Source: an uncultured virus (IMG/VR IMGVR_UViG_3300021404_000010) (Duplodnaviria; Heunggongvirae; Uroviricota; Caudoviricetes). From it: 64,000 nt of DNA. The stretch lies in IMG/VR virus record IMGVR_UViG_3300021404_000010, one strand, 5' to 3'. Position numbers and translations under genes: made by a program. Under the pieces are notes generated by a model. It saw only the letters and a program-made list of their open reading frames with translations, had not been told where the DNA came from and did not search any database. Shown piece after piece: positions 1-64,000 of this stretch (its first letter is position 1; every line of letters starts with the position of its first letter).

Positions 1-459
1 CGAAAGCTGGCCGTAGAACTGCGCGGAGCCAGCAAACGTGCCGAGAATGGTGCTGCCTTGTACCGAGAACACGAGGGCATTAGAGGCACGCGAGATGCCA
101 GTGCCGTCCGCCGCGCCGAGTTGCAAGCCCGGTGATGCCGTCGTGCCATTCGGCACCACAAGCGGTCCGGTCAACGCCCCGCCCGTGATCGGCAGCACTG
201 GCTGCCACGTGTTTGTGCTGCCGCGCCGGCCATACACCTGACCGTCTTCCGGCGCGTCGGTCGCGTTCTGCGCGTCATACAGCAGCTTGATGCCGGACGG
301 ATCGAGCGAGGCCGGCACGCCGACCCACAGCATCATCGGATCGGCGAGCCCGACGGCGATCTCGCCGACATAGAGCGAGTTGGCCGCCGGCCACTGATTG
401 CCGACCGTCCAGCGATGCCGCGCGACGCCCTCGCGGCCGACCGGGATCACATCGGACAT
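1..459 (-). CDS. Fibre-like virion protein, N-terminal part (runs off the left edge)
   Basis: Own translation from ATG at 459: MSDVIPVGREG...DAPEDGQVYGRR...LPITGGALTGPL. Open to base 1. The LPxxGGxLTGPL motif is shared with the two other fibre genes. Confidence 0.7.
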   Translation of the reverse strand, partial: MSDVIPVGREGVARHRWTVGNQWPAANSLYVGEIAVGLADPMMLWVGVPASLDPSGIKLLYDAQNATDAPEDGQVYGRRGSTNTWQPVLPITGGALTGPLVVPNGTTASPGLQLGAADGTGISRASNALVFSVQGSTILGTFAGSAQFYGQLS

Positions 460-463
460 GGCG

Positions 464-1015
464 TCAGGCCCACCCGACCATCACGCCCATCGCCCAGGTC
501 CAGACCGTGCCGACCATGCCCTGATCGACGCCGAGCGCCAGCGTCTCATAACCGCCGGTGCCGACCAGTTGCGCCCACCACAAATATTGCTGGCCGTAGA
601 TCGTGTAATTCCACGGCCCGCCGCCCTCGATCGCGGTGGTGCTCTGGTCATAGCTCGCGCTGACCTTGCTGACCGATTTGCTCGACAGCAGCCCGGTTCC
701 CGTCCCCGGCGCCGCCCCGCCTTGCGCGCGTTGCATCGCGGATTGCTGGAGCGACAGGAAATGCGCGGTGACAAGCTCCATGCCCATCACCGCCATCTGC
801 TGCCAGCGGTTCGGGTTGACCATCACGCCCGCGAGGTCGAGGAACATTTGCACGGTCGGGTCGGGATAGGTCGCCGGATCGGAGAACGCCGGAAGGTCGG
901 TGCGAAACTGCGCCACGGTCACATAGGGATTGGTCGGCGGCGAGAACGGCATCGGCGGCACCGCGCCGGGCGATGGCACGGTAGGCTGCGGATTGACTTC
1001 GACAGTACCGCTCAT
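464..1015 (-). CDS. Head-tail adaptor (DUF4054-like)
   Basis: TVAQFRTDLPAFSD...LVTAHFL...SKSVSKVSASYD...WNYTIYGQQY pattern; lies downstream of the capsid gene. Confidence 0.85.
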   Translation of the reverse strand: MSGTVEVNPQPTVPSPGAVPPMPFSPPTNPYVTVAQFRTDLPAFSDPATYPDPTVQMFLDLAGVMVNPNRWQQMAVMGMELVTAHFLSLQQSAMQRAQGGAAPGTGTGLLSSKSVSKVSASYDQSTTAIEGGGPWNYTIYGQQYLWWAQLVGTGGYETLALGVDQGMVGTVWTWAMGVMVGWA

Positions 1016-1176
1016 GGCGCTTGCTCCCGCTCCTCTGGGTAGACCTCACAGACCACGCCCGGGTGCGCCTGCTCGGTCTCCGATTCCATCTGGTCGGCGG
1101 CGTCCTGCGTGAACCATTCGGTCGTTTCGACGCGGCCGTCAGGCCAGGTGCATCGGCAGACCCAGCAGACTGTCAC
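1012..1176 (-). CDS. Small hypothetical protein (54 aa)
   Basis: GTG start; MTVCWVCRCTWPDGRVE...; fills the gap and ends in an ATGA overlap with the next gene. Confidence 0.45.
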   Translation of the reverse strand: MTVCWVCRCTWPDGRVETTEWFTQDAADQMESETEQAHPGVVCEVYPEEREQAP

Positions 1177-1451
1177 TTACGCCTTGCGCCCGCGGCCGCG
1201 GCGAGATCGCGCAGCGTGCCGACCTGGCCTGTGGTCGGTCCGGGCGCCTGCGTCATCGGGCGGTTGATCCCCGACGACATCCCGCTCGGGTCGGTCCCCG
1301 TCACCGTCGGGATCACCGGCGGCGGTGACTGATCCACTCCGCTGATCGTCCCCGCGTTCTTCGATGCGTAGAAAACTTCCTTGCCCTTCGCCGTCCCGTA
1401 CTCCTCCTGCATCGCCTCCCTGATCTTCGTGCCCTTGGCGGTCTCCGGCAT
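1173..1451 (-). CDS. Small phage head-region protein
   Basis: MPETAKGTKIREAMQEEYGTAKGKEVFYASKNAGTI motif; GGAGGGAG RBS upstream. Confidence 0.65.
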   Translation of the reverse strand: MPETAKGTKIREAMQEEYGTAKGKEVFYASKNAGTISGVDQSPPPVIPTVTGTDPSGMSSGINRPMTQAPGPTTGQVGTLRDLAAAAGARRK

Positions 1452-1465
1452 CGCTCCCTCCATCG

Positions 1466-1894
1466 TCAGGCGAGAAAGGAGACCCGGTTCGGGTCTTTGT
1501 CCTCCACCGGCTTCCCAGCGAAGCGCGTGGCCGGTGTGGCGACGGTGGCGTTCGACAGGGCCGGGGCCGGCGTCTGCGCCGCATCGGCCTGCGCCTCGCC
1601 CAGGCGCGTCGCCTGCTCGGCCATCAGGGCGCGTTGCGCATACTGGTCGCTGCCGATCGGCGGCGGCGGCGGCTGGTAGCCCTCGAGATGCGCCTTGAAG
1701 TACCAATGCTCGGCGGTCTCTTGCGTCACGTCATACTCGCCCGGCTCGTAGACCGTCTGCGCCGGCATCGTCTCAAAGATCGGCAGCACCTTGCCGTCGG
1801 CATCCTTGGTCTCGCCGATCTGCCTCGGCTCGTGCGTGATCATCACCCGCTTGACCACGCGCACGCGCACCAGCGCTTGCTGTTCATCCGACAT
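1466..1894 (-). CDS. STY1053-like phage-associated protein
   Basis: VRVVKRVMI...PGEYDVTQETAEHWYFKAHL motif; post-capsid position. Confidence 0.65.
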   Translation of the reverse strand: MSDEQQALVRVRVVKRVMITHEPRQIGETKDADGKVLPIFETMPAQTVYEPGEYDVTQETAEHWYFKAHLEGYQPPPPPIGSDQYAQRALMAEQATRLGEAQADAAQTPAPALSNATVATPATRFAGKPVEDKDPNRVSFLA

Positions 1895-1913
1895 CGGCAG
1901 TCTCCCTTGCTTG

Positions 1914-2126
1914 TCAGCCCCGGTAGAGTTTGGCGCGCACCGCGCAGTCCTTCGCCTCGAGCAGCTTGCGCAGCGCGGAGGTCCGCTCCGGGTTGCGCGG
2001 CAGGTCGTGCACGATGCTCTCCGCCAGCGCCGCGAACTGACTGCTGACCACCTGCAGGTCGGGCCGCAGATGCTCGAATTCGAAGAATTGCAGCAGCGGC
2101 TCGGTCTCGCCGCGGATCACGGTCAT
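1914..2126 (-). CDS. Small helical-hairpin protein, possibly Tad1/Acb2-like
   Basis: LLQFFEFEHL...LPRNPERTSALRKLLEAKDCAVRA; GAGGGAG RBS; ATGA-coupled. Confidence 0.6.
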   Translation of the reverse strand: MTVIRGETEPLLQFFEFEHLRPDLQVVSSQFAALAESIVHDLPRNPERTSALRKLLEAKDCAVRAKLYRG

Positions 2127-2371
2127 GGCTGTTCTCCCTCGGTTGGCGGAGACGCCGGCAGCGTCACCCCGGCGGTCGTTTCCGTAGACCACGTCGTCAT
2201 GCACGTCGCGCAGGTGAAGGTGACGACCAGCGTGTTGGGATCGGCATTCGTCATCACGCCGTTGCCGTCGTAGACCGGCGACCATTCGATCATCGGCTGC
2301 TTGATGGCTCTGGTCGTGGAGATGCGGCAGTCGCCCGCATCGCGCGTGCAGCCTTCACGGCTCATGATCAT
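2123..2371 (-). CDS. Hypothetical Cys-containing protein
   Basis: GGAG RBS; CTRDAGDC...PVYDGNG...CATC; ATGA overlap with the next gene. Confidence 0.55.
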   Translation of the reverse strand: MIMSREGCTRDAGDCRISTTRAIKQPMIEWSPVYDGNGVMTNADPNTLVVTFTCATCMTTWSTETTAGVTLPASPPTEGEQP

Positions 2372-2409
2372 GGGCAGTCTCCCGCTATGGGCGGGAGCGC
2401 CGCCCGGTT

Positions 2410-3333
2410 TCAATCGCAGGCTGGATGCGTGCGTAGCTCTGCTGGCGATGCGGTCTGGCACCAGTCGGGCCGCGGCGGCTTGGCAGGGATCACCGCAGCG
2501 TCTTGCTGACGACGGACAACGGCGGGATCGACCTGCTGGCTGACGGTGGCAGCAACGGCAGGACGATCGGCTGCACACGGATGCCCGCTGCGCAGCATCG
2601 CCTCGCGCACGTTCTGGTCGTCGCACATGAGTTCGATGGCGACGGCTTTTTCACCAATGTTGGAGAGCAGCGCCGCGCTGTTCCTGCGTTCGCAGCCCTT
2701 GTCGCTGTAGCCGATCCCGAGCGTTATGCCGATGCCCGGTCCCGCGCCGCCGCCGGAAATTCCAACGAGACACGGATTCCCGCCGCTGATATTTGGGGCG
2801 ATGATCTCGGGTGTATTCCGCAGCGTCTGCGTGCCGCCGATGTTTTCGGTGAGCGGGTTGCCGGCCGAGCCGAGCGCCGGCGGATCGGTCGCATTGGTGC
2901 CGTTCGTGCCAGGAGGGCCAGCCGGATCGACCGCATTTGCGCCGTTCGCGCCATTGGTTCCGCCGCCGCTGCCGCCGCTATAGCCGGTGACATTGACCAC
3001 TCGCACGGAATTCGACGACCGCACCTGCGAGGTGCCGGACTGCGCATTGGAGGTCGAGTTCGAGCCCGATGTGGAGTTAGATCGCGCGCCCGATCGCGAG
3101 GTGATCGGCGCATTCACCTGAGTGCCCGCTATCGCGCCGGTCGCGCTCTGGTTGCCGACATTGCTGAATCGGTTGGTGTTCTGGCTGTTCGACGCTGCGC
3201 CGGCGGTCGAACCGCTGGTGCTGTTGCTGCCGGAGGTGTCGGTGACTTGCGCAAATGCGGGAGCAGCGATCAGCAGCAACACAGCGATCGCCGGACCGTA
3301 AAGCGGCCCATACGGGCGGGAGACGTGACGCAT
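2410..3333 (-). CDS. Secreted Ser/Gly/Asn/Thr-rich protein with a four-Cys C-terminal domain
   Basis: Signal peptide (...LLLIAAPAFA/Q), low-complexity N-half, then NPCLVGISGG...GCER...LMCDD...GHPC. Confidence 0.75.
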   Translation of the reverse strand: MRHVSRPYGPLYGPAIAVLLLIAAPAFAQVTDTSGSNSTSGSTAGAASNSQNTNRFSNVGNQSATGAIAGTQVNAPITSRSGARSNSTSGSNSTSNAQSGTSQVRSSNSVRVVNVTGYSGGSGGGTNGANGANAVDPAGPPGTNGTNATDPPALGSAGNPLTENIGGTQTLRNTPEIIAPNISGGNPCLVGISGGGAGPGIGITLGIGYSDKGCERRNSAALLSNIGEKAVAIELMCDDQNVREAMLRSGHPCAADRPAVAATVSQQVDPAVVRRQQDAAVIPAKPPRPDWCQTASPAELRTHPACD

Positions 3334-3352
3334 GGTGAACCTCGAAGGAAAC

Positions 3353-3384
3353 GGGCGGGAGATGCCCCTGTCCCTCTCCCGCCC
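3353..3384 (-). terminator. Stem-loop or weak intrinsic terminator between the two secreted-protein genes
   Basis: GGGCGGGAGA...TCTCCCGCCC inverted repeat followed by GTTT on the minus strand. Confidence 0.5.
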
Positions 3385-3396
3385 AGGCTTGATCGG

Positions 3397-3777
3397 CTAC
3401 TTGTGGAAGGTGAAGGCGGTGCCGTGGTCGGTGCCGACGCTGGTGCCGGTCTGCTTCGAATTGCCGAAGTCGAAGCCCGTGCCGTTCGAGAAGCTGGACC
3501 CAGTGATCGAGCCCTGATCGCCGCCGCTCGTGTTGGTCGTGTCTTTCGCCCCAACGATGTTCGCCAAGCTGTGGTCGAACGCCAGGTTGGTCGCCGTCAC
3601 GTTGGCGCCGGCCTGGTTGGAGCCGAAGCCGAAGGAGCCGGAGTTGCTGCTTTCGGTCGCGGACGTCGTGCTGGTTTCATTCGAGGTCGTGCCATCGACG
3701 CTCGCGGCCAGAGTGACCGCCGGCGCGGCCAGGATGGACACCGCCAGGGCGGCGCTGGTGAACAAAGCGGATTTCAT
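3397..3777 (-). CDS. Small secreted Ser/Thr/Gly/Asn-rich protein
   Basis: AGGAG RBS; signal peptide MKSALFTSAALAVSILAAPAVTLA; mature part is polar with periodic Phe. Confidence 0.75.
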   Translation of the reverse strand: MKSALFTSAALAVSILAAPAVTLAASVDGTTSNETSTTSATESSNSGSFGFGSNQAGANVTATNLAFDHSLANIVGAKDTTNTSGGDQGSITGSSFSNGTGFDFGNSKQTGTSVGTDHGTAFTFHK

Positions 3778-4032
3778 TTGTGACTCCTGAGAACGCCACG
3801 ATGAGGCCCGTCGTGGCGACGGGAAGCCTGCGGCTCGGTGCTCCTATGCCACAAGCCATGTCGGCTTGGATATCAAATTTGAGTCGCGCCGCCAGCGTTC
3901 ATCAGAGAGTCGCGGTTTTCCTCATTCGAGGTCGGCAAAGGGGGCGGTCGGCGTGCGCGCGTGAACGCGGGGTAATCTGCCGCCCGCAAAGGCTAAGAAG
4001 ATATCGATGAAAAGTAGGATTAGGTGTGACGG

Positions 4033-5025
4033 CTAAATGCCGTCGCGATAGCCGATGGTCTCCGGATACACGACCTCGATCACACCCAGCCGGCCCCAAT
4101 AGGTCGTCAGGTTGTAGAGCGAGCGCCATTCCAGCGGCGTGCGCTGTAGGGCGGTCATCGGATATCTGACTTTGTCGTAGTCCTTGGTGTAGGCGATCAT
4201 GCGCTGCGTCGAAGCGGCGCCGCGTCCGTTCAGCCACTTCAACGGCTGGATGTTCAGCGGCCGCCCGTTCTGCGTGTTGCATAGCGAGTTTTCCTGCAAG
4301 AAGCGCAGCACCGAAATATTGCCGGCGGTCGCTACCTTCGCGCTGACCAGGATGCCGAACTGCACCGGAGGCACGCGAAGCTCGGTCGGCATCACCGCCC
4401 ACGCGCTCGCCGCCCACACCGAGGCAAGGAGTTCGTTGACCTGGGCGAGGATGGTATCGGGCGTGGTGGCGGTCCAGTTGCCGCCGGTGACGTTGCTCAC
4501 GTTCGTCACTGCGGGATGGTTGGTCAGTCCCGCCGTGCCGATCGTGCCATCGCCGGCATACACCAGTTGGTCCGTGTCCATCTGGTGCTTGAGTTGGATG
4601 ACCTTGAATTTTTGGTCATCGATGGGCCGACCAAGCTGCATCGCCGACGCCAGTTCGGGCATCGTGTACTGCAACTCCATGCCCCAGAGGTACAACGGCT
4701 GGGGCGTCTTACCGATGTCGAGTTGCGCGCCGGTGATGGCGTTGACGTTCTTGCCGATCCACGAGATGCCGGTCGGGTTGATTCCGCCCGCCGCCGCGAA
4801 GCTCGAGTTGGTGAACGATGAGAACTCGTCGCCAACGGTGACGTCTTCACGCAGGTCGATGTCGCGTCCCCACGTCACCGAGACCAGCGGCTCGTGGATG
4901 GTGTAGTCGAGGCGTTCGAGTTCACCGAGCAGGAATGCGCCCGCGCTGTCGCGGGTGATCCCGTCATAGGTGAACATGGCCGGGCCGCCGTTATGGCCGA
5001 GGCCGGCGAACATGCCGTCAGGCAT
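4033..5025 (-). CDS. Major capsid protein (DUF2184 family)
   Basis: AFLLGELERLD.TIHEPL..VTWGRDI; DQLVYAGD; C-terminal VYPETIGYRDGI. Confidence 0.92.
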   Translation of the reverse strand: MPDGMFAGLGHNGGPAMFTYDGITRDSAGAFLLGELERLDYTIHEPLVSVTWGRDIDLREDVTVGDEFSSFTNSSFAAAGGINPTGISWIGKNVNAITGAQLDIGKTPQPLYLWGMELQYTMPELASAMQLGRPIDDQKFKVIQLKHQMDTDQLVYAGDGTIGTAGLTNHPAVTNVSNVTGGNWTATTPDTILAQVNELLASVWAASAWAVMPTELRVPPVQFGILVSAKVATAGNISVLRFLQENSLCNTQNGRPLNIQPLKWLNGRGAASTQRMIAYTKDYDKVRYPMTALQRTPLEWRSLYNLTTYWGRLGVIEVVYPETIGYRDGI

Positions 5026-5096
5026 GGCCGTGCTCCTTTCAGATTGTCGGTGGGTTGCCGCGCTTCGGACGGACGGTGGCGGCGAGACCGGATCGG

Positions 5097-5636
5097 CTAG
5101 ATGTTGACGGCGACCTCGGTGATGCCGTTCGGATCGGCCGGCCCCATGAAGTAGCCCGGCAGCAGCATCACGTTGCCAGGAGTCGTGCCGTCGGCGGTGA
5201 TGCTGCCCGGAACCTGACCGCCAGCAGCGGCTGCTTTCCAGACGTAGACCGGCGCGCCCTTCACCGCCGGCACAGCGCCGGTCAGCAGCACCGTCATGTA
5301 GCCGCGCTTCAGCACCCCGTGCGTGATGCCCGAGGTCGGCGGCGTGGCCTGTCCGCGCGGGTCAGAGAGCGGATTGCCGGCCGAGCCGAAGCCCTGCGTC
5401 GGGTAGGGGCGCACATAGAGCCCATACGCGATGCCGGCTGGTGCGGCAGGATCGGCCGCCGTCGGCACGCGGATGCCGCCGGTGGTGGCGTCGATCACCA
5501 CGCCCATGCCGTACGCGGTCGGCGCTTGGCCCGGCGTCGGGCTGATCAGTTGCGCCTCAACCGTGGCATCGTGCACACGGCCGACGGCGCCCGGATAACC
5601 GGAATCCATCCGGAACTGGATGGCGTTTCCAGGCAT
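5097..5636 (-). CDS. Capsid decoration/cement protein
   Basis: FRMDSGYPGAVGR, GLYVRPYP, VLKRGYMTV, GPADPNGITEVAVNI; immediately upstream of the capsid gene. Confidence 0.85.
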   Translation of the reverse strand: MPGNAIQFRMDSGYPGAVGRVHDATVEAQLISPTPGQAPTAYGMGVVIDATTGGIRVPTAADPAAPAGIAYGLYVRPYPTQGFGSAGNPLSDPRGQATPPTSGITHGVLKRGYMTVLLTGAVPAVKGAPVYVWKAAAAGGQVPGSITADGTTPGNVMLLPGYFMGPADPNGITEVAVNI

Positions 5637-5720
5637 GCTCGCTGTCTCCTTTTCGCTGATGAATGCGGGGAGCCTCCGGACGGGAGGCGGTATCGACCGC
5701 GCTGGCGCGGCTCGATCTCG

Positions 5721-6146
5721 TTAGACGTTCGGCGGGCTGCTCAGCGCGTTCGCCGGGTTATTCTCCGCCCACTGCCGCCACGCGGACGCCAAGTCGGAGT
5801 TGATGAAGTTGGCGTAGAGCTTGCGATTGGCGCCGTTGTTGAACGCGATGGCGTTGAACATCGCCGTCGCATTGCCGCGCGCCACGTCCGGTATGTAGAG
5901 CGTGCCGCCCACGTACTGGCCCCAGGGTGGCGATTTGATCGGCGACGTGTCGGGCGCCGGTAGCGGCATCGAGCCGATGATGATCGGCGCGATCGGCTCG
6001 GTCAGGCTCCAGGCGATGATGGGGTTATCGTGGATGATGACCCACACCAGGGCTGGATCGCCGGCGACGGTGTCGTTGTAATCGAACGTGACGAGCAGTG
6101 AGCCGTCGATCGAGGCGACGGCGGGTGCTCCGCTGGTGCCTGACAT
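5721..6146 (-). CDS. Hypothetical protein
   Basis: GGGAGG RBS; protein-like composition; in the head operon. Confidence 0.6.
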   Translation of the reverse strand: MSGTSGAPAVASIDGSLLVTFDYNDTVAGDPALVWVIIHDNPIIAWSLTEPIAPIIIGSMPLPAPDTSPIKSPPWGQYVGGTLYIPDVARGNATAMFNAIAFNNGANRKLYANFINSDLASAWRQWAENNPANALSSPPNV

Positions 6147-6149
6147 CGG

Positions 6150-7094
6150 CTAAGCCCTCCCGTTCTGCTTGGCCCAGAAGTCCTTGTTGGCCTTGTTGAT
6201 GCCAGCGAGGCGCTGGGCCTGCGCGGCGCGATAGGCGCCCGGACCGGGCTGGCCGGCCGTGCCGAAATTCGGCGATGGCACGTTCGTCGCGTTGTTGATC
6301 TCGCGCATCCTGTCCGACGCATCGAGGAACAGCATCCGCACCGCATCGCACGACATCGCTTTGACGTGGTCCGCCGTGTAGCGGCCCATCGCCTGCTTGC
6401 CCTTCTCGCTGGCGGCGGCCTTGGTCAGCGCGTTGCGCCGCAGCGAGCAGATGCGCGTGCCGGCGACGGTCATGCGGTTCTGCTCGCCCGGAGCGCCGTC
6501 GAGCACGCCGATGCCGATGCCGGGCGCCAGCACCTCGGCGCGGGCCTTGGTGTCACGCACCAGCGCCAGCATCGCCTGGTTGACGCGCGCGCCGAACGCC
6601 GCATCGCCCATCTGCGATTTGCCGGTCTTCAACGCCGGGTCGGCTTCCATCAGGTCGGGCTCGGCGCTGGGCGGTGCGCTCGCTGTCTGCGCGCCCGTTT
6701 CGCCTTCGGCGTCGGTGGTCTCGTCGCCCTTCTTGTCGTCGTCGTCGCCCTTGTCGTCGCCCTTGTCGTCGTCGTCGCCCTCGGCGTCCCCGGTGCGGGC
6801 CTTCATCACCGCATCGAGCACCTTGGTGATCTTGGCATCGAGCGCCTTGACGGTGTCCTCGATCTTCTTGAACCGCTCCTCGTCCTTGTCGCCGTCGGCG
6901 TCGCCGGTGCCGTTCTCGCCGCTCTTGTGCTCGATATGCACATGGACATTGCTGGCGTGCTTGCCCTCGTCGCCGTCGGGCTCGCCGTCGGCGGGCGGGT
7001 CTTCCTCGGCGGCGTCGGCGATCGCGGCGACCGATGCCTTATCCCGCGCGAAGAACCCCTGGTAGATGTAGTCGCGCAGCGTACGCTTGCTCAT
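6150..7094 (-). CDS. Capsid scaffolding protein (normally the C-terminal half of the DUF2213 protein)
   Basis: AGGAGG RBS; acidic linkers, HVHIEH, coiled coil, ARAEVLAPGI, C-terminal INKANKDFWAK. Confidence 0.8.
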   Translation of the reverse strand: MSKRTLRDYIYQGFFARDKASVAAIADAAEEDPPADGEPDGDEGKHASNVHVHIEHKSGENGTGDADGDKDEERFKKIEDTVKALDAKITKVLDAVMKARTGDAEGDDDDKGDDKGDDDDKKGDETTDAEGETGAQTASAPPSAEPDLMEADPALKTGKSQMGDAAFGARVNQAMLALVRDTKARAEVLAPGIGIGVLDGAPGEQNRMTVAGTRICSLRRNALTKAAASEKGKQAMGRYTADHVKAMSCDAVRMLFLDASDRMREINNATNVPSPNFGTAGQPGPGAYRAAQAQRLAGINKANKDFWAKQNGRA

Positions 7095-7132
7095 GGTGAA
7101 CCTCCTATCCCTGCAGAGTTGGCAACCGCACG

Positions 7133-7354
7133 TCACCTGGGCTTGCGCCGCGTGCGGGCGGCGTCCTCCGTCGTCTCCGGATAATCGATGTCCTTGAGAT
7201 CCTCGGGCTCCGGGTAAAAGGTGAACGGCTCGGTGCCGAGGTATTCGGCCTCACCGTCCCAGATCACCTCGTCGCCGATGCAATAGATGCCGGGACAGTC
7301 CCACCTGTTGGGCTCCTGCTCGGCAGCCGGATCGGTCTTGCTGCTTTCGCTCAT
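7133..7354 (-). CDS. Small acidic protein coupled to the ADP-ribosyltransferase fusion gene
   Basis: ATGA overlap with the 1004-aa gene; rich in Asp, Glu and aromatic residues. Confidence 0.65.
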   Translation of the reverse strand: MSESSKTDPAAEQEPNRWDCPGIYCIGDEVIWDGEAEYLGTEPFTFYPEPEDLKDIDYPETTEDAARTRRKPR

Positions 7355-10300
7355 CGCACCATCGCCTTGATGTGGGTTTTGCCGCCGGCCTCCCAGATTT
7401 CGTAAATCTCGGTCTGCTGGCCATGATCCAGCATCACCTCGTTCTCACCGTGACCGGCGAGGCCGGCGATGCCGAGCATCCTCGTTCCTTTCGGAACGGT
7501 GAAGTGGATCCAGGTGTTCTTGTTGGCGCCGATCGCTGCCGGCCGATTTGCCATGCTGGCCGAGGTGTAGCCCTGGCGCGGCAGCAGGCACGGCGGCGGC
7601 CCCTTGGCGAGTTGCGCACGCAATTTGGCGATGACGGCGGCGGAGACCTGCTCACCGCGGCGAACAATCACGTCCTCGGTGGTCACCGACGCATCGCGCA
7701 GGAACTGCTCGTCCATCAGGTCGAGCTTCTTCTGAATGTGCTTCGGCGTGCCCACAGTCCCGGTCTCGCGCAGCGCACCGTTCATCGACTGGTAGCCGCT
7801 GCCGGCGTAGTCGTGAAACGCCTGCTTGGTCTCCGATGTCACCGAGGAATGGCTCCAGAAGTCCGGCGTCAGCGATGGCGCGATCTTCATGGCCTCCGCG
7901 GTGTGGGAGCCGTTCGGTTGCTTGGCGCGATTCTCCACGGTGATGGCGTGCTTGACGCGCGTGGTCTGCTGCGCCCTGACGATGTTGGTGGCGGGCATCC
8001 CCGCCTCATGGTGGACATTGGGGATCGTCGTTGCTGCCGGCTTGGGGGCGGGCTTCGGTGGCGCCGGCGTCGGCTCGGTCGGCTTGGTGGCCGGGTTCTC
8101 TTCGATGCCGTACGCCTCGGCGATCTTGCTGGTCCACTGCTTGGCGAATTTGGCGGTGAAGCCCTCGGGGAAGTTCTGGACCGTCTCGTTCGCCTTGATG
8201 GCGGCGATCTTCTGCGCCGGTGTCGTCGCCGGGTCGGTCGCGAGCTTGTAGATCGCCATCTGCGGTTTTGATTCGGGATGCGGGATCGGCCCGTCGACCT
8301 TGACCGGCTTCGCCTCGGCGCCGTGCTGCGCACCCAGCGCCGCCACCAGCGAGTTGCCGTATGTCTCGGATGCGCTGCTGATCTCGCCGCCCGATTTGAG
8401 GTGCTCGATGTAATTCGCCAGCGCCTCGGCTTTCACCAGCGGCGGCGAGTTGCCCGACGCCACCTTGAGCATGTTCTGCTGGTAGCCGTTCTCCGGGTTC
8501 GTCGGCTGCGGCAGTCCTTCGCCGGTTGCCGGGGCTGTGGCGGGCGCTGGCGCCGGTGTCGGCGTGGCGGCGGGCGTTGGCGCCTTGGCCGGCTTCTTCG
8601 CCGACAGCGAGCCCACGGCGCCCGGGTGCATAAGGCTCGCCGCGGCCAGGTGCTTCAGCACCTTGTTGGCGTAGGAGATGTTGTTCGGGTTATGCGCCGC
8701 GCCCGAGGCGATCTCCTTGATCTTCGGCACGAGCTCGTGCGGCTCGCCGAGATGCGACGCGACCGCGGCCTTGATCTTCTCGCCGAAGGATTTGACGTAG
8801 GTCGGCGGCTCCGGCAGCGAGGTTTTCCAGCCATGATGGCCGCCGGTTGAAAACCCGCCCGACGGCAGGCCGCTGCTGATCGATGTGCCCCCGCCTGGGC
8901 TTGTCGCGAACTGCCCGGCGTTGCCCGGCTGGCCGCGCGGGTGGTCGCCCTCGACCCATGCGTCGCGGTAGTCGATGTCCTCGTCCGCCGGGTAGTCGAT
9001 GTCGGCGAACCAGTCGGCGTCATGCGTCGATGCTGCCGCGCCGCCGCGTTTGATGACGTCCTGCTTGCGCGCGATCAGCTTCTCGGCCAGCGCGGTCTTC
9101 TGCTCCGCCGTCCCGGGCCCGTGCTCGTCGACCAGCTTGCGGATCGTCGCGTCGGATACCTTCGCCACCCGCGAGGCGGATGACCGCAGTTGCTCCGGCG
9201 ACATCTCGCCGAACACGGTGTGCGCCTGGTGGTTCGACGGATGGCGCAGCGTGTCCCACTCGCCGACCTTGTTGCCGAACGCCTCGCCCTTCGGTCCGCC
9301 CTGCGCGCGGTAGAGCAGCGAGCCGCCGACATCGAGCGTGTGCATCTCGCCGCCGATGCGGCCCTGGTTGTCGTATTCGAGGCCGACCGCATCCCAGTTC
9401 GACAGCCACGCATGCGTCGCGAAATGCTGCTGCGCGGCGCGCCGGTCGTCCGGCTTCTTGCGGTCGATCGGCGTCACGCCCTTCCAGCGTGTCGCGGTGC
9501 CGAGCTTGCCGCCGCCGAGGTCGGCCGGGTGAACATGCAGCACCGGCGAGCCCGCCGCGCTGTAGAGCCGCGATGCGAGGATTTCGTTCTTCGCGTGGCT
9601 CTCGGATTTCGACTGCTTGACGTAGAACTGCGCGCCGGTGCTGTCCTCGTAGCGGCCGCCGGGATTGCTCCCAAGCTGGCCGCCAACCTTCTTCATCGAG
9701 GCGACCTGCACCGCCGCTCCGCCGCCAGCCGTCTCGGAAAACTTCCCCTCGTCGTCGCGCGGGTGCTCTGACTCGACGAACTCTCCGACATCGGCGAAGG
9801 CCGCGATGGCGCCCTCGTAGTCGTAGACCGGCGCACCATCGAGGATGGTGCAGCGCCGGCCGCATCGGCCCTCGTCCACCAAGGCAACGTGGTTGCAGAA
9901 GATGTTCTTCTGGATCCCGAGGCCGGGCGCGGTCTGATCGTACGCGGCGTTGTAGCCGACGCTGATGGCCCGCTTGCCTCGCTTGCGCACCGCATCGATG
10001 CCGCGTCGCGTGGTGAAGATCAGATCGGCGAGCAGCAGATCGTTGTTCGGCGCCTCGCCGCGGCGCGGATTCGACACGTAGCCGATGGAGAGATCAGACC
10101 AGTTGTCCGGCCCGACGCCCTCCGCCGGGTGGTCATCGACCACTGGCTTGCCGATGAAGCTGCGCACGCTCTCGTCGGCGAACACCTCATGCTCGGGGCG
10201 CTCGACATGCACGCGCCCGCCGGCGTCGCCTTGCAGCGGTGGAACCTCGCCTTCCCAGTAGATCTGCGTGCCGGTGCGGGCGATCGGCACGTCACGGCAA

Positions 10301-10365
10301 ATCAGATAGCCTTCGGCGGTCTCGTCCATGTGGGGCGAGAGCTTGCTGACGGTGTGCCACTCCAT
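7351..10365 (-). CDS. DUF2213 prohead protease fused to kinase-like and ADP-ribosyltransferase domains
   Basis: N-terminus GYLICRDVPIARTG, KPVVDDHP, ISVGY, NHVALVDEGRCG; middle GSNPGG..YVK..NE..NWD..DN..LDVGGSL; C-terminus YQSMNGALR, VRRG, GYTSAS, ENEVML. Confidence 0.88.
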   Translation of the reverse strand: MEWHTVSKLSPHMDETAEGYLICRDVPIARTGTQIYWEGEVPPLQGDAGGRVHVERPEHEVFADESVRSFIGKPVVDDHPAEGVGPDNWSDLSIGYVSNPRRGEAPNNDLLLADLIFTTRRGIDAVRKRGKRAISVGYNAAYDQTAPGLGIQKNIFCNHVALVDEGRCGRRCTILDGAPVYDYEGAIAAFADVGEFVESEHPRDDEGKFSETAGGGAAVQVASMKKVGGQLGSNPGGRYEDSTGAQFYVKQSKSESHAKNEILASRLYSAAGSPVLHVHPADLGGGKLGTATRWKGVTPIDRKKPDDRRAAQQHFATHAWLSNWDAVGLEYDNQGRIGGEMHTLDVGGSLLYRAQGGPKGEAFGNKVGEWDTLRHPSNHQAHTVFGEMSPEQLRSSASRVAKVSDATIRKLVDEHGPGTAEQKTALAEKLIARKQDVIKRGGAAASTHDADWFADIDYPADEDIDYRDAWVEGDHPRGQPGNAGQFATSPGGGTSISSGLPSGGFSTGGHHGWKTSLPEPPTYVKSFGEKIKAAVASHLGEPHELVPKIKEIASGAAHNPNNISYANKVLKHLAAASLMHPGAVGSLSAKKPAKAPTPAATPTPAPAPATAPATGEGLPQPTNPENGYQQNMLKVASGNSPPLVKAEALANYIEHLKSGGEISSASETYGNSLVAALGAQHGAEAKPVKVDGPIPHPESKPQMAIYKLATDPATTPAQKIAAIKANETVQNFPEGFTAKFAKQWTSKIAEAYGIEENPATKPTEPTPAPPKPAPKPAATTIPNVHHEAGMPATNIVRAQQTTRVKHAITVENRAKQPNGSHTAEAMKIAPSLTPDFWSHSSVTSETKQAFHDYAGSGYQSMNGALRETGTVGTPKHIQKKLDLMDEQFLRDASVTTEDVIVRRGEQVSAAVIAKLRAQLAKGPPPCLLPRQGYTSASMANRPAAIGANKNTWIHFTVPKGTRMLGIAGLAGHGENEVMLDHGQQTEIYEIWEAGGKTHIKAMVR

Positions 10366-10374
10366 CGGGCAGGC

Positions 10375-10923
10375 TCAGTGCACCGTCGGGCCCGGCTGGC
10401 GCCACGTCACACCGGCCGCGATGTTGGCGACCTCCTCGGCCTCGTCGGGATCGAGCCAGTCGTGCTCGAATTCCGCGATCTCGCGATCCAGCGCGATGAT
10501 GAGGTTCGGATTGCACATCCCCGGCAGTTGCTGCCGCCAGCCCGCAACGCGCTTGGCGAACGCCTCCAACTCGCGCTCTTCGCGTTGCTGCTTGGCTGCC
10601 GCGCGCCGTTCCCGTTCCCCCGACGCCGCGCGCTCTTCCTGCGCAATCCTGGCGTTGAGTTGCTTTTCAAACTTCGCCCAGGCGTCCCAGCGGCTTTGAT
10701 GCTCCCACTGCTCGCTCACCGCATTCAGGAATCGCTGCCCGACCGACGCCGGCACGGGAGGCGGCCGGGAGGTCGGCCCGGTGTAGACGCCGAACAGGTG
10801 CGCCTGGGTGTACCAGTGCTGCGCGACCTCATCGCTGACCTGATGGCGCCCAACGCCGATGCTCAGCTTCTCGCCGCTGTCGAGCGAGAGGATGAATGCC
10901 TTGGCGACGTGGATGGTCGGCAT
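10375..10923 (-). CDS. STY1053-like domain plus helical extension
   Basis: MPTIHVAKAFILSL...GRHQVSDEVAQHWYTQAHL resembles 1466..1894. Confidence 0.65.
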   Translation of the reverse strand: MPTIHVAKAFILSLDSGEKLSIGVGRHQVSDEVAQHWYTQAHLFGVYTGPTSRPPPVPASVGQRFLNAVSEQWEHQSRWDAWAKFEKQLNARIAQEERAASGERERRAAAKQQREERELEAFAKRVAGWRQQLPGMCNPNLIIALDREIAEFEHDWLDPDEAEEVANIAAGVTWRQPGPTVH

Positions 10924-10925
10924 GG

Positions 10926-11150
10926 CTACCGGACCAACCGCCCGATTGATTCCCAGAACGTGCGCGATGCATCGTCCAGCGACAGGTCGGGCGGAATCTG
11001 CACCTCGCCGGTCAGCAGGTTGATGCGCAGGCCGCACGCGAACTGCAACCACTGCGGCGGCGGCGGATTGTTGAAGCCGATCGAACCGGAGGTTCGCATT
11101 GTGAGATCGGCGACCGTCAGCTTACCCTCGGTTTCCATGAGCACCCCCAT
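10926..11150 (-). CDS. Hypothetical protein
   Basis: INLLTGEVQIPPDLSLDDASRTFWE; abuts the next gene. Confidence 0.55.
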   Translation of the reverse strand: MGVLMETEGKLTVADLTMRTSGSIGFNNPPPPQWLQFACGLRINLLTGEVQIPPDLSLDDASRTFWESIGRLVR

Positions 11151-11404
11151 GCCCGCCAGCTTGCAGGCTTGTCTGGCTGTCGTCGGCCGCTACGCCGAGA
11201 CCAATCGCCCTGTGGCGGAACTGGCGCACGACCTGGGCGATGTGAGCCTCGCCGACGTCTACGTGCTGGCGGGGCTATTCCACGCGTACGGCCTGAAAGA
11301 GCACGGCTGGATATGTGAGAAGTACGCCCGGCTCTGGATGGCAACGTGCGAGGCGACCGGGCGAATGGTTGATCGTCCAGACCCCTTCCGGTTTCTTTGG
11401 GAAC

Positions 11405-11566
11405 TCATCTGAACCCGCCGAACAGCAGCACCAGCACGATGATCACCAGGATGAGCCCGATTCCGCCGAGCCCGCCGTGCCCGTAATAGCCGCTGGAGTA
11501 GCCGTAGTAGCCGCCGAAGCCGCCGAACAGCACGAGCACGATGATGATGATCAGCAGTAGGTTCAT
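11405..11566 (-). CDS. DUF3309-like small membrane protein
   Basis: GAGGA RBS; two hydrophobic stretches around GGYYGYSSGYYGHGG. Confidence 0.75.
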   Translation of the reverse strand: MNLLLIIIIVLVLFGGFGGYYGYSSGYYGHGGLGGIGLILVIIVLVLLFGGFR

Positions 11567-11573
11567 GGTGTCC

Positions 11574-12473
11574 TCACGGCAGGATCGGCAACGCGATGCA
11601 CCTGCAATTGAATATCTGCCCCGGATGGCTGTGGTGGTCGGGCGGATCGGATAGCGGCGGCGCGTCCCATCGCTGCACCGAGCCCTCGAGCTTGCGGTGC
11701 GACGGTCGCACCTTCCAATCGCCGGCGGTTTTCCATTGGTAGCTCTCGGCGCCGACATGCTGCGCGCGTGCCTGCATCAGCACCGATGCGGTGCGCGCGG
11801 TCTCCGTCCTGGCAATCAGCGTCGCACGGGTCTTTAGCCACGCCTCGGTCTGCCGCGGGTGCATTTCCGCCAGCGCCGCTTCGATCTCGGCGGTGCGCTC
11901 CGGATAGCGCGCCGAGGTCATCAAGGCCTCGACCGAGCGTTCATGCACGCGCTGCGCCGCATCGATCGGCAGCGAGGTGATCAGGCCCACCTGTTCCTCG
12001 AGCAGCCCTCGCATCACCTCGCCGGTCGGCGCGGTGCGCAACTCGAACCGCAGCGCCGCCGACATGCCCTGCGTGTACTTCTCCCAGGCGGTGCGGTCGC
12101 GGCGGTTGACCTCGGCGATCATCCGCCCGGCCGTCGCCCGCGCCCACGGCGTGATCGCCGTCGAGTAATGCGCGAGGGCTTCGCGGATGCGCGCGATCGC
12201 CGCCGCCGAGAACGGCGTTTGCGGATCGCTGGGCGTAAACGCCTCGATGATGCGCGCCACATGGCTCGCAACCTGACGCAGTTTTGCGCCGTACGAGGTC
12301 TGGGCATTGCGTGCCCGCGCGAAGGCGGCTTCGGCTTTCTCTTCCTCGCGCTTCGCCCGCTCGTAGGCGCGCCGCTGGGCGCCGCTGCCGGTCCACGGCG
12401 CGTCATGCGTCGTCGGAGCCACCGCCGTCGCCTTCGCCTCCCTCGGCCTTCGGTGGCGCCGGTACGCCCGCAC
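11574..12473 (-). CDS. Head morphogenesis protein (MuF/SPP1 gp7 family)
   Basis: RATLIARTETAR, YQWKTAGDWKVRPSH, HPGQIFNCRC; start uncertain. Confidence 0.9.
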   Translation of the reverse strand: MRAYRRHRRPREAKATAVAPTTHDAPWTGSGAQRRAYERAKREEEKAEAAFARARNAQTSYGAKLRQVASHVARIIEAFTPSDPQTPFSAAAIARIREALAHYSTAITPWARATAGRMIAEVNRRDRTAWEKYTQGMSAALRFELRTAPTGEVMRGLLEEQVGLITSLPIDAAQRVHERSVEALMTSARYPERTAEIEAALAEMHPRQTEAWLKTRATLIARTETARTASVLMQARAQHVGAESYQWKTAGDWKVRPSHRKLEGSVQRWDAPPLSDPPDHHSHPGQIFNCRCIALPILP

Positions 12474-13932
12474 CAGGCGCGCTCTCGCTACCAGGCTTCG
12501 CCATCCCAGGCATCCCCGGCATGCCCGGCGCCATCTCCGGCTGCTCCCACGGCGGCGGCGCTTCCTCGCTGTCCTTGATGTCCTGGTCCGTGATGTTGGT
12601 GAACCGGCCGGTGATGGTGCTGCTCTGCTTCAGTTCCTTCAGCGCGATCGTCGTGGTGATGATGCCGGCGTCGTGCACCAGCTTCACGGTATCGGCGTCG
12701 CGCTGGGCAATCTCCGCCTTTTCCGCCTCGTCCAACTGACGCAGGCTGGTGAAGGTGAAGCCGAAGGTGTCGGGCGGCCGGCGACCGAGCGTGGACATGA
12801 ACAGCATGTCGAACAGCCGGGTCAGCGGTCGCCGCAGCCGCGCCTCCTGCGCCGAGCGCACCATGTCGTAGTAATTGCGAAGGTCGCTTTCCCCGGTCGC
12901 GTTCATCCCGCTCGGCGCCTGACCGAACAGCCGCACCAGGGGGATGCCGAGCGCGCCGCTGATCTGCTGGCCGAGCACCAGCAGCGTTTCGGGAATGCCG
13001 GCGAATGTGTAGCTGTGGGTTTCGAACTCGTCCTCGGCGTCGATGATCGTGAGGCCCTCGTTGCCCTGCATCGCGCGCATCAGTTCCATGTTGCGCGCAA
13101 AGCCCTCCTGCAGCGCGCCGCCGGTCGCGACCAGGGCGCGATAGCCCTTCACCTTGTAGGTCCGCAGGTAGGCTCGATAGAGCAGTTGCGCCGCGCCCAT
13201 CGTGCCGGAATCAAACGCCATCAGCCGGTCGTAGAGACGCTCGATCACCGACATGCCCCAGCCGTTCTCGGCGAGCCGCTGGCGATAGGGCAGCGTCACC
13301 CCGTCCATGCGCAGGCAGCGCGTGTGGTGGATCCGCATGTTCGGCATATACGGCGCGTTGGCGACCACGGCGTAGTACGTCGGCAGGCCCCATTCGGGCC
13401 CGGGGTCTTTAATCAGGTCATTGTACGACGGCTGCACCATCCAACGGTCCAGCACGATGAAACCGCGCACCTGGCCGCGCCCGACACGCTCCGGATCGAG
13501 CGGCGTCGCCATGTCCTGGCCGTCGACCTGCAGCACCATCAGCGCGCCGCCGAACAGCCGCGCCCATTTGATGGTCTCGTTCAGGCTCTGCCACAGGCAG
13601 AGGTCGTTCCAGGCGTTGGTAAGCTGTTCGATGTCCTCGGGCGGCGTGTCGCTGTTCAACTGCACGCCCGCGCGCGTCATGTCGTCGGCGACGGTATCGA
13701 CCGCGGCGCCGATGATCCACGAGCCGCGATACGCCCACTCCATCAGCGTCTGCATGCGGCTGATCGGCATGTATGTCTGCGTGGTCGCCGATAGCTGGTT
13801 GCCGGCGCCGAGGCCGATGCGCGCCACGAAGTTGGCGACGGAATCGGTGGTCAGGTTGCCCAGCGTCTCTCGGCTGCTGCCGGCCGGCACCCGCACCACG
13901 GCGCGTGTTGATGGGGTCAGGTTGTCAGACAT
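12403..13932 (-). CDS. Portal protein (DUF1073 family)
   Basis: AYRGSWI..AVDTVADDMTRAG, IHHTRCL, GIPLVRLFGQAPSGMNATGESDLRNYYD. Confidence 0.93.
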   Translation of the reverse strand: MSDNLTPSTRAVVRVPAGSSRETLGNLTTDSVANFVARIGLGAGNQLSATTQTYMPISRMQTLMEWAYRGSWIIGAAVDTVADDMTRAGVQLNSDTPPEDIEQLTNAWNDLCLWQSLNETIKWARLFGGALMVLQVDGQDMATPLDPERVGRGQVRGFIVLDRWMVQPSYNDLIKDPGPEWGLPTYYAVVANAPYMPNMRIHHTRCLRMDGVTLPYRQRLAENGWGMSVIERLYDRLMAFDSGTMGAAQLLYRAYLRTYKVKGYRALVATGGALQEGFARNMELMRAMQGNEGLTIIDAEDEFETHSYTFAGIPETLLVLGQQISGALGIPLVRLFGQAPSGMNATGESDLRNYYDMVRSAQEARLRRPLTRLFDMLFMSTLGRRPPDTFGFTFTSLRQLDEAEKAEIAQRDADTVKLVHDAGIITTTIALKELKQSSTITGRFTNITDQDIKDSEEAPPPWEQPEMAPGMPGMPGMAKPGSESAPGAGVPAPPKAEGGEGDGGGSDDA

Positions 13933-13935
13933 CGG

Positions 13936-15324
13936 CTACAGCTTCGCCCACAGCGAGAGATCGGACGCGGCGACCAGATGGAACGCGCGCGAGGTCGCAT
14001 CCACGTCGTCATCGTGCGGCAGTTCGGGGAAGCCCTCGAGCATCTGGAACCACCTCTCATTCCATGGCCCGCGCAACACCAGCACGTTGCCCGCCTCGGC
14101 CTGCGCGCTGAACGGCGAGAATCGGGTGATCTTGTCGCCGGTCTCGGGCGACCACTCGACGGGATATCCGGCGAGCATGCGGACGAACGATGCGATCTGG
14201 CTCTTGCCAGCCTGCCCGGGATCCTGCGGCAGCCCGACCGTCACGCCGTAGCCGTCATGGCTCGAGATATTGCGCACATGGCGCTCGACGTCGTTCGGCG
14301 AGCCGCGCAGCGATGTGGCGTCCATCACCAGGTAGCGGCCATCGGTCAGGCGGCCGACCTTCACCGAGGCGGTCCAGTCCGGATCGTTCTCGGTGGTCTC
14401 CGGCGTCGCCGCCAAATCCCAGCCGCGCGCCTCTTGGATCACCGCCGGCGCGATATCGACCACCTGCACCCATGCGCGGTTGAAGTAGAGGCCGGCGCTC
14501 GGCCTGATCTTCCAGTTGCCGTTCAGCAGCCGCTCGCGCTCGACCGCCGGCAGCATCATCAGGTTGCCGAGGTAGGACGGGTCGGAGCGCATCAGCGCCG
14601 GGTTGTCGTTCAGCTTGGCGGAAATGAAGGTGAGCGATTTGATGGTCTCCGCCGGCTGCCCGGTCGCGCGCATCGCCTCGCCGCGGGTGGCGAACCAGAC
14701 CAGCCCATCGTCGGCGCCGCGCACGAAAAACCGCACCACGCCGGAGCGTTCGGGGATCGGATAGCCGGTGCGCTGGTTGATCCACCACGCGATCAACTCG
14801 GCGACCCACGAGCCCGCATCGGCGTTGCAGCTTGCGCGGACGTACGGCTTGATGCCGATGGTGCTGCGGTTGCGGCTCAGCAGGTAAAAGAACTGGTAGC
14901 GGGTGAACGTGGTCAGTTCATCGAAGCCGATCATCGGCACCTGGCTGCCATGCCAGTCCAGCACGGTGTTCTCGTATTCGAGGTGCGCGAGCTTCACCGA
15001 GCCGCCACCAGGCCAGCGCCACTCGAGGCGGTGATTGATCGGAATGCCGCCGGTGTCGGGAAACACCTTCAGGCTCTCCGCCCACAGCCCGCCGGGGCGG
15101 CGGATGTCGGTGGTGTTGCGACGGAACAGCACGCAGTCGAAGCCCGGCACATCGGGCGGATGGCGCAGCGTCTCCAGCAGCAGCGCCCAGCTTTTGCCCG
15201 AGCCGGCCGCCCCGCCAAAGATCGCGATGTCGGCGGCGGAGCGCAGGAACATCTCCTGCGGTCCCGGCTGCGGGAAGATATCGCCCTCCCGCGGCTGCTC
15301 GAGCGGATCGTAGTCGAACGGCAT
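13936..15324 (-). CDS. terL: Terminase large subunit
   Basis: Walker A GGAAGSGKS, Walker B IGFDE, nuclease motifs RGWDLA and HDDDVDA. Confidence 0.95.
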   Translation of the reverse strand: MPFDYDPLEQPREGDIFPQPGPQEMFLRSAADIAIFGGAAGSGKSWALLLETLRHPPDVPGFDCVLFRRNTTDIRRPGGLWAESLKVFPDTGGIPINHRLEWRWPGGGSVKLAHLEYENTVLDWHGSQVPMIGFDELTTFTRYQFFYLLSRNRSTIGIKPYVRASCNADAGSWVAELIAWWINQRTGYPIPERSGVVRFFVRGADDGLVWFATRGEAMRATGQPAETIKSLTFISAKLNDNPALMRSDPSYLGNLMMLPAVERERLLNGNWKIRPSAGLYFNRAWVQVVDIAPAVIQEARGWDLAATPETTENDPDWTASVKVGRLTDGRYLVMDATSLRGSPNDVERHVRNISSHDGYGVTVGLPQDPGQAGKSQIASFVRMLAGYPVEWSPETGDKITRFSPFSAQAEAGNVLVLRGPWNERWFQMLEGFPELPHDDDVDATSRAFHLVAASDLSLWAKL

Positions 15325-15834
15325 TCAGGCCGCCGCCTTCGCGACCTCGCCCTCGATGATCGGCCCCACGTCGTCCTCGGGCTCGGGATCGCGCGCCGGG
15401 ATGTAGATGCGCCGGCGGTGCCGCTCGCCCGCCAGGGCCCCCGTCTGATCGTCGCCGCGGCCGTCGTCCTTCGGCACCCGCCACTGCTCGCCGCCGACCA
15501 CCGAGAGCAGGTACTTCAGCGCCGACAGCGCCGAGGGCGAGTTGCCCATGGCGATGGTGTGCAGCTTGACGCCGTAGCCGGCGACCCGGCGCTCTCGCCC
15601 GTGCGCCAGTTCCTCGTGGAAGATGCGACGCAACGTCTCGGTCGTGCGGCAGGGCAGATTGCGCGATGCGAACTCCCGGCAGATCGCCTCCTGCGAGTGA
15701 CCGAGCGTCAGCATGATCTCGACAAGCTGCCGGTGCGCCGGCTCGGGCTCCCAGGCCAGCCGTCCGTCGTCACGCGGCTGCGGCACCGGCGTGCCATCCC
15801 CGGCGACGTGTTGGAGCGCGCCGATCGTCAACAC
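15325..15834 (-). CDS. Terminase small subunit (putative)
   Basis: Directly upstream of terL; HTH-like GHSQEAIC...TLRRIFHEELAHG; GAGGGG RBS. Confidence 0.7.
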   Translation of the reverse strand: MLTIGALQHVAGDGTPVPQPRDDGRLAWEPEPAHRQLVEIMLTLGHSQEAICREFASRNLPCRTTETLRRIFHEELAHGRERRVAGYGVKLHTIAMGNSPSALSALKYLLSVVGGEQWRVPKDDGRGDDQTGALAGERHRRRIYIPARDPEPEDDVGPIIEGEVAKAAA

Positions 15835-15929
15835 AATGGCCCCTCGATGTCCGAACCGTCCGTCATAGGCATCATCGGTAAGTCCCTGATCTTATGGCTG
15901 CGGATTTTATTCTGCGGCCAGCACATTCT

Positions 15930-15960
15930 GCTGGATGTGCTGCGGCAGTGGAGCTATGTG
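15930..15960 (+). promoter_or_regulatory. GCTGG-N20-YATGT promoter-like element, copy 1
   Basis: Same spacing as three other copies; 50 bp upstream of 16011. Confidence 0.6.
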
Positions 15961-16010
15961 CGGTGTCGGCAGGGCGCTGATGCCCGCTGTATCAAACGGG
16001 AAAAACCGAC

Positions 16011-16868
16011 ATGACGACGATTACTGACCTGACCACCGAGCAGCTTCTGGCGACATTCAATCGCTGGACGACGAAGCCGGTGAAGAAGTTCGAAACGCGC
16101 AAAATCGGCGAGGCTCGGCTGACCAAGCTGCTGGCCGAACTGGATGGCCTGCCGCTCGAGACCGCGATGGGCGATCAGGCGACGGCGAAGGCCTGGTTCG
16201 CGGCGCAGCCACAGGTCGCCGCGGCGGTTGCCGCGCAGCCCTTCACCGACCCGCAGACTGTCGCGCCAAGCGGGCCTTCCCCGGTCTCGGCCTGGGCCTC
16301 GGGCTTCGGGTCCGCTGCGGCGACGCTGGGCAAGCCCGCCAAGTCGGGCCCCTCTCCGGCGACCCTGGGCGCCCAGGCGGCCAAGGCGGATGACGTCGCG
16401 CGCGAGGCCCTGAAGGCGGCCGGCAAGCCGATACCGAGCGAACTGACCGGCCTTCGGGCCGAACTGCTGAACGATCCGAAGGTCTCCATCGGATCGGCGG
16501 TGCTCGCCGAATTCATGGCGGAGACACAGGAGGACGAGATGGCGAAGAAGGCGACGAAGAAGGGTGGGCGCATCCGCGATCGGTTCGCGCCGCCGAAGCC
16601 GGCCAAGCAGCCGAAGGCGCCGAAGATGGCGGCGTCGGTTCGCGCCGAGGCGCCGGGCGAGGCGGATGCACCGAAGGCGGGCTCGAAGGGCGCCGAGGTG
16701 GTGCGGATGCTCTCGCGCAAGAACGGCGCGACGATCTCCCAGTTGATGGAGGAAACCGGCTGGCTGGCGCACACCACGCGGGCGTATTTCGTGGCGCTGC
16801 GCAAGAAGGGCTATCCGGTCGCCCTGATCGCCAAGGGCACCTATCGGATCGCGCGGGAGGCGGTGTGA
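16011..16868 (+). CDS. DUF3489-domain (winged-helix-like) protein
   Basis: C-terminal SKGAEVVRMLSRKNGATISQLMEETGWLAHTTRA. Confidence 0.8.
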   Translation: MTTITDLTTEQLLATFNRWTTKPVKKFETRKIGEARLTKLLAELDGLPLETAMGDQATAKAWFAAQPQVAAAVAAQPFTDPQTVAPSGPSPVSAWASGFGSAAATLGKPAKSGPSPATLGAQAAKADDVAREALKAAGKPIPSELTGLRAELLNDPKVSIGSAVLAEFMAETQEDEMAKKATKKGGRIRDRFAPPKPAKQPKAPKMAASVRAEAPGEADAPKAGSKGAEVVRMLSRKNGATISQLMEETGWLAHTTRAYFVALRKKGYPVALIAKGTYRIAREAV

Positions 16869-17206
16869 TGGCCGTCCGCGGCGCCATCCTGAGCGTTATC
16901 CTGCTGGGGTGCGGCTGCGCTGCGCCCCAGCAGAGCGCCGTCGCCACGCCGCCGCCGGAGCCGTCCCGTGTGTCCTGTACGTTCCTGTTGTCGCACACGG
17001 ATGACTTCGCCAACGTCGGCGCCCGCATGGCCTACCTGAACATGATGACAGAGAGGTTCGGGTGGCCCCGCTACCCGTTTGACGTCGCCCTGGCGCAGTG
17101 CCGGCCGTTCTTTCCAGACCTCACCGCCAGAGCCGAGCGTGAGGTGGCGAAGAACCCTGCCAACTGCCACACCACCAGCGTGATCAGCTACTCCTGTGAT
17201 CGATAG
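16865..17206 (+). CDS. Putative lipoprotein
   Basis: Hydrophobic N-terminus ending LLGCGC; coupled to the upstream gene. Confidence 0.55.
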   Translation: MMAVRGAILSVILLGCGCAAPQQSAVATPPPEPSRVSCTFLLSHTDDFANVGARMAYLNMMTERFGWPRYPFDVALAQCRPFFPDLTARAEREVAKNPANCHTTSVISYSCDR

Positions 17207-17221
17207 CTCGGGAGTGGTGAC

Positions 17222-17467
17222 GTGCCCAACTATACCGAGCAGGATGAACGCGACGCGAGGGTGGAGATGATGCTCGCTGACACGCAACTGAAGCTCCGGC
17301 AGGCATGGTGGGAGGCCCCGAAGGCTATCGCCACCATGCTTGCCGCCGTCGCCGTGATCGTCGGGCTGGTGGCCGGCCTTGCCGGCTACAAGCTCGGCTC
17401 ACAGCAGCCGCAGTCCCCGACGGTCATCGTGGTCCCGAGCGGCACCACGACCGGCAACCGGCAATGA
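17222..17467 (+). CDS. Small membrane protein
   Basis: GGGAG RBS; one transmembrane stretch. Confidence 0.6.
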   Translation: MPNYTEQDERDARVEMMLADTQLKLRQAWWEAPKAIATMLAAVAVIVGLVAGLAGYKLGSQQPQSPTVIVVPSGTTTGNRQ

Positions 17468-17568
17468 GCCCCGACCTTCCACTGTGGATCGGCAGCGCCA
17501 TCGGCGCGGTGCTCATCGTCGTGCTTTGGATCCGACAGTCGCGGCGACGGAAGCACCCAGCCGAATGA
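17464..17568 (+). CDS. Single-TM microprotein
   Basis: ATGA-coupled; MSPDLPLWIGSAIGAVLIVVLWIRQSRRRK. Confidence 0.5.
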   Translation: MSPDLPLWIGSAIGAVLIVVLWIRQSRRRKHPAE

Positions 17569-17675
17569 TCGAGTTGACTTGGCAGGGCGCTGCCATCCTC
17601 GGTGTCATCGCGGCCGTCGCCTGGATCGCGATCTTATGGACCGAGCGCAAGCCGCCGACCCTACGCGGACCGTAG
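17565..17675 (+). CDS. Single-TM microprotein
   Basis: ATGA-coupled; MIELTWQGAAILGVIAAVAWIAILW. Confidence 0.5.
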   Translation: MIELTWQGAAILGVIAAVAWIAILWTERKPPTLRGP

Positions 17676-18950
17676 CAGCGGTTCCCGTTCGGCGAGGATG
17701 GCGGCGTAGGGCTTCGGCTCTGCGCCGCTTTCGCTTTGCAGCATCGCTGCCTCGCCGGTGAAGTTCTGCCAGCGTTGGATGGCCACATCGACGTAGGCCG
17801 GGTTGACCTCCAGCGCGATACAGCAGCGCCCGGTCATCTCGGCGGCGATGATCGTCGTGCCGGAGCCGACGAAGGGATCGTAAACCGCCTGCCCGACGCT
17901 GCTGTTGTTCTCGATCGGGCGCTTCATGCATTCGACCGGCTTCTGCGTCGAGTGCGCCGTGTGCCCGCCGTCCTCCCGCTTGTAGTAGCCGACCTGGGTG
18001 TTGATGTCCCAGACCGTGTCCTGCGAGCGGTCGCCGGCCCAATGTCCGGTCTTGCCCTTGCGGACCGCGTACCAACACGGCTCGTGCCGCCAGTGGTAGT
18101 CGCCGCGCGAGATCATGAAATGCTGCTTCGCCCAGATGATCTGCGAGCGGAGCAGGAGCCCGGCGGCCTCGAGGCTCGCCGCGACCACGCTGGCCTTGAG
18201 ACCGCTGTGCCAGACGTAGGCAACATCGCCGGGGAATAGCATCCAGGCTTCCCGCCAGTCGGCGCGGGTATCGTTATCCACGCGGCCCGGCGCGACGTAG
18301 GCGCCGGTCGTCCAGAGGCCGGGCGTGCGGGTCCGCCATTCCGGATCGTAGTCGACGCCGTAGGGCGGATCGGTGACCAGCAGATGCGGCACGACGCCGC
18401 CCAGGGCGCGCGTGACGGTCGCCGGGTCGGTGCAGTCGCCACACGCCAGGACGTGGCGCCCGAGCCGCCACAGGTCGCCCAGGCGGGCGGCGGGAGCGGC
18501 GGGAGCGTCGGGCGTCTCGTCGGGATCGGTCTGCCCGGCGTTGGGCGCGAGCAGCTTGTCGATCTCGTCGGTGCCGAAGCCGGTGAGCAGCAGATCGAAA
18601 TCCGCCGCGGCCAGTTCCTCCAACTCGGCGCGCAGCATGCCGTCGTCCCATCCGGCGGAGAGCGCCATGCGGTTGTCGGTCAGCACGTAAGCGCGCCGCT
18701 GGATCGGCGTGAGATGCGCAAGCTCGATGGTCGGCACCTCGGTCATGCCGAGCTTGCGGGCGGCGAGCAGCCGGCCGTGCCCGGCGATCATGCCGCGGGC
18801 GCTGTCGATCAGGAGCGGATTGGTGAAGCCGAATTCGCGGATGGAGGCGGCGAGGTCGGCTATCTGGGCGTCGGAGTGGGTGCGCGCATTGCGCGCGTAG
18901 GGGATTAGCTCAGCGACCGGCCGGTAGACGATCTCCAGCCGTGGTTGCAT
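17661..18950 (-). CDS. ParB-like N-terminal domain fused to an N6A/N4C DNA methyltransferase
   Basis: LIPYARNARTHS..IAGHGRLLAA; TDPPY; HSTQKPVE; DPFVGSGTT. Confidence 0.92.
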   Translation of the reverse strand: MQPRLEIVYRPVAELIPYARNARTHSDAQIADLAASIREFGFTNPLLIDSARGMIAGHGRLLAARKLGMTEVPTIELAHLTPIQRRAYVLTDNRMALSAGWDDGMLRAELEELAAADFDLLLTGFGTDEIDKLLAPNAGQTDPDETPDAPAAPAARLGDLWRLGRHVLACGDCTDPATVTRALGGVVPHLLVTDPPYGVDYDPEWRTRTPGLWTTGAYVAPGRVDNDTRADWREAWMLFPGDVAYVWHSGLKASVVAASLEAAGLLLRSQIIWAKQHFMISRGDYHWRHEPCWYAVRKGKTGHWAGDRSQDTVWDINTQVGYYKREDGGHTAHSTQKPVECMKRPIENNSSVGQAVYDPFVGSGTTIIAAEMTGRCCIALEVNPAYVDVAIQRWQNFTGEAAMLQSESGAEPKPYAAILAEREPLLRSA

Positions 18951-19161
18951 GGGCAGGCTCCCGGTCACGGTTGGGTGGCGGGTTTTCCACGAGGGTCACG
19001 ATGCCGCGGAGCCAGTGCGCCACATCGGCGGTGATCGGCGCGGTGCCCTGCGCCATCTTGCGCACGCCGCGCTCGTTGCGGCCGAGCCGACGGGCGAGTT
19101 CGCCCTGCGACCAGCCGAGCCGATCGAGGATCGACCGAAGTTCATCGGTATCCATGTCCAT
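18910..19161 (-). CDS. XRE-type HTH protein
   Basis: ELRSILDRLGWSQGELARRLGRNERGVRKMAQG. Confidence 0.75.
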   Translation of the reverse strand: MDMDTDELRSILDRLGWSQGELARRLGRNERGVRKMAQGTAPITADVAHWLRGIVTLVENPPPNRDREPAHATTAGDRLPAGR

Positions 19162-19225
19162 GCCCGCCGGTATAGCAGGCCGGCGGGAAACCGGCGCAAC
19201 CGATTCCCCGCCCCCCTGCTGGGGA

Positions 19226-20197
19226 TCAGGCCACCAGTTCGAGTAGCTGGTCGCGGAACCGGGTCTTGAGCCGATCGCCGGTGCCCATCAGGGCGTTGGC
19301 GAGGCGGTGCGAGTCGGATTTCGCGCGGCCGCCGTGATCGACCACTTCGGTCAGCCCGTTCAGCAGGCCCCAGGCGGTGCCGGCGAAGCCGGGCGCATCG
19401 GCGCCGGTAGCGAGGCCGCGGAAGAGGTCCATCACCCGCACGAAGGTCTTGCTGTCCTTCTCGGCCGCTTCCTCACCCAGCACCTTCTTGACCTGCTCGC
19501 GCGCCCGATCATCGGTCAGCCGATGGTCGGCGAGCTTACGCATGCTGGTCATGAAGGCTTCGAAGGTGACGGGCGCGACGCCGAGCCGGCGCTTGACCTC
19601 GTCGGCATCCCACTCAGAGCGATGGGCGATCTTGATCTGCCCGGCGCTATCCTTGCTGTCGGAAAGGCTCAATGTGTTTTGACACACAACGCGGACCGAC
19701 GTGAAGCGCGCCTCGGTCGCCCGCAGGCCATCGGCGCTGCTGGTCAGCAGCAGATACGCCTTGATGCGGTCGCGATTGTCGATGATGCAGCTTTCGCCGA
19801 TCTTGGCGAGCGCCCAGAAGCGACGGCCGCCGAACAGCGTGCCGGCGGTATCGAGCGTCAGGCCGACGGTCTGCACCAGGTCGGCGAAGAACTCGATGAC
19901 CTCGGCCGGCTGCAGGATGCAGTAGTCGCCGGAGACGACGCCGAGCGGGGCGATCGTATCGGAGCGGTGCAGCACGTAGCGATCGTCGAAGGTGTGCAGC
20001 GCGCCGTTCGCCTCGAACTGCACCGGCGAGGGTTCCACCGTCCACTCCATGCCGGCGGCCTGAACCCATTCCTCGATGGAGGCGTTGGCGGCGACCTGCT
20101 GCGGCTGGGTCTCGGCGAAGTGCCAAGGGAAATCGGTGCCGGCGCGGAACGCCATCTCGACCTTTCCATCAGCGCGGATTGTAAGCTCGTGAGCCAT
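19226..20197 (-). CDS. DUF932 family phage/plasmid protein
   Basis: PWH, AGMEWTV, TAGTLFGGRRFWALA, TSVRVVCQNTL, GTAWGLLNGLTE. Confidence 0.88.
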   Translation of the reverse strand: MAHELTIRADGKVEMAFRAGTDFPWHFAETQPQQVAANASIEEWVQAAGMEWTVEPSPVQFEANGALHTFDDRYVLHRSDTIAPLGVVSGDYCILQPAEVIEFFADLVQTVGLTLDTAGTLFGGRRFWALAKIGESCIIDNRDRIKAYLLLTSSADGLRATEARFTSVRVVCQNTLSLSDSKDSAGQIKIAHRSEWDADEVKRRLGVAPVTFEAFMTSMRKLADHRLTDDRAREQVKKVLGEEAAEKDSKTFVRVMDLFRGLATGADAPGFAGTAWGLLNGLTEVVDHGGRAKSDSHRLANALMGTGDRLKTRFRDQLLELVA

Positions 20198-20255
20198 GTT
20201 GCGGGTAACTCCCTGCTAGGTATTGCCGGGTAAATGCACCTCGGCGGCAGACGGA

Positions 20256-20286
20256 TACATAGGGCATGACTGGGGCTGCAGCCAGC
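20256..20286 (-). promoter_or_regulatory. GCTGG-N20-YATGT promoter-like element, copy 2
   Basis: Points toward the DUF932 gene. Confidence 0.6.
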
Positions 20287-20315
20287 ATTATTTCCGCCAG
20301 CGAGCCCAATATTAT

Positions 20316-20346
20316 GCTGGACTGTCAGGCACTTGTGGACCATGTG
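20316..20346 (+). promoter_or_regulatory. GCTGG-N20-YATGT promoter-like element, copy 3
   Basis: Divergent from copy 2; upstream of 20398. Confidence 0.6.
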
Positions 20347-20397
20347 AGGGGGGCGGCAAGGACATACCGTCCGGCCGGTAACTCAGGAGCGTATCCG

Positions 20398-20616
20398 ATG
20401 ATCCGCTGCACTCACGTCACTTCCGGGCTCTCAATCACGCTGCCGCGGCACGCGTTCGTCGGCCGCTTCTTTCCGGCCGCTCCGTTCAGCGCAACGCGGA
20501 CCGCTCGCCGTATCCGCGACGCGGCATTCACCCTGGCGCATCTGGATCTCGAAGGCGCCGCGCCATTCGTCTCGCCGGGCGGCTCAGAGTGGGTCGCCGA
20601 GATGGTGGAGGGCTGA
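20398..20616 (+). CDS. Hypothetical protein
   Basis: AGGAG RBS; ATG at 20398. Confidence 0.55.
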   Translation: MIRCTHVTSGLSITLPRHAFVGRFFPAAPFSATRTARRIRDAAFTLAHLDLEGAAPFVSPGGSEWVAEMVEG

Positions 20617-20619
20617 ACG

Positions 20620-20847
20620 ATGGTCCGCATCGAATTCAAAACCCGGCAGTATCAGTTCGCGCATGGCAAGCAGCCGCGCGGCTTCGGCTACTGGGCGTTC
20701 ACCTACGGCGGCGACGAGGGCGAGGCGCTGTTCGCGCCGCACGCGATGTCGCTGACCGATGCGAAGAAGTGGGTGGCTGCGGTCGCCCGCGAACAGGCCG
20801 CGGCCTCCGGCTTCTCCGGCACCCTGGTGATCGAGGTGGGGCCATGA
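20620..20847 (+). CDS. Hypothetical phage protein
   Basis: YQFAHGKQPRGFGYWAF motif; GGAGG RBS. Confidence 0.65.
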   Translation: MVRIEFKTRQYQFAHGKQPRGFGYWAFTYGGDEGEALFAPHAMSLTDAKKWVAAVAREQAAASGFSGTLVIEVGP

Positions 20848-20999
20848 TGCGCGCAGCCATCCTGGCGGCCCTGGCGCTCGCTATCGTCCTTTGGATTGCC
20901 TCGGGCCACGCCGCGAGTGCGGCTCACCACCATGCATGGTTCGGCTTCTGGTTCCTCTTTGACTCGATGCGGGTCGCATGGCGGGGGCCGATCCGATGA
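20844..20999 (+). CDS. Small membrane protein
   Basis: ATGA-coupled; hydrophobic. Confidence 0.45.
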   Translation: MMRAAILAALALAIVLWIASGHAASAAHHHAWFGFWFLFDSMRVAWRGPIR

Positions 21000-21154
21000 C
21001 CGAGGACATGATCGAACGGATTGTGGAATCGCGGACGGACGCGATCGACCGGCGCTACATGGCGCGGTCGATAACCGAAGCGGAGTATCGCGCCGAATTG
21101 GCGGCGCTGGACAAGTGGGCTGAGTGGGAATCCCGCTTCGCTCGGGAGGGCTGA
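20996..21154 (+). CDS. Hypothetical protein
   Basis: ATGA-coupled; MTEDMIERIVESRTDAIDRRYM. Confidence 0.55.
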   Translation: MTEDMIERIVESRTDAIDRRYMARSITEAEYRAELAALDKWAEWESRFAREG

Positions 21155-21157
21155 GCG

Positions 21158-21568
21158 ATGTGGGTCATGCTCAACGACTCGTTCCTCTCGATCGTCGCGC
21201 ATCGGTCGCGGAAAAACCTGCTGCTGGTGCGCGCACGCCAGCGCGCCGACATCGAAGTGGTGTTCCCCCACGCGAAGATCACACGCACGCCGAAGGCCGA
21301 TTACGAGTTCCGCGCCTCCATCACGCGGCGGATGGTCGAGCGCGCGATGGTCGCCGAGGTCCGGCGCATCGATTACTTCAACTTCAAGAGCAGCGTCGCC
21401 GATCAGCGCCGGCACAACGCGTACCTCGACGTGTGGGTGACGATGATGAACTGGGCGAAGCCGCCGACAACCAGGACACCGCTGATGATGCTGCCGTACG
21501 AGGATCCGCGTCCGGATGACGAGGATCTGCAAGCGTGGTTGCCGCCCGGCAGTCAGGGGCTCGGCTGA
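21158..21568 (+). CDS. Hypothetical phage protein
   Basis: MWVMLNDSFLSIV...LLVRAR...ADYEFRA...IDYFNFK. Confidence 0.7.
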   Translation: MWVMLNDSFLSIVAHRSRKNLLLVRARQRADIEVVFPHAKITRTPKADYEFRASITRRMVERAMVAEVRRIDYFNFKSSVADQRRHNAYLDVWVTMMNWAKPPTTRTPLMMLPYEDPRPDDEDLQAWLPPGSQGLG

Positions 21569-21840
21569 TGGCCGTCCTCACACTGAGCGACCCGATCGCC
21601 AAGGCGCTCGAGGAAATGGCGGTCGGGCGGTTCCGATCGACCGGAGAGCGGCATGCCGACGGCATGTGGCGCGTTCCGGTTGACGACGCGGTCAAGGCCC
21701 GGCTCGAGACGCTGCGCCAGACGCCGGAGGAAACCGACGACGATCTCGTCCGGCGACTGCTCACCCATCGGGCCGCCGCTGCATCGGCCGACGGGCAGCA
21801 CCGGCGCGCCGCCCTGGTGCACAAGAAGCTGCTGAACTAG
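21568..21840 (+). CDS. Hypothetical protein
   Basis: TGATG coupling. Confidence 0.55.
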   Translation: MAVLTLSDPIAKALEEMAVGRFRSTGERHADGMWRVPVDDAVKARLETLRQTPEETDDDLVRRLLTHRAAAASADGQHRRAALVHKKLLN

Positions 21841-21848
21841 GAGAACGT

Positions 21849-22187
21849 GTGATGCGACGTGTCATTCTCGAATCGCCGTACGGCTCGGCCGATCCGGCGG
21901 AGATCGCCCGGAATGTCGACTACGCGCGGCGCTGCGTCCGCGACTGCGTGATGCGCGGCGAGAGCCCGATCGCATCCCACCTGCTGTTCACCCAGCCCGG
22001 CATCCTGCGCGACGAGGTGCCGGAGGAGCGCACGCTCGGCATCGAGGCCGGGCTCGCGTGGTGCGCGGTCGCCGACGCCAGCGTGGTCTACACCGACCGC
22101 GGCATCTCGGGCGGTATGCGCCGCGGCATCGATGCGGCCGTCGCGGCCGGTCTGCCGATCGAGTATCGCGGGATCGAGCCGCTGTAA
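21849..22187 (+). CDS. Nucleoside 2-deoxyribosyltransferase-like fold protein
   Basis: VILESPYG..NVDYAR..GESPIASHLLF..VVYTDRGISGGM. Confidence 0.7.
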   Translation: MMRRVILESPYGSADPAEIARNVDYARRCVRDCVMRGESPIASHLLFTQPGILRDEVPEERTLGIEAGLAWCAVADASVVYTDRGISGGMRRGIDAAVAAGLPIEYRGIEPL

Positions 22188-22211
22188 TTCTGCAGTCCAG
22201 CCGCGGATTAA

Positions 22212-22242
22212 GCTGGTAAATCAGCTAGTTGCTGGCTATGTG
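22212..22242 (+). promoter_or_regulatory. GCTGG-N20-YATGT promoter-like element, copy 4
   Basis: 55 bp upstream of 22297. Confidence 0.6.
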
Positions 22243-22296
22243 TGCTTCTGCCAAGGCAATATCGCCGGGCGCATTACTCTCTCAGGGGAATACCCG

Positions 22297-22917
22297 ATGA
22301 ATACCGAGATCACCGCCCTTCAGGCTGCCCTTCCCGCCCTCTCCGCCCGCGATGCCGATTTCGCCAAGTCGCTGCTCTCGCAGCACGCGCGTAAGGGGCT
22401 CTCCGAAAAGCAGATGCACTGGGTGCGCAAGCTCGCCGAGCGCGCGAGCCAGCCGGCGCCCGAGCCGATCGAGGTCGGCGATCTCTCCGGCATCCTCGCG
22501 CTGATGAGCACGGTCACCCTGAAGCGCCCGGCGATGCTGCTCAACGTCGCCGGCGAGACGGTCCGCATCTCCATCGCGGGCCCGGCCAGCCAGTATGTCG
22601 GCCAGGTCATGATCACCGGCGCGGAGTACAACGCGAACGGCCGGCGCCCCTGGCTCGGTCGCATCACGCTCGCGGGCAAGTTCCTGCCGGCGCCACGGCT
22701 CGAGGCGCGGAACGCCATCATGCTCGCCGCGGTGCTGCGCGATTTCGCAGCCGACCCGGCGGGCGTCGCCGCGGCGTACGGTCGCGCCACCGGCGCCTGC
22801 TGCTTCTGCTCGCTCACGCTCACCGACGAGCGCAGCACCGCGGTCGGCTACGGCCCAATTTGCGCGAAGAACTGGCATCTCCCCTGGGGGAAGCCGCTGA
22901 CCTGCGAGGCGGTGTGA
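22297..22917 (+). CDS. DUF6011-like zinc-finger protein
   Basis: YGRATGACCFCSLTLTDERSTAVGYGPICA. Confidence 0.8.
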   Translation: MNTEITALQAALPALSARDADFAKSLLSQHARKGLSEKQMHWVRKLAERASQPAPEPIEVGDLSGILALMSTVTLKRPAMLLNVAGETVRISIAGPASQYVGQVMITGAEYNANGRRPWLGRITLAGKFLPAPRLEARNAIMLAAVLRDFAADPAGVAAAYGRATGACCFCSLTLTDERSTAVGYGPICAKNWHLPWGKPLTCEAV

Positions 22918-23138
22918 TGAACCCGCTGTCAGAACTGGTGGACCTGATCTTCCACCCTCTCTCGTACCTCTACGGCACGGCCCTGATGTGGCTTTGCATC
23001 GGCGGCGTCTGGGCGGTCATCGGCATGGTCCGGCTGATTGCCAGCATCTTCAAGGACGACAGCCGCGTCGAGCAGCGGCGCGTCACGGAAAGCCTGCAGG
23101 AACAACTAGCCCGCAACCGCAGCCGGGGAGGCAAGTGA
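22917..23138 (+). CDS. Small membrane protein
   Basis: Coupled start; one TM segment. Confidence 0.55.
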   Translation: MNPLSELVDLIFHPLSYLYGTALMWLCIGGVWAVIGMVRLIASIFKDDSRVEQRRVTESLQEQLARNRSRGGK

Positions 23139-23139
23139 C

Positions 23140-23553
23140 ATGCCCGTTGTGATTCATCCCGAGAGCCGCAACCCCGCCTGGGGTTTCTACGGCACCATCA
23201 CGCAGAGCCGCGGCGACGCGATCGCCGAGCACGCCTGGATGATGGCGATGCAGCAGATCGTGCGCGCGACACGCTGCGATCCCGATGAGGTCCGCGATTT
23301 CCTCGACAGCCGCTACGGCCGGCACTTCGCCGACGACGTGGTGGGCGGCCTGATAAACGGCCAGATGGTCGACGTCGCGGTCGCCGCGGCGGTCGCCAAG
23401 TGGATGGCCTGGCGGATCAATCGGGTGGCCAGTCGCCAGCACGGCATCCCGCTCGGGCTGCCCTATCTCACCGGCTACGTGGTCGCCGCCTCGTCGGAGG
23501 ATTTCGGCGGCCTCGAGGACCGCGATGCAACCCCGGTCGGAACGCTCCAATGA
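23140..23553 (+). CDS. Hypothetical phage protein
   Basis: WGFYGTI...VRDFLDSRYGRHFADDV; GGAGG RBS. Confidence 0.7.
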   Translation: MPVVIHPESRNPAWGFYGTITQSRGDAIAEHAWMMAMQQIVRATRCDPDEVRDFLDSRYGRHFADDVVGGLINGQMVDVAVAAAVAKWMAWRINRVASRQHGIPLGLPYLTGYVVAASSEDFGGLEDRDATPVGTLQ

Positions 23554-23717
23554 GACGGATTGAGATGCAGCGGCTGATCGAGGCCGAGATCACCAAGGAG
23601 CGGAGGCACATCGGCGTGCATCGGGGCCGGCTGCGCGGGCTGCGCTTCGCCCTCGCGGTGCTGATGCAGAAGCAGCAGCCGGGCCGGCAAGCGCCGAAGC
23701 TAAGGGTCGTCCGATGA
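23550..23717 (+). CDS. Hypothetical protein
   Basis: ATGA-coupled at both ends. Confidence 0.45.
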   Translation: MRRIEMQRLIEAEITKERRHIGVHRGRLRGLRFALAVLMQKQQPGRQAPKLRVVR

Positions 23718-23884
23718 TGCGGGAATGCCCCTGCGGCAGCGGCCTCACGCCGTCAGCCGCGCACGATGCACGAGGCATCTTCCTCACCTTCGTTTGCAAC
23801 CGATGCGAGGAGCGAAAGATGCGGGCGTTCCGCCCGGAGGTTCTAACCGACCCCTGCTACGACGCAGAGGAGCCGATCGACTAA
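23714..23884 (+). CDS. Small zinc-binding protein
   Basis: CPCGSG...DARGIFLTFVCNRC...YDAEEPID. Confidence 0.6.
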   Translation: MMRECPCGSGLTPSAAHDARGIFLTFVCNRCEERKMRAFRPEVLTDPCYDAEEPID

Positions 23885-23928
23885 CCGACGGGTTTTGCCC
23901 GCTCCCGTCGGCGATTGACGACCAGGGC

Positions 23929-23945
23929 TTGCACGTTCACTCACT
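23929..23945 (+). promoter_or_regulatory. 17-bp leader motif TTGCACGTTCACTCACT, copy A
   Basis: Identical to 34891-34907; directly before an AAGGA RBS. Confidence 0.6.
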
Positions 23946-23959
23946 AAGGAGACTTGACT

Positions 23960-24499
23960 ATGCGTAGAGCACTTCTGGCGGCCGTCGCCGCCATCTCTCT
24001 GGCCGGCACTGCCTCGGCCGAAACCTACTCGACCGCCAACTGGTATGACGACGGCGGCTTCTCCGTGAAGCGCGTCACCGCCGACAGCACCGGCTATCGC
24101 TTCTGCGCGATGCAGCGCGGCAACTTCGGCGACAAGATGTTCGTCATCAGCGCCGATGGCACCGCCAAGATCATGATGACGCTGGTGGACGCGAGGCGCA
24201 CCTGGACGCCCGGGCAGGTCCGGCTCTGGGTCGATGGCCGCTCATGGACCGCGGTGGCGACGACCTCCGCGCAATACCCGAACCAGCTTGTCATCACGGC
24301 AACGCCGGGCGTTGGCAGCGAGGCGTTCTTCTCGGCGATGAGCTACGGCCAGATGCTGACCATCCAGGGCCAAGGCGCTCCGGTCCCGTTCAGCTACGAC
24401 GTGGCGCTCACCGGCTCCCAGGCCGCGATGACGTCCCTGGTGCAGTGCGTCGGAACGCTCCGCCGGACGCCGCAGGTCCACCACGAGGTCATCTCGTGA
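23960..24499 (+). CDS. Secreted or periplasmic protein
   Basis: Signal peptide MRRALLAAVAAISLAGTASA/E. Confidence 0.7.
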   Translation: MRRALLAAVAAISLAGTASAETYSTANWYDDGGFSVKRVTADSTGYRFCAMQRGNFGDKMFVISADGTAKIMMTLVDARRTWTPGQVRLWVDGRSWTAVATTSAQYPNQLVITATPGVGSEAFFSAMSYGQMLTIQGQGAPVPFSYDVALTGSQAAMTSLVQCVGTLRRTPQVHHEVIS

Positions 24500-24693
24500 A
24501 CAGCAACACTGCCGATGCGGCCTCACTCGAGGCCGCATTGCGCAGGGCGCTCTGGCAACAGACCGAGAGCCGCAAGCTCCCGCTCAGCATCGACAAGGGC
24601 GTGCCGGCACCCGTTCTGCGGTTTCCGGTGATCTCGCACGAAGAGGTGCTGCGCATCCTCGCCGACAAGCCGACAACGAAGGACCAGTCATGA
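24496..24693 (+). CDS. Hypothetical protein
   Basis: GTGA-coupled. Confidence 0.45.
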   Translation: MNSNTADAASLEAALRRALWQQTESRKLPLSIDKGVPAPVLRFPVISHEEVLRILADKPTTKDQS

Positions 24694-24795
24694 TCAAGGC
24701 ACTGATCGTCATCATCCTAACGCCGCTCGCTCTGTGCATCGGCGTCTACGGCTGCACCATGGCGCACGTCGCCGCCTTAACCCACTGAGGGAACC

Positions 24796-25542
24796 ATGTT
24801 GAAAACCCAGACGCCGCCGCGCGGTGCGTTCGATTACCTGCTGCGCGCGCCGAACCAGGACGAGGGGCCGCAAGCCCCTCCTCCGCCTCCGCCCGAGCGG
24901 GGCCCGCCGCCGCGCGTGCATATCGTGATCGATATCGTTGAGCAGCGCGCGCAAGCGAAGCGCGGCTATCGCATCGGCACGATCAGCATGGCGCTGATCG
25001 GGGCCGCCATCCTGGCGTCGCTGGTCGGCGGCTGTACCTCGGCGCCAGGTACGCCCGGACTGATCACCACCGCGAAGTTCGATTACAACACGATCGTCAA
25101 ATCGGAATATTCGTGGGTGCCCGGCGCGTGCAAGACGTCCGAGCATATGGACAGCGACGGGCGGACGTGGGGCGAGCCGATCATCCATCTGCCGGACGGC
25201 ACGCAGTATCCCAGGCCGTCATTTCAGTGGACCAATGGTGATCCGACCGCGAAGCTGCCGGTATGTGCGGAAGAGACCGCCGAAGCCGCGCGCCGGAATC
25301 ATCTGGCCGAGGTCGCGTTTCGGCAGGACACTGCCAGGTTCACGCACTTCTACAACTCGCAATCACCGGCTATGCAGGCCGAGATGCGACGCCTTGATGC
25401 CCTGCCGATCGAGCCCGGCTACACGACGTTTGATACCGGCGACGGCGTTCTCCGGACATGGTCGAAGGACCAGCGGGCCGGCCACTTCCACGGCTGCGAC
25501 AGCTACCAACTGTCGGGCGTCGTCCAGACCGACTGCTACTGA
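24796..25542 (+). CDS. Membrane-anchored hypothetical protein
   Basis: GAGGG RBS; Pro-rich N-terminus; TM segment ending LVGGC. Confidence 0.6.
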   Translation: MLKTQTPPRGAFDYLLRAPNQDEGPQAPPPPPPERGPPPRVHIVIDIVEQRAQAKRGYRIGTISMALIGAAILASLVGGCTSAPGTPGLITTAKFDYNTIVKSEYSWVPGACKTSEHMDSDGRTWGEPIIHLPDGTQYPRPSFQWTNGDPTAKLPVCAEETAEAARRNHLAEVAFRQDTARFTHFYNSQSPAMQAEMRRLDALPIEPGYTTFDTGDGVLRTWSKDQRAGHFHGCDSYQLSGVVQTDCY

Positions 25543-25550
25543 GACAACCG

Positions 25551-26690
25551 ATGAAACCCAACGATAAACGCCAGCCGACCCTGGCGGACCGCTTCGTGGC
25601 CAAACGCTGGCCGGCGCATGAACGCGTCTTGCTGCCGAAGGCGGCCGAGCAGATCCAACGCGGCGTGCGCAACGCGCGCAAGTTCGTCCTCGATGAAGAG
25701 GCGGCGGAGCGGATCGGCAAGGTGGTCGCGGAGATACCCGAGTTGATTGTGCGCGAGCACCAGTTCGCCCGGGCGCCGTTCGACCTGACCTGGATCGAGT
25801 GGCCGAGCTTTCATTACTGGAAGGCGCTGAAGGACCGCGAGCCCGCGCTTTATGAGTGGGCTGGTCTCTACGGCAACGAGGACACCGCCGACTACATGAC
25901 CGGCTACCTGATCGATCATGGGCGGATCAACGTCGTTGCCGGCGGCACAATGGCAGACAAGGAGGTGCCGCCGGAGCTAACGCCGATGCAATACCGGCTG
26001 CACACCGAGTGGCCGATGGACGATCAACTGGAATTCTGCCGCCGCGTCGGCATGAGCCGACGGACCATCGACCAATACCTGTGGGGCTCGTCCTACGGTC
26101 AGCTATCGGAGGATGAGCGGCGTCTGCTGCGCACCTACAACACGGCGGAGTTCGTGCCGTTCAATCCCGCGCATTCCGGCTTCGCGCATTACAACGCCAA
26201 CAGCACGATGGAAAGCGCCGCGCGTAGCTGCGTCGGGGAATTGCGAACGGTCATCGCGCTGCTGCTGATGCTCAACCGGCCGTCGATCGCGATGTACCGC
26301 AACACGCTGCCGAACCAACGCGGCTGGATGAAGGGCAAGGTGGTGCCGTTCATGTCGCACACCACCGTCTCGGTCTCGCTCGATGCGGTGCGGGTGTTGC
26401 GGCTGATCGGCACGCCGGCGGGCGAGAGCGTCGCGCGTCGGCGGCACGAGGTGAAGGGGCATTACTGCCACGACCGGACCGCCCGCGAATACATGCGGAT
26501 CGCCGGGTGCATTCACGAGTGGCAGCCTTGCCATGACGAATGGACGCCGTGGCCCGATGCGCCGATGAGCGACGTCAACCACTGGATGTGCAAGGCGTGC
26601 GGCGGGAAGCGCTGGTGGCGCGCCGACCATGAGCGAGGCACGGCGGAGGTCGGGTTTGTCGCGCACGACGGCTACGAGGTGACGGCCTGA
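25551..26690 (+). CDS. Hypothetical protein with a C-terminal RRHEVKGH / Cys-His motif
   Basis: 379-aa ORF; RRRHEVKGHYCH...CIHEW...CKACGGKRWWRADHERG. Confidence 0.7.
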   Translation: MKPNDKRQPTLADRFVAKRWPAHERVLLPKAAEQIQRGVRNARKFVLDEEAAERIGKVVAEIPELIVREHQFARAPFDLTWIEWPSFHYWKALKDREPALYEWAGLYGNEDTADYMTGYLIDHGRINVVAGGTMADKEVPPELTPMQYRLHTEWPMDDQLEFCRRVGMSRRTIDQYLWGSSYGQLSEDERRLLRTYNTAEFVPFNPAHSGFAHYNANSTMESAARSCVGELRTVIALLLMLNRPSIAMYRNTLPNQRGWMKGKVVPFMSHTTVSVSLDAVRVLRLIGTPAGESVARRRHEVKGHYCHDRTAREYMRIAGCIHEWQPCHDEWTPWPDAPMSDVNHWMCKACGGKRWWRADHERGTAEVGFVAHDGYEVTA

Positions 26691-26692
26691 TG

Positions 26693-26929
26693 CTACCCGC
26701 CGGCGAGGCGTCGGAGGCGATCGGTGCGTTGCATCTCGTCGAGGGCTTCGCGCAGCGCGGCATTGAGGATGACGACGCGATCGCGGGGAGAGAGGGCGGT
26801 GAGTTGCAGTTCGACGCCGGCGACGGCGCGGCGTACCTGGTTCCCGTATCGCCGAGCGGCATGGCGGTCTGCTGCGTCTCGGGCGTTTTGCACGGTACGA
26901 TGCACCCTGCCCGGTCCCCCTGATCGCAC
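26693..26929 (-). CDS. Hypothetical protein
   Basis: Convergent on the stop at 26690; minus-strand TTGACG upstream. Confidence 0.35.
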   Translation of the reverse strand: MRSGGPGRVHRTVQNARDAADRHAARRYGNQVRRAVAGVELQLTALSPRDRVVILNAALREALDEMQRTDRLRRLAGG

Positions 26930-27003
26930 CTCTTGGCGACGTTAGCGAAAAGCCTATGCCGTCCAACACGCATCCGTCAATCCAAGTTGCATGAGGCACG
27001 CCC

Positions 27004-27213
27004 ATGGAAGATGAAGAATTGCGACGGATCGCCGAGCAGATCAACACCAAGCTCGACGCCATCTTGGACAAGCTCTCATCTGTTCGCGCCGACAACCATG
27101 AGCTCTCCCTGGTTTACCGGCGCATGGCAGAGAGGCTGCGCGAACTCGGGGACGTTGCCGGCGCGCGGCTCCTTGAGCAGTGGGCGCGGCAACGGGAGCA
27201 GCGGGACGATTGA
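27004..27213 (+). CDS. Small coiled-coil protein
   Basis: GAGG RBS; MEDEELRRIAEQINTKLDAILDKL. Confidence 0.55.
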   Translation: MEDEELRRIAEQINTKLDAILDKLSSVRADNHELSLVYRRMAERLRELGDVAGARLLEQWARQREQRDD

Positions 27214-27386
27214 GCTACCGCCTCGAAACCTGGCGCTATGGCTTCATCGGCAACAACGCCGAGAGCAATCCACGGCGCGCGATCCAGGCGCTGCTCCGCT
27301 TTCGCGCGGCGGATTCCTGGGCGATCGAACGATGGCTGATCCTCTGCGACATCCGGGCCGACCTCGCGGCCTACGATGAGGAACGC

Positions 27387-27414
27387 GGCCAACGCCGGGC
27401 CAACTGTTGGGGTG
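27387..27414 (-). repeat. 28-bp element CACCCCAACAGTTGGCCC-N3-GTTGGCC, copy 1
   Basis: Reverse complement matches 39965-39992 and 40660-40687 at all positions outside the N3. Confidence 0.8.
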
Positions 27415-27457
27415 AGGAAAATTGAGACGCCGTGAGACTGGCCGCGCAGGCCGGTTT

Positions 27458-28075
27458 TCACAGCGGCAGCCGCCAGCCGGCGCGCACCTCGAAGTCGACC
27501 TCGGCATCGAAATGCTGGGCCAGCCGGTCGAGCAGGCCGATCAGCCGGATGCGCTCGCCGCGGACCGTGCACCGCGTCCCGGTCCGCTCGCTGGCGGCGC
27601 GGGCCCACACCGAGAGGCTGTGGTTGAGCAGCACGATCGCCGCGAGCAGCAGCGTCTCGTCGAGCGTGTAGCCGGCCATCGCGCGGGTCAGGGAGCGGGC
27701 TGCGCCGCCGCGTGCCATCTCGGCGTCGGAGAGCCCGGCGCGCGGGGCGGGAGCGACGTGGACCGCCTGCAGGTCGCCGCCGGACGAGTAGCCGTGCTGG
27801 GCGAGGTCGTATAGCTCGCGCAGCTTGTCGGCGGCGTGGATATGGGCGGCGGAGATTCCGGCATGCGGATTGGCGAGCATCCGGCGCAGCGGGCAGTAGG
27901 TTCGCCAACCCTGGATCCGCCGGGCGGTGCGGGCGGCTGACGGGCGCAGGTCGTCGGGGTCGGGCCAGTCGGTCCGCATGACGGCGGTGGCGCCCTGGCG
28001 GGCTCCCTGGCGCACCGCGGCCGGCTCGGCGAGCAGCGGCCGGGAGGGGGCCCGTACAGGCGTCCGGCGGCCCAT
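27458..28075 (-). CDS. DUF6456-like protein, putative late transcription regulator
   Basis: AADKLRELY...RAMAG...LLDRLAQHF; last gene of the replication operon; TAATG coupling. Confidence 0.6.
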   Translation of the reverse strand: MGRRTPVRAPSRPLLAEPAAVRQGARQGATAVMRTDWPDPDDLRPSAARTARRIQGWRTYCPLRRMLANPHAGISAAHIHAADKLRELYDLAQHGYSSGGDLQAVHVAPAPRAGLSDAEMARGGAARSLTRAMAGYTLDETLLLAAIVLLNHSLSVWARAASERTGTRCTVRGERIRLIGLLDRLAQHFDAEVDFEVRAGWRLPL

Positions 28076-28407
28076 TACGGGCGATCCACGCGGGCGATCG
28101 GCTGGCCGTGCTGTTCGCGGTGTTCCTCGTAGCGCCGCAGCCACTCGATCAGACGGTCACGACGCTGCTGCGCTGCTTGCCGCTGCGCGCGCATCTTGGC
28201 GATGTTCCGTCGGAGTTCGCGGCGCCACCAGGCGCGGAAGTGTGTGGCTGATGGGCTGTAAGCGTAAAGCGCCAAGTCCTCGCCCAGCGCGGCGGTCAGT
28301 TTCTCGCGTTCCGCCTGGGCCAGTTTTTCCCGCTCTGCCCTGCGGGCGAGCTTGGCGCGCTTGCGCGCGGCTGTCCCCAGCTTACTCACGGCGCGCGGCC
28401 CGTACAT
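28075..28407 (-). CDS. Basic helical hypothetical protein
   Basis: Coupled to the downstream gene. Confidence 0.5.
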   Translation of the reverse strand: MYGPRAVSKLGTAARKRAKLARRAEREKLAQAEREKLTAALGEDLALYAYSPSATHFRAWWRRELRRNIAKMRAQRQAAQQRRDRLIEWLRRYEEHREQHGQPIARVDRP

Positions 28408-28577
28408 GCGTTGGCCGGCGGGTCACTACTCCGCCGGCCTTGCACGTACACTCAAGCGGAACTCGGGGCCCCGCAGGAGAGCGGTCGGGAGATAGGCGCC
28501 GCCCGTGCGCGTCCGCAAGTGAACAGATAGGGACCGCAGCATCATCCCCGAAGCATGAGAGCATACGTAATGCACGA

Positions 28578-29597
28578 TCAGCGGCCACGCGTACGCGGCA
28601 CCCAGGGGATGTCGTCGCCCTCCAGCACGGGGGCGGGTTTCGGGTCCGGCGGCTTTTCCGGCGCGGGCTCGTGGGCCGCGTGTGGCGCGGTCCAGCGCGT
28701 ATAGGTCACCCGGGCGGCCGCCGCCCGCCGCGGCGCCGTGACCGGCTCCGGCGCCTCACGTGGGGCGGTTGCCGGCTCGGCCCTCCCCTCGAGCGTGACC
28801 ACCGGCGGCGGCAGCGGCGGATCGGTCTCCAGCACCGGCATATCGAGCACCAGGCAGAGCGCCTGGATGCGCGCAGCCCGGTTTGTCGCCGTCGGGCTGC
28901 GTCGGAGGGTCAGCAGCAGTGCCACATCGTCGGCCCGGGTCCGGCCGACCGGCGAGGCGATGGATTGCAGGGTGGTGATCTGCGCGTCGGGCGACCGCCT
29001 CGGCCAGAGCGGCCCGTCGCCGCGCGCCCGCAGTCGAGCGATCGCCGCCTCGGCCGACTCATGCACCGCGGCGATCTCTTCCTCGGTCGGCTCGCGGTTG
29101 TGGGCCGAGGCGTCGGTGAGCCAGCCGCGTTTCATGGCGATGCGCTGCGCCTCGAGGTCGGTGCGGCAGATGTGGTCGAACACCCGCGGCCGATAGCTGC
29201 GGCATGAGGACAGCGATCGGGCCATGTCGCCATCGACGTGTGTGAAGCCTTCTTGCCGGTGTTTCAGCCAGACCTTGAGGCCGTGCCGATCCTCGCGGGT
29301 GAGCGTCGGATCATCGCCGCCCGGTAGCTCGGCCCCGTCGGCGCTGGCCTTGCTGCCGTGGTCGCGCCACCAGTCGCCGAGCCGGGTCTCGAACACCGCG
29401 CCCTCGGGGAACTCGGTCAGCCCCTCGGCCACCGCCTGACGCGAGGCCGCGGTGAACGCATCGATCGGGTATTTGGCGGCCAGATCGCGGGCGGTCATCC
29501 GCACGCGCCGGATCAGTTCTTTGTTGGGCATCGACGGGCGCAGCTTGGATGCAAGCTCGGTCAGCCAGTCGGTCGCCACCGTGAGCTTAGTGGGCAT
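28578..29597 (-). CDS. Replication-associated protein (helicase-loader position)
   Basis: Overlaps the 3' end of the initiator gene; function inferred from position only. Confidence 0.55.
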   Translation of the reverse strand: MPTKLTVATDWLTELASKLRPSMPNKELIRRVRMTARDLAAKYPIDAFTAASRQAVAEGLTEFPEGAVFETRLGDWWRDHGSKASADGAELPGGDDPTLTREDRHGLKVWLKHRQEGFTHVDGDMARSLSSCRSYRPRVFDHICRTDLEAQRIAMKRGWLTDASAHNREPTEEEIAAVHESAEAAIARLRARGDGPLWPRRSPDAQITTLQSIASPVGRTRADDVALLLTLRRSPTATNRAARIQALCLVLDMPVLETDPPLPPPVVTLEGRAEPATAPREAPEPVTAPRRAAAARVTYTRWTAPHAAHEPAPEKPPDPKPAPVLEGDDIPWVPRTRGR

Positions 29598-30408
29598 GTG
29601 CCGCCTCCCCGCCGCCGTTCACCTTGGGCTTCGGGGCGTGCCACGGTCCGGCTCTCAGCCAACTGGCCGGATAGGGCGTCCATTTCGGGTCGCCGAGGAA
29701 GCGGCTGTCCTCCTGCTTGGCCTCGAACAACGCATCCAGCAGATCGTCGGGGTCTCCGCCGATCGCCTTCAGGGCGGCGACGTAGGCTTTGTAAGCGTCT
29801 CCCTTGTCCAGCTTCTTCGGGTAGTCCTTCCAGAACTCATCAAAGCGATCGTCCTCTCGCACCCGCGCGCGCCGCGCGCCTCCCCCGCTTGCGGGGGGTG
29901 GGGGGGGAGACTCTGGGGGATTCTTAAGGGGATTCTTACTAAGGGGATTCTGCGAATCTGATTCGTAGTCTGGAGCCGTTTGCTGCGAATCTGATTCGTA
30001 GGCGCTGCGAATCTGATTCGTAGGCTCGGGGTCGCTGCGAATCTGATTCGTAGTCTCCGGGTCGGCGGTGCGAATCTGATTCGTAGGCTCGGGCTCTTGC
30101 TGCGAATCTGATTCGTAGATCGGGGATTGTGGACGCAGCAGCTTGAACACGTAATGCGTGCCCGCGCCCGCGGTGATCGATACCAGATCGCTCGGTATGT
30201 TCTTCAGCGCAAACTGGATCGTGCGACGGTTCAGCCCGGTGTAATCCGCCAGGATGGCGATGCAGCTTCTTCCGCTGAATTCGAGCGTGTGCCGGTTCAC
30301 TAGCTCGGCGATGTTGGTGAACACCCACCGAGCGGTCGCCGGCAGCTTGCGCTCGTGGGCCATCTTCATCGCCCAGGCGCAGTTCGGGCAGGCGGGAGGA
30401 ACGCTCAT
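29587..30408 (-). CDS. Replication initiator (lambda O-like architecture)
   Basis: N-terminal wHTH-like LADYTGLNRRTIQFALK; internal iterons; C-terminal FDEFWKDYPKKLDKGDAYKAY...YPASWL. Confidence 0.85.
   Translation of the reverse strand: MSVPPACPNCAWAMKMAHERKLPATARWVFTNIAELVNRHTLEFSGRSCIAILADYTGLNRRTIQFALKNIPSDLVSITAGAGTHYVFKLLRPQSPIYESDSQQEPEPTNQIRTADPETTNQIRSDPEPTNQIRSAYESDSQQTAPDYESDSQNPLSKNPLKNPPESPPPPPASGGGARRARVREDDRFDEFWKDYPKKLDKGDAYKAYVAALKAIGGDPDDLLDALFEAKQEDSRFLGDPKWTPYPASWLRAGPWHAPKPKVNGGGEAAHAH
29909..30118. repeat. Putative replication origin: six TGCGAATCTGATTCGTAG iterons plus three GGGGATTCT repeats
   Basis: Identical 18-mers start at 29951, 29984, 30006, 30036, 30069 and 30101; palindromic core CGAATC-T-GATTCG. 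Confidence 0.88.
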
Positions 30409-30782
30409 GCCTGGCCCTCCCCTTCGATATGACCAGGGAACAGCAGAGCGCAGGTGATGCCGCCGTCGGCGCGATCGCGGTGCACCAAGATGCCCTTGGC
30501 GCGCAATCCATCCAGCCCCGCCCACGGCATGAACTCGGGGTGCCGCTGATCGGTTTCCCGTTTCAGGGCGTCGTAGAGGATCTCAAGGTCGACCGTCAGC
30601 GCGGTCTCGGACGAGAGGCTTGCCATGTGCCGGCTGACCCAGACTAGCGCATCGAACTCAAGCTGGCTGAGATCGGCTGGGTCAGCGCGTTGCAACCTGT
30701 CCGACGGCGTTGCCGAATGTTCATCGGCGGCTTCGTGCAACCTGTCTTGATTTCCGTTCGGCGATAGCCTACGTTTCGGCAT
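30405..30782 (-). CDS. Hypothetical protein
   Basis: AAGGA RBS; ATGA-coupled to the initiator. Confidence 0.6.
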   Translation of the reverse strand: MPKRRLSPNGNQDRLHEAADEHSATPSDRLQRADPADLSQLEFDALVWVSRHMASLSSETALTVDLEILYDALKRETDQRHPEFMPWAGLDGLRAKGILVHRDRADGGITCALLFPGHIEGEGQA

Positions 30783-30832
30783 AACCGATGTCCTTCTCTT
30801 GGCCGGGGTGGACTGGGTTTTTGAATTAGCGG

Positions 30833-30868
30833 TGCGCCGGGTAGGGTCTCGACCCCTTACCCGGCGCA
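30833..30868. promoter_or_regulatory. Long intergenic hairpin
   Basis: TGCGCCGGGTA-GGGTC-TC-GACCC-CT-TACCCGGCGCA. Confidence 0.55.
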
Positions 30869-30989
30869 ACGCTTTCTGGCTCAATCAGCGCATAATTCGG
30901 CTCCGATGCGTGCGGTGCAGTTTGCACGATAGCATTGCGTGGTACGGCGATTCCCGCAAGCCGGTGAATGCCCGGCATAATGTCCAGGG

Positions 30990-31463
30990 TCATGCGACCG
31001 GCTCCGGCCGCCGGACACGCTGCTTGCCCCACGCCTCCAGCGCGTCGCTGTGCTTCAGGTAGGCTCGGCCGGTCCGGCGCAGGCGTTCGACGTTGTAGGC
31101 AAGGTCGGCGTCCGGTAGGTGTTCCAGCAGGACGTAGACCCGTTCCTCGCCCTTCTTCGCCCGTAGCGGATACCGCTCCTGCAAGGTCTCCGGAAACAGG
31201 TCATCCTCGATCGCCTGACGGATCACCTCGACAGGATCCCAGTGCCCGCGAAACTTCGCGCGCGCGATCTCCCGCAACGCGAGGTGGCAGCCCCAATAGA
31301 CCGGCCGGTTGTCGGTCGGGTCGAAGGACAGCAGCTTCATGCCCTCGGTCGCGAACCAGGTGGCACTCAACTCCCGCTTGTACCGATGCAGTTCGAACAG
31401 CCGGTCGATCGTCTCCCAGAGTTCCCGTGCCTCTGGCATCCGGTCGTGGAATGATCCGCTCAT
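30990..31463 (-). CDS. Hypothetical protein
   Basis: GGAGG RBS; ATGA-coupled; LQERYP...HSDALEAW. Confidence 0.65.
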   Translation of the reverse strand: MSGSFHDRMPEARELWETIDRLFELHRYKRELSATWFATEGMKLLSFDPTDNRPVYWGCHLALREIARAKFRGHWDPVEVIRQAIEDDLFPETLQERYPLRAKKGEERVYVLLEHLPDADLAYNVERLRRTGRAYLKHSDALEAWGKQRVRRPEPVA

Positions 31464-32083
31464 CTGATCCTCCCCAGCCATGCCGCAACCCGCGGCGCCA
31501 TCTCCCGCGTCGCGTCCTTCATGTGATCCAGCATCGACGCCATCAGCGCCTCGGGATCTTCGTCGAGCAGCCCTTCCCGCTCGAAATCCAGCAGCCGACC
31601 CCACAGCCACAGCGCCCGCGCATCGACCTGATCGCGCGGCTTCTCGCGCGGCATGTGCCCGGCGATGATCCCGCCGGTGGTCGGCTTCTCCGGCGCCTTC
31701 AGCGCGGCCTCGAACTCCGCCTCCGGCACCTCGGCGAGCTTCTGCCACTGCGATGACTGGTTGTGCGTGATGCCAAGGTCGGCGAGCGTTTTGGTCCCCT
31801 CACTTCGCGTGAGCGGTCCAGTGTGTTGGTTGCCCGGCGATCCCTTGGCCTTCTGCATCGTGCGGAGGATCGCGCCCGCCTTGCGCTCGGCGCGCAGCCT
31901 GATCTCGCAGGCCAGCCGCTCGGCCTCGGTGTTCTCCGCCAGCCGGAAATAGTGCTCGAGCGCCACAGCGCGGTCGCGGATGTCGGCCACCTCATCCACC
32001 TCGTAGGCCGCCTGGATCGCGTGGCACATCGCATCGTAGCGGAGCAGCGGCGCGGTCTCGCGCGTGGCGACAGCGGTGTTCAT
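31460..32083 (-). CDS. Hypothetical DNA-binding protein
   Basis: RYDAMCHAI..VDEVADIRD..RLRAERKAGAIL..TLADLGITHNQSSQWQKLA. Confidence 0.7.
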   Translation of the reverse strand: MNTAVATRETAPLLRYDAMCHAIQAAYEVDEVADIRDRAVALEHYFRLAENTEAERLACEIRLRAERKAGAILRTMQKAKGSPGNQHTGPLTRSEGTKTLADLGITHNQSSQWQKLAEVPEAEFEAALKAPEKPTTGGIIAGHMPREKPRDQVDARALWLWGRLLDFEREGLLDEDPEALMASMLDHMKDATREMAPRVAAWLGRIR

Positions 32084-32610
32084 GCGACCTCCCCCAGCGA
32101 CATCTGCGCCGGCTGCCCGCCGGTCACCCGACGGCGGTGCCATTCCCACAGCATGCAGGCGTCGCCGGCGTTGTGGCTCGGCACCTTCCAGCCCCGTTTC
32201 CGGCAGAAATTCACGACGTGCTTCTTGATCGCGTCCGGCTTGCCCGGCACCCGGCAGAACCCCAGAAGCTCGCCGCGCACGATGTCGGCGGAGACCTCGG
32301 TGACCGCGATGCGCCGGCGCCACGCATTGCTGCGCACCAGCGCCCGCAGCCCAAGCTGCTGCCACATCGCCGCCCGGTTGGTCATCGCCGGCATGTTGAT
32401 CGGCGCCTCGAGCACGATCTTCTCCGGCAGGAACTGCTCGCAGGCGTCGATTAGCTCATTCTCGAAGGCGGCAAACTTGCAGCCCTCGCCGCCATCGAAG
32501 GGCAGCACCCAGTCACCGAACCACGGCATCACCCACGACGTCGGCCCGTAGGCCCAGCCGGTGATCCCGGCTGCGTCGATGGTCATGACGCCCCCCTGCG
32601 GCGCCTCCAT
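32080..32610 (-). CDS. RuvC-like Holliday junction resolvase
   Basis: TIDAAGITGWA, IVLEAP, HNAGDA acidic motifs. Confidence 0.75.
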   Translation of the reverse strand: MEAPQGGVMTIDAAGITGWAYGPTSWVMPWFGDWVLPFDGGEGCKFAAFENELIDACEQFLPEKIVLEAPINMPAMTNRAAMWQQLGLRALVRSNAWRRRIAVTEVSADIVRGELLGFCRVPGKPDAIKKHVVNFCRKRGWKVPSHNAGDACMLWEWHRRRVTGGQPAQMSLGEVA

Positions 32611-32616
32611 CGCGGA

Positions 32617-33267
32617 TCACGCGGCGGCTGGCGGTTGCGGTCCTGAGCCGTTCGGACTGGTGCGGCGTTGCTGCTTGCGGGCCGGCTGCTTGCGCTGCTT
32701 GCGGGGCGGCTTGTCGCCGAGCGGCAGTTGCACCACCGCCGCCGTCTTGCGCGGCTCGCGCTCACGCCGCTGGTTCGCCATCTTGGCGTTCTCGCCAAGC
32801 TGCGCCGCATTGGCCGCCTGGCCCTCGTTCCAGAACGTCCGCCAGGTCTGCTCTAACTCGCTGCCGACCGGGTACGGGCAGTCGTCCACCGACTGGCCGT
32901 ACTTGCCGGCCATGTAGCCGCGCTGCTCGGCATCGAACAGCGTATCGGTGTGGCGCATCTTCTCCGACACGCGGGTATCCATCCGCGCCACCAGTTCGGT
33001 GATCGTGGATCCGCTGTCGGGATAGCGCGCGCTCTCCACCTTGATCCGGTCGATGATCTTTTGCCGGCGTACCTCGGGCTCGAGCCGGGCGTCGGCGATG
33101 CTCTCGAGGATGGCCACGGTCGGCACGCCATCGGCCTTGGCCCGTTTGACCATCAGGCGATGGGCGCTGCTGGCCTCATCGATCTTGCGTTTGCTGCGGG
33201 TCAATTCGTGCGTGTAGTAGAGGATCGTTTCGTTGGGAACGTTCGATTGCTGCGGCTCGCTGGCCAT
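32617..33267 (-). CDS. GapR-like N-terminal region plus an RMF-like motif
   Basis: KRAKADG pattern; AEQRGYMAGKYGQSVDDCPY...W...WNEG. Confidence 0.55.
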   Translation of the reverse strand: MASEPQQSNVPNETILYYTHELTRSKRKIDEASSAHRLMVKRAKADGVPTVAILESIADARLEPEVRRQKIIDRIKVESARYPDSGSTITELVARMDTRVSEKMRHTDTLFDAEQRGYMAGKYGQSVDDCPYPVGSELEQTWRTFWNEGQAANAAQLGENAKMANQRREREPRKTAAVVQLPLGDKPPRKQRKQPARKQQRRTSPNGSGPQPPAAA

Positions 33268-33467
33268 AGTGATTTATCCCCCTGATGCCCCCTGGGCGTG
33301 CAAAGTTATTCCCCGGGCCCGTGCGACGGGAGCGGGCTGGTAGTTTTGCCGGTCACACAAGCGTCGGCCGTTCGTCTCTTGAAGCCGACTCGGCGCACCC
33401 CTATCATCGTGCGAGATGCACGAAGGTGTCCCGTTCAGAAAGTCGGCTAACAGGTTAGAAACATGAG

Positions 33468-33794
33468 TCATGGATGGGCTGGATGCTTCACGCTTGGCGG
33501 GGACCGTCGCCGGAGCGCCGCGGCCGTTGCCGGTCGCACCCGGGCGGTGCCGGCCTCGCGCGACATGGCGATGCGCAGCGCGCCCATCAGCGCGTCAACC
33601 GACAGCCGAATGCCGCGGCGCGAGGCGGCCGCGATGATGATGTCCCAGTGCTCCGGCGGGATGCGGTCGCGGTTGCGCCACGCCCGGCAGGTGGCGTCCG
33701 GCGTCCGCGTCTCATCGCAAAAATCCCGCACCGTCGGCCAGAGGCCGATGATCCCAGCGAAGTCCAGGGGGACGGGCCGACGTTGAATGCCCAT
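33468..33794 (-). CDS. Cro-like HTH regulator
   Basis: IIGLWPTVRDFCDE...RAWRNRDRIPPEHW; divergent from the cI-like gene. Confidence 0.75.
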   Translation of the reverse strand: MGIQRRPVPLDFAGIIGLWPTVRDFCDETRTPDATCRAWRNRDRIPPEHWDIIIAAASRRGIRLSVDALMGALRIAMSREAGTARVRPATAAALRRRSPPSVKHPAHP

Positions 33795-33800
33795 CGGGCA

Positions 33801-33830
33801 ATCGTGCATCTTGTATAGGAGGGCCGTCAA
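33801..33830 (-). promoter_or_regulatory. Leftward sigma70-like promoter overlapping an operator (33802-33818)
   Basis: TTGACG-N18-CACGAT on the minus strand; TCGTGCA-TCT-TGTATAG. Confidence 0.6.
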
Positions 33831-33936
33831 GCGTGTTTCCGATATGCCCCTCGCGCGGGGCGGTTATCGTTTCACAAAAATTGGCTGTTTAACCAGCGCG
33901 AAGGTGTGCCACCATGACAGAAAGGAAAGTTCTTAG

Positions 33937-34749
33937 GTGTCTGTAACGGTGACGCTACCCGTCAAGCATCGCCCCAAAGTGGGCGAACGGGCACGGAAAA
34001 CCAAATCCGGTCCGGCGCAGCGGCTGCGAAAGTTGCGCGAGGAAGCAGGCTACGAGACAGCGCAGGCGGCTGCCATCGCGTCCGGCGTCAACGTCGCGAC
34101 CTATCACCATTATGAAAACGGTATTCGGCCGATCACGCAAAGAGCGGCGATCCTACTAGCGCAATTCTACAAAACGACCCCAGGTGTGATTCTGTTTGGA
34201 GAGCGGTTGCAGAGTACTGCTGCGGTTCCTATCCTGGGCGGAGTTGGCCGACAAGGCTGGACCAATCCGATCGGGCTAAACGATCAAGGTTCCGACGGGG
34301 GGGAAACGAAAGACGCTGTGTCGCACCACCAGCAGAAGCCGGCTTCAGCGCGTATCAAATGGTTCTCCGACCCGCAAACCCGCCGCAGACGCGACGGTCA
34401 TGTGGTATTCACGGCAACCACGGAGGCGCCCCCAGGGGTGAGCCACGAACAGGCGCTGCAGATCGTCTCGCTGCGGATCGAATCCAACGACCTGGTGCCA
34501 GCCTTCCTCCCGGGCGAAGTGCTGTACTATCGCCCGCGCGCACCGTTCGAACCGATCGACGCGGCATCGGTGCATAACCGGCGCTGCATCGTGCTCACCA
34601 GCGACGGCGAGTGCGGCCCGGCTATCATCTCGGCCAACGGCAACGGCAGCTTCACCATGATGGCGATCGGCGCCGTCGAGGCCCGCACCATCGTCGACCC
34701 CGCCGGCATCTGGCCGGTTCTCTGGACCAAGCATCCAGACCTTTCCTAA
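33937..34749 (+). CDS. CI-like repressor (XRE HTH plus degenerate S24-like domain)
   Basis: RLRKLREEAGYETAQAAA...TYHHYENGIR; VPILGGVG; PGEVLYY. Confidence 0.8.
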   Translation: MSVTVTLPVKHRPKVGERARKTKSGPAQRLRKLREEAGYETAQAAAIASGVNVATYHHYENGIRPITQRAAILLAQFYKTTPGVILFGERLQSTAAVPILGGVGRQGWTNPIGLNDQGSDGGETKDAVSHHQQKPASARIKWFSDPQTRRRRDGHVVFTATTEAPPGVSHEQALQIVSLRIESNDLVPAFLPGEVLYYRPRAPFEPIDAASVHNRRCIVLTSDGECGPAIISANGNGSFTMMAIGAVEARTIVDPAGIWPVLWTKHPDLS

Positions 34750-34770
34750 ACCCATCCACCATCTGACCTG

Positions 34771-34814
34771 ACCGCCGGGCTCGCGCATTCCGCTTGCCCG
34801 GCGCGGTTTTGTTT
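34771..34814 (+). terminator. Intrinsic terminator after the repressor gene
   Basis: GCCGGGC...GCCCGGC stem followed by TTTTGTTT. Confidence 0.55.
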
Positions 34815-34821
34815 GCGCTTA

Positions 34822-34883
34822 TCATTCATCTTGCATAGCGTCGTCCATAACCGCTTGCCGGCTCGTCGTGCAAAATGTATGAT
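34822..34883 (+). promoter_or_regulatory. Rightward sigma70-like promoter with two operators (34822-34838, 34866-34882)
   Basis: TTGCCG-N17-TATGAT at 34855-34883; TCGTGCA-AAA-TGTATGA overlaps the -10. Confidence 0.7.
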
Positions 34884-34890
34884 TTGGGGG

Positions 34891-34907
34891 TTGCACGTTC
34901 ACTCACT
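34891..34907 (+). promoter_or_regulatory. 17-bp leader motif TTGCACGTTCACTCACT, copy B
   Basis: Identical to 23929-23945; lies between the -10 and the RBS. Confidence 0.6.
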
Positions 34908-34924
34908 CAAGGAAGCAAAATACG

Positions 34925-36133
34925 ATGGATCAGCGCACTCCGCCGCGAGAGCTAAAGCGCGCTCGCGCCCCGATCGTCGATCAGCCCGAGCCGGGCTTTT
35001 TCAAGCTCCGACTGCACACCGGCGGCTGGCATGAAATCCCCTGCCGCATCCTCTACGACGGCGGCCTCTGGTCGGCCGAGATCGACGGCGAAGTCGCCGG
35101 GCTGCCACACGCCGATCCGATCCACGCCGACGGCGTGCTGCGCATCTGGCACAAGAAGAAGACCGAGATCACCGAGGCCGAGTACGCATTCCTCACCACC
35201 CGGCTGAAAGCCTGGGCCCGCGAATTCTACCCGGACCACCCGCTGCTGCATCCGGACGAGAAGGTGAACACCAACAAGCTGCGGCCGATCCCGCAGTTCA
35301 CCGCGCCCACCGCCCCTGCCCCGCTGGATCCCGAGCCGCTGCCGGAAAACCGGCCGCAGGCGCCGAAGCCGATGAGCACGGCGGAGATCAAGGAGTGGCT
35401 GGAATTCGAGAACGAGGCGCTGGTCAAGGCGATCGACCTCGACGTCACCGTGCTGACCGCGGACCACGGCCGCGAGGAGATCGCCGAGGAGGCGCAACTC
35501 GCCCGCCTCGCCGCCAACGTCGATATCGCCCGCGGCCATTACCGGCAGGCGACCAAGACCAAGCGAGCCCAGAAGGATCCGTTCCTGCAGGGCGGCCGCG
35601 ACGTCGATGCGTGGTTCGGTCGGCACACCGACCGGCTCGAGAAGGCGGTCGCCCCGGTGCAGCGGCTGATGAACGAGTATGGCGAACGCAAGGATCGCGA
35701 GCGCCGGGCGGAGGCCCAACGCATCGCCGACGCCGCCCGGGCCGAGGCCCAGGCCAGGGCGCAGGCGGCCGCCGATGCGCTGGCCCGCGAGCGGGCGACG
35801 CAGCAGCAGACCGCGGCCACCACGGTGCTGCTCGACGAAGCGGCCGACGCGGCCGAGCAGGCCGACAAGGCGACGACGCTCGCCGCCGGCAAGAGCGCCG
35901 ATCTCACCCGCAGCTTCGACAGCTACGGCAGCACCGTCTCCGGCAAGGAGGTCTGGGGCTTCGAGGTCGCCGACATCGCCGTGGTGCCTCTCGCCTACCT
36001 GCAGGTCAACGAGACGATGATCCGCAAGGCCATCCTCGAATACGCCCGAGACCACGCCGAGGAGGCACGCGCCGGCGTCTCGCCGATCACCGGCATCCGC
36101 ATCACGAGGAGCATTGATATGAGGTCGCGCTGA
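34925..36133 (+). CDS. Coiled-coil protein upstream of RecT (Gam/Gp157-like position)
   Basis: KDPFLQGGRDVDAWF...long Ala-rich coil...WGFEVADIAVVP...ITGIRI. Confidence 0.65.
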   Translation: MDQRTPPRELKRARAPIVDQPEPGFFKLRLHTGGWHEIPCRILYDGGLWSAEIDGEVAGLPHADPIHADGVLRIWHKKKTEITEAEYAFLTTRLKAWAREFYPDHPLLHPDEKVNTNKLRPIPQFTAPTAPAPLDPEPLPENRPQAPKPMSTAEIKEWLEFENEALVKAIDLDVTVLTADHGREEIAEEAQLARLAANVDIARGHYRQATKTKRAQKDPFLQGGRDVDAWFGRHTDRLEKAVAPVQRLMNEYGERKDRERRAEAQRIADAARAEAQARAQAAADALARERATQQQTAATTVLLDEAADAAEQADKATTLAAGKSADLTRSFDSYGSTVSGKEVWGFEVADIAVVPLAYLQVNETMIRKAILEYARDHAEEARAGVSPITGIRITRSIDMRSR

Positions 36134-36366
36134 TGCCGCGCTGGTCGGAAGTCATCCGCCTGTCGGATGGCACCACGGCCATCGTCTGCGGCAGCGGCCG
36201 GAGGCCGCGGGCGCGTCAATGCGCCTGCGGCTGCGGCACGCCCGCCTCCATCCAGTGCGACTACCCAACCGAGGGCGGAGGGACGTGCGATGCGTTCCTC
36301 TGCCGCCGCTGTGCGGTGCCGGTCGAACCCGATCGGGACCACTGCCCTCATCACCCCAGGGATTGA
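36133..36366 (+). CDS. Small zinc-finger protein
   Basis: CACGC...CDYP...TCDAFLCRRCA...DHCPHH. Confidence 0.7.
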   Translation: MPRWSEVIRLSDGTTAIVCGSGRRPRARQCACGCGTPASIQCDYPTEGGGTCDAFLCRRCAVPVEPDRDHCPHHPRD

Positions 36367-36372
36367 TCCCCA

Positions 36373-38160
36373 ATGTCCGAAGCCAAGAAGTCCAATCTCC
36401 CCGCGCCGGCGCTGCCCCGGGAGAATTTCAAACCCATCCGTGAATGCCGCTCGCTCGAGGATCTGTTCTCGTCGGCGGATTTCCGCGACCGCATCACCGC
36501 CTCGGTGCCGCGCCACATGACGAACGATCGCGTCCTGTCGGTCGTGCTGCGGGCGCACATGACCAACCCGCTGCTGCTGAAAGCCACGCCGCAGAGCTTC
36601 GCGGGCGCCTGCCTCACCGCGACCAACACCGGGCTCGAGCCGAACTCGGCGCTGGCCGAGGCGCATTTGATCCCGTTCAAGACCACCCTGAAACGCCGCG
36701 GCGAGCCGGACCGTCAGGCGGTGCAGATCCAGGTGATCTTCGGCTACAGCGGGCTGCTGAAGCTGGCCAACAACACGGGCCGACTGTTGTCCTTGTCGGC
36801 CAACGTGGTGTTCCCCGACGCCGATGTGTTCGACTGGATGGAGGGGTCAGACACCTTCCTGAAGTTCAAGCGGGGCGGCCGGCGGGACCGCAAGCCGGAG
36901 GATCAGCCCGGCTATGCCTTCTTCCATGCGCGGCTGATCGGCGGCGGCGAGTCGATGGAGGTCTGGCCGTGGGGCGATGTGCTGCGCATCCGCAATCTCT
37001 CCCAGGCCTACCGTCGCGCCAAGAGCGCCTATGACGAGGCAGTGGCGCAGAACCGCCGCCCGCCGCTGACCTGGACCGAGGCCCCGTGGGTCAAGCACCT
37101 CGAGCCGATGGGCCGGAAAACCATGATCCGGGCGGGGACCAAATACCTGCCGAAGAGCGTCGAACTCGCCAATGCGGTGCGGCTCGACGAGGTGCAGGAA
37201 CGCCGCGACATCGACTACAGCCGGGTGATCGACATGGCGGGCAACGCCGAGGATCCCGACTACGCCGGCGCCGCCGTGCATTTGGGCGAGAACCCCGGCG
37301 GCGACGAGCCCGAGCAGGAGGATGTCGGCGATGGCGGCCGCGACCCGACCGCAGCGTTCGGCGACCGCACTGTTGACCGGAGCGCTGCGCAACAAAACCC
37401 GACGACGCACGCCAAACCGCAACAGTCCGCGGACGACGAGCATCCCGGGTCAACGGATGCGCGTGATCCCGGCTTTGAGCATTACCTGATCGATGAGTTC
37501 GGCGAATTCGACGGGCCATACCTCGACCCGGTGAAGTGGGCGCAGGCGTTCATCGACCTCTATGGTCGGACCCGCGACAAGGCGACCTTCCTCGAAAACA
37601 ATGCCGATGCGCTGTCCGAAGCGCGGCGGGCCCCGATCGCGGACCAACTGTTGGCCGTCACCAGCGAGACGCGTGACCTGCCCTCGGTCACCACCCTCAC
37701 CCTCGCCAAGCATCGCGACGGCAAGCCCAACTGGCCCGACTACGTGAACGGCTATCGTCACGTCCTGTTCGGCTGGCGGGGCGATCTGCCGGCGTGGTTC
37801 GAGGCGCAGCGCGGGGTGATGTCGGGCGCGCCGCTGGCCAACTGGCTGCTGCTGGTCAAGCACTCGCGCGAGCGGTGCGAGCAGCTAGGCGTGAAGCTGC
37901 CCGAGTGGATGGACAAGCCGCCGAGCCCGGCGAACGACACGGCCGACCGCGATCGGCGCTGGGTGGACGAGTTCAAGGCCTATATCGGCACCCTGCAGGG
38001 CGAGGCCGAGATCACCGGGCACGCCAAGTCGGAGGCGGTACAGACCGTGATGCGCCGGCTGCGGCGCGAAAAGCCGCCGCTGTTCGAGGAGGCCGATCAG
38101 GCGGTGGCCGACCGGCTGGCGGCGCTGGGCGAGGGCGGCGACCCGCCCGACGCGGCGTGA
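36373..38160 (+). CDS. recT: RecT-family single-strand annealing protein with a long C-terminal extension
   Basis: VPRHMT..R, NPLLL, GLEPN..LAEAHLIPF, IFGYSGLLKLA, PW...MGRKTMIR...KYLPKS. Confidence 0.88.
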   Translation: MSEAKKSNLPAPALPRENFKPIRECRSLEDLFSSADFRDRITASVPRHMTNDRVLSVVLRAHMTNPLLLKATPQSFAGACLTATNTGLEPNSALAEAHLIPFKTTLKRRGEPDRQAVQIQVIFGYSGLLKLANNTGRLLSLSANVVFPDADVFDWMEGSDTFLKFKRGGRRDRKPEDQPGYAFFHARLIGGGESMEVWPWGDVLRIRNLSQAYRRAKSAYDEAVAQNRRPPLTWTEAPWVKHLEPMGRKTMIRAGTKYLPKSVELANAVRLDEVQERRDIDYSRVIDMAGNAEDPDYAGAAVHLGENPGGDEPEQEDVGDGGRDPTAAFGDRTVDRSAAQQNPTTHAKPQQSADDEHPGSTDARDPGFEHYLIDEFGEFDGPYLDPVKWAQAFIDLYGRTRDKATFLENNADALSEARRAPIADQLLAVTSETRDLPSVTTLTLAKHRDGKPNWPDYVNGYRHVLFGWRGDLPAWFEAQRGVMSGAPLANWLLLVKHSRERCEQLGVKLPEWMDKPPSPANDTADRDRRWVDEFKAYIGTLQGEAEITGHAKSEAVQTVMRRLRREKPPLFEEADQAVADRLAALGEGGDPPDAA

Positions 38161-38165
38161 CCGCG

Positions 38166-38405
38166 ATGACCCGACTGGCAGTGGTTGCCATCATCGAGTC
38201 AGACGATCCGCGCCTCACCGGCGAGTCCGGCCCCGAGGCGACGTGGCAGGCGGTCAACGAGGCGGTGCTGTCGCGCGTGGTGCAGGTGGTGGCGGCGATC
38301 CCCGAAGAGGATGCGGCGCTGATGATCTACGCGCACAGCCGGGCGATGGCGGCGGTCGGCCGGCCGCTCGGCCGGGCCCGCCCGGTGTCGGTGAGGAGGC
38401 ATTGA
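38166..38405 (+). CDS. Hypothetical protein (similar to 43328..43657)
   Basis: IESDDPRLT...VVAAIPEEDAALMI. Confidence 0.5.
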   Translation: MTRLAVVAIIESDDPRLTGESGPEATWQAVNEAVLSRVVQVVAAIPEEDAALMIYAHSRAMAAVGRPLGRARPVSVRRH

Positions 38406-38406
38406 T

Positions 38407-38928
38407 ATGGCCGATTTCACCGACGCCGAGGACCGCAAGCTAAAGCGGCTGTGGCGGGCGAAGGACGCCGACGGGAAGGACAAGTACCCGGCCAGCGAGA
38501 TCGGCCGGCTGATGCACCGCTCGAAGGGCTCCGTGGTCGGCCGCGCCCATCGCCTCAAGCTGCCGGCGCGCGACACGCCGATCATCCGGTTCGGGTCGGG
38601 GCCTCGCCCGCCCCAGCCGCCCCGGGTGAGGCGCAGCACATTGCCGCCGCTGGCCAGCGAGCAGGCAACAGTTGGCCCGCCGTTGGCCCCGGTGTTGGCC
38701 GCCAGCAAGCCGCCTAAGCCGCCCCCTGCCCCGGCCCCGGCCGCCACGCCCAGGCCGGCGACGGGCGACGAGCCCCCCTGCTGCTGGCCGATCGGGGAGC
38801 CGGGGTCGCGCAGCTTCCGGTTCTGCGGCTGCGTCGCCGAGCCCGGCAAGCCGTACTGCACCGAGCATGCGGGGCTGGCCTATGTGAAGGTGCGCCGGCG
38901 CGCTGACCATGAGGAGGCGCTGGCATGA
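38407..38928 (+). CDS. gcrA: GcrA-family cell-cycle regulator
   Basis: ASEIG..SKGSVVGRAHRLKL; CCWPIGEP...FRFCG...PYCTEHAGLAY. Confidence 0.9.
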   Translation: MADFTDAEDRKLKRLWRAKDADGKDKYPASEIGRLMHRSKGSVVGRAHRLKLPARDTPIIRFGSGPRPPQPPRVRRSTLPPLASEQATVGPPLAPVLAASKPPKPPPAPAPAATPRPATGDEPPCCWPIGEPGSRSFRFCGCVAEPGKPYCTEHAGLAYVKVRRRADHEEALA

Positions 38929-39155
38929 TGTCGGCCTCGGCACGCGTGGCGCGGCGCGGGGGGATGACCCTCCCCACGTTGCGTGCGGCGCTGCGGGAGT
39001 GGGGCTGCATCGAAATCCCGCCGCGCGCAGATGAGTTGATCGCCTTCCGTCACCCGCTGATGGGGCCGCAGCGCTTCGCGGTCAAACTGCGGGGCGACAC
39101 GATCGCGCGTGCCCATGCCCGCATCCTGGCGGCGTTGCGGGAGGCCATGGCATGA
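38925..39155 (+). CDS. Hypothetical protein
   Basis: ATGA-coupled chain; GGAGG RBS. Confidence 0.5.
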   Translation: MMSASARVARRGGMTLPTLRAALREWGCIEIPPRADELIAFRHPLMGPQRFAVKLRGDTIARAHARILAALREAMA

Positions 39156-39430
39156 CGCTCCGCAACACCGATGCCCTCGCCCCGCTGCGCCTGTTCGCCG
39201 ACATGCGGCAAGCCCGGCTGAAGCTCATCGGCCTGGACACACCGGACGCCAATGCGCGCGCCAAGCTGATCCGCGATCCCGGCGTCTACAAAGCCCTGGT
39301 CGACCTTCTCCACGCCGCGGAAAAGCTGGTGGCCGGGCCCGCCGAGACGGACCTGTTCTGGCACCCGGCCCGTGAGTCGCTCACCGAGGCGGAGCGGCGG
39401 TTCGACGCGATCAGGGCGGAGATCGCATGA
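39152..39430 (+). CDS. Hypothetical protein
   Basis: ATGA-coupled; GGAGG RBS. Confidence 0.55.
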   Translation: MTLRNTDALAPLRLFADMRQARLKLIGLDTPDANARAKLIRDPGVYKALVDLLHAAEKLVAGPAETDLFWHPARESLTEAERRFDAIRAEIA

Positions 39431-39494
39431 AGCGGTCAGATCTGATCGTCGCGGCGGTCGTCGCGGCGCTGCTCACCGTGCTGGCGCTGGTGCT

Positions 39495-39956
39495 TCACGG
39501 CTGGGGGGCTTCGTGATCCTCGCCGTTCATCCGCTCGGGCGCCGGCAGCCGGCGCAGGCGCTCCGGGGGCGGCATCCCGGCCGCGGTCATCGCCTCGGCC
39601 ATCAGCCGATCGGCCGCCTGCATAACCCGCCCGCGTGCCGGCCACACGGCGCCACGCAGGGCGAGGTAGTCGCGATAGGCATGGACGTAGCGCACCACCT
39701 CGTCGGGCGTCAGGGCGCGCGCCGTGGGCGGCGGGCGGGGCGATTCCGCAGGCGGCGGCAGGATCGCGTTGTTCCCCTGGCGCTCGGCCAACAAGTCGAC
39801 CGCCTGGGCCAACCAGGCGGCGACCGAGACCCCGGCGATCTTGGCGGCGTTCACCGCGCGCAGCCGGGTTTCCAGCGGCATGTTCTTGATGGTCCAGTTG
39901 TTCGACCGGGCGAGCGCCGCGGAATCGGTCGAGATCGCGTCGTCTCCAGCGTCCAT
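39495..39956 (-). CDS. Ribbon-helix-helix-like protein, counter-oriented
   Basis: WTIKNMPLETRLRAVNAAKIAGVSVAAWLAQAV beta-alpha-alpha pattern. Confidence 0.65.
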   Translation of the reverse strand: MDAGDDAISTDSAALARSNNWTIKNMPLETRLRAVNAAKIAGVSVAAWLAQAVDLLAERQGNNAILPPPAESPRPPPTARALTPDEVVRYVHAYRDYLALRGAVWPARGRVMQAADRLMAEAMTAAGMPPPERLRRLPAPERMNGEDHEAPQP

Positions 39957-39964
39957 TTTTCTAT

Positions 39965-39992
39965 CACCCCAACAGTTGGCCCCGAGTTGGCC
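39965..39992 (+). repeat. 28-bp element, copy 2
   Basis: CACCCCAACAGTTGGCCCCGAGTTGGCC, 8 bp from the RHH start codon. Confidence 0.8.
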
Positions 39993-40123
39993 CTGCGTTG
40001 CATATTGCACGAGGGTGCCGCAAGCGGTCCCGATCATCGGGCGGACAGGACCAGGAGGAGTCGCCCCTCTAAGTGCCTGGATCAGCAGGCCGGTCCTGTC
40101 TCCCCGATGATGCGGCGGGGCCC

Positions 40124-40324
40124 ATGACGGTCGGGGAAGCCTACTGCGCGGGGATGCTGGTGCGCGTGGTCGCGCCCCGCTTCACCGCCGGGCTGATCTT
40201 CGACCGCGAGACAGACCGGGTGATCGTCGCCGCGCCCATCCTGCGGCACCTGATCGGCGCGCACCGCGACACGCTGCGCCAGACGTTCACGCGCCTCGGC
40301 TGGCGCGCGACCATCGTTCGATAG
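40124..40324 (+). CDS. Hypothetical phage protein
   Basis: LVRVVAPRFTAGLI...VIVAAPILRHLIG. Confidence 0.6.
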   Translation: MTVGEAYCAGMLVRVVAPRFTAGLIFDRETDRVIVAAPILRHLIGAHRDTLRQTFTRLGWRATIVR

Positions 40325-40336
40325 GGGAGGGGGGCC

Positions 40337-40549
40337 ATGACACTACCCCAGCCGTTCCCCATGGTCGCCTCGGTCGGCGGCAAGCTGCTCTGCCCGTGCG
40401 GCCACGCCGATGCGCTGCATCTGCTGGGAGCGGACACGCCGGACCGCGACCGGATCAGCCTCCGGTTCCGGTGCAACGCCTGCGACCGGATACGGGTGCT
40501 GGACTTCGCCGAGCGCGGCGATGTTGTGCTGACCGGATGGCGGTCATGA
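40337..40549 (+). CDS. Small zinc-ribbon protein
   Basis: LLCPCGH...FRCNAC; strong RBS. Confidence 0.6.
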   Translation: MTLPQPFPMVASVGGKLLCPCGHADALHLLGADTPDRDRISLRFRCNACDRIRVLDFAERGDVVLTGWRS

Positions 40550-40659
40550 AATTTGCGGCCATGTGGGCAGTCATCGCCATCATCTTCGCCGCGCTGGCGG
40601 TCTGGACGGAACTCACGCGATGGGCCGGGTAGTCCGTCTCATGGCGTCTCAGAAAGTAC

Positions 40660-40687
40660 CACCCCAACAGTTGGCCCGCGGTTGGCC
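40660..40687 (+). repeat. 28-bp element, copy 3
   Basis: CACCCCAACAGTTGGCCCGCGGTTGGCC, abutting the RBS of 40700. Confidence 0.8.
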
Positions 40688-40699
40688 GGGAGGAACTCG

Positions 40700-40957
40700 A
40701 TGCACAGCGCCCCTGGCTATTGGATGCACGAGCAGTCGGGGAGGCTGCGCCCGGTGATCCAGGCGTACCTGGAGGGCGAGGAATTGGCGCCCGAGCAGAT
40801 GGCGCTGATGCGCGCCTATCTGCGCCAGTGGATCGAGTTTCCCTGGCGTGGCGAGAGCATCGACCTGCTGCGCGCGACGGTCGGCAGCCTGACCACCCGC
40901 CGTGATATCAGCCGCTGGCTCGAGGTCGCCGAGCGCAATGGGATCGACCCGCTGTGA
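40700..40957 (+). CDS. Hypothetical protein
   Basis: GGAGG RBS; PGYWMHEQSGRLRP...AYLRQWI...GIDPL. Confidence 0.65.
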   Translation: MHSAPGYWMHEQSGRLRPVIQAYLEGEELAPEQMALMRAYLRQWIEFPWRGESIDLLRATVGSLTTRRDISRWLEVAERNGIDPL

Positions 40958-41233
40958 CGAATCGGGGGCCCGATTCGCTCCGAATCATCCGTTCGCGCTG
41001 CGTTCTGGGGGCTCTCAGGCGTGCGGCGGGAGCCGAAACCCCCGCCGCCAACAGAAAGGATCACCAAGGCTCACCCACGGGAGTTCTCGCCCGATGAACC
41101 ACGCGAATCATAGCGTGCCGCAAACCGGAAATGCCACCGACCCGGGGTTGCAGTGGCGGCGATGCATCGTGCAGATTGCACGGTGGCGACCGTTTGCACC
41201 CGTCGCCAACGACCCGGAAGGAGAGGATCCGCC

Positions 41234-41554
41234 ATGAAGAGGCCCGACGTCCACGTCTACCACTGGGATGGTGCCATGATGGAGGTGCTCGGGAAGCTCC
41301 CAAGATGGTGCATCGACGATCGGCGGCGCGAATTGCGGAAGCTGAGCGAGGATGGATCATTGACCCTCTACGAAGACGACGTGGTGCTGTCCCAGCCCCG
41401 CAACCGCGAGCCGGCGGTGCTCTCCCTGATTAACGACCGCTTCGCGGAAACCGAAGGCCTGATCGAGCGACTGTTCGACCTGCTGCACGAGGGACAGCGC
41501 AAGATCGAAGCCCGGCTGTCGCGCATCGAGGCGCTGCTGAACGGGGAGGAGTGA
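41234..41554 (+). CDS. Hypothetical protein with a C-terminal coiled coil
   Basis: GAGGA RBS. Confidence 0.55.
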   Translation: MKRPDVHVYHWDGAMMEVLGKLPRWCIDDRRRELRKLSEDGSLTLYEDDVVLSQPRNREPAVLSLINDRFAETEGLIERLFDLLHEGQRKIEARLSRIEALLNGEE

Positions 41555-41555
41555 A

Positions 41556-41684
41556 ATGCACCCGCCGCTGGACGAGGTTGTCGAAGCGATGATTGCCGAT
41601 GCCCGCGAGGCGGGGATGTCGGACGAGGCGATCATCGCCGTGCTGGCCGAGGCGCTCGAGGCGCTGAAGGAAGGGCTGACCTGA
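41556..41684 (+). CDS. Small acidic helical protein
   Basis: GGAGGAG RBS; MHPPLDEVVEAMIADAREAGMSDEAII. Confidence 0.5.
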   Translation: MHPPLDEVVEAMIADAREAGMSDEAIIAVLAEALEALKEGLT

Positions 41685-41728
41685 CCCGACCGGGCAGGGG
41701 CTGCTGGAGCAACAACCGGAGACGTGCC

Positions 41729-42244
41729 GTGAACACCAAGATCGCCCTGCATTTCGATACCGACGACCTGAAATCGCTCGAGGACACGCTGATGCGGGCC
41801 TTGGTCCGTGCAATCCGGATGACTGCGAAGGAAGGTCTATTCGGTGCCCCCCGAGACGAGCCGCCCGAACTGCCCCGGGCCGTGGTTTTCGCCCCGGCGC
41901 CGCAGGCGCAGCCGGCGAAGCCGGAGAAGCGCAAGCGGCGCTCCGCCGCCGATGTCTGCAAGACGGTGACCAGCCGGCCGGAAGGGTTCATCACGACGGA
42001 CGCGGCGGCAAAATTGCTGGGCGGTACGCAGGCCGACAAGACCACGATCGGCCAGTGGGTGCTCGACCGGAAGGTCGCCGGAGTGATCGTCCAAGGCACC
42101 GGGGAGACGCCGACCAAATTCCTCGACGGGCGATTGTATGTCGACAAACAGGGGGTCATCGCGCGCAACCGGCAGAACCGCGTGGAGCCCGACAAGCTGG
42201 TGGTTCTGCGCGCGCAGGACGATCACCGCCGAGCGCAGGCGTAG
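41729..42244 (+). CDS. Hypothetical protein with an excisionase-like HTH
   Basis: FITTDAAAKLLG...TTIGQWVLDRKVAG. Confidence 0.5.
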   Translation: MNTKIALHFDTDDLKSLEDTLMRALVRAIRMTAKEGLFGAPRDEPPELPRAVVFAPAPQAQPAKPEKRKRRSAADVCKTVTSRPEGFITTDAAAKLLGGTQADKTTIGQWVLDRKVAGVIVQGTGETPTKFLDGRLYVDKQGVIARNRQNRVEPDKLVVLRAQDDHRRAQA

Positions 42245-42273
42245 TGGCGCGCTTAGCGATAGGGGAGGGGGCC

Positions 42274-42525
42274 ATGATTAAAGCCGTCGCCGAGTTGCCG
42301 GGGGGCCGCAAGCTGCTGGTGCTCGGATTGAGCTACGCCAACCTCGACGAATTCCGCAAACATCCGCGCGACACATTCATTCGCGTAGACGGCAAGGACG
42401 TCGGCGGCCTGCCGGTCGACATCATGCTGTTCTCCGGCGAGACCGAGGCGCAGTGCACCGAGGTGATCGCCGAGTTCATCAGCCCCGCCACCAAAGTCCA
42501 CGTTTCGCCGCGGTTGAAGTCGTGA
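42274..42525 (+). CDS. Hypothetical protein
   Basis: Strong RBS; MIKA...LVLGLSYANL...LFSGETE. Confidence 0.65.
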   Translation: MIKAVAELPGGRKLLVLGLSYANLDEFRKHPRDTFIRVDGKDVGGLPVDIMLFSGETEAQCTEVIAEFISPATKVHVSPRLKS

Positions 42526-42698
42526 CCCCCGAGCAGATCGAAGAGGTCGCCCGCCTGGTGATCGGGCAGTGGATGAAGAACAGCCGCTTCGACCTGTTCG
42601 GCCCGCAGGCGCGCGCCGCGGCGTTGTTCACGTTCGCCCGCATCTGCGAGGAAGTGGCCGAGGAGGAGATCGCCAAGCTGCCGGACTGGACGGCATGA
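42522..42698 (+). CDS. Hypothetical protein
   Basis: GTGA-coupled. Confidence 0.5.
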   Translation: MTPEQIEEVARLVIGQWMKNSRFDLFGPQARAAALFTFARICEEVAEEEIAKLPDWTA

Positions 42699-42753
42699 GC
42701 AGGGCGGTCATTTGGGGCCTTGTCGGCCTCGCGCTCGTGGCCTTGTGGGTCGG

Positions 42754-42912
42754 ATGACCGGCTTCATTGTCGGCTTTGCGCTCGCGATGTCATTCACTCA
42801 GTTCGTCATGCTCGCGATCAGCGAAGCGCGCGAACAGAGGGGTGTGGTCGTCTTGGCTGGCGAGGCAGCGGTCTGCGCCGTGGCCTTCGGCGTGCTGGTG
42901 GCGCATGTGTAA
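42754..42912 (+). CDS. Small two-TM membrane protein
   Basis: Two hydrophobic stretches. Confidence 0.45.
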   Translation: MTGFIVGFALAMSFTQFVMLAISEAREQRGVVVLAGEAAVCAVAFGVLVAHV

Positions 42913-43074
42913 CGAGCGCAAATACATCTTATCGGACGGAACCAATGCTTGACTCAGGACGGCAAAACGGCCCGGTCGCTTGCCTCTCGCCGGACCACAT
43001 AGAGTGACGAATCGAAACCCCCTGGATTCGACGCGAACCGCCCGTGCCGCCCGTGCATCGTCAAAGGCTTAGCG

Positions 43075-43338
43075 ATGACCGCCGAGAGCTTCACCTGCCC
43101 CGACTGCGGCCGCACCAGCCACCACCCGATGGATGTGCTCAACCGCTATTGCGGCGCGTGCCATGTGTTCCATCCCCGCTGCTGCCGGACCTGCGAATGG
43201 TGGGACGGCGGCGGCGAGAAGCTGAAACCCACGGCGCTGACCGGCGACTGCCTGAACCGGGCCTCCGATCGCTTTACGCCGGAGTGGGACCACCACTGTC
43301 CGCAATGGATGCAGGAGAGCACAACCGATGACGGATGA
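43075..43338 (+). CDS. Double zinc-finger small protein
   Basis: CPDCGRTSHHPMD..YCGACH; CRTCEWW...GDC...CPQW. Confidence 0.7.
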   Translation: MTAESFTCPDCGRTSHHPMDVLNRYCGACHVFHPRCCRTCEWWDGGGEKLKPTALTGDCLNRASDRFTPEWDHHCPQWMQESTTDDG

Positions 43339-43657
43339 CCCGAAGGAATTCTGCGTCATGCTGCAACTGCGGACCAACGATCCACGGCTGACGGCGGAGG
43401 CGATCAATGAGGCACTGGGCAGCGGCAACGCCTCCGCCTTCGCCATGATGCGCCGCGCCGTGCTGCAGCATTTGCCGAAAGACGTGACGAGGATGATCGC
43501 GGTGTTTCCGGTGGAGCACGCGCGGATGCTGATGATGCTGCACGAAATCCACGGCGAGCAGATCGCGGCGCACCTGCGCGAGGGCGGCATCGCGGCGAAC
43601 GCCGATGGCATCTTTGTCCGCCCGCCGCCCGACTACGTGCCGCCGACCCAGGAGTGA
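43328..43657 (+). CDS. Hypothetical protein (similar to 38166..38405)
   Basis: LRTNDPRLT...MIAVFPVEHARMLM. Confidence 0.6.
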   Translation: MTDDPKEFCVMLQLRTNDPRLTAEAINEALGSGNASAFAMMRRAVLQHLPKDVTRMIAVFPVEHARMLMMLHEIHGEQIAAHLREGGIAANADGIFVRPPPDYVPPTQE

Positions 43658-43914
43658 CGATGATCCAGAGTGAAATCGAGGCGATTGTTGCCGAGACAGC
43701 CGCCAACGACGAAGACCCGCGCAAGGCGCTGCACGGGCGGCTGCAAATCGCTGTGCTGCTGCTCGCCGCCAGCCGTCCCTACCTGGTGCCGATTTCGACC
43801 GACACGGCCGTGGCGCTCGGCGAGGCGATGGGCGCGCTCGGCAAGGCAAAGGCACTGGTCGGCCGTGACATCGACGATGCCGCCGCAAGGCAGGCCGGCC
43901 CGCATGCAGTCTGA
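43654..43914 (+). CDS. Hypothetical protein
   Basis: Overlap-coupled; AGGAG RBS. Confidence 0.55.
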   Translation: MTMIQSEIEAIVAETAANDEDPRKALHGRLQIAVLLLAASRPYLVPISTDTAVALGEAMGALGKAKALVGRDIDDAAARQAGPHAV

Positions 43915-44149
43915 CGATGCCGAGTTCCCGCATTGGCATGGCTGTGCGCGCGCCGACGGGCTGCGCATCTCGCCCGATCCGGCACGCGCGCCGACCTCGG
44001 CCCCAACCTGGCGCATCGTCATGCCCTCGGGTTGGACGCTCTACTCGTGCCCGTGCTGCGAGGAAGCGCTCGAGACCGCGCAGACCGCCAAGCGCGTTGC
44101 CGATGCGGTGTATCCCGTCGGCGGCCCTGTCGGCGGCTGGTTCGTCTGA
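43904..44149 (+). CDS. Hypothetical protein
   Basis: Coupled at both ends; CPCC motif. Confidence 0.5.
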   Translation: MQSDDAEFPHWHGCARADGLRISPDPARAPTSAPTWRIVMPSGWTLYSCPCCEEALETAQTAKRVADAVYPVGGPVGGWFV

Positions 44150-44784
44150 TGAGCGGCTATTACGAATTCGCCGGCGAGAGGATGGTGCTCGAGCACCGCG
44201 ACGGCGAGGACGTGCTGACGTTCGGCACCAAGGGCACCGGCCGCGTCTGCGGTTCGTGCAGCTTGTGCTGCAAGCTGCTGCCGATCCCGGGCCCGCCGCT
44301 GCACAAGCCGGCGAACACCCGCTGCAAGCACCAGAAGCACAGCAAGGGGTGCGGCATCTACGCCACCCGTCCGCTGCCCTGCCGTGCGTTCGCCTGCCGC
44401 TGGTTGGCCGACCGCGACACCGCCGGCCTGTCGCGGCCCGATCGCAGCCACTGCGTGATCGACATCGAGGCCGACTATATCGAGATGCTCGACGAGGACG
44501 GAAGCGGCGAGCCGCGCAAGCTCGGCGTCGTCCAAATCTGGTGCGACCCCGCATTTCCCGACGCGCACCGCGCGCCCGATCTGCGCGCCTACATGGTGCG
44601 TGTCGCCGAGCAGTACGGCTACGCGACCATTATCCGCTACGACGAATCCGATGCGTTCGTGGTGTTCCCGCCGCCGCTCTCCAGCGATCGGCAATGGCAC
44701 GAGAGGGGCGGCACGATCAAAGCCCGCACGCGCGACGAAGCGGAAATTCTCCGACGCTACAAGGTAGGGGTGACCGATGGCTGA
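44149..44784 (+). CDS. YkgJ-like CxxCxxCC metal-binding protein
   Basis: CGSCSLCCK...C..H...CGIYATRPLPCRAFACRWL. Confidence 0.8.
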   Translation: MSGYYEFAGERMVLEHRDGEDVLTFGTKGTGRVCGSCSLCCKLLPIPGPPLHKPANTRCKHQKHSKGCGIYATRPLPCRAFACRWLADRDTAGLSRPDRSHCVIDIEADYIEMLDEDGSGEPRKLGVVQIWCDPAFPDAHRAPDLRAYMVRVAEQYGYATIIRYDESDAFVVFPPPLSSDRQWHERGGTIKARTRDEAEILRRYKVGVTDG

Positions 44785-45058
44785 TCGTTTGGTTTCCAGC
44801 GAGCCGACGCCAGGGCAGTTCATCACCGAGCTTCACTGCTGGATCGGCACCTATGGCGACGGCACGGAAGGCATCATTGCCGGGGGCCTCGCAGGTCTTG
44901 GCATGACCATGCTGGTCAGTTCGCGCCGTCACATCGCCCTCGAACTGGAAGAGGCTGCGCGCCGCGCGATGCGCATGACCATGCATCTGCCGCAGGCCAA
45001 GCGCGTCGTCAGCGTGCGGCTCGTCACGTTCACCTCGACCGAGGGGACGCGGCAATGA
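44777..45058 (+). CDS. Hypothetical protein
   Basis: Coupled; ITELHCWI...DGTEGI. Confidence 0.6.
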   Translation: MADRLVSSEPTPGQFITELHCWIGTYGDGTEGIIAGGLAGLGMTMLVSSRRHIALELEEAARRAMRMTMHLPQAKRVVSVRLVTFTSTEGTRQ

Positions 45059-45339
45059 TCGACCCCACCCGGCATGATCTCGGCCGCAAGGTCATCTATC
45101 GCGATCTGAATACGCCGAACGGGAGCAAGCTCGAGGAAGGCACCATCACGTCCTTCAACGACGCCTATGTATTCGTCCGCTATCACAGCGGCAGCACGTC
45201 AGCGGCGACGCGACGGTACGACCTCGAATGGTCAACCCGCGAGCCGGGCGAGACAGCGATCAGCATGACGGTCGCGGGCGGCAAGGTGACGGAGATGGAT
45301 TTCTGCTATCCGCCTGAGCCGCCTTGGCTCCGGACATAA
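45055..45339 (+). CDS. Small SH3-like hypothetical protein
   Basis: DLGRKVIY...EEGTITSFNDAYVFVRY. Confidence 0.6.
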   Translation: MIDPTRHDLGRKVIYRDLNTPNGSKLEEGTITSFNDAYVFVRYHSGSTSAATRRYDLEWSTREPGETAISMTVAGGKVTEMDFCYPPEPPWLRT

Positions 45340-45342
45340 AGA

Positions 45343-45378
45343 GGGCCGCCGTGTTAGGACCGCGGCGGCCCGAGTTTT
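45343..45378 (+). terminator. Terminator of the rightward operon
   Basis: GGGCCGCCGTG...CGCGGCGGCCC followed by GAGTTTT. Confidence 0.65.
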
Positions 45379-45441
45379 CGATGGAGTGTGGTCAAGTCTC
45401 TGCCGCGCAAGTATTCCCACGCCCGAGGGGGACGCGGCAAT

Positions 45442-45475
45442 AAAAAAGCCCCCCGGGGGAGAAACCCGGAGGGCT
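45442..45475 (-). terminator. Terminator of the tail operon
   Basis: GC-rich stem-loop followed by TTTTTT on the minus strand. Confidence 0.7.
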
Positions 45476-45623
45476 AAGGAAATGGGTCTGTTCGGTAACT
45501 ACGCTGATATATCCGATCGCCCTCTCCGCTTCCAGATCCAAAAGCCGTCAAACGGCCATCCGACGCTCAATGTCACATCCTGCCGGTCGATGGCGAAGAA
45601 CCACCAGCGCGACAGTCTGATCC

Positions 45624-45854
45624 TCATGGCGAGGCGTGGTGATCCTCGCCGTTCTTCAACTGCGGCGGACCACCCTGGGGCCGCTCGGCGAGGTTCGGCT
45701 GCTGCAATTTCTGGATTTGCTCCTGCGCCTGGTTCCGCATATCGACGATGATATCGGCGACCTCATTGAAGGGATGCGAGCCGAGCAGCATCAGCGTCTT
45801 GTTGAGCGCTTCGATCGGCAGGGTCACGGTGATCTCGATAGGCTGTTGCTTCAT
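45624..45854 (-). CDS. Small helical protein after the tail fibre (possible chaperone)
   Basis: MKQQPIEITVTLP...LGSHPFNEVADII...QAQEQI. Confidence 0.6.
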   Translation of the reverse strand: MKQQPIEITVTLPIEALNKTLMLLGSHPFNEVADIIVDMRNQAQEQIQKLQQPNLAERPQGGPPQLKNGEDHHASP

Positions 45855-46018
45855 GGCTTTTTTCCTGGCTGTGGGTCGGGAATGGGCGGAATCAACGGCA
45901 ACTCCGCGGGCGGCAGCACGGTAGGCGGCGGTCGCCAATTATCGTGGATGATCGGCGGCGGCACCGACGGATGTTCAAAGGGATTGTCGAGATCGGTCGG
46001 CGGTGTTGGCACAGGCAT
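45851..46018 (-). CDS. Pro-rich small protein
   Basis: AGGAG RBS; MPVPTPPTDLDNP...; ATGA-coupled. Confidence 0.5.
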   Translation of the reverse strand: MPVPTPPTDLDNPFEHPSVPPPIIHDNWRPPPTVLPPAELPLIPPIPDPQPGKKP

Positions 46019-46021
46019 TGA

Positions 46022-47950
46022 TTACGCTCCTACCGCGGAAAGCCTCGCGTCAAGCTGGGCGATCGCGCGAAAAACATGGGCGAACATCGCCATCGGGTCG
46101 AGATGATCGACCGGCTCCTGCCCCTCTTCTGACGCGGCTGCCATCACCGCATCCGGCAATGACTGACGGATATCGGTGCTGATGAACCCGTAGGGCACCG
46201 GCGGCATGTTGTAGTCCTCACGCCACTCGAACGCGCGCGTCGGCGTGGCGACGATCGCGGCCAAGCTGTCGAAGTCGCCGGCCGGCTGGATGTTGCGCCT
46301 GTAGCGCGGATCGGACCGATAGGTGTTGGCGAACCAGCCCGAGCCGTCAGCGTCGATCCAGTGCATCGTCACGCCCGACATGCCAAGCTGGCGGACCCGC
46401 TGGCTGTTGTCGCCCTGGATGACTTCGCGCTGATCGCCGTTGGCGAAACGCCAGAACGTCGTGCCGTCGTACATGAAGGCGATGTTGTAGCCCGGCCCTC
46501 GGCCTTGATAGAGGACGCCGTCGCTGGTCAGGATCGCGCCGCTGCCGGCCCCGGCATAGACATTGTTGGCTGACCACAGGTTGGCGCTGGCATAGACCGA
46601 CTGCGCGCAGGAGATGTTGCTGTCCACGAACAGCGTGGCGTGGACCGACAGATTGCCCCATATCTGCGAGTTGCCGTTGTTGTCGATCAGCATGTGCGCG
46701 GCGTTCGGATTGCCACCGCCATCCATGTTGCCGAGCCACAGGCCCGAGGCATCGGCCCAGATGCCCACCGCGACGCCAGCCGTCGAGTAGGCGCAGATCG
46801 ACGGTTGCCCACCCTCGCAAATGATGCGCGAGCCGTAGGCGATGAACTGTCCGCTGATGGTCAGATTGGCGCTGCCGTCAAGCGACATGCCAGCGCTTGG
46901 CGTTGCCCAGCCGCGCGTGCCGTTCTGGCCGTTCCAATAGTCGTACCAGCTTCCCGCCCATTGCCGGTAGCGGTAGATGCCGGAACTGAAGTTGATGAAG
47001 TCGCTCTGGTTGTTGAACCACACGCTCGACCGGAAGCCAGCGCCGCCATCGACGACCAGGGATTGCTGTATCTCCACCGATCCCGAGACGACACCGCCAG
47101 CAAGCGGCAGGTAGGCCCCGGCGATCCCGGTGACGTAGGCGCGCGAGGCGATCTCCCCCTGGTACGTGTTGTCGACCCACATGCCGATCGCCGCGCCGTC
47201 CCAGCCATAGCCGATGTAATGGCCGCCGTAATAGCTGGAGTAATTGATGCCGTAGCCGCCGACCGTCAGCGCGCCCGAGAGCGCACCGCCGGCAAGCGGC
47301 AGATAGGGCATCGCAGCGCCCGCGACGGTTGGCGCGCGGGCGAAATTGACGACGCCGGTGCTGCGCAGGATGGACAGCGGCGCGTCGAGACCCACGCCGG
47401 CATCGCTATAGCGGACAATGCTGAAGTTGGAGCCGAAGTTATTGCCAGTCTCAGCCTCCGTGCTCGCCAGAACCACATTCCACCGCACCGTGGCCCCCGT
47501 ATAGGCGACAACCTGCGCGCCCTGACCGGCGCCGCGCGACAGGTTCATCTGAGCGTACTGCCCGGCTGGCGCATTGACGGTGATCGCACCACCCGCGTCG
47601 ATCACCAATGGTCCAGTCAGTGTCCCGCCTGTCAGCGGGAGATAGCCGGCGCCGACCGCGCCGCGCGCCACCGTTGTGATCGCCGCGGTGAAACGGCTCT
47701 GCAATGCCGACATGCCAGCCGGCGATCCGTCGTCCAGCATGTCCTGGCCGGTCACATCGGCGGTGAATTGCCCGACCATCGCCGAGATCAGCGACGCCTG
47801 CCGCCACACCTTGTTAAGCTGGATCGACAAAGCGGTGCCGGTGGAGAAGCCGAGAATGCGCGCGGTGAACCCGCTCGCGATGTAATCGGCCTGCGCCATG
47901 ACATCGGCCGCAGGATCGCCCGCGAAGGTCTGGAAGTCATTCGTTGCCAT
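46022..47950 (-). CDS. Tail fibre with a C-terminal S74-like chaperone domain
   Basis: Anchor MATNDF...LNKVWRQAS; three YLPLxGG repeats; SDPRYRRNI...GFIS..I...LPDAV. Confidence 0.88.
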   Translation of the reverse strand: MATNDFQTFAGDPAADVMAQADYIASGFTARILGFSTGTALSIQLNKVWRQASLISAMVGQFTADVTGQDMLDDGSPAGMSALQSRFTAAITTVARGAVGAGYLPLTGGTLTGPLVIDAGGAITVNAPAGQYAQMNLSRGAGQGAQVVAYTGATVRWNVVLASTEAETGNNFGSNFSIVRYSDAGVGLDAPLSILRSTGVVNFARAPTVAGAAMPYLPLAGGALSGALTVGGYGINYSSYYGGHYIGYGWDGAAIGMWVDNTYQGEIASRAYVTGIAGAYLPLAGGVVSGSVEIQQSLVVDGGAGFRSSVWFNNQSDFINFSSGIYRYRQWAGSWYDYWNGQNGTRGWATPSAGMSLDGSANLTISGQFIAYGSRIICEGGQPSICAYSTAGVAVGIWADASGLWLGNMDGGGNPNAAHMLIDNNGNSQIWGNLSVHATLFVDSNISCAQSVYASANLWSANNVYAGAGSGAILTSDGVLYQGRGPGYNIAFMYDGTTFWRFANGDQREVIQGDNSQRVRQLGMSGVTMHWIDADGSGWFANTYRSDPRYRRNIQPAGDFDSLAAIVATPTRAFEWREDYNMPPVPYGFISTDIRQSLPDAVMAAASEEGQEPVDHLDPMAMFAHVFRAIAQLDARLSAVGA

Positions 47951-47962
47951 GAACCCGGCCCC

Positions 47963-48649
47963 CTAAAGCGTTTGGATGATCTTGCCCCAGGCCCCCTCGT
48001 TGAATCCCCCGAAGGGACCGCCGGGTGAGGATGGAATGTTGAAGGCGAACAACGGCTCGGTCGAAACCGTCGTCTCGATGAAGTTGTACTTCACCCCGCT
48101 CGCCTTGATCGGAAAGTCCTGCTCGAGCACGGCCAGCATCAGCGAGGACAATTCGACGCCGGGAATCAGCACGTCGCATTCCATCAGCCCGGCCGGCGTG
48201 TCGCCCTTGTCCTGCACAATCACGCCGGGGAACACCGCGTTGAATGCCTCGTAGATCTGCGACAGCGTGCCGTCCCAGCTATTGGCGATTGCCTGCAATT
48301 TAAGCAGCGTGCGATAGGTCTCATCGTCGAGCGCGGTGATCGCGTCGGTCGGCTCGTATTTGCCCAGCCAGACGCCCTGATTGAATCCGGTGCGCGCCCC
48401 GGCACCATCGTTGAACGAAAAGAACACGCCGCTGATCGGCACCTGGACATAACGCGTGCGGCCGATCCATTGGCCGAGGACGTCCAGTTGCACGCCGACC
48501 GCGCTGTCCAGATCGAAATCCGCGGTGAGCTGCGCCAGCATCGCCTGCGCGTCGATCATCGGCTGCAGCAGCACGGCGAGGGTGTTCATGAAGCGGGGCT
48601 TGGTCGAATGCCATGAGGTCACCAGGCCGAGGTAGTCGGAGAGATTCAT
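47963..48649 (-). CDS. Baseplate wedge protein (DUF2612 family)
   Basis: FDLDSAVGVQLDVLGQWIG; LDDETYRTLLK...NSWDGT. Confidence 0.88.
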   Translation of the reverse strand: MNLSDYLGLVTSWHSTKPRFMNTLAVLLQPMIDAQAMLAQLTADFDLDSAVGVQLDVLGQWIGRTRYVQVPISGVFFSFNDGAGARTGFNQGVWLGKYEPTDAITALDDETYRTLLKLQAIANSWDGTLSQIYEAFNAVFPGVIVQDKGDTPAGLMECDVLIPGVELSSLMLAVLEQDFPIKASGVKYNFIETTVSTEPLFAFNIPSSPGGPFGGFNEGAWGKIIQTL

Positions 48650-48951
48650 GGCCTGCCTCGCTGCAACGTCACGCTCGGATATTCGCCGAACTCATCGCGA
48701 TAGTACCGCGAGAAATGCGACAACTGCCAGAAGCCGAACTCGACCGCGGCGCGCGTCACGCACTCGCCGGCGATGATGCGCTCGCGCGCGCGGATCAGTC
48801 TCTGCCGCCGCAGGAACCTGGACGGTGATATGCCGAGGTGGCGGCCGACGTAGTTTCTCAATGAGCGGACATTCGTTCCCAGCAGCCGCGCGATCTCCGG
48901 CAGCGGAATACGCGCCTCGCACGTCTCTGCCAGAGCGATGAACCGCTTCAC
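48646..48951 (-). CDS. Stand-alone AraC-family DNA-binding domain
   Basis: LPEIARLLGTNVRSL...GISPSRFLR..RL..AR...VTRAAVEFGFWQLSHFSRYYRDEFGEYPS; GTG overlaps the J stop codon. Confidence 0.85.
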   Translation of the reverse strand: MKRFIALAETCEARIPLPEIARLLGTNVRSLRNYVGRHLGISPSRFLRRQRLIRARERIIAGECVTRAAVEFGFWQLSHFSRYYRDEFGEYPSVTLQRGRP

Positions 48952-50186
48952 TAGCTCGGCGTGATCACGACATTCGCCGGGTCGCAATGGGCGATCTGGA
49001 AGATGGATACCGGGATGTTCGCCGTTCCATAGGTGCCGCCGCTCGGGCTCGCGACGGTCATGGCCGTGATGTCGTACGTGTTGGTCGCGCCGAAGGGCAG
49101 TCCCGTCGTCGCATCGCAGAGGTTTGCCGGGAGCCATAGCTTTGAATAAACCACGCCGACGCCGGAGCCGAGACTATTGATGTAATTCGCGACCGCCTGA
49201 CTGATCGCCGCGCCGATGATCGTGGAATAGCCCGCCTTCGGTGTCAGCGTGATCCGCACCCCGACATCGATCTGCGACGGCACGAAGAAGCCGATATCGT
49301 GCGGCAAATTATAAACGTCGTTGACCGTCTCCCGCGTGGTCCCGTACGTGTAGCAGCCCGGCGTCTTTTTCAGCAGGATGGTCTGGCAAATCTGCGTCGC
49401 ATCGCCGCCCTGTACCACCATGCTGATGCTATGCGGCGGCAAGGGGCCGACGCCGGCCGGCGGCGGCGTCGCGGTGTAATCGGTCGAGGTATCGTTTTCA
49501 TAGGGGACGCACGCCGTCACGCCGGGAAGCTGCAACACCGCGCCGGTGACGCCCATCAGCACGGAGAGCGCCGGCAGCGCGGTTGACTGGCTCTGCCGCA
49601 CGCGCAGCCCCGCGTCCATCTCCACCGGCGCTCCCGGCTCGGCGGGGCCGGGGTTCGTCACCGTCTGCCAGCCCAGCGTGATGGTATCGATCTGCGTGAT
49701 CGTACCAGGCGCGGCGCCGAGCGCGCCCGCCGTTTCCGCTGTCGCCGTCACCGTTATCTCGCCGGAGACCGGGATCAAGACGGATACCGGAAGCAGCCAG
49801 CGGTTCGACGACTGATCGCGCGCCGCGCCATTGGTAATCAGGGTGCCGGCCTGGCCGACGATCAGCACATCGACCGACGAGTTCGACGGCAACTGCCGTG
49901 TCATGCCGTTAATTTTGACATTCGAACTCAGGCCGACGCCCTGCGCGGTCGAGGGGCTGAAGCTGTTGTAGACCGCGAAGCACGCGGCATTCGCGTCGGA
50001 GGCAGCGAGCGCGAACACGGCGATCATCTGCCCGTCCTGGGAGTCGTTGCTCACCACGATGTCGCTGCCGTAGATCGCCTGGAACTGGCCGATCAGGAAG
50101 GCCTGGATCTGCGCGAAGGTGGGCGCATGGATGCCAGTGGCATCGACATAGGCGGCGGTCGGGGAGCGGACGATGCTGCCGGACAT
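48951..50186 (-). CDS. Baseplate J-like protein
   Basis: IYGSDI..DSQDGQ; YNSFSPSTAQGVGL; LPPHSISMVVQGG. Confidence 0.9.
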   Translation of the reverse strand: MSGSIVRSPTAAYVDATGIHAPTFAQIQAFLIGQFQAIYGSDIVVSNDSQDGQMIAVFALAASDANAACFAVYNSFSPSTAQGVGLSSNVKINGMTRQLPSNSSVDVLIVGQAGTLITNGAARDQSSNRWLLPVSVLIPVSGEITVTATAETAGALGAAPGTITQIDTITLGWQTVTNPGPAEPGAPVEMDAGLRVRQSQSTALPALSVLMGVTGAVLQLPGVTACVPYENDTSTDYTATPPPAGVGPLPPHSISMVVQGGDATQICQTILLKKTPGCYTYGTTRETVNDVYNLPHDIGFFVPSQIDVGVRITLTPKAGYSTIIGAAISQAVANYINSLGSGVGVVYSKLWLPANLCDATTGLPFGATNTYDITAMTVASPSGGTYGTANIPVSIFQIAHCDPANVVITPS

Positions 50187-50531
50187 TTACCAAGACCCCG
50201 CGTCGAGGGCGATGATGCGGAAGTCGGTGATGTCGGCGCGAGGCCCGGCAAGCAGATTGGCCGGCACCGCGGTGAGGCTCGTGCCGCCGCCGGCGACCAC
50301 GCCCACCACCACCGCGGGCGTCGCCCCCGCCGCGGGCGCTGCCTGCTGCGTCAGTGCCGGCGGCACGGGCGCACGGACCGCGTAGCGCGGCACCGGCGCC
50401 GGGACCGCGGCAGGAGAGCGGAGAACCGGCGGGACGGGCTCACGGACGCGCGGTGGCCGCCGCGCGGGTATCCGGAGGGCCCGCCCCGGCAGCGTCACGA
50501 CGCCAGAGTCACGAACGACGACGAGCGGCAT
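50187..50531 (-). CDS. Pro/Ala-rich protein sharing its C-terminus with the upstream gene
   Basis: TGATG-coupled; ends ITDFRIIALDAGSW. Confidence 0.6.
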   Translation of the reverse strand: MPLVVVRDSGVVTLPGRALRIPARRPPRVREPVPPVLRSPAAVPAPVPRYAVRAPVPPALTQQAAPAAGATPAVVVGVVAGGGTSLTAVPANLLAGPRADITDFRIIALDAGSW

Positions 50532-51052
50532 CAGAATGTCCCTGCGTCCAGTGCGGTGATGCGGAAGTCGGAGATATGCGCGACAGACTGTGACAGGTCG
50601 GCCGGCTGCATCTCGAGCGGCGTGCGCAAGCTGCCCTGGATGCCCAGCAGCATCGACCTGCCGCCAAGCGAGACGCCAAGCGGCGGCACGGCGCCCGGCA
50701 GCTTCGCCGCCTGCAGGACGGCCACGCCGTAGGCCGTGTTGATCGTCATCGCCGCCGACCAGGTGCGCGTGTTGGGATCGACCACCGAGTTGTAGGCGGA
50801 GATCGTCGTGACGTTCGGCGTCGTCTGCACGCGGTCGACCACGACGATGTCCCGCGTCGCCGCGGTGCGCTCGCCGAGCACCTGCGTGTTCCAGGGCGTG
50901 CCATCGGTCTGATCAGCAAAATATTCCCCGAGATTGAGCCGCAGCCGCGTCATCACCGATTGCGCGACGCCCTCGGGCTGGTCGATCCAGAAATTGCTCT
51001 GGCCGTGGCCGAACGTCATATCCCCGTTCGCATCGAGGCGGCGATACCGCAT
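50531..51052 (-). CDS. Baseplate wedge/sheath-initiator (gp25-like) with a C-terminal extension
   Basis: MRYRRLDANGDMTFGHG...VAQSVMTRLRL..GEYF...GTPW...INTAYG. Confidence 0.82.
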   Translation of the reverse strand: MRYRRLDANGDMTFGHGQSNFWIDQPEGVAQSVMTRLRLNLGEYFADQTDGTPWNTQVLGERTAATRDIVVVDRVQTTPNVTTISAYNSVVDPNTRTWSAAMTINTAYGVAVLQAAKLPGAVPPLGVSLGGRSMLLGIQGSLRTPLEMQPADLSQSVAHISDFRITALDAGTF

Positions 51053-51813
51053 CAGGTGCTCCCATCGATGATATCGCCGCGCGACTGCAAGAATTGCAGC
51101 AGGTTCTTCAGTGCGACGTTGCCGTTATAGCTGCCGGTGATGGTCCCCTTTGCGACCGGCGCCGTGCCGAGCACGCCGAGCTTGTTGCCGGTATCGCCCA
51201 CCATGACGTTCTCGGCCTTCAGCGTGACCGCCTGATTGGCGCCATCGACAAACACCACGGCCTCGCCCGCGCCGTTCGCGTAGAGCGTGATCGCCTGGTT
51301 CTTGCCATCGACCTGCACGACGGTTTTCTTGTCGTCGCTGCGAAGCTGCACGGTATCCGGATCGACGCCGCCGGCCGGCAGGTTCGGCTGGCTCCGCACC
51401 CCGACATGGGCGACCGCATCGGTGATGTCGTGCATCCGCCAGTCGGACGGCTGCAGCGTGCCGCCATGCTGGAACCAGTTGTCGATGCTCCGCTCGCTGA
51501 AACTCAGCCAGCACTCGTCGCCCGGCTTGACCGGGAAGGTGAGCGTATGGCCACCGCCGCCCGGGAAATGCACCGGCACGTCGTGGATCGGCGAGATGGA
51601 CACCGGCTTGAGCGTGCCGTCCGTCATGCGCTGGATCGCCTGGATCGCCGGCTGCACGACCGCGGTGACCGCCACCGCGTTGAAGCTGACGATGATGCCC
51701 GGCATGCCCGTGTGGATTTGCGCCTGTCGCCCGTCGAGTACGGTTTGCAGCGCCTCCAGATCATCGGCAGTGGTCTGCCGCAGGTCGAGCGTGGTGTTGG
51801 TATCGCCGCTCAT
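51052..51813 (-). CDS. Baseplate spike (Gp138-like)
   Basis: HTGMPGIIVSF; VQPAI; DVPVHFP..LTFPVKPGDEC; RMHDITDA. Confidence 0.88.
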   Translation of the reverse strand: MSGDTNTTLDLRQTTADDLEALQTVLDGRQAQIHTGMPGIIVSFNAVAVTAVVQPAIQAIQRMTDGTLKPVSISPIHDVPVHFPGGGGHTLTFPVKPGDECWLSFSERSIDNWFQHGGTLQPSDWRMHDITDAVAHVGVRSQPNLPAGGVDPDTVQLRSDDKKTVVQVDGKNQAITLYANGAGEAVVFVDGANQAVTLKAENVMVGDTGNKLGVLGTAPVAKGTITGSYNGNVALKNLLQFLQSRGDIIDGST

Positions 51814-52142
51814 GACATGACCCAGTAGAGATGCGAGCCCGTGCCGAGATCAGCGAAGGTCGGCACGTCGTCGGGGACGCCATCGGATTTCACCCATAGC
51901 TGTCCGCCGAAGTTGAGGTAGCCGAACTGCGCGAGCAGATCGGCGCCGGTGACCAGAGGAATGCCGCAGGCGATGGGGTTGCCCTGGTAGTCGTTGATGT
52001 CCATCACCCAGCCGCCGCCGCCGGCGCACGTCGAAGGCGCGTCGCGATAGGTGAACACCAACTGGTAGGTCGCGCCCGCGAGCGCGATGGTGAAAAACTG
52101 CGGCGTGCCCGACAGCGGGATTTCCGAGACCGTCCCGCTCAT
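51810..52142 (-). CDS. Baseplate plug-like small protein
   Basis: EIPL..PQFFTI.L..WVMDI...GIPLVTGADLLAQF. Confidence 0.8.
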   Translation of the reverse strand: MSGTVSEIPLSGTPQFFTIALAGATYQLVFTYRDAPSTCAGGGGWVMDINDYQGNPIACGIPLVTGADLLAQFGYLNFGGQLWVKSDGVPDDVPTFADLGTGSHLYWVMS

Positions 52143-52873
52143 GGCGTGGCCTTCTGTTGCTGCGAGCCCGTGATGTTGCTCAGCGTCGAGCGCAGCACCG
52201 GCGCCGGCTGCTGGTTGCCGGCATCGGTCGGCGGCTGGGTCGTTTGCGGGATCGCCTGCGCGTCCTGCGGCGGCGAGTCGGCCTCACCGAGATCGACAAT
52301 CAAGACTTCTTGCATGTGGCATTCGAGGATCAGCGCATATTCGGTGTGATGGTCGTTGGCGACCGAGAGTTCGGTGATCACCACCTGCTGGGCGTTGGTG
52401 CCCTGGCCGTCATAGGTGCGCTTGCCGGTGATCAGCGTGAACGGCTGGCGAGCGGCCTGCAGCGCGAGCAGCTTCTGGTAGATGCCGTTGACCCGCTGCT
52501 CGGTGAACAGGCCGAGGACACTCGATCCGGTCGCGGCCAGGGAGGCTCCGCCGGAGATCAGGCCCGTGGCCGCCTGCACCACCCCCCCTACGATGTTGGA
52601 ATTGCTCCACCCGCACCGCATCGTCACCGTGCGCGGCAGCATGAACATATGATCCGAGGCCGGCGAGCCCTTCGCCAGCGGATGTAGCGTCACCGTCGCC
52701 CGGTCGGAGAAGTGCTCCTCGATCGTCACGTCGGGAATGATCGCGCCGCCCGGTGTGCTGGCGTCGCCGATACTGCGCGGCAGGCGGATCCACGCCGGGA
52801 TCAGCCCGGTCGCCGCCAGGGCTTGCTGGCCGACGCCGGCGGCGACCGATGCGCCAAGCAGGGCGCCGCTCAT
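52139..52873 (-). CDS. Tail-tube initiator (Dit-like)
   Basis: PDVTIEEH.D...TLHP...SDH; YQKLLALQ...TGKRTY. Confidence 0.8.
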   Translation of the reverse strand: MSGALLGASVAAGVGQQALAATGLIPAWIRLPRSIGDASTPGGAIIPDVTIEEHFSDRATVTLHPLAKGSPASDHMFMLPRTVTMRCGWSNSNIVGGVVQAATGLISGGASLAATGSSVLGLFTEQRVNGIYQKLLALQAARQPFTLITGKRTYDGQGTNAQQVVITELSVANDHHTEYALILECHMQEVLIVDLGEADSPPQDAQAIPQTTQPPTDAGNQQPAPVLRSTLSNITGSQQQKATP

Positions 52874-54957
52874 CGAAGCACGCTCGCGGTGTTGCGCACC
52901 AGCGTCTCGTTGACGCGGTTCTGTGCCAGCACCACGCGATGCGCGGTATCGGCACCATCCGTGCCCGGCGGCACCTGGATCGTGGTCTGCTGATGGATCG
53001 TCACACCGCCACCCCCGCCGTCGCCATCGCCGGCGGACGCGACGGAAGTGGCTGGCATCGTGGGTCGGCCGCCCAGCGCCATCTGCACGCCGCGATCGAC
53101 CACACCAGGCGGCAAGCCGTGCCCGAGTTCGACGCGCGACATCGCCGTGACGATCTTCGCCATCAGCGCCGGATTGCCGGTGTCGATCGGCGCGTCCTTG
53201 TCGATGCCGACCTCGCGGGCAACGCGGGTGGCGTAGGCGGACGGATCATTGGCATCCTCGACCGGCGCCCAGCCATGCTCGCGTTTCCCGGTCGCCGGAT
53301 TGACCCTTCCCGCGATCAGTTCCATCAGCGTGTTCTGACCGTGCCGCGTCTGATCGATCTGGATTTGATTGACCATCGCGGCGACGCCCGATTCCCAGCT
53401 TTCAAAATGCCGGAACCCGCCGCCGCCCACGGGGCGCAAATTGCCAGGGTTGAGGTTGCGATCGCCGACGGTGTTGCCGGTGGTCGTCGTGGTGCCGCCA
53501 CCGCCGCTGGTCGCACCGTCGGAAGAACCAAACCCCAGCCAACCCCAGAACTGCTTGGCGCCCTGCTCGTGCAGCTTCTTGACCTGATCGGAATGGCCTT
53601 TGCCGAACGCCCAATCTTCGATCGAGTCTGACGCCTTATTCAGTTCGTCTTGCAGCCACGTCGTGATCAGTGCCGCCACGCCGACGGCGAGCGTCGAAGC
53701 GATCACGCCCGCGCCCGCGCCCGCGCCAGCGGCACCAGCGGCGGCTGGGGCGGCGAGGCCGAGCAGACGGCCCAGGCGTCCCACCACGCCCCCCGCGGCG
53801 AGCGCGACGCCGATCGCTCCCAAGGCCGCGACGATCGACCACATATTGACCTTGATGCCGGCGACCTCGACGCACCAATCCTTGAACTTGTCAACGAATG
53901 ACCAGTTGATTGCCGAGATGCCGCCGCTCTCCCAGACGGCATAGTCCTCGAGTATCAGCATCAGTGCCGACAGCGCCGTGATCCACGCCCCGATCGGCGA
54001 GCGCATCAGCGCGACACCGAACGCAATCAGCGCGCCCTCGACGATATCCAGCGCCGGTGCGACCTGGGTGAGCAGTTGGAAGATTTGCTGGAACCCGTCG
54101 ATCACATGGCCGACGATATCGACCAGCCCGGTCATCGCGCCGAGCAAGAACGCCACCGCCGCGGCCGCCGCCCGCAGCAACGCGGTGATCTGCGGCAGGT
54201 GCGCCTTGATGACCTCATACAGGTGCTGGAGGATCGGCCCGAGCCGTTCCATCAACGCCGCGCTGAACGCCTCGCGCATGGCGCGGAATTCGAGGCCGAT
54301 CGCGCGGAACTGGTTGCTGACCTCGTAAGAGTTCTTCTTCCACCGTTCCATCGCCGCGGCGTTCAGGCCGACCGCCTCGTAAACCTCCTTCTGGATTTTG
54401 AGGAAGCGTTCCCAGTCGCCGCTGCTTGCGGCCAGCATCTCGCGCATGCTGAAGCCAAACGATTCTGCCCAGGCCAGCGTCTGCGCGAACTGATTCCGCT
54501 GTGCGTCGGTGCCGTGCATGAACTCATAGGTGCCGCCGTGCGCGCGGAACCACTCGCCAAGCTGCCGGTAGCGGTCCGTCGTATCGGTCGCCGTGATGCC
54601 CAGCGAGCGCAGTTGCGCCGTCGCCGCGCCGCCGAACCTGGCGGACCATTCGGAGAACCGCTCGAGGCCCTGCGTCGCTTCCTCGCCCGAGATGCCGAGG
54701 TTGGACAGCGCGAAGGTGGTCGCCTTGATGTCTTGGACGGACGAGCCCATCCGCAGCGACATCCAGTAGAACTTCTCGCCGACCTCGGCGAGCGAGCGCG
54801 ACAGCGCGATCATCGCCGTCGTCAGCCCGACCAGTTCGGTCGCCAGCCCCTTGGTGCTGGTCGCGGCCTTGGTCAGCCCTTGCAGGAAACTCTGCTGCGA
54901 GGCGCCATCGACGACATAGCGGACCGAGACCAGGAATTCTTGCAGGGTATCGGCCAT
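52870..54957 (-). CDS. Tape measure protein with a C-terminal muramidase-like domain
   Basis: TLQEFLVS start; long helical and hydrophobic body; RNLNPGNLR..FRHFESWESG..WAP...ND..AY. Confidence 0.88.
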   Translation of the reverse strand: MADTLQEFLVSVRYVVDGASQQSFLQGLTKAATSTKGLATELVGLTTAMIALSRSLAEVGEKFYWMSLRMGSSVQDIKATTFALSNLGISGEEATQGLERFSEWSARFGGAATAQLRSLGITATDTTDRYRQLGEWFRAHGGTYEFMHGTDAQRNQFAQTLAWAESFGFSMREMLAASSGDWERFLKIQKEVYEAVGLNAAAMERWKKNSYEVSNQFRAIGLEFRAMREAFSAALMERLGPILQHLYEVIKAHLPQITALLRAAAAAVAFLLGAMTGLVDIVGHVIDGFQQIFQLLTQVAPALDIVEGALIAFGVALMRSPIGAWITALSALMLILEDYAVWESGGISAINWSFVDKFKDWCVEVAGIKVNMWSIVAALGAIGVALAAGGVVGRLGRLLGLAAPAAAGAAGAGAGAGVIASTLAVGVAALITTWLQDELNKASDSIEDWAFGKGHSDQVKKLHEQGAKQFWGWLGFGSSDGATSGGGGTTTTTGNTVGDRNLNPGNLRPVGGGGFRHFESWESGVAAMVNQIQIDQTRHGQNTLMELIAGRVNPATGKREHGWAPVEDANDPSAYATRVAREVGIDKDAPIDTGNPALMAKIVTAMSRVELGHGLPPGVVDRGVQMALGGRPTMPATSVASAGDGDGGGGGVTIHQQTTIQVPPGTDGADTAHRVVLAQNRVNETLVRNTASVLR

Positions 54958-56030
54958 CAGCCGACCCCCGGCTTCTGGCTGGCGGGATTGGCGGCGCGGG
55001 TGATGATCTCGGAATACCAGGGATTGCCGCGGGTATCGCCGTGGTGCTTCACCGACCAGACCCGAAAGACGCCGTCAGAGTTGGCGATCATCATCTGCTG
55101 CTGGATCACCGGCACCGTGTCCGTGGCCTGCCCCTTGCCTGATTGCGACAGCATTTTCCGGGTGAGGTCGCTCTCGTTGATGTGGATCGCGGAGCCCGGC
55201 TGGATCGACGGATTGAGCAAGGTCATCACCGATATGCCGCCGTCCATATTCTGGTGCGGGATGCCGATCATGCCGGTCTGCGAGTTGACCACGGTGATCG
55301 TCTGGGGCGGCGGGTCGTTCAGCGTTTGAAGGTTCAGCTTGCCGCTGCCATCGATGTAGCAGTAGCCGCCCGCGGTCTGCGTCACGTCGCGCACCACGTC
55401 ACGCGGCGAGCCAAGGAGCGTGCGCGCCCGCGGCGATTTCGCGTCGCCCAGGTCGGTGATCTGGCCGAGCGTCACCTTGCCGGACGACACGCTGCCCTGC
55501 GCCGCCGACATCGCGTCGGCGCAGGCTTTGAGCACGTCGTTCTGGGTATGCCCGGCGGGCAGCGTGGTATTGATGACCGCCTGATTGAGTGCCGGGTCGA
55601 AGTTGTTGGCATACATGCGCAGGTACGTATCGGTGGCGCTCTCCCGGCCGCGCTCGAACCAGATGATATCGCCGCTGAACAGCATGCTGCCGCCCGGGTG
55701 ATATCCGCTGGGGGCGCTCCCCTTGTAGTTCGGCAGCGCATAGCCGGCGAGCAGCGCGACGTTGGTGTATTGCTGGGCGATCCGCTTCATCAGGTTGTCG
55801 GAGAGGTTGTAGACCGTCGCCGTCATCCGCCATGGCATCAGCGACGGGTTCATCTCCACCTCGAAGGTGAAGCGAAAATCCGACAGCGACAGCGCCTTGC
55901 CCTGCTGGGTCTTGCTCGCCGTGCTATGCCCGACGTCGATCGGGCCGCTATCGGCCCCGCTTCCGATCACCAAGTCCCAGGCGCGGAGCCACAGCTTATT
56001 GTGTGGGGCGCTGCTTGATGGGTCGCTCAT
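54957..56030 (-). CDS. Baseplate hub protein
   Basis: VYNLS, LLAGY, FSGDI...RGRES, TGMIGIP, LLNPSI, HGDTRGNPWY. Confidence 0.85.
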   Translation of the reverse strand: MSDPSSSAPHNKLWLRAWDLVIGSGADSGPIDVGHSTASKTQQGKALSLSDFRFTFEVEMNPSLMPWRMTATVYNLSDNLMKRIAQQYTNVALLAGYALPNYKGSAPSGYHPGGSMLFSGDIIWFERGRESATDTYLRMYANNFDPALNQAVINTTLPAGHTQNDVLKACADAMSAAQGSVSSGKVTLGQITDLGDAKSPRARTLLGSPRDVVRDVTQTAGGYCYIDGSGKLNLQTLNDPPPQTITVVNSQTGMIGIPHQNMDGGISVMTLLNPSIQPGSAIHINESDLTRKMLSQSGKGQATDTVPVIQQQMMIANSDGVFRVWSVKHHGDTRGNPWYSEIITRAANPASQKPGVG

Positions 56031-56263
56031 CGGTTCCGCCTTTGCGCCTCTTGCCAGCGCCGCTCGTTCTCCGCCTCGACGTCGAGCGCGTGATGCGCGA
56101 GGGCGACGTGTTCGAGGTCGATGGTTCCGTCGAGCAGGCTCTCCATGCGGTAGACGCCGCGCAGCACCGGGCGCATGAGATACCAGTCGTCGTAGGTCAG
56201 ATAGTCGGTGCCAGTGTCGGCGGCCGGGGTCCATCCCCGGTTTGCCTGATAGACAAAAAACCC
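56027..56263 (-). CDS. Tail assembly chaperone, -1 frameshift extension
   Basis: The -1 frame from GGGTTTT reads GFFVYQ...DWYLMRPV...SLLDGTIDL...LDVEAENE. Confidence 0.75.
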   Translation of the reverse strand, partial: GFFVYQANRGWTPAADTGTDYLTYDDWYLMRPVLRGVYRMESLLDGTIDLEHVALAHHALDVEAENERRWQEAQRRNR

Positions 56264-56637
56264 CCGAGGTTGTCCTGCAGCACTTTGCCGGTGATTTCCA
56301 GAACCGTCGGCAGGTTGTCGAGATCCTCGAACATGAACGCCTTGGCGCGGGCGCTGAATATATCCGACCACACCGGACCGCTCCCGTTCCCCGCCTGCTG
56401 ACGCTGCACGGCGCCAGCGCAGGTCGCGATGACGAAATCCATGTCCTCGTCCTTCAGGCCGCTCAACGCTTCCAGAAAGCGCGAGACCTGCACGACGGGG
56501 TCGCTGCCATCGGCGCCCGTTTGCAGGGCGAGCATCGGACCGATGATCGGTCCGATCCGCTTGAGCACATGCATCTGCTGGAACGTGGTCAGCTTGCGCG
56601 CGCGGTAGAGGCGATCGTCGAGCGAGAACTCCAGCAT
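56197..56637 (-). CDS. Tail assembly chaperone
   Basis: MLEFSL...YRARKLTTFQQMHV.KRI...FMFEDL...VLQDNLGGF; follows the tube gene. Confidence 0.82.
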   Translation of the reverse strand: MLEFSLDDRLYRARKLTTFQQMHVLKRIGPIIGPMLALQTGADGSDPVVQVSRFLEALSGLKDEDMDFVIATCAGAVQRQQAGNGSGPVWSDIFSARAKAFMFEDLDNLPTVLEITGKVLQDNLGGFLSIRQTGDGPRPPTLAPTI

Positions 56638-57092
56638 CAGGGGCTCCCGCTCGTGCCGTCGCCGAGGATGCCGTCGATCATGCCGGCGTGGAACGCCCAC
56701 TCTTGCACCCCGCCATCTTTGGCATAGTTCACGTTGGGCCACCTCTGAAACGCGCACTGCCGGCAACTGATCTGGTCGCCGCGCGCCGGGTCGGAGATGA
56801 CGATCGTGTTGTTCCCCCACAGCGCCGAGGAAACCCGCTGCGCGTCGAGCATGACGGACAGCATCTGGTTGGTCGGCGAGGTTTTCAGGAAGCGCAACGT
56901 GACCGTGCCAGAGTTGCCGGCGTGCAGCGAGTGCATCACCGAGCCGTCGGCGCCGACGGTCATCGTGTTCTTCTCTTCCGTCATGGCGATGGAAATGCCC
57001 TCTTCGGCATTGCCGCTGCCATAGCCGAGACTGAAGCTGCCGCCAGGTCCGACGATGGTGGCAGCCACATCGATGAAGGAATATGTACTCAA
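56637..57092 (-). CDS. Tail tube protein (DUF3277-like)
   Basis: TYSFIDV..AEEGI..NTMTVGADGSVMHSLHA..LKTSPTN. Confidence 0.9.
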   Translation of the reverse strand: MSTYSFIDVAATIVGPGGSFSLGYGSGNAEEGISIAMTEEKNTMTVGADGSVMHSLHAGNSGTVTLRFLKTSPTNQMLSVMLDAQRVSSALWGNNTIVISDPARGDQISCRQCAFQRWPNVNYAKDGGVQEWAFHAGMIDGILGDGTSGSP

Positions 57093-57118
57093 GGCACGTC
57101 TCCTTTCGTGCTGTCAGT

Positions 57119-58267
57119 TCAAACCTGATCGACCATGGGGACGCCGGGCGCCTGGCTCTCCGCCCACGCTGTCGCGCCGCCGCGCAGCAGATTGGGATAA
57201 CGCACGCCGCCGCTGTGCCGGATCACCGCGCCGCCGCCCTGTTTCAATCGGGTGAGGCCGCCGGTCACCATCATCGCCAACTCCGCCGCGGTGCCGCCGT
57301 TGAGCCGAACGAAAGCATCGAAGGGCGCGTTCTCGTGGTCGTTGTGGTCGGGAGCGCCGCCCATCAGCCGCCCGCCGATATGCTGGCAGTCGATCGCGTG
57401 CAGCAGCCCGGGATGTTTGGTGGTGACGCTCTTGTATTTGCCGCCCGCCGGCAGCCCTTCCATGTCATACGGCGCGCCACCATGCCCGGCGCCGAACAGC
57501 CAACAGGAGTCGAACATCACCGCGCCCTGATCGACCGCGAGCACGCACGGCGTCATCGACTCCTTCGCCTCCCATTTGCATTGGCTGAACCACTGGTCCA
57601 CGCCATTGTTGCCTTCCATCAGCAACATCACCGCGTTGTTCGGCGACGACTCCCATCTGCAGCCTCTGAAATAAAGATTGTTGCTGGTGTCGCTGCCGTT
57701 GGTGTTCGGGCTGTGCAGATGCATCATCGGCACGCCGAGCGGATAGCCGACGCGCTTCTCGAGTTCGCTCGCCAGCACGGCGGTCGGATTGCAGAACCCC
57801 CCGCCGACCCAACTGCAGTCCTCGATGCGGCCGTCCCAGGTATTATCCGTGTAGAGGTGGCAGACGTACCAGCCCTGCCAATGCACGTTGAGCAGGCGCG
57901 GTTCATAGACCGAGACCATGCTGACGATGGGCTTGCTGAAGCCCCTGCCATCGAATTGCAGGTTCTCCAACTGCGGGCGTTCGATCATGTCGTGCGGATA
58001 TTCGGTGTTCGGCACGCCGCGCAGCGGTAGGATGATGATGTCGCGGCTGCGGGTGATGGTGGTCCCGCCACCGGCGCCCGGATAACCTTGGCCTAGCAAA
58101 CGGATCGGCTCGCGCGGCCACCTGATCTCGGTCTCGCAGATCCATTCACCGGCACCCAGCACAAGCTCGCGCGAGCCATCGTTCAGCGCGGTCTGGATGT
58201 GCTGACTGATCAGCGCGCCGGCGTCGCCTTGCCCTTTGGGGGATTCGTAGAATTTGGTTTGCGGCAT
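57119..58267 (-). CDS. Pectate-lyase-like parallel beta-helix protein
   Basis: IQTALN..ELVLGAGEW..IRLLGQG; LENLQFDG; recurring FxxCxW coils. Confidence 0.7.
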   Translation of the reverse strand: MPQTKFYESPKGQGDAGALISQHIQTALNDGSRELVLGAGEWICETEIRWPREPIRLLGQGYPGAGGGTTITRSRDIIILPLRGVPNTEYPHDMIERPQLENLQFDGRGFSKPIVSMVSVYEPRLLNVHWQGWYVCHLYTDNTWDGRIEDCSWVGGGFCNPTAVLASELEKRVGYPLGVPMMHLHSPNTNGSDTSNNLYFRGCRWESSPNNAVMLLMEGNNGVDQWFSQCKWEAKESMTPCVLAVDQGAVMFDSCWLFGAGHGGAPYDMEGLPAGGKYKSVTTKHPGLLHAIDCQHIGGRLMGGAPDHNDHENAPFDAFVRLNGGTAAELAMMVTGGLTRLKQGGGAVIRHSGGVRYPNLLRGGATAWAESQAPGVPMVDQV

Positions 58268-58283
58268 GTGGACTCTCCTGGGA

Positions 58284-58541
58284 TCAGGGGGGCGGCCGCG
58301 AGCGGCCGGACATGATGATCGCGACCAAAACGGGGATGGTTTCAGCCAGCCACTCGCGGAACAGCGACGGCCACGGCCGGTCCCAGCATTCGGGTTGCAG
58401 AAAGATCGCGCAGCGCGCGGTGATAAGCACCACCAGGATCGACGGTGTGATGATCAGCACGGCGAGCAGCAGCATCGCCCACCTGGCCGGGTCGAACGGC
58501 GGCTTAGGCGATGGTGGCGGCGGCGTCGGTGACGACGACAT
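58284..58541 (-). CDS. Small membrane protein (holin candidate)
   Basis: One or two hydrophobic segments; overlaps the end of the amidase gene. Confidence 0.5.
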   Translation of the reverse strand: MSSSPTPPPPSPKPPFDPARWAMLLLAVLIITPSILVVLITARCAIFLQPECWDRPWPSLFREWLAETIPVLVAIIMSGRSRPPP

Positions 58542-58890
58542 GGTAGCGATCAGCGTCGTCGCAGGCCGGGCCCGCGCCGCCCTTGGGCCGGATCGTACGC
58601 TGATGCACAGGCTGGCCCCGCCATTGGTCCATGACCACCAGCCCGGCATCGGTCGCCGAGATCAATATCGCCGCGTGGCTCGATCCGTCGGTGGCATTCG
58701 CGTAGCGGCCATTGGCATCGAACGTCGCGATCGCCGTGCCGCTTGGATGCGCGCCGCCGCGCACCTTCGCCCCGCGCCGCCATTGCGAGGTGTGCGGGGC
58801 GCCGGTGACCTCGCGCACGTACGCGACGCAGTGGCCGTTGCCGACCACTGCGCCCGTGTACTTGTCGTGCGTTGTAGAGACGAACGTCAC
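58504..58890 (-). CDS. BPSL0067-like (Tae-type, papain-fold) peptidoglycan amidase
   Basis: GHCVAYVR...TSQWRRG.KV..GTAIATFD..GRY...HAAI...VMDQW; GTGA-coupled. Confidence 0.82.
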   Translation of the reverse strand: MTFVSTTHDKYTGAVVGNGHCVAYVREVTGAPHTSQWRRGAKVRGGAHPSGTAIATFDANGRYANATDGSSHAAILISATDAGLVVMDQWRGQPVHQRTIRPKGGAGPACDDADRYHVVVTDAAATIA

Positions 58891-59405
58891 TTCGGCTCGG
58901 GGTGCGGCGGAATCGGAAGCCCGACAACCAATGACGGATCGACCGCGACGTAGCGCCAGCCGACGCCAGGAATGCCGGCGACGAGCCAATAGGTTTGCGG
59001 CTTCGGCAAACCCTGATCGGGCCGCACGGGACGCCCGCCAGCAGGCGGCAGGCCTTGATCGGGCGCAGGTGGCGCACCGCCAGTAGGCGGCAGACCCTGG
59101 TCTGGATGACCGCCGCCATAGATGGGCGGCCAGATGGTGCCGGGAGGTGTGCCAGGAGGCGCAGGCTGGATCGGATGGCTCGGCGTCAAAGGTGGAAACA
59201 CGCCGGGCGGCGGACGCGGCAAACCGTGACCGGGACGCTCACCGCCAATCGGCGGCAGGCCCAGACCCGGCAATCCCTGATCGGGATGCGTGTCATCGAT
59301 GCCATAGTCGGGATCGACGGCGCCCTCTTCATCGGGAAGCCCCTGATCGGGATGACCACCGCCGCGACGACCGCGGATTTTCAGAAAGCCTGTTACGAAC
59401 GGCAT
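58887..59405 (-). CDS. Pro/Gly-rich protein with PDQGLP repeats
   Basis: AAGGAG RBS; five PDQGLP plus one PGHGLP; C-terminal YWLVAGIPGVGWRYV. Confidence 0.75.
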   Translation of the reverse strand: MPFVTGFLKIRGRRGGGHPDQGLPDEEGAVDPDYGIDDTHPDQGLPGLGLPPIGGERPGHGLPRPPPGVFPPLTPSHPIQPAPPGTPPGTIWPPIYGGGHPDQGLPPTGGAPPAPDQGLPPAGGRPVRPDQGLPKPQTYWLVAGIPGVGWRYVAVDPSLVVGLPIPPHPEPK

Positions 59406-59488
59406 GTTTCGCTCCTTGGTTGGTGGTGTAGACACGTCGGCCCATACGCTCTTTCACGCCTCTCGCGTGTGACCGTTTGGGATCGTTC

Positions 59489-61342
59489 CTATCGATTCAC
59501 ATTCACCACGACATTCGCCTTATGGATCGCGCCGGCGAGCTTGATCGCGGCCTGAATGGTGGGCGCGGTGCGCGTCTCGCGGATCGACTGCGGCTGGGTT
59601 TCCACCAAGGGCGCATAGACGTAGTAGCCCTTCGGCAGCATCTGCCCGGTGACGATCTGACCGAACCCGGGCGCGTTCCATTGCCCCGGCGCGATCAGCC
59701 CGTTCGTCACGCCTTGCGCGATCGCGTTCTCCACCGTCGTCACCAAGATATGCACGCCGGGATTGGTTTGCGGAATTTTCGTGGGCGCGGTGTAGAGCGC
59801 ATTGAACACGTCGGTCTGGATGCGATTGGCCTGCCAATCGGTGCCGTGCACCTCATCGAAGAAGAAGCCGTTGCTCATCACCCCCTCTTGGATGATCGCC
59901 ACGTCGTTGTTGTAGTAGACGAACTGGTTGATGTTTTTTGCTTTCAGCGTCGCCGCCTGGTTCTCGGTCAAAAGCTCTCCGGTCACCCCAGGCTCCTGCT
60001 TGAACTTCAGGGTGATGACGGTGTTGCTGCCCTCGAAATCCACGGTGAACGCGCGGCCAAAGATCGCCGCGTCGGCGTAGGCACTGCTGGACGAATACTG
60101 ACCGAAGGTGCGCTCGAAGTTGTTGCCCTTCATCGCGCTCGCGAGGTCCGTCGTCACCGTCGGGTCGAGCGCGGCGGTGTCTTGGGTGGTGTAGCCGAAG
60201 ATCGAGATGGGAGAGGCGGCTTCAATGAAGGCCGCGACGGCGAGGTAGTCGCTGTCGGCGAGCGGCGTCGAGACAGCGAACTTGAACCCGTACCACTCGG
60301 GGTGTGCCCGGAGCGCGACAGCGCATTGCAGCGCGGTCTCCGCGGCGATGCCGTTGACCGGCACGCTCGCGCCCGAGGCTTTGGTTAGCCCGAGAAGGGT
60401 AGAAACGTCCTGACCGGTGCCGGCCGGTCCCCCATAGCCAATCGTCGAGGTCGGGCCCGACGAGAGCGACGTGACATTGAACCGCGTGCCATCCCACACA
60501 ACGACCGCACCGGACAGCGACTGAGAGACGATAGAGGCTGCACCGTTGAGGTTGGTGATGTTGGTGAAGTTCATGCCGGACGCGCCGTTGACTGGCGGCA
60601 GCGCGCCGGTCGCCAGCGTCAGTTTCAGCGTGCCCGAGATATCGGTGCCGGTCGTCGGCGCGCTGGCATAGGTGATGGTGGAGGCGGCGCCGGTCGTCGC
60701 CGAATGCATCTGGAAGATGCCGAGGATCGCATTCCAGATAAACGTGCCTTTGGTGCCAAGCCCGGTTTCGATCAGCGCCGCCGCGGCGGTCAGGTCGGCG
60801 ACGCCGGTAAAGTCGATCGGCGCGAGGTCAACAACCGTTCCGTCAATTGTCACCGAGAACGCGCCCGATGCGGTCCCCTGCAACGTCGAGAGCAGCGTCG
60901 CCTGGTCCGCTGTGGCAAACGCGCCGGAGGACAATTGCGCAGCGGACGCGGCGGCGGTGCGGGGAGTGCCATCAACCATGATGACCATTGTGCCGTTGCT
61001 CACCGCGGTCAGGGCGGCGAGCGTTTGCGCTTGCTGGGCGGTGGACATGATCGCGCCATGCAGCACGGCCGAGGTCGGGGTCTGTGCGAAGCGCCCGAGA
61101 TAGACCATCGACGGCTGCGGATGCTGCGCAAAGAAGAGGTCGGCGGCGAGGTATTCGGGCGACGTGGTGCCGAAGTCCATGCCGATATCGTCGATGCCGG
61201 TGTATTCGCGCAGCCTCTCACTGACATCGATCACCGCCGAAGGGCCGGCGATGCAGAGCGAGCCGAAGTTGCGCAGCGGCACCGCGAGCGGGCTCATGTT
61301 CACATCGACATTGACGACATCGGACACGCTTAAGCCGGGCAT
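59489..61342 (-). CDS. Tail sheath protein (DUF3383 family)
   Basis: LSVSDVVNV; DFG..SPEYLAA..FFAQ; TLKFKQEPGV; KLAGAIH. Confidence 0.93.
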   Translation of the reverse strand: MPGLSVSDVVNVDVNMSPLAVPLRNFGSLCIAGPSAVIDVSERLREYTGIDDIGMDFGTTSPEYLAADLFFAQHPQPSMVYLGRFAQTPTSAVLHGAIMSTAQQAQTLAALTAVSNGTMVIMVDGTPRTAAASAAQLSSGAFATADQATLLSTLQGTASGAFSVTIDGTVVDLAPIDFTGVADLTAAAALIETGLGTKGTFIWNAILGIFQMHSATTGAASTITYASAPTTGTDISGTLKLTLATGALPPVNGASGMNFTNITNLNGAASIVSQSLSGAVVVWDGTRFNVTSLSSGPTSTIGYGGPAGTGQDVSTLLGLTKASGASVPVNGIAAETALQCAVALRAHPEWYGFKFAVSTPLADSDYLAVAAFIEAASPISIFGYTTQDTAALDPTVTTDLASAMKGNNFERTFGQYSSSSAYADAAIFGRAFTVDFEGSNTVITLKFKQEPGVTGELLTENQAATLKAKNINQFVYYNNDVAIIQEGVMSNGFFFDEVHGTDWQANRIQTDVFNALYTAPTKIPQTNPGVHILVTTVENAIAQGVTNGLIAPGQWNAPGFGQIVTGQMLPKGYYVYAPLVETQPQSIRETRTAPTIQAAIKLAGAIHKANVVVNVNR

Positions 61343-61406
61343 TGGCTTCGCTCCTGTTGCACGCTCATGGATGGGGAAGCCGCGCGACCCGGCGCGGCGG
61401 CGGGGT

Positions 61407-63719
61407 TTAGCCGGCAGACATCTTCAGCACGTTGCCGGCAGTGGGGTCGCACCACAGCATGTAAGGGACGTGAGGATCCGCGGTGGGCAATGCGATATAG
61501 GTTGGTCCGTTCAGGAAAACCCGGCCTTGCGTGGCACCGCCCGACACGGCTCCAGGCTGCAAGATGATGTCGCCGCTCGCGTTGCCCGCACCGCTCGCGT
61601 CGGCGGTGACCAGCGTGCCTTTCAGGCTGATCACCGGCGCGTCGAGGGTGATCGTGCCGCGCGTTGCGCCGTTTGCCACGGTGCCCGTCTGCAAGATCAT
61701 GCCGCCGCTTGTGTTGCCCGCACCGGAGGCGTTGCCGGTGGCGATGGTCATGCCGCCACTGGTGCCCACAGCAGAATTGCCGGAATAGAGATAGATCGAG
61801 CCGGTGTTGCCCGCCGCGGCGTCGCCAGAACCCAGGCCGGCCTGTCCGGTGTCGCCCGCGGGCTGATTGATCGTGTACAGATACGCCCAGCCGTCGGCGC
61901 CAACGCCGGTCGCCGCGATGTCCAGGACGGTGCCGACGATCTGCGGATCGGCCGTGGTTTCGATCTCCAATGCACCAGTCAGGTTGATCGTCGGCGCATC
62001 GAGCGTGATGCTGCCGCGTATCGCGATGCCGTCAACGCTCGCGCCGGTCTGAAGGACAATATCGCCGGACTGATTGCCGGCACCGTTTGCTCTGCCTGTG
62101 ATGAGCGAGATCAGGCCGGAGGTATTCGCGTTCGCGCCGCCGGTATAGATGTTGATGGGTCCGGATTGGCCGGAAGTGGAAACCCCGGTCCAGACCTCGG
62201 CGCCGCCGCTGTCGCCGCTATTCGTGTTGCCGGACCCTAAGCCGGCCCAGCCGGTCGGCCCCGCGCCGCTATTGTCGCCCGACCACATATACGTTTGGCC
62301 GGAGGCGTTCGTGGCGTCGCTGATGTTCGGCGTCCCCATCAGGAAATCGCCATTGTCGGCTGTGCAAAGCGCGCGACCGGTGATTTTGACATTCGCCGCA
62401 TCGAGGATGATGCGGCCTCGCGCTGCTATGCCGTCATTGGAGTTGCCGGTCTTGAATTGGATGTCGCCGGATTGATTGCCGACTCCCTGCGCGGTGCCAG
62501 TAGACAGCGCGAACTGGCCGGAATTGCCGGAATCGGAATTACCCGTCCAGATTTCGACGAAGCCGCTTGTCGCGCCGTCCAGGCTGACATCGCCAGTGCC
62601 TATGCCGGCTGGACCGGAGTTGCCGTAGTTGCTGCCACCCGTCCAGAGATACGTTTCGGCCGAGGTGGTGGCGTCTGTCGAATCCGGCGTGTTCAGATCG
62701 ATGTTGCCAGTGGCGTCGGTCGCAAGTCTGCCGATCGTCAACAAACCGCTGATCTCTGCATCGCCGAAGAACAGCGCCCTGCCGCTCACATTGAAATCGG
62801 TCATGACCGATATCTGGTTTTGCCCGACGGCGAACAGGTCGATCTCGGCGACGGTGCCGCTGGTATCACCGGGAAGTGGCATGAGGCTGATGTAGAAATT
62901 GTCGGTGTATCGCAGCAGAGCCAAAGCCACATCAGGAGTGCTGCTGGTCCCTGGCCCAAGGATCAGCGCGGGTCCGAATTGGGAAGCGTCGCTTCTCAGC
63001 ATCAGCGCCGGAGCCATGCCGGTCCAGGGTGCGTCTTGGTTTTGCGGCGCGTTGATCGTGGTGATCAATCCATCGAGGGTGATGGCACCGGTCGCGCGAG
63101 AGATGTCGATTGGCGTGCCGAGAAGATTGCCACCGTCATCGTAGCGGAAAAGATGAAGGTCAGAGCCGGCGTTGCCTCCAGTCTCGTCGTCACTGTTAGC
63201 GCCGCCAATTTGGAACAGCCACCGTGGCAAGCTGCCAATGCAGAATGCGAGATAGGTGTTGAACTCACCGGGAATTCGACTGATCGAAATTCCAGGCTGG
63301 CCGGGGCTTTCGGCACCGCCGCTCGTCAGCCACACATAGCCGGCGCTGTAGTCGGGCTGGCCAACATTGAAGCTGCCCGTCACGAAGAGGTTCGTCGTGT
63401 CAGGTCCAGCCTCGATCGTCAGCGGTCCGGTGAGCGTGCCGCCGTAGAGCGGCAGGAATGCACCGATCGCGTCGTGGATCGCCCTGTCGGCGTATTGCTT
63501 CGTCGCCGCGCCCATCGCCGTCGTCGGATCGCTGGCAAGCGCCAGCGGTCCGGTCAGAATGCCGCCCGAGATCGGCAGATACGGCCCAGCCAACCCAGCG
63601 AGCGCGTTTTGCAGGGTGGTGATCTCGTCGGCGATCGTCGCGAAGTTCTGCCGCACCGGGCCGGTGTAGGCATCGGGGGAGGTCGGAACGGTGATGTCGA
63701 CGTTGCTCGCCATGCTCAT
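61407..63719 (-). CDS. Repeat-rich neck/fibre protein
   Basis: VRQNFATIADEITTLQ anchor; LPxxGGxLTGPL; many SGxIxxxTG repeats. Confidence 0.75.
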   Translation of the reverse strand: MSMASNVDITVPTSPDAYTGPVRQNFATIADEITTLQNALAGLAGPYLPISGGILTGPLALASDPTTAMGAATKQYADRAIHDAIGAFLPLYGGTLTGPLTIEAGPDTTNLFVTGSFNVGQPDYSAGYVWLTSGGAESPGQPGISISRIPGEFNTYLAFCIGSLPRWLFQIGGANSDDETGGNAGSDLHLFRYDDGGNLLGTPIDISRATGAITLDGLITTINAPQNQDAPWTGMAPALMLRSDASQFGPALILGPGTSSTPDVALALLRYTDNFYISLMPLPGDTSGTVAEIDLFAVGQNQISVMTDFNVSGRALFFGDAEISGLLTIGRLATDATGNIDLNTPDSTDATTSAETYLWTGGSNYGNSGPAGIGTGDVSLDGATSGFVEIWTGNSDSGNSGQFALSTGTAQGVGNQSGDIQFKTGNSNDGIAARGRIILDAANVKITGRALCTADNGDFLMGTPNISDATNASGQTYMWSGDNSGAGPTGWAGLGSGNTNSGDSGGAEVWTGVSTSGQSGPINIYTGGANANTSGLISLITGRANGAGNQSGDIVLQTGASVDGIAIRGSITLDAPTINLTGALEIETTADPQIVGTVLDIAATGVGADGWAYLYTINQPAGDTGQAGLGSGDAAAGNTGSIYLYSGNSAVGTSGGMTIATGNASGAGNTSGGMILQTGTVANGATRGTITLDAPVISLKGTLVTADASGAGNASGDIILQPGAVSGGATQGRVFLNGPTYIALPTADPHVPYMLWCDPTAGNVLKMSAG

Positions 63720-64000
63720 TCTCTCCAGTACGTCGAGCCCTCGTCCCACCGCGTCGCGCCGTCGTCCCAGGTGACCTGCGAGCCCGGCGTCACGGAAACG
63801 TCGGTGCTGATTCCGGTGTCGGTTTTCAGCACCACATCGGCGGCCGCGAGGTCGAAGATCGGATAGACACGCTCGAATTGCGCCCTGAACTCCAGCCGCA
63901 TATCGATGCGATCGACATACTGCTGGTTCATGATCTCGGGGTTGCGTGCCAGGTCGTGCACCGAGAGCAGCTTCGCGCCGATCGCGCTGAACGGCTCCAT
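63716..64000 (-). CDS. Neck/tail terminator protein, C-terminal part (enters from the right edge)
   Basis: PEIMNQQYVDRIDM...RVYPI pattern; upstream of the sheath. Confidence 0.7.
   Translation of the reverse strand: MEPFSAIGAKLLSVHDLARNPEIMNQQYVDRIDMRLEFRAQFERVYPIFDLAAADVVLKTDTGISTDVSVTPGSQVTWDDGATRWDEGSTYWRE

Follow-up and report, generated by a model that had tools for sequence, protein, structure and literature searches.

What is a predicted head-maturation protease doing at the front of a 1004-aa phage protein that ends in an ADP-ribosyltransferase (ART), and in which cell would such a protein act? The question is raised by ORF P0001, located in the head operon of a contractile-tailed phage of about 66% GC within the window, i.e., the whole 64,000-nucleotide stretch of uncultured virus DNA analysed here. 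An earlier note had read the gene as a prohead protease turned into a cargo polyprotein, in which a DUF2213 domain, a kinase-like domain, three repeats and an ART follow one another, and had proposed that the protease carries the two enzymes into the procapsid and releases them for injection. Having followed up this reading, we favor, with a probability of about 0.62, the view that P0001 is a phage-type polyvalent effector anchored on the phage's own head-maturation protease.

Domain composition of P0001

According to the ORF list and the translation, P0001 occupies 7351..10365 on the minus strand, on which all features given below also lie, and starts with ATG; it is a genuine 1004-aa ORF, as had been claimed, and the plus-strand reading of the same interval contains many stops. 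It is flanked by the MuF gene on one side (MuF-like head protein, 11574..12473; portal, PF06381, 12403..13932) and by scaffold and capsid genes on the other (major capsid protein, 4033..5025, PF09950, E 5e-76), which is a myophage head operon. All motifs quoted in the earlier note were found in the translation, and its four domain calls were borne out by Pfam, AF2 models (pLDDT 89-90), profiles and conserved residues. We regard the domain identities as very secure and consider it quite probable that the enzymes are active.

The N-terminal domain (9832..10365, aa 1-178) is read as a prohead serine protease of the assemblin/T4 gp21 fold with His79, Ser135 and His159. Pfam DUF2213 (PF09979) matches aa 15-176, as expected from the earlier call, with an E-value of 1.7e-42 and 145.7 bits, far above the gathering cut-off of 22, and spans profile positions 3-166 of 167. 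The model of this domain shares the fold of T4 gp21 and the herpesvirus assemblins, with a weak best Foldseek E-value of 0.027, whereas the identity to these proteases is only 7-18% and no sequence-level match was found. Ser135 and His159 are present in all 125 rows of the protease alignment and His79 in 123, the other two rows being gaps; among the 34 rows from proteins longer than 535 aa, His79 is kept in 32, Ser135 in 34 and His159 in 34. Based on the fold and these conserved residues, aa 1-178 are read as a predicted prohead serine protease. A PHROGs scan of 53 window ORFs brought up no second head protease; the phage extends for about 6 kb beyond the window.

The middle domain (9031..9708, approximately aa 220-445) had no match in Pfam or NCBIfam, and none of the Pfam kinase families (Pkinase, PI3_PI4_kinase, HipA_C, CotH) was found at E <= 10 on aa 179-500. 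Its model adopts the bilobal atypical kinase fold of CtkA (H. pylori), CotH, PI4KII-alpha and HipA, a likeness of fold at only 9-16% identity. The motifs GSNPGG (aa 232-237), YVK (248-250), NE (260-261), NWD (323-325), DN (332-333) and LDVGG (344-348) lie along it, and the conserved residues K250 (228/234), E261 (230/234), D325 (228/234), N333 (231/234) and D345 (229/234) are placed on strands, helices and loops in a manner that fits the secondary structure of the model. The kinase fold and the conserved Lys/Glu/Asp/Asn/Asp set expected for this segment were both recovered, and, judged by them, aa ~220-445 belong to the protein-kinase-like superfamily; the substrate could be a protein, a lipid or a small molecule. 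A sequence link to solved structures was tried and dropped: the kinase-domain-only profile (A2) retrieved no kinase from the PDB sequences, its one match being a spurious one to a surface-layer protein, and the extra columns of A1 gave only ART matches. PF00454 on 16% of the members of one neighboring Atlas cluster is only a lead. The domain matches at least 4047 representative clusters (50% identity), and where the listed kinase-region matches fall in cultured phages, the underlying genes bear the label 'ADP-ribosyltransferase' or 'hypothetical protein'; a literature search returned nothing relevant on CtkA with phage.

The three repeats, repeat 1 (about 60 aa; 8623..8790, aa 526-581), repeat 2 (8302..8511, aa 619-688) and repeat 3 (8080..8289, aa 693-762), are linked by iterated profiles and not by pairwise comparison, in which similarity was non-significant (Smith-Waterman against 500 shuffles, z 0.5, 0.4 and 2.2). 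The profile of repeat 1 matches aa 526-581 (1e-23), 648-684 (1.2e-5) and 699-754 (3.9e-14), and that of repeat 3 matches aa 529-576 (1e-5), 623-688 (2.8e-14) and 693-762 (1e-22), self-matches that are partly circular because the profiles take in sister repeats passing 1e-3. Relatives have 2-10 copies of this repeat family separating the kinase from the ART, and an Atlas search with the repeat region gave no usable match. The thought that the repeats mimic the scaffold was abandoned, the repeat profiles missing the scaffold ORF (iE 0.9-1).

The C-terminal domain (7354..7995, aa 791-1004) is an ART of PF03496 with Arg903, Ser935-x-Ser937 and Glu974-x-Glu976, the motifs being VRRG (aa 901-904), YTSAS (933-937) and ENE (974-976). 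ADPrib_exo_Tox (PF03496) matches aa 840-1000 with 44.7 bits (cut-off 23.4) and an E-value of 1.3e-11, which becomes 2e-13 when the ART segment is searched alone. On alignment with CDTa, the RR, SxS and ExE of P0001 fall on the toxin motifs; R903, S935, S937, E974 and E976 are invariant in six sequences, down to 35% identity (alignment A5), and in a wider alignment all motif residues are kept in 22-24 of 24 rows (R903 24/24, S935 23/24, E974 23/24, E976 24/24). The R-STS-ExE-type triad named earlier is a conserved Arg, S-x-S and ExE in a member of PF03496, and this ExE-type ART would probably modify its target on Arg. P0001 passes the family cut-off of the VIP2, CDTa, iota Ia and C3-type ARTs, and its R, S-x-S and E-x-E align; unlike the binary toxins, it has a single ART domain without an adaptor domain or B component and lies in a phage head operon.

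In T4, Alt is a packaged ART, which is stored in the head, injected and processed by gp21; its entry into the head depends on the prohead protease system, for which a short targeting peptide at its N-terminus is used, Alt and the protease being separate proteins. Positions 413-485 of 674 of the 'Alt-like' family phrog_802 match aa 838-912 of P0001 (E 6.8e-6), which means that only the ART core, 75 residues, is shared and that the likeness does not extend to full-length Alt.

The ART is followed by P0210 (7133..7354), an acidic 73-aa ORF whose ATG overlaps the stop of P0001 (ATGA), and which is a candidate ART partner (immunity protein, inhibitor or chaperone). Homologues of P0210 come after ART-ending ORFs in L001/L005, L002, L004, L008 (a portal-fused carrier) and L016, i.e., in five distinct lineages and on two different carriers; a P0210-type ORF is absent from L006, whose ART is 37% identical. 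That P0210 travels with the ART had gone unremarked before.

The detached scaffold gene

Downstream of P0210 lies a scaffold-like protein of 314 aa (6150..7094; phrog_1961, Magia gp05), whose ATG at 7094 is preceded by AGGAGG, a strong ribosome-binding site of its own. The phrog_1961 profile matches P0001 with positions 1-176 and the scaffold-like ORF with positions 190-416. In the same manner, Magia gp05 of a Burkholderia phage, in which the order of portal, MuF, this gene and capsid is the same, aligns through aa 1-177 with aa 1-179 of P0001 (44% identity, E 6e-45) and through aa 314-432 with the scaffold-like ORF (28% identity, E 8e-12). On these alignments, the scaffold-like ORF is the counterpart of the C-terminal half in canonical DUF2213 proteins, and the canonical protease-scaffold gene is split here, its scaffold half forming a separate downstream ORF. 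The canonical DUF2213 proteins Magia gp05 and Pa193 gp24 are 432-478 aa in length, with the scaffold attached and cargo absent, whereas in P0001 the cargo is present and the scaffold detached. The split was not part of the earlier note. A read-through or frameshift that would fuse P0001 with the scaffold was considered and rejected, as the three ORFs lie in three different frames and a double shift is unsupported.

The family profile also matches gp24 of the Pseudomonas phage Pa193 (PDB 9B40; E 1.3e-20). According to the main text of the report on Pa193 (PMC11456595), which describes gp24 solely as scaffold and contains no word beginning 'protease', the gp24 segment homologous to the scaffold ORF binds the capsid interior, and gp24 was detected in virions by LC-MS. 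The detachment of this capsid-binding part from the protease of P0001 counts against packaging.

Cargo carriers and the junction peptide

A portal domain (PF06381) is present in 14 of the 73 proteins that share the cargo, MuF in 6 and DUF2213 in 10; in L008, portal, kinase and ART occur together with the small ORF, and a canonical DUF2213 gene follows downstream. This placement of the cargo on portal or MuF proteins of relatives was a point missed earlier. In the survey of DUF2213 fusions that had been suggested, 21 of the 29 closest domains carry other cargo (ART, topoisomerase IB, NUDIX, zeta toxin), compared with 2 of 91 more distant ones. No DUF2213 match was found in the nearest genome, G001, or in the virus record G002. 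In the cultured Yersinia phage fHe-Yen8-01, gp129 (2146 aa) combines a kinase domain 41% identical to that of P0001 with an ART and is described in GenBank as a 'phage particle associated protein'; a literature search gave nothing relevant on this phage. Comparison, namely the portal and MuF cargo fusions and the particle-associated Yersinia homologue, thus argues for the head packaging proposed earlier, and we think it rather likely that P0001 is packaged and ejected. The release of separate enzymes by cutting fares less well, and we put it at somewhat less than an even chance.

Two peptides punctuate P0001. The first, F-V-E-S-E-HPR-DDE-G-K-F (9739..9780, aa 196-209; HPRDDEGKF at aa 201-209), comes directly after the protease domain, and the second, in the long form W-V-E-G-D-HPR-GQPGNA-G-Q-F (8908..8958, aa 470-486; HPRGQPGNAGQF at aa 475-486), precedes a Gly/Ser-rich linker. 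The extended consensus, [FW]xExxHPRx3GxF plus a Gly-rich stretch, was met in 210 distinct instances. The shorter motif HPR..G.[FW] occurs 183 times in 208 retrieved proteins, against 0.2 expected from shuffles, and at least once in 121 of the 208; P0004, in which the kinase module is absent, has a single HPR motif compared with two in P0001, and within the window the motif occurs only inside P0001. It is present in 3 of 90 canonical DUF2213 proteins of up to 535 aa versus 16 of 22 longer ones. HPR peptides are also found in phages with lambda- and Mu-type portals (PF05136, PF06074), and DUF2213 is encoded within the fetched flanks of 18 of 73 contigs; of the 24 loci spanning 18 kb or more, only 9 have it less than 10 kb away. 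From this distribution, [FW]xExxHPRx3GxF is a widespread junction or leader motif not tied to DUF2213. The idea that it is the DUF2213 protease's own site is weakened by the 3/90 canonical carriers, the confinement of the motif to P0001 within the window, the portal spread and the 9/24 loci; not being DUF2213-specific and being lacking from canonical DUF2213 proteins, it is a poor candidate for a native cut site. The Mu portal gpH, which is C-terminally processed, offers no model either, since Mu gpH and gpF are without the motif. Nothing relevant on the HPR peptide came from a literature search.

One tentative proposal, which we consider rather unlikely, is that [FW]-x-E-x-x-H-P-R-x3-G-x-F with its Gly-rich tail could be a portable head-cargo signal with a role like that of the T4 capsid-targeting sequence. 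It stands at the N-terminus of free-standing cargo and, in fusions, at the joint between cargo and head anchor (portal of three families, MuF neighbors, DUF2213 protease), where it might serve docking and/or cutting. If so, nearly any enzyme could be packed into the head by means of such a signal, P0001 would be a two-signal, two-enzyme load on a protease, and the unannotated kinase family would be a major class of injected phage enzymes.

Delivery, timing and purpose

Polyvalent proteins, as described by Iyer, Burroughs, Anand, de Souza and Aravind in 2017 (PMC5512222), combine several effector enzymes per polypeptide, are encoded beside head genes and, according to the authors' prediction, enter the particle and reach the host along with the DNA; that work covers ARTs, kinases, NUDIX neighbors and portal/MuF fusions. 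With at least two effector domains, a late/virion context and shared, shuffled domains, P0001 is such a protein of the phage type, a fit that the earlier note did not mention. It differs from the proteins described in that paper in the N-terminal position of the protease, in its shed scaffold and in its clade with swapped cargo; neither 'DUF2213' nor the HPR peptide turned up in word searches of its main text (PMC5512222). The kinase clade in the same paper, mainly from Verrucomicrobia, Chlamydia and Bacteroidetes, lacks the C-terminal subdomain, whereas P0001 has kept the helical C-lobe.

The origin of such a gene can be pictured as follows. Ordinary relatives have a single gene for a DUF2213 protease plus an acidic scaffold, the C-terminal part of which binds the capsid interior; here, a cargo cassette, running from junction peptide, kinase-like domain and second junction peptide through three repeats and ART to the small partner ORF, comes directly after the protease domain, and the scaffold half has become a separate gene. 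The protease-cargo protein and the scaffold may then co-assemble into the procapsid, in which P0001 would be retained, whole or cut at its flexible linkers, until it leaves with the DNA via the contractile tail. In the new cell, the kinase-like domain would phosphorylate one target and the ART would ADP-ribosylate one, before any phage gene expression, for host takeover or counter-defense. P0210, translationally coupled to P0001, would probably bind the ART in the producing cell.

The strongest rival, though an unlikely one, shares the delivery and differs in purpose: the ART would be mainly a bacterial toxin and P0210 its immunity protein, serving competition or exclusion by harming cells without the immunity gene, instead of taking over the host for phage replication. 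MuF polymorphic toxins of temperate phages set the precedent (PMC5576092): as at P0001, a head-protein anchor is joined to a C-terminal toxin that varies, and a small gene lies downstream, but their anchor is MuF and that of P0001 the protease. The coupled small ORF after the ART in five lineages and two carriers, the high variability of the C-terminal effector among close relatives, and a repressor-like gene and a RecT gene in the window all fit a toxin. On the other hand, the L006 ART does without a P0210-type ORF, no immunity gene is visible for the kinase, NUDIX or topoisomerase cargo, and no integrase was found among the window ORFs scanned.

Less probable still is that P0001 acts uninjected in the producing cell, the protease freeing kinase and ART late, or both enzymes modifying head proteins during assembly. 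The late-operon position would suit this, as would a protease without the scaffold by which it is ordinarily brought into the procapsid. In the Pseudomonas phage Jeremy, moreover, a related kinase-plus-ART gene lies outside the head operon among hypothetical genes, adjoining a nucleotide phosphatase and a restriction endonuclease. Against this, the same cargo sits on the portal C-terminus and on MuF proteins, both fixed head components, the Yersinia homologue is annotated as particle-associated, and takeover enzymes expressed late would be ill-timed unless kept in store until the next infection. Finally, the unusual length of P0001 and the split of the polyvalent gene of relative L007 into two overlapping ORFs might hint at an assembly chimera or a decaying fusion with non-functional middle and C-terminal parts, a highly improbable reading already contradicted by the conservation of catalytic-type residues (228-233 of 234 kinase rows, 22-24 of 24 ART rows), and also opposed by the AF2 confidence and by the recurrence of the architecture on separate viral contigs at 95% (L001), 85% (L002) and 76% (L004) best-segment identity.

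Under the polyvalent-effector reading, the maturation protease would serve to hook up enzymes for loading, with delivery preceding gene expression, and would be a third head-cargo anchor, portal and MuF being those known before. Naming the kinase-fold family would change the annotation of many phage genomes and direct attention to new takeover or anti-defense chemistry. Additionally, the HPR peptide, should it prove to be a signal for targeting or processing, would provide exact sites at which to test the long-standing proposal of polyvalent proteins being cut up in the head, and could serve to load chosen proteins into phage particles.

A predicted protease gene with its scaffold split off

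P0001 is encoded by a single 1004-aa ORF on the minus strand (7351..10365) according to both the ORF list and the translation, in which every motif quoted in the earlier note was located as stated; the plus strand across this interval holds many stops. The window (66% G+C) comes from a contractile-tailed phage whose genes for the sheath, tape measure, baseplate and fibres lie at 46-64 kb. The order in its minus-strand head operon is large terminase, portal (PF06381), a MuF-like protein, a STY1053-like ORF, P0001, a 73-aa ORF, a 328-aa ORF, a 141-aa ORF, an XM1 gp53-like protein and the major capsid protein (PF09950). The 225-aa ORF between the MuF and protease genes (10375-11052, minus) carries the STY1053-family phage domain (NF047914, 59.6 bits). 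Elsewhere in the window, a ParB-N / N6-N4 DNA methylase fusion (phrog_498, E 3.5e-135) adjoins a DUF932 protein (17661-18968 and 19226-20197, both minus). The nearest genome searched, G001 (7 Mb, 570 contigs, 86% complete), has 65% of the window's sampled words in common, and despite this no DUF2213 match was found in it; the related prophage may be incomplete, or the DUF2213 stretch may be missing from G001.

Residues 1-178 of P0001 belong to DUF2213, as the earlier note had proposed (Pfam, E 1.7e-42), and are also matched by PHROG families labelled 'head maturation protease'. The AF2 model (input 54 sequences) reached pLDDT 89, with the T4 gp21 and herpesvirus assemblin families heading the Foldseek results, weakly (E 0.027-0.05). 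Assemblins use a Ser-His-His triad of comparable spacing, and the aligned DUF2213 domains keep His79 (123/125), Ser135 (125/125) and His159 (125/125). We read this domain as a predicted prohead serine protease and take it to be genuine.

Positions 1-176 of phrog_1961 (417 positions) match P0001 and positions 190-416 match the ORF at 6150-7136 (minus). Burkholderia phage Magia carries a 432-aa 'head maturation protease' in the equivalent operon slot, of which aa 1-177 resemble P0001 aa 1-179 (44% identity, E 6e-45) and aa 314-432 resemble the same downstream ORF (28% identity, E 8e-12); the DUF2213 family profile also matches Pa193 gp24 (PDB 9B40, E 1.3e-20). These matches indicate that the usual protein consists of a protease plus an acidic scaffold, and in the window the scaffold half of the ancestral gene is a standalone ORF, highly acidic with low-complexity D/E/K runs. 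Its start is likely the ATG at 7094, with AGGAGG upstream, rather than the GTG at 7136; an obvious Shine-Dalgarno sequence is absent from the start region of P0001.

The cargo: kinase-like domain, repeats and ADP-ribosyltransferase

Residues ~220-445 have no Pfam match at E <= 10 and no NCBIfam match at E <= 1, and yet a search of 1.84 billion representative proteins gave 4047 matches to the domain at E <= 1e-3 (1097 at E <= 1e-30), the majority of the 150 matches listed exceeding 800 residues and the longest reaching 7004. Its AF2 model (pLDDT 90.2, pTM 0.86) retrieved the H. pylori kinase CtkA as the best Foldseek match (E 8.8e-6), ahead of eukaryotic kinases, HipA and LepB. In this model the conserved residues are placed as a kinase requires: the Gly-rich loop precedes the first strand pair, Lys250 ends the next strand, Glu261 lies within the subsequent helix, Asp325 and Asn333 occupy the loop behind helix 315-320, and Asp345-x-Gly-Gly follows two further strands. 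Across an alignment of 234 domains, these kinase-type residues are retained in 228-233. Close matches in the viral structure library go by the names 'uncharacterized', 'portal protein', 'ADP-ribosyltransferase' or 'Nudix', and farther ones are phage proteins resembling PI3K/PI4K. By fold and active-site pattern, the segment that the earlier note had called kinase-like is a predicted kinase, in no named sequence family.

The three repeats that the earlier note took to be helical (aa 526-762) score at chance level pairwise, but iterated profiles built on fetched relatives do link the three segments. Relatives contain between 2 and 10 copies of the ~60-aa unit, usually in the order kinase, repeats, ART, and profile comparison found no resemblance to the scaffold ORF. 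In two relatives, P0002 (1099 aa) and P0003 (1091 aa), the linker and repeat 1 are duplicated in an extra stretch of ~93 aa that lies after the kinase and ahead of the second HPR peptide.

Residues 791-1004 score above the PF03496 cut-off, bearing out the ADP-ribosyltransferase (ART) call; Arg903, Ser935-x-Ser937 and Glu974-x-Glu976 align to the toxin motifs, are invariant down to 35% identity and are retained in 22-24 of 24 rows. ExE is the pattern of Arg-specific ARTs. Directly downstream, the ATG of the 73-aa acidic ORF P0210 (7133-7354, minus) overlaps the TGA of P0001 (ATGA), and the two are translationally coupled. In L001/L005, L002, L004, L008 and L016 a P0210 homologue comes after an ART-ending gene; in L008 the carrier gene encodes a portal protein, with a canonical DUF2213 gene downstream. 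None is present in L006 (ART 37% identical). Since its homologues stand behind ARTs under differing carriers, the 73-aa ORF goes with the ART and not with the protease, and its product may act on the ART as an immunity protein, inhibitor or chaperone.

A junction peptide shared by head cargo

The window's two HPR peptides both lie within P0001 (aa 196-209 and 470-486), on either side of the kinase module; the relative P0004, without the kinase, has one copy. The consensus drawn from 210 distinct instances reads as an acidic/Ala-rich stretch, [FW]-x-E-x-x-H-P-R-x3 (or x6-8)-G-x-F and a Gly-rich run, with Glu at -3 in 206 and Phe/Trp at -5 in 190. Elsewhere in the window HPR..G.[FW] is matched once (29860-29901, plus), in a 173-aa stop-to-stop frame without the upstream Glu, probably by chance in GC-rich sequence.

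A scan of viral contigs yielded at least 78 motif-bearing ORFs on at least 73 distinct contigs. Among the 78 ORFs in the matches listed, the peptide follows a portal domain (PF06381, PF05136, PF06074) in 27, lies inside the first 60 residues in 28, accompanies DUF2213 in 5 and takes other positions in 18; DUF2213 occurs at 18 of 73 loci, and at 9 of the 24 spanning >= 18 kb, again among matches listed. Among the cargo domains that follow it are zeta toxin, LPD3, ART-PolyVal, topoisomerase IB, glutamine deamidase, a 2H ligase-like domain and an SNF2 helicase. Occurring with several portal families, as an N-terminal leader and often without DUF2213, the peptide is an element of head cargo in general, placed as a leader or at a junction, and does not single out the DUF2213 protease. 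In L068 a 175-aa protein with an HPR leader takes the slot of the STY1053-like ORF, and in L074 (9965-14026, plus) a 1354-aa ORF bears six copies roughly 150-270 aa apart and a borderline PI3_PI4_kinase match (28.6 bits, cut-off 27.1). The peptide was not found in the text of PMC5512222, whose supplementary alignments might show it, nor by word search of PMC5576092, and a literature search for the motif strings found nothing.

Cargo exchange and the place of P0001

Among 73 cargo-sharing proteins, many from short contigs and possibly incomplete, domain counts were ART (PF03496) 39, NUDIX 20, portal (PF06381) 14, DUF2213 10, MuF 6 and topoisomerase IB 5. What is fused to DUF2213 in related phages proved varied: among the matches listed, 21 of the 29 closest domains (>= 52% identity) carry additional Pfam cargo (ART, topoisomerase IB, NUDIX or zeta toxin), against 2 of 91 farther ones. 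The inverse order, cargo and then DUF2213, also occurs (L026, L048, L096); this is the layout that the text of Iyer et al. (2017; PMC5512222) describes as 'always at the C termini'. A second protease-first lineage (L025 5549-7234, L033, L071) has a divergent DUF2213 (32.6 bits), the junction peptide at aa ~180 and an LPD3 domain. In L007 (6001-9512), a 737-aa ORF with DUF2213, NUDIX, a single repeat and the kinase domain stops at 8214 and is overlapped by an other-frame ORF from 8157 bearing '...ADIDY...', an HPR peptide and further repeats; the break is a frameshift or else a genuine split right before the junction peptide.

In the cultured Yersinia phage fHe-Yen8-01, gp129 combines the kinase domain (41% identical) with an ART and is annotated in GenBank as a 'phage particle associated protein'. 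It is the sole near-experimental support, and our literature search turned up no paper on this phage.

The observation on P0001 is confirmed and its enzyme assignments are right. The protein belongs to the known polyvalent-protein theme; new in it are the protease in first place, the scaffold split off and an inserted cargo cassette accompanied by a small partner gene of its own. Predicted packaging and injection of this cargo are well supported by comparison, and it may also be cleaved into separate enzymes. Two by-products of the analysis are of most use: how large the unannotated kinase family is, and the peptide found as junction or leader.
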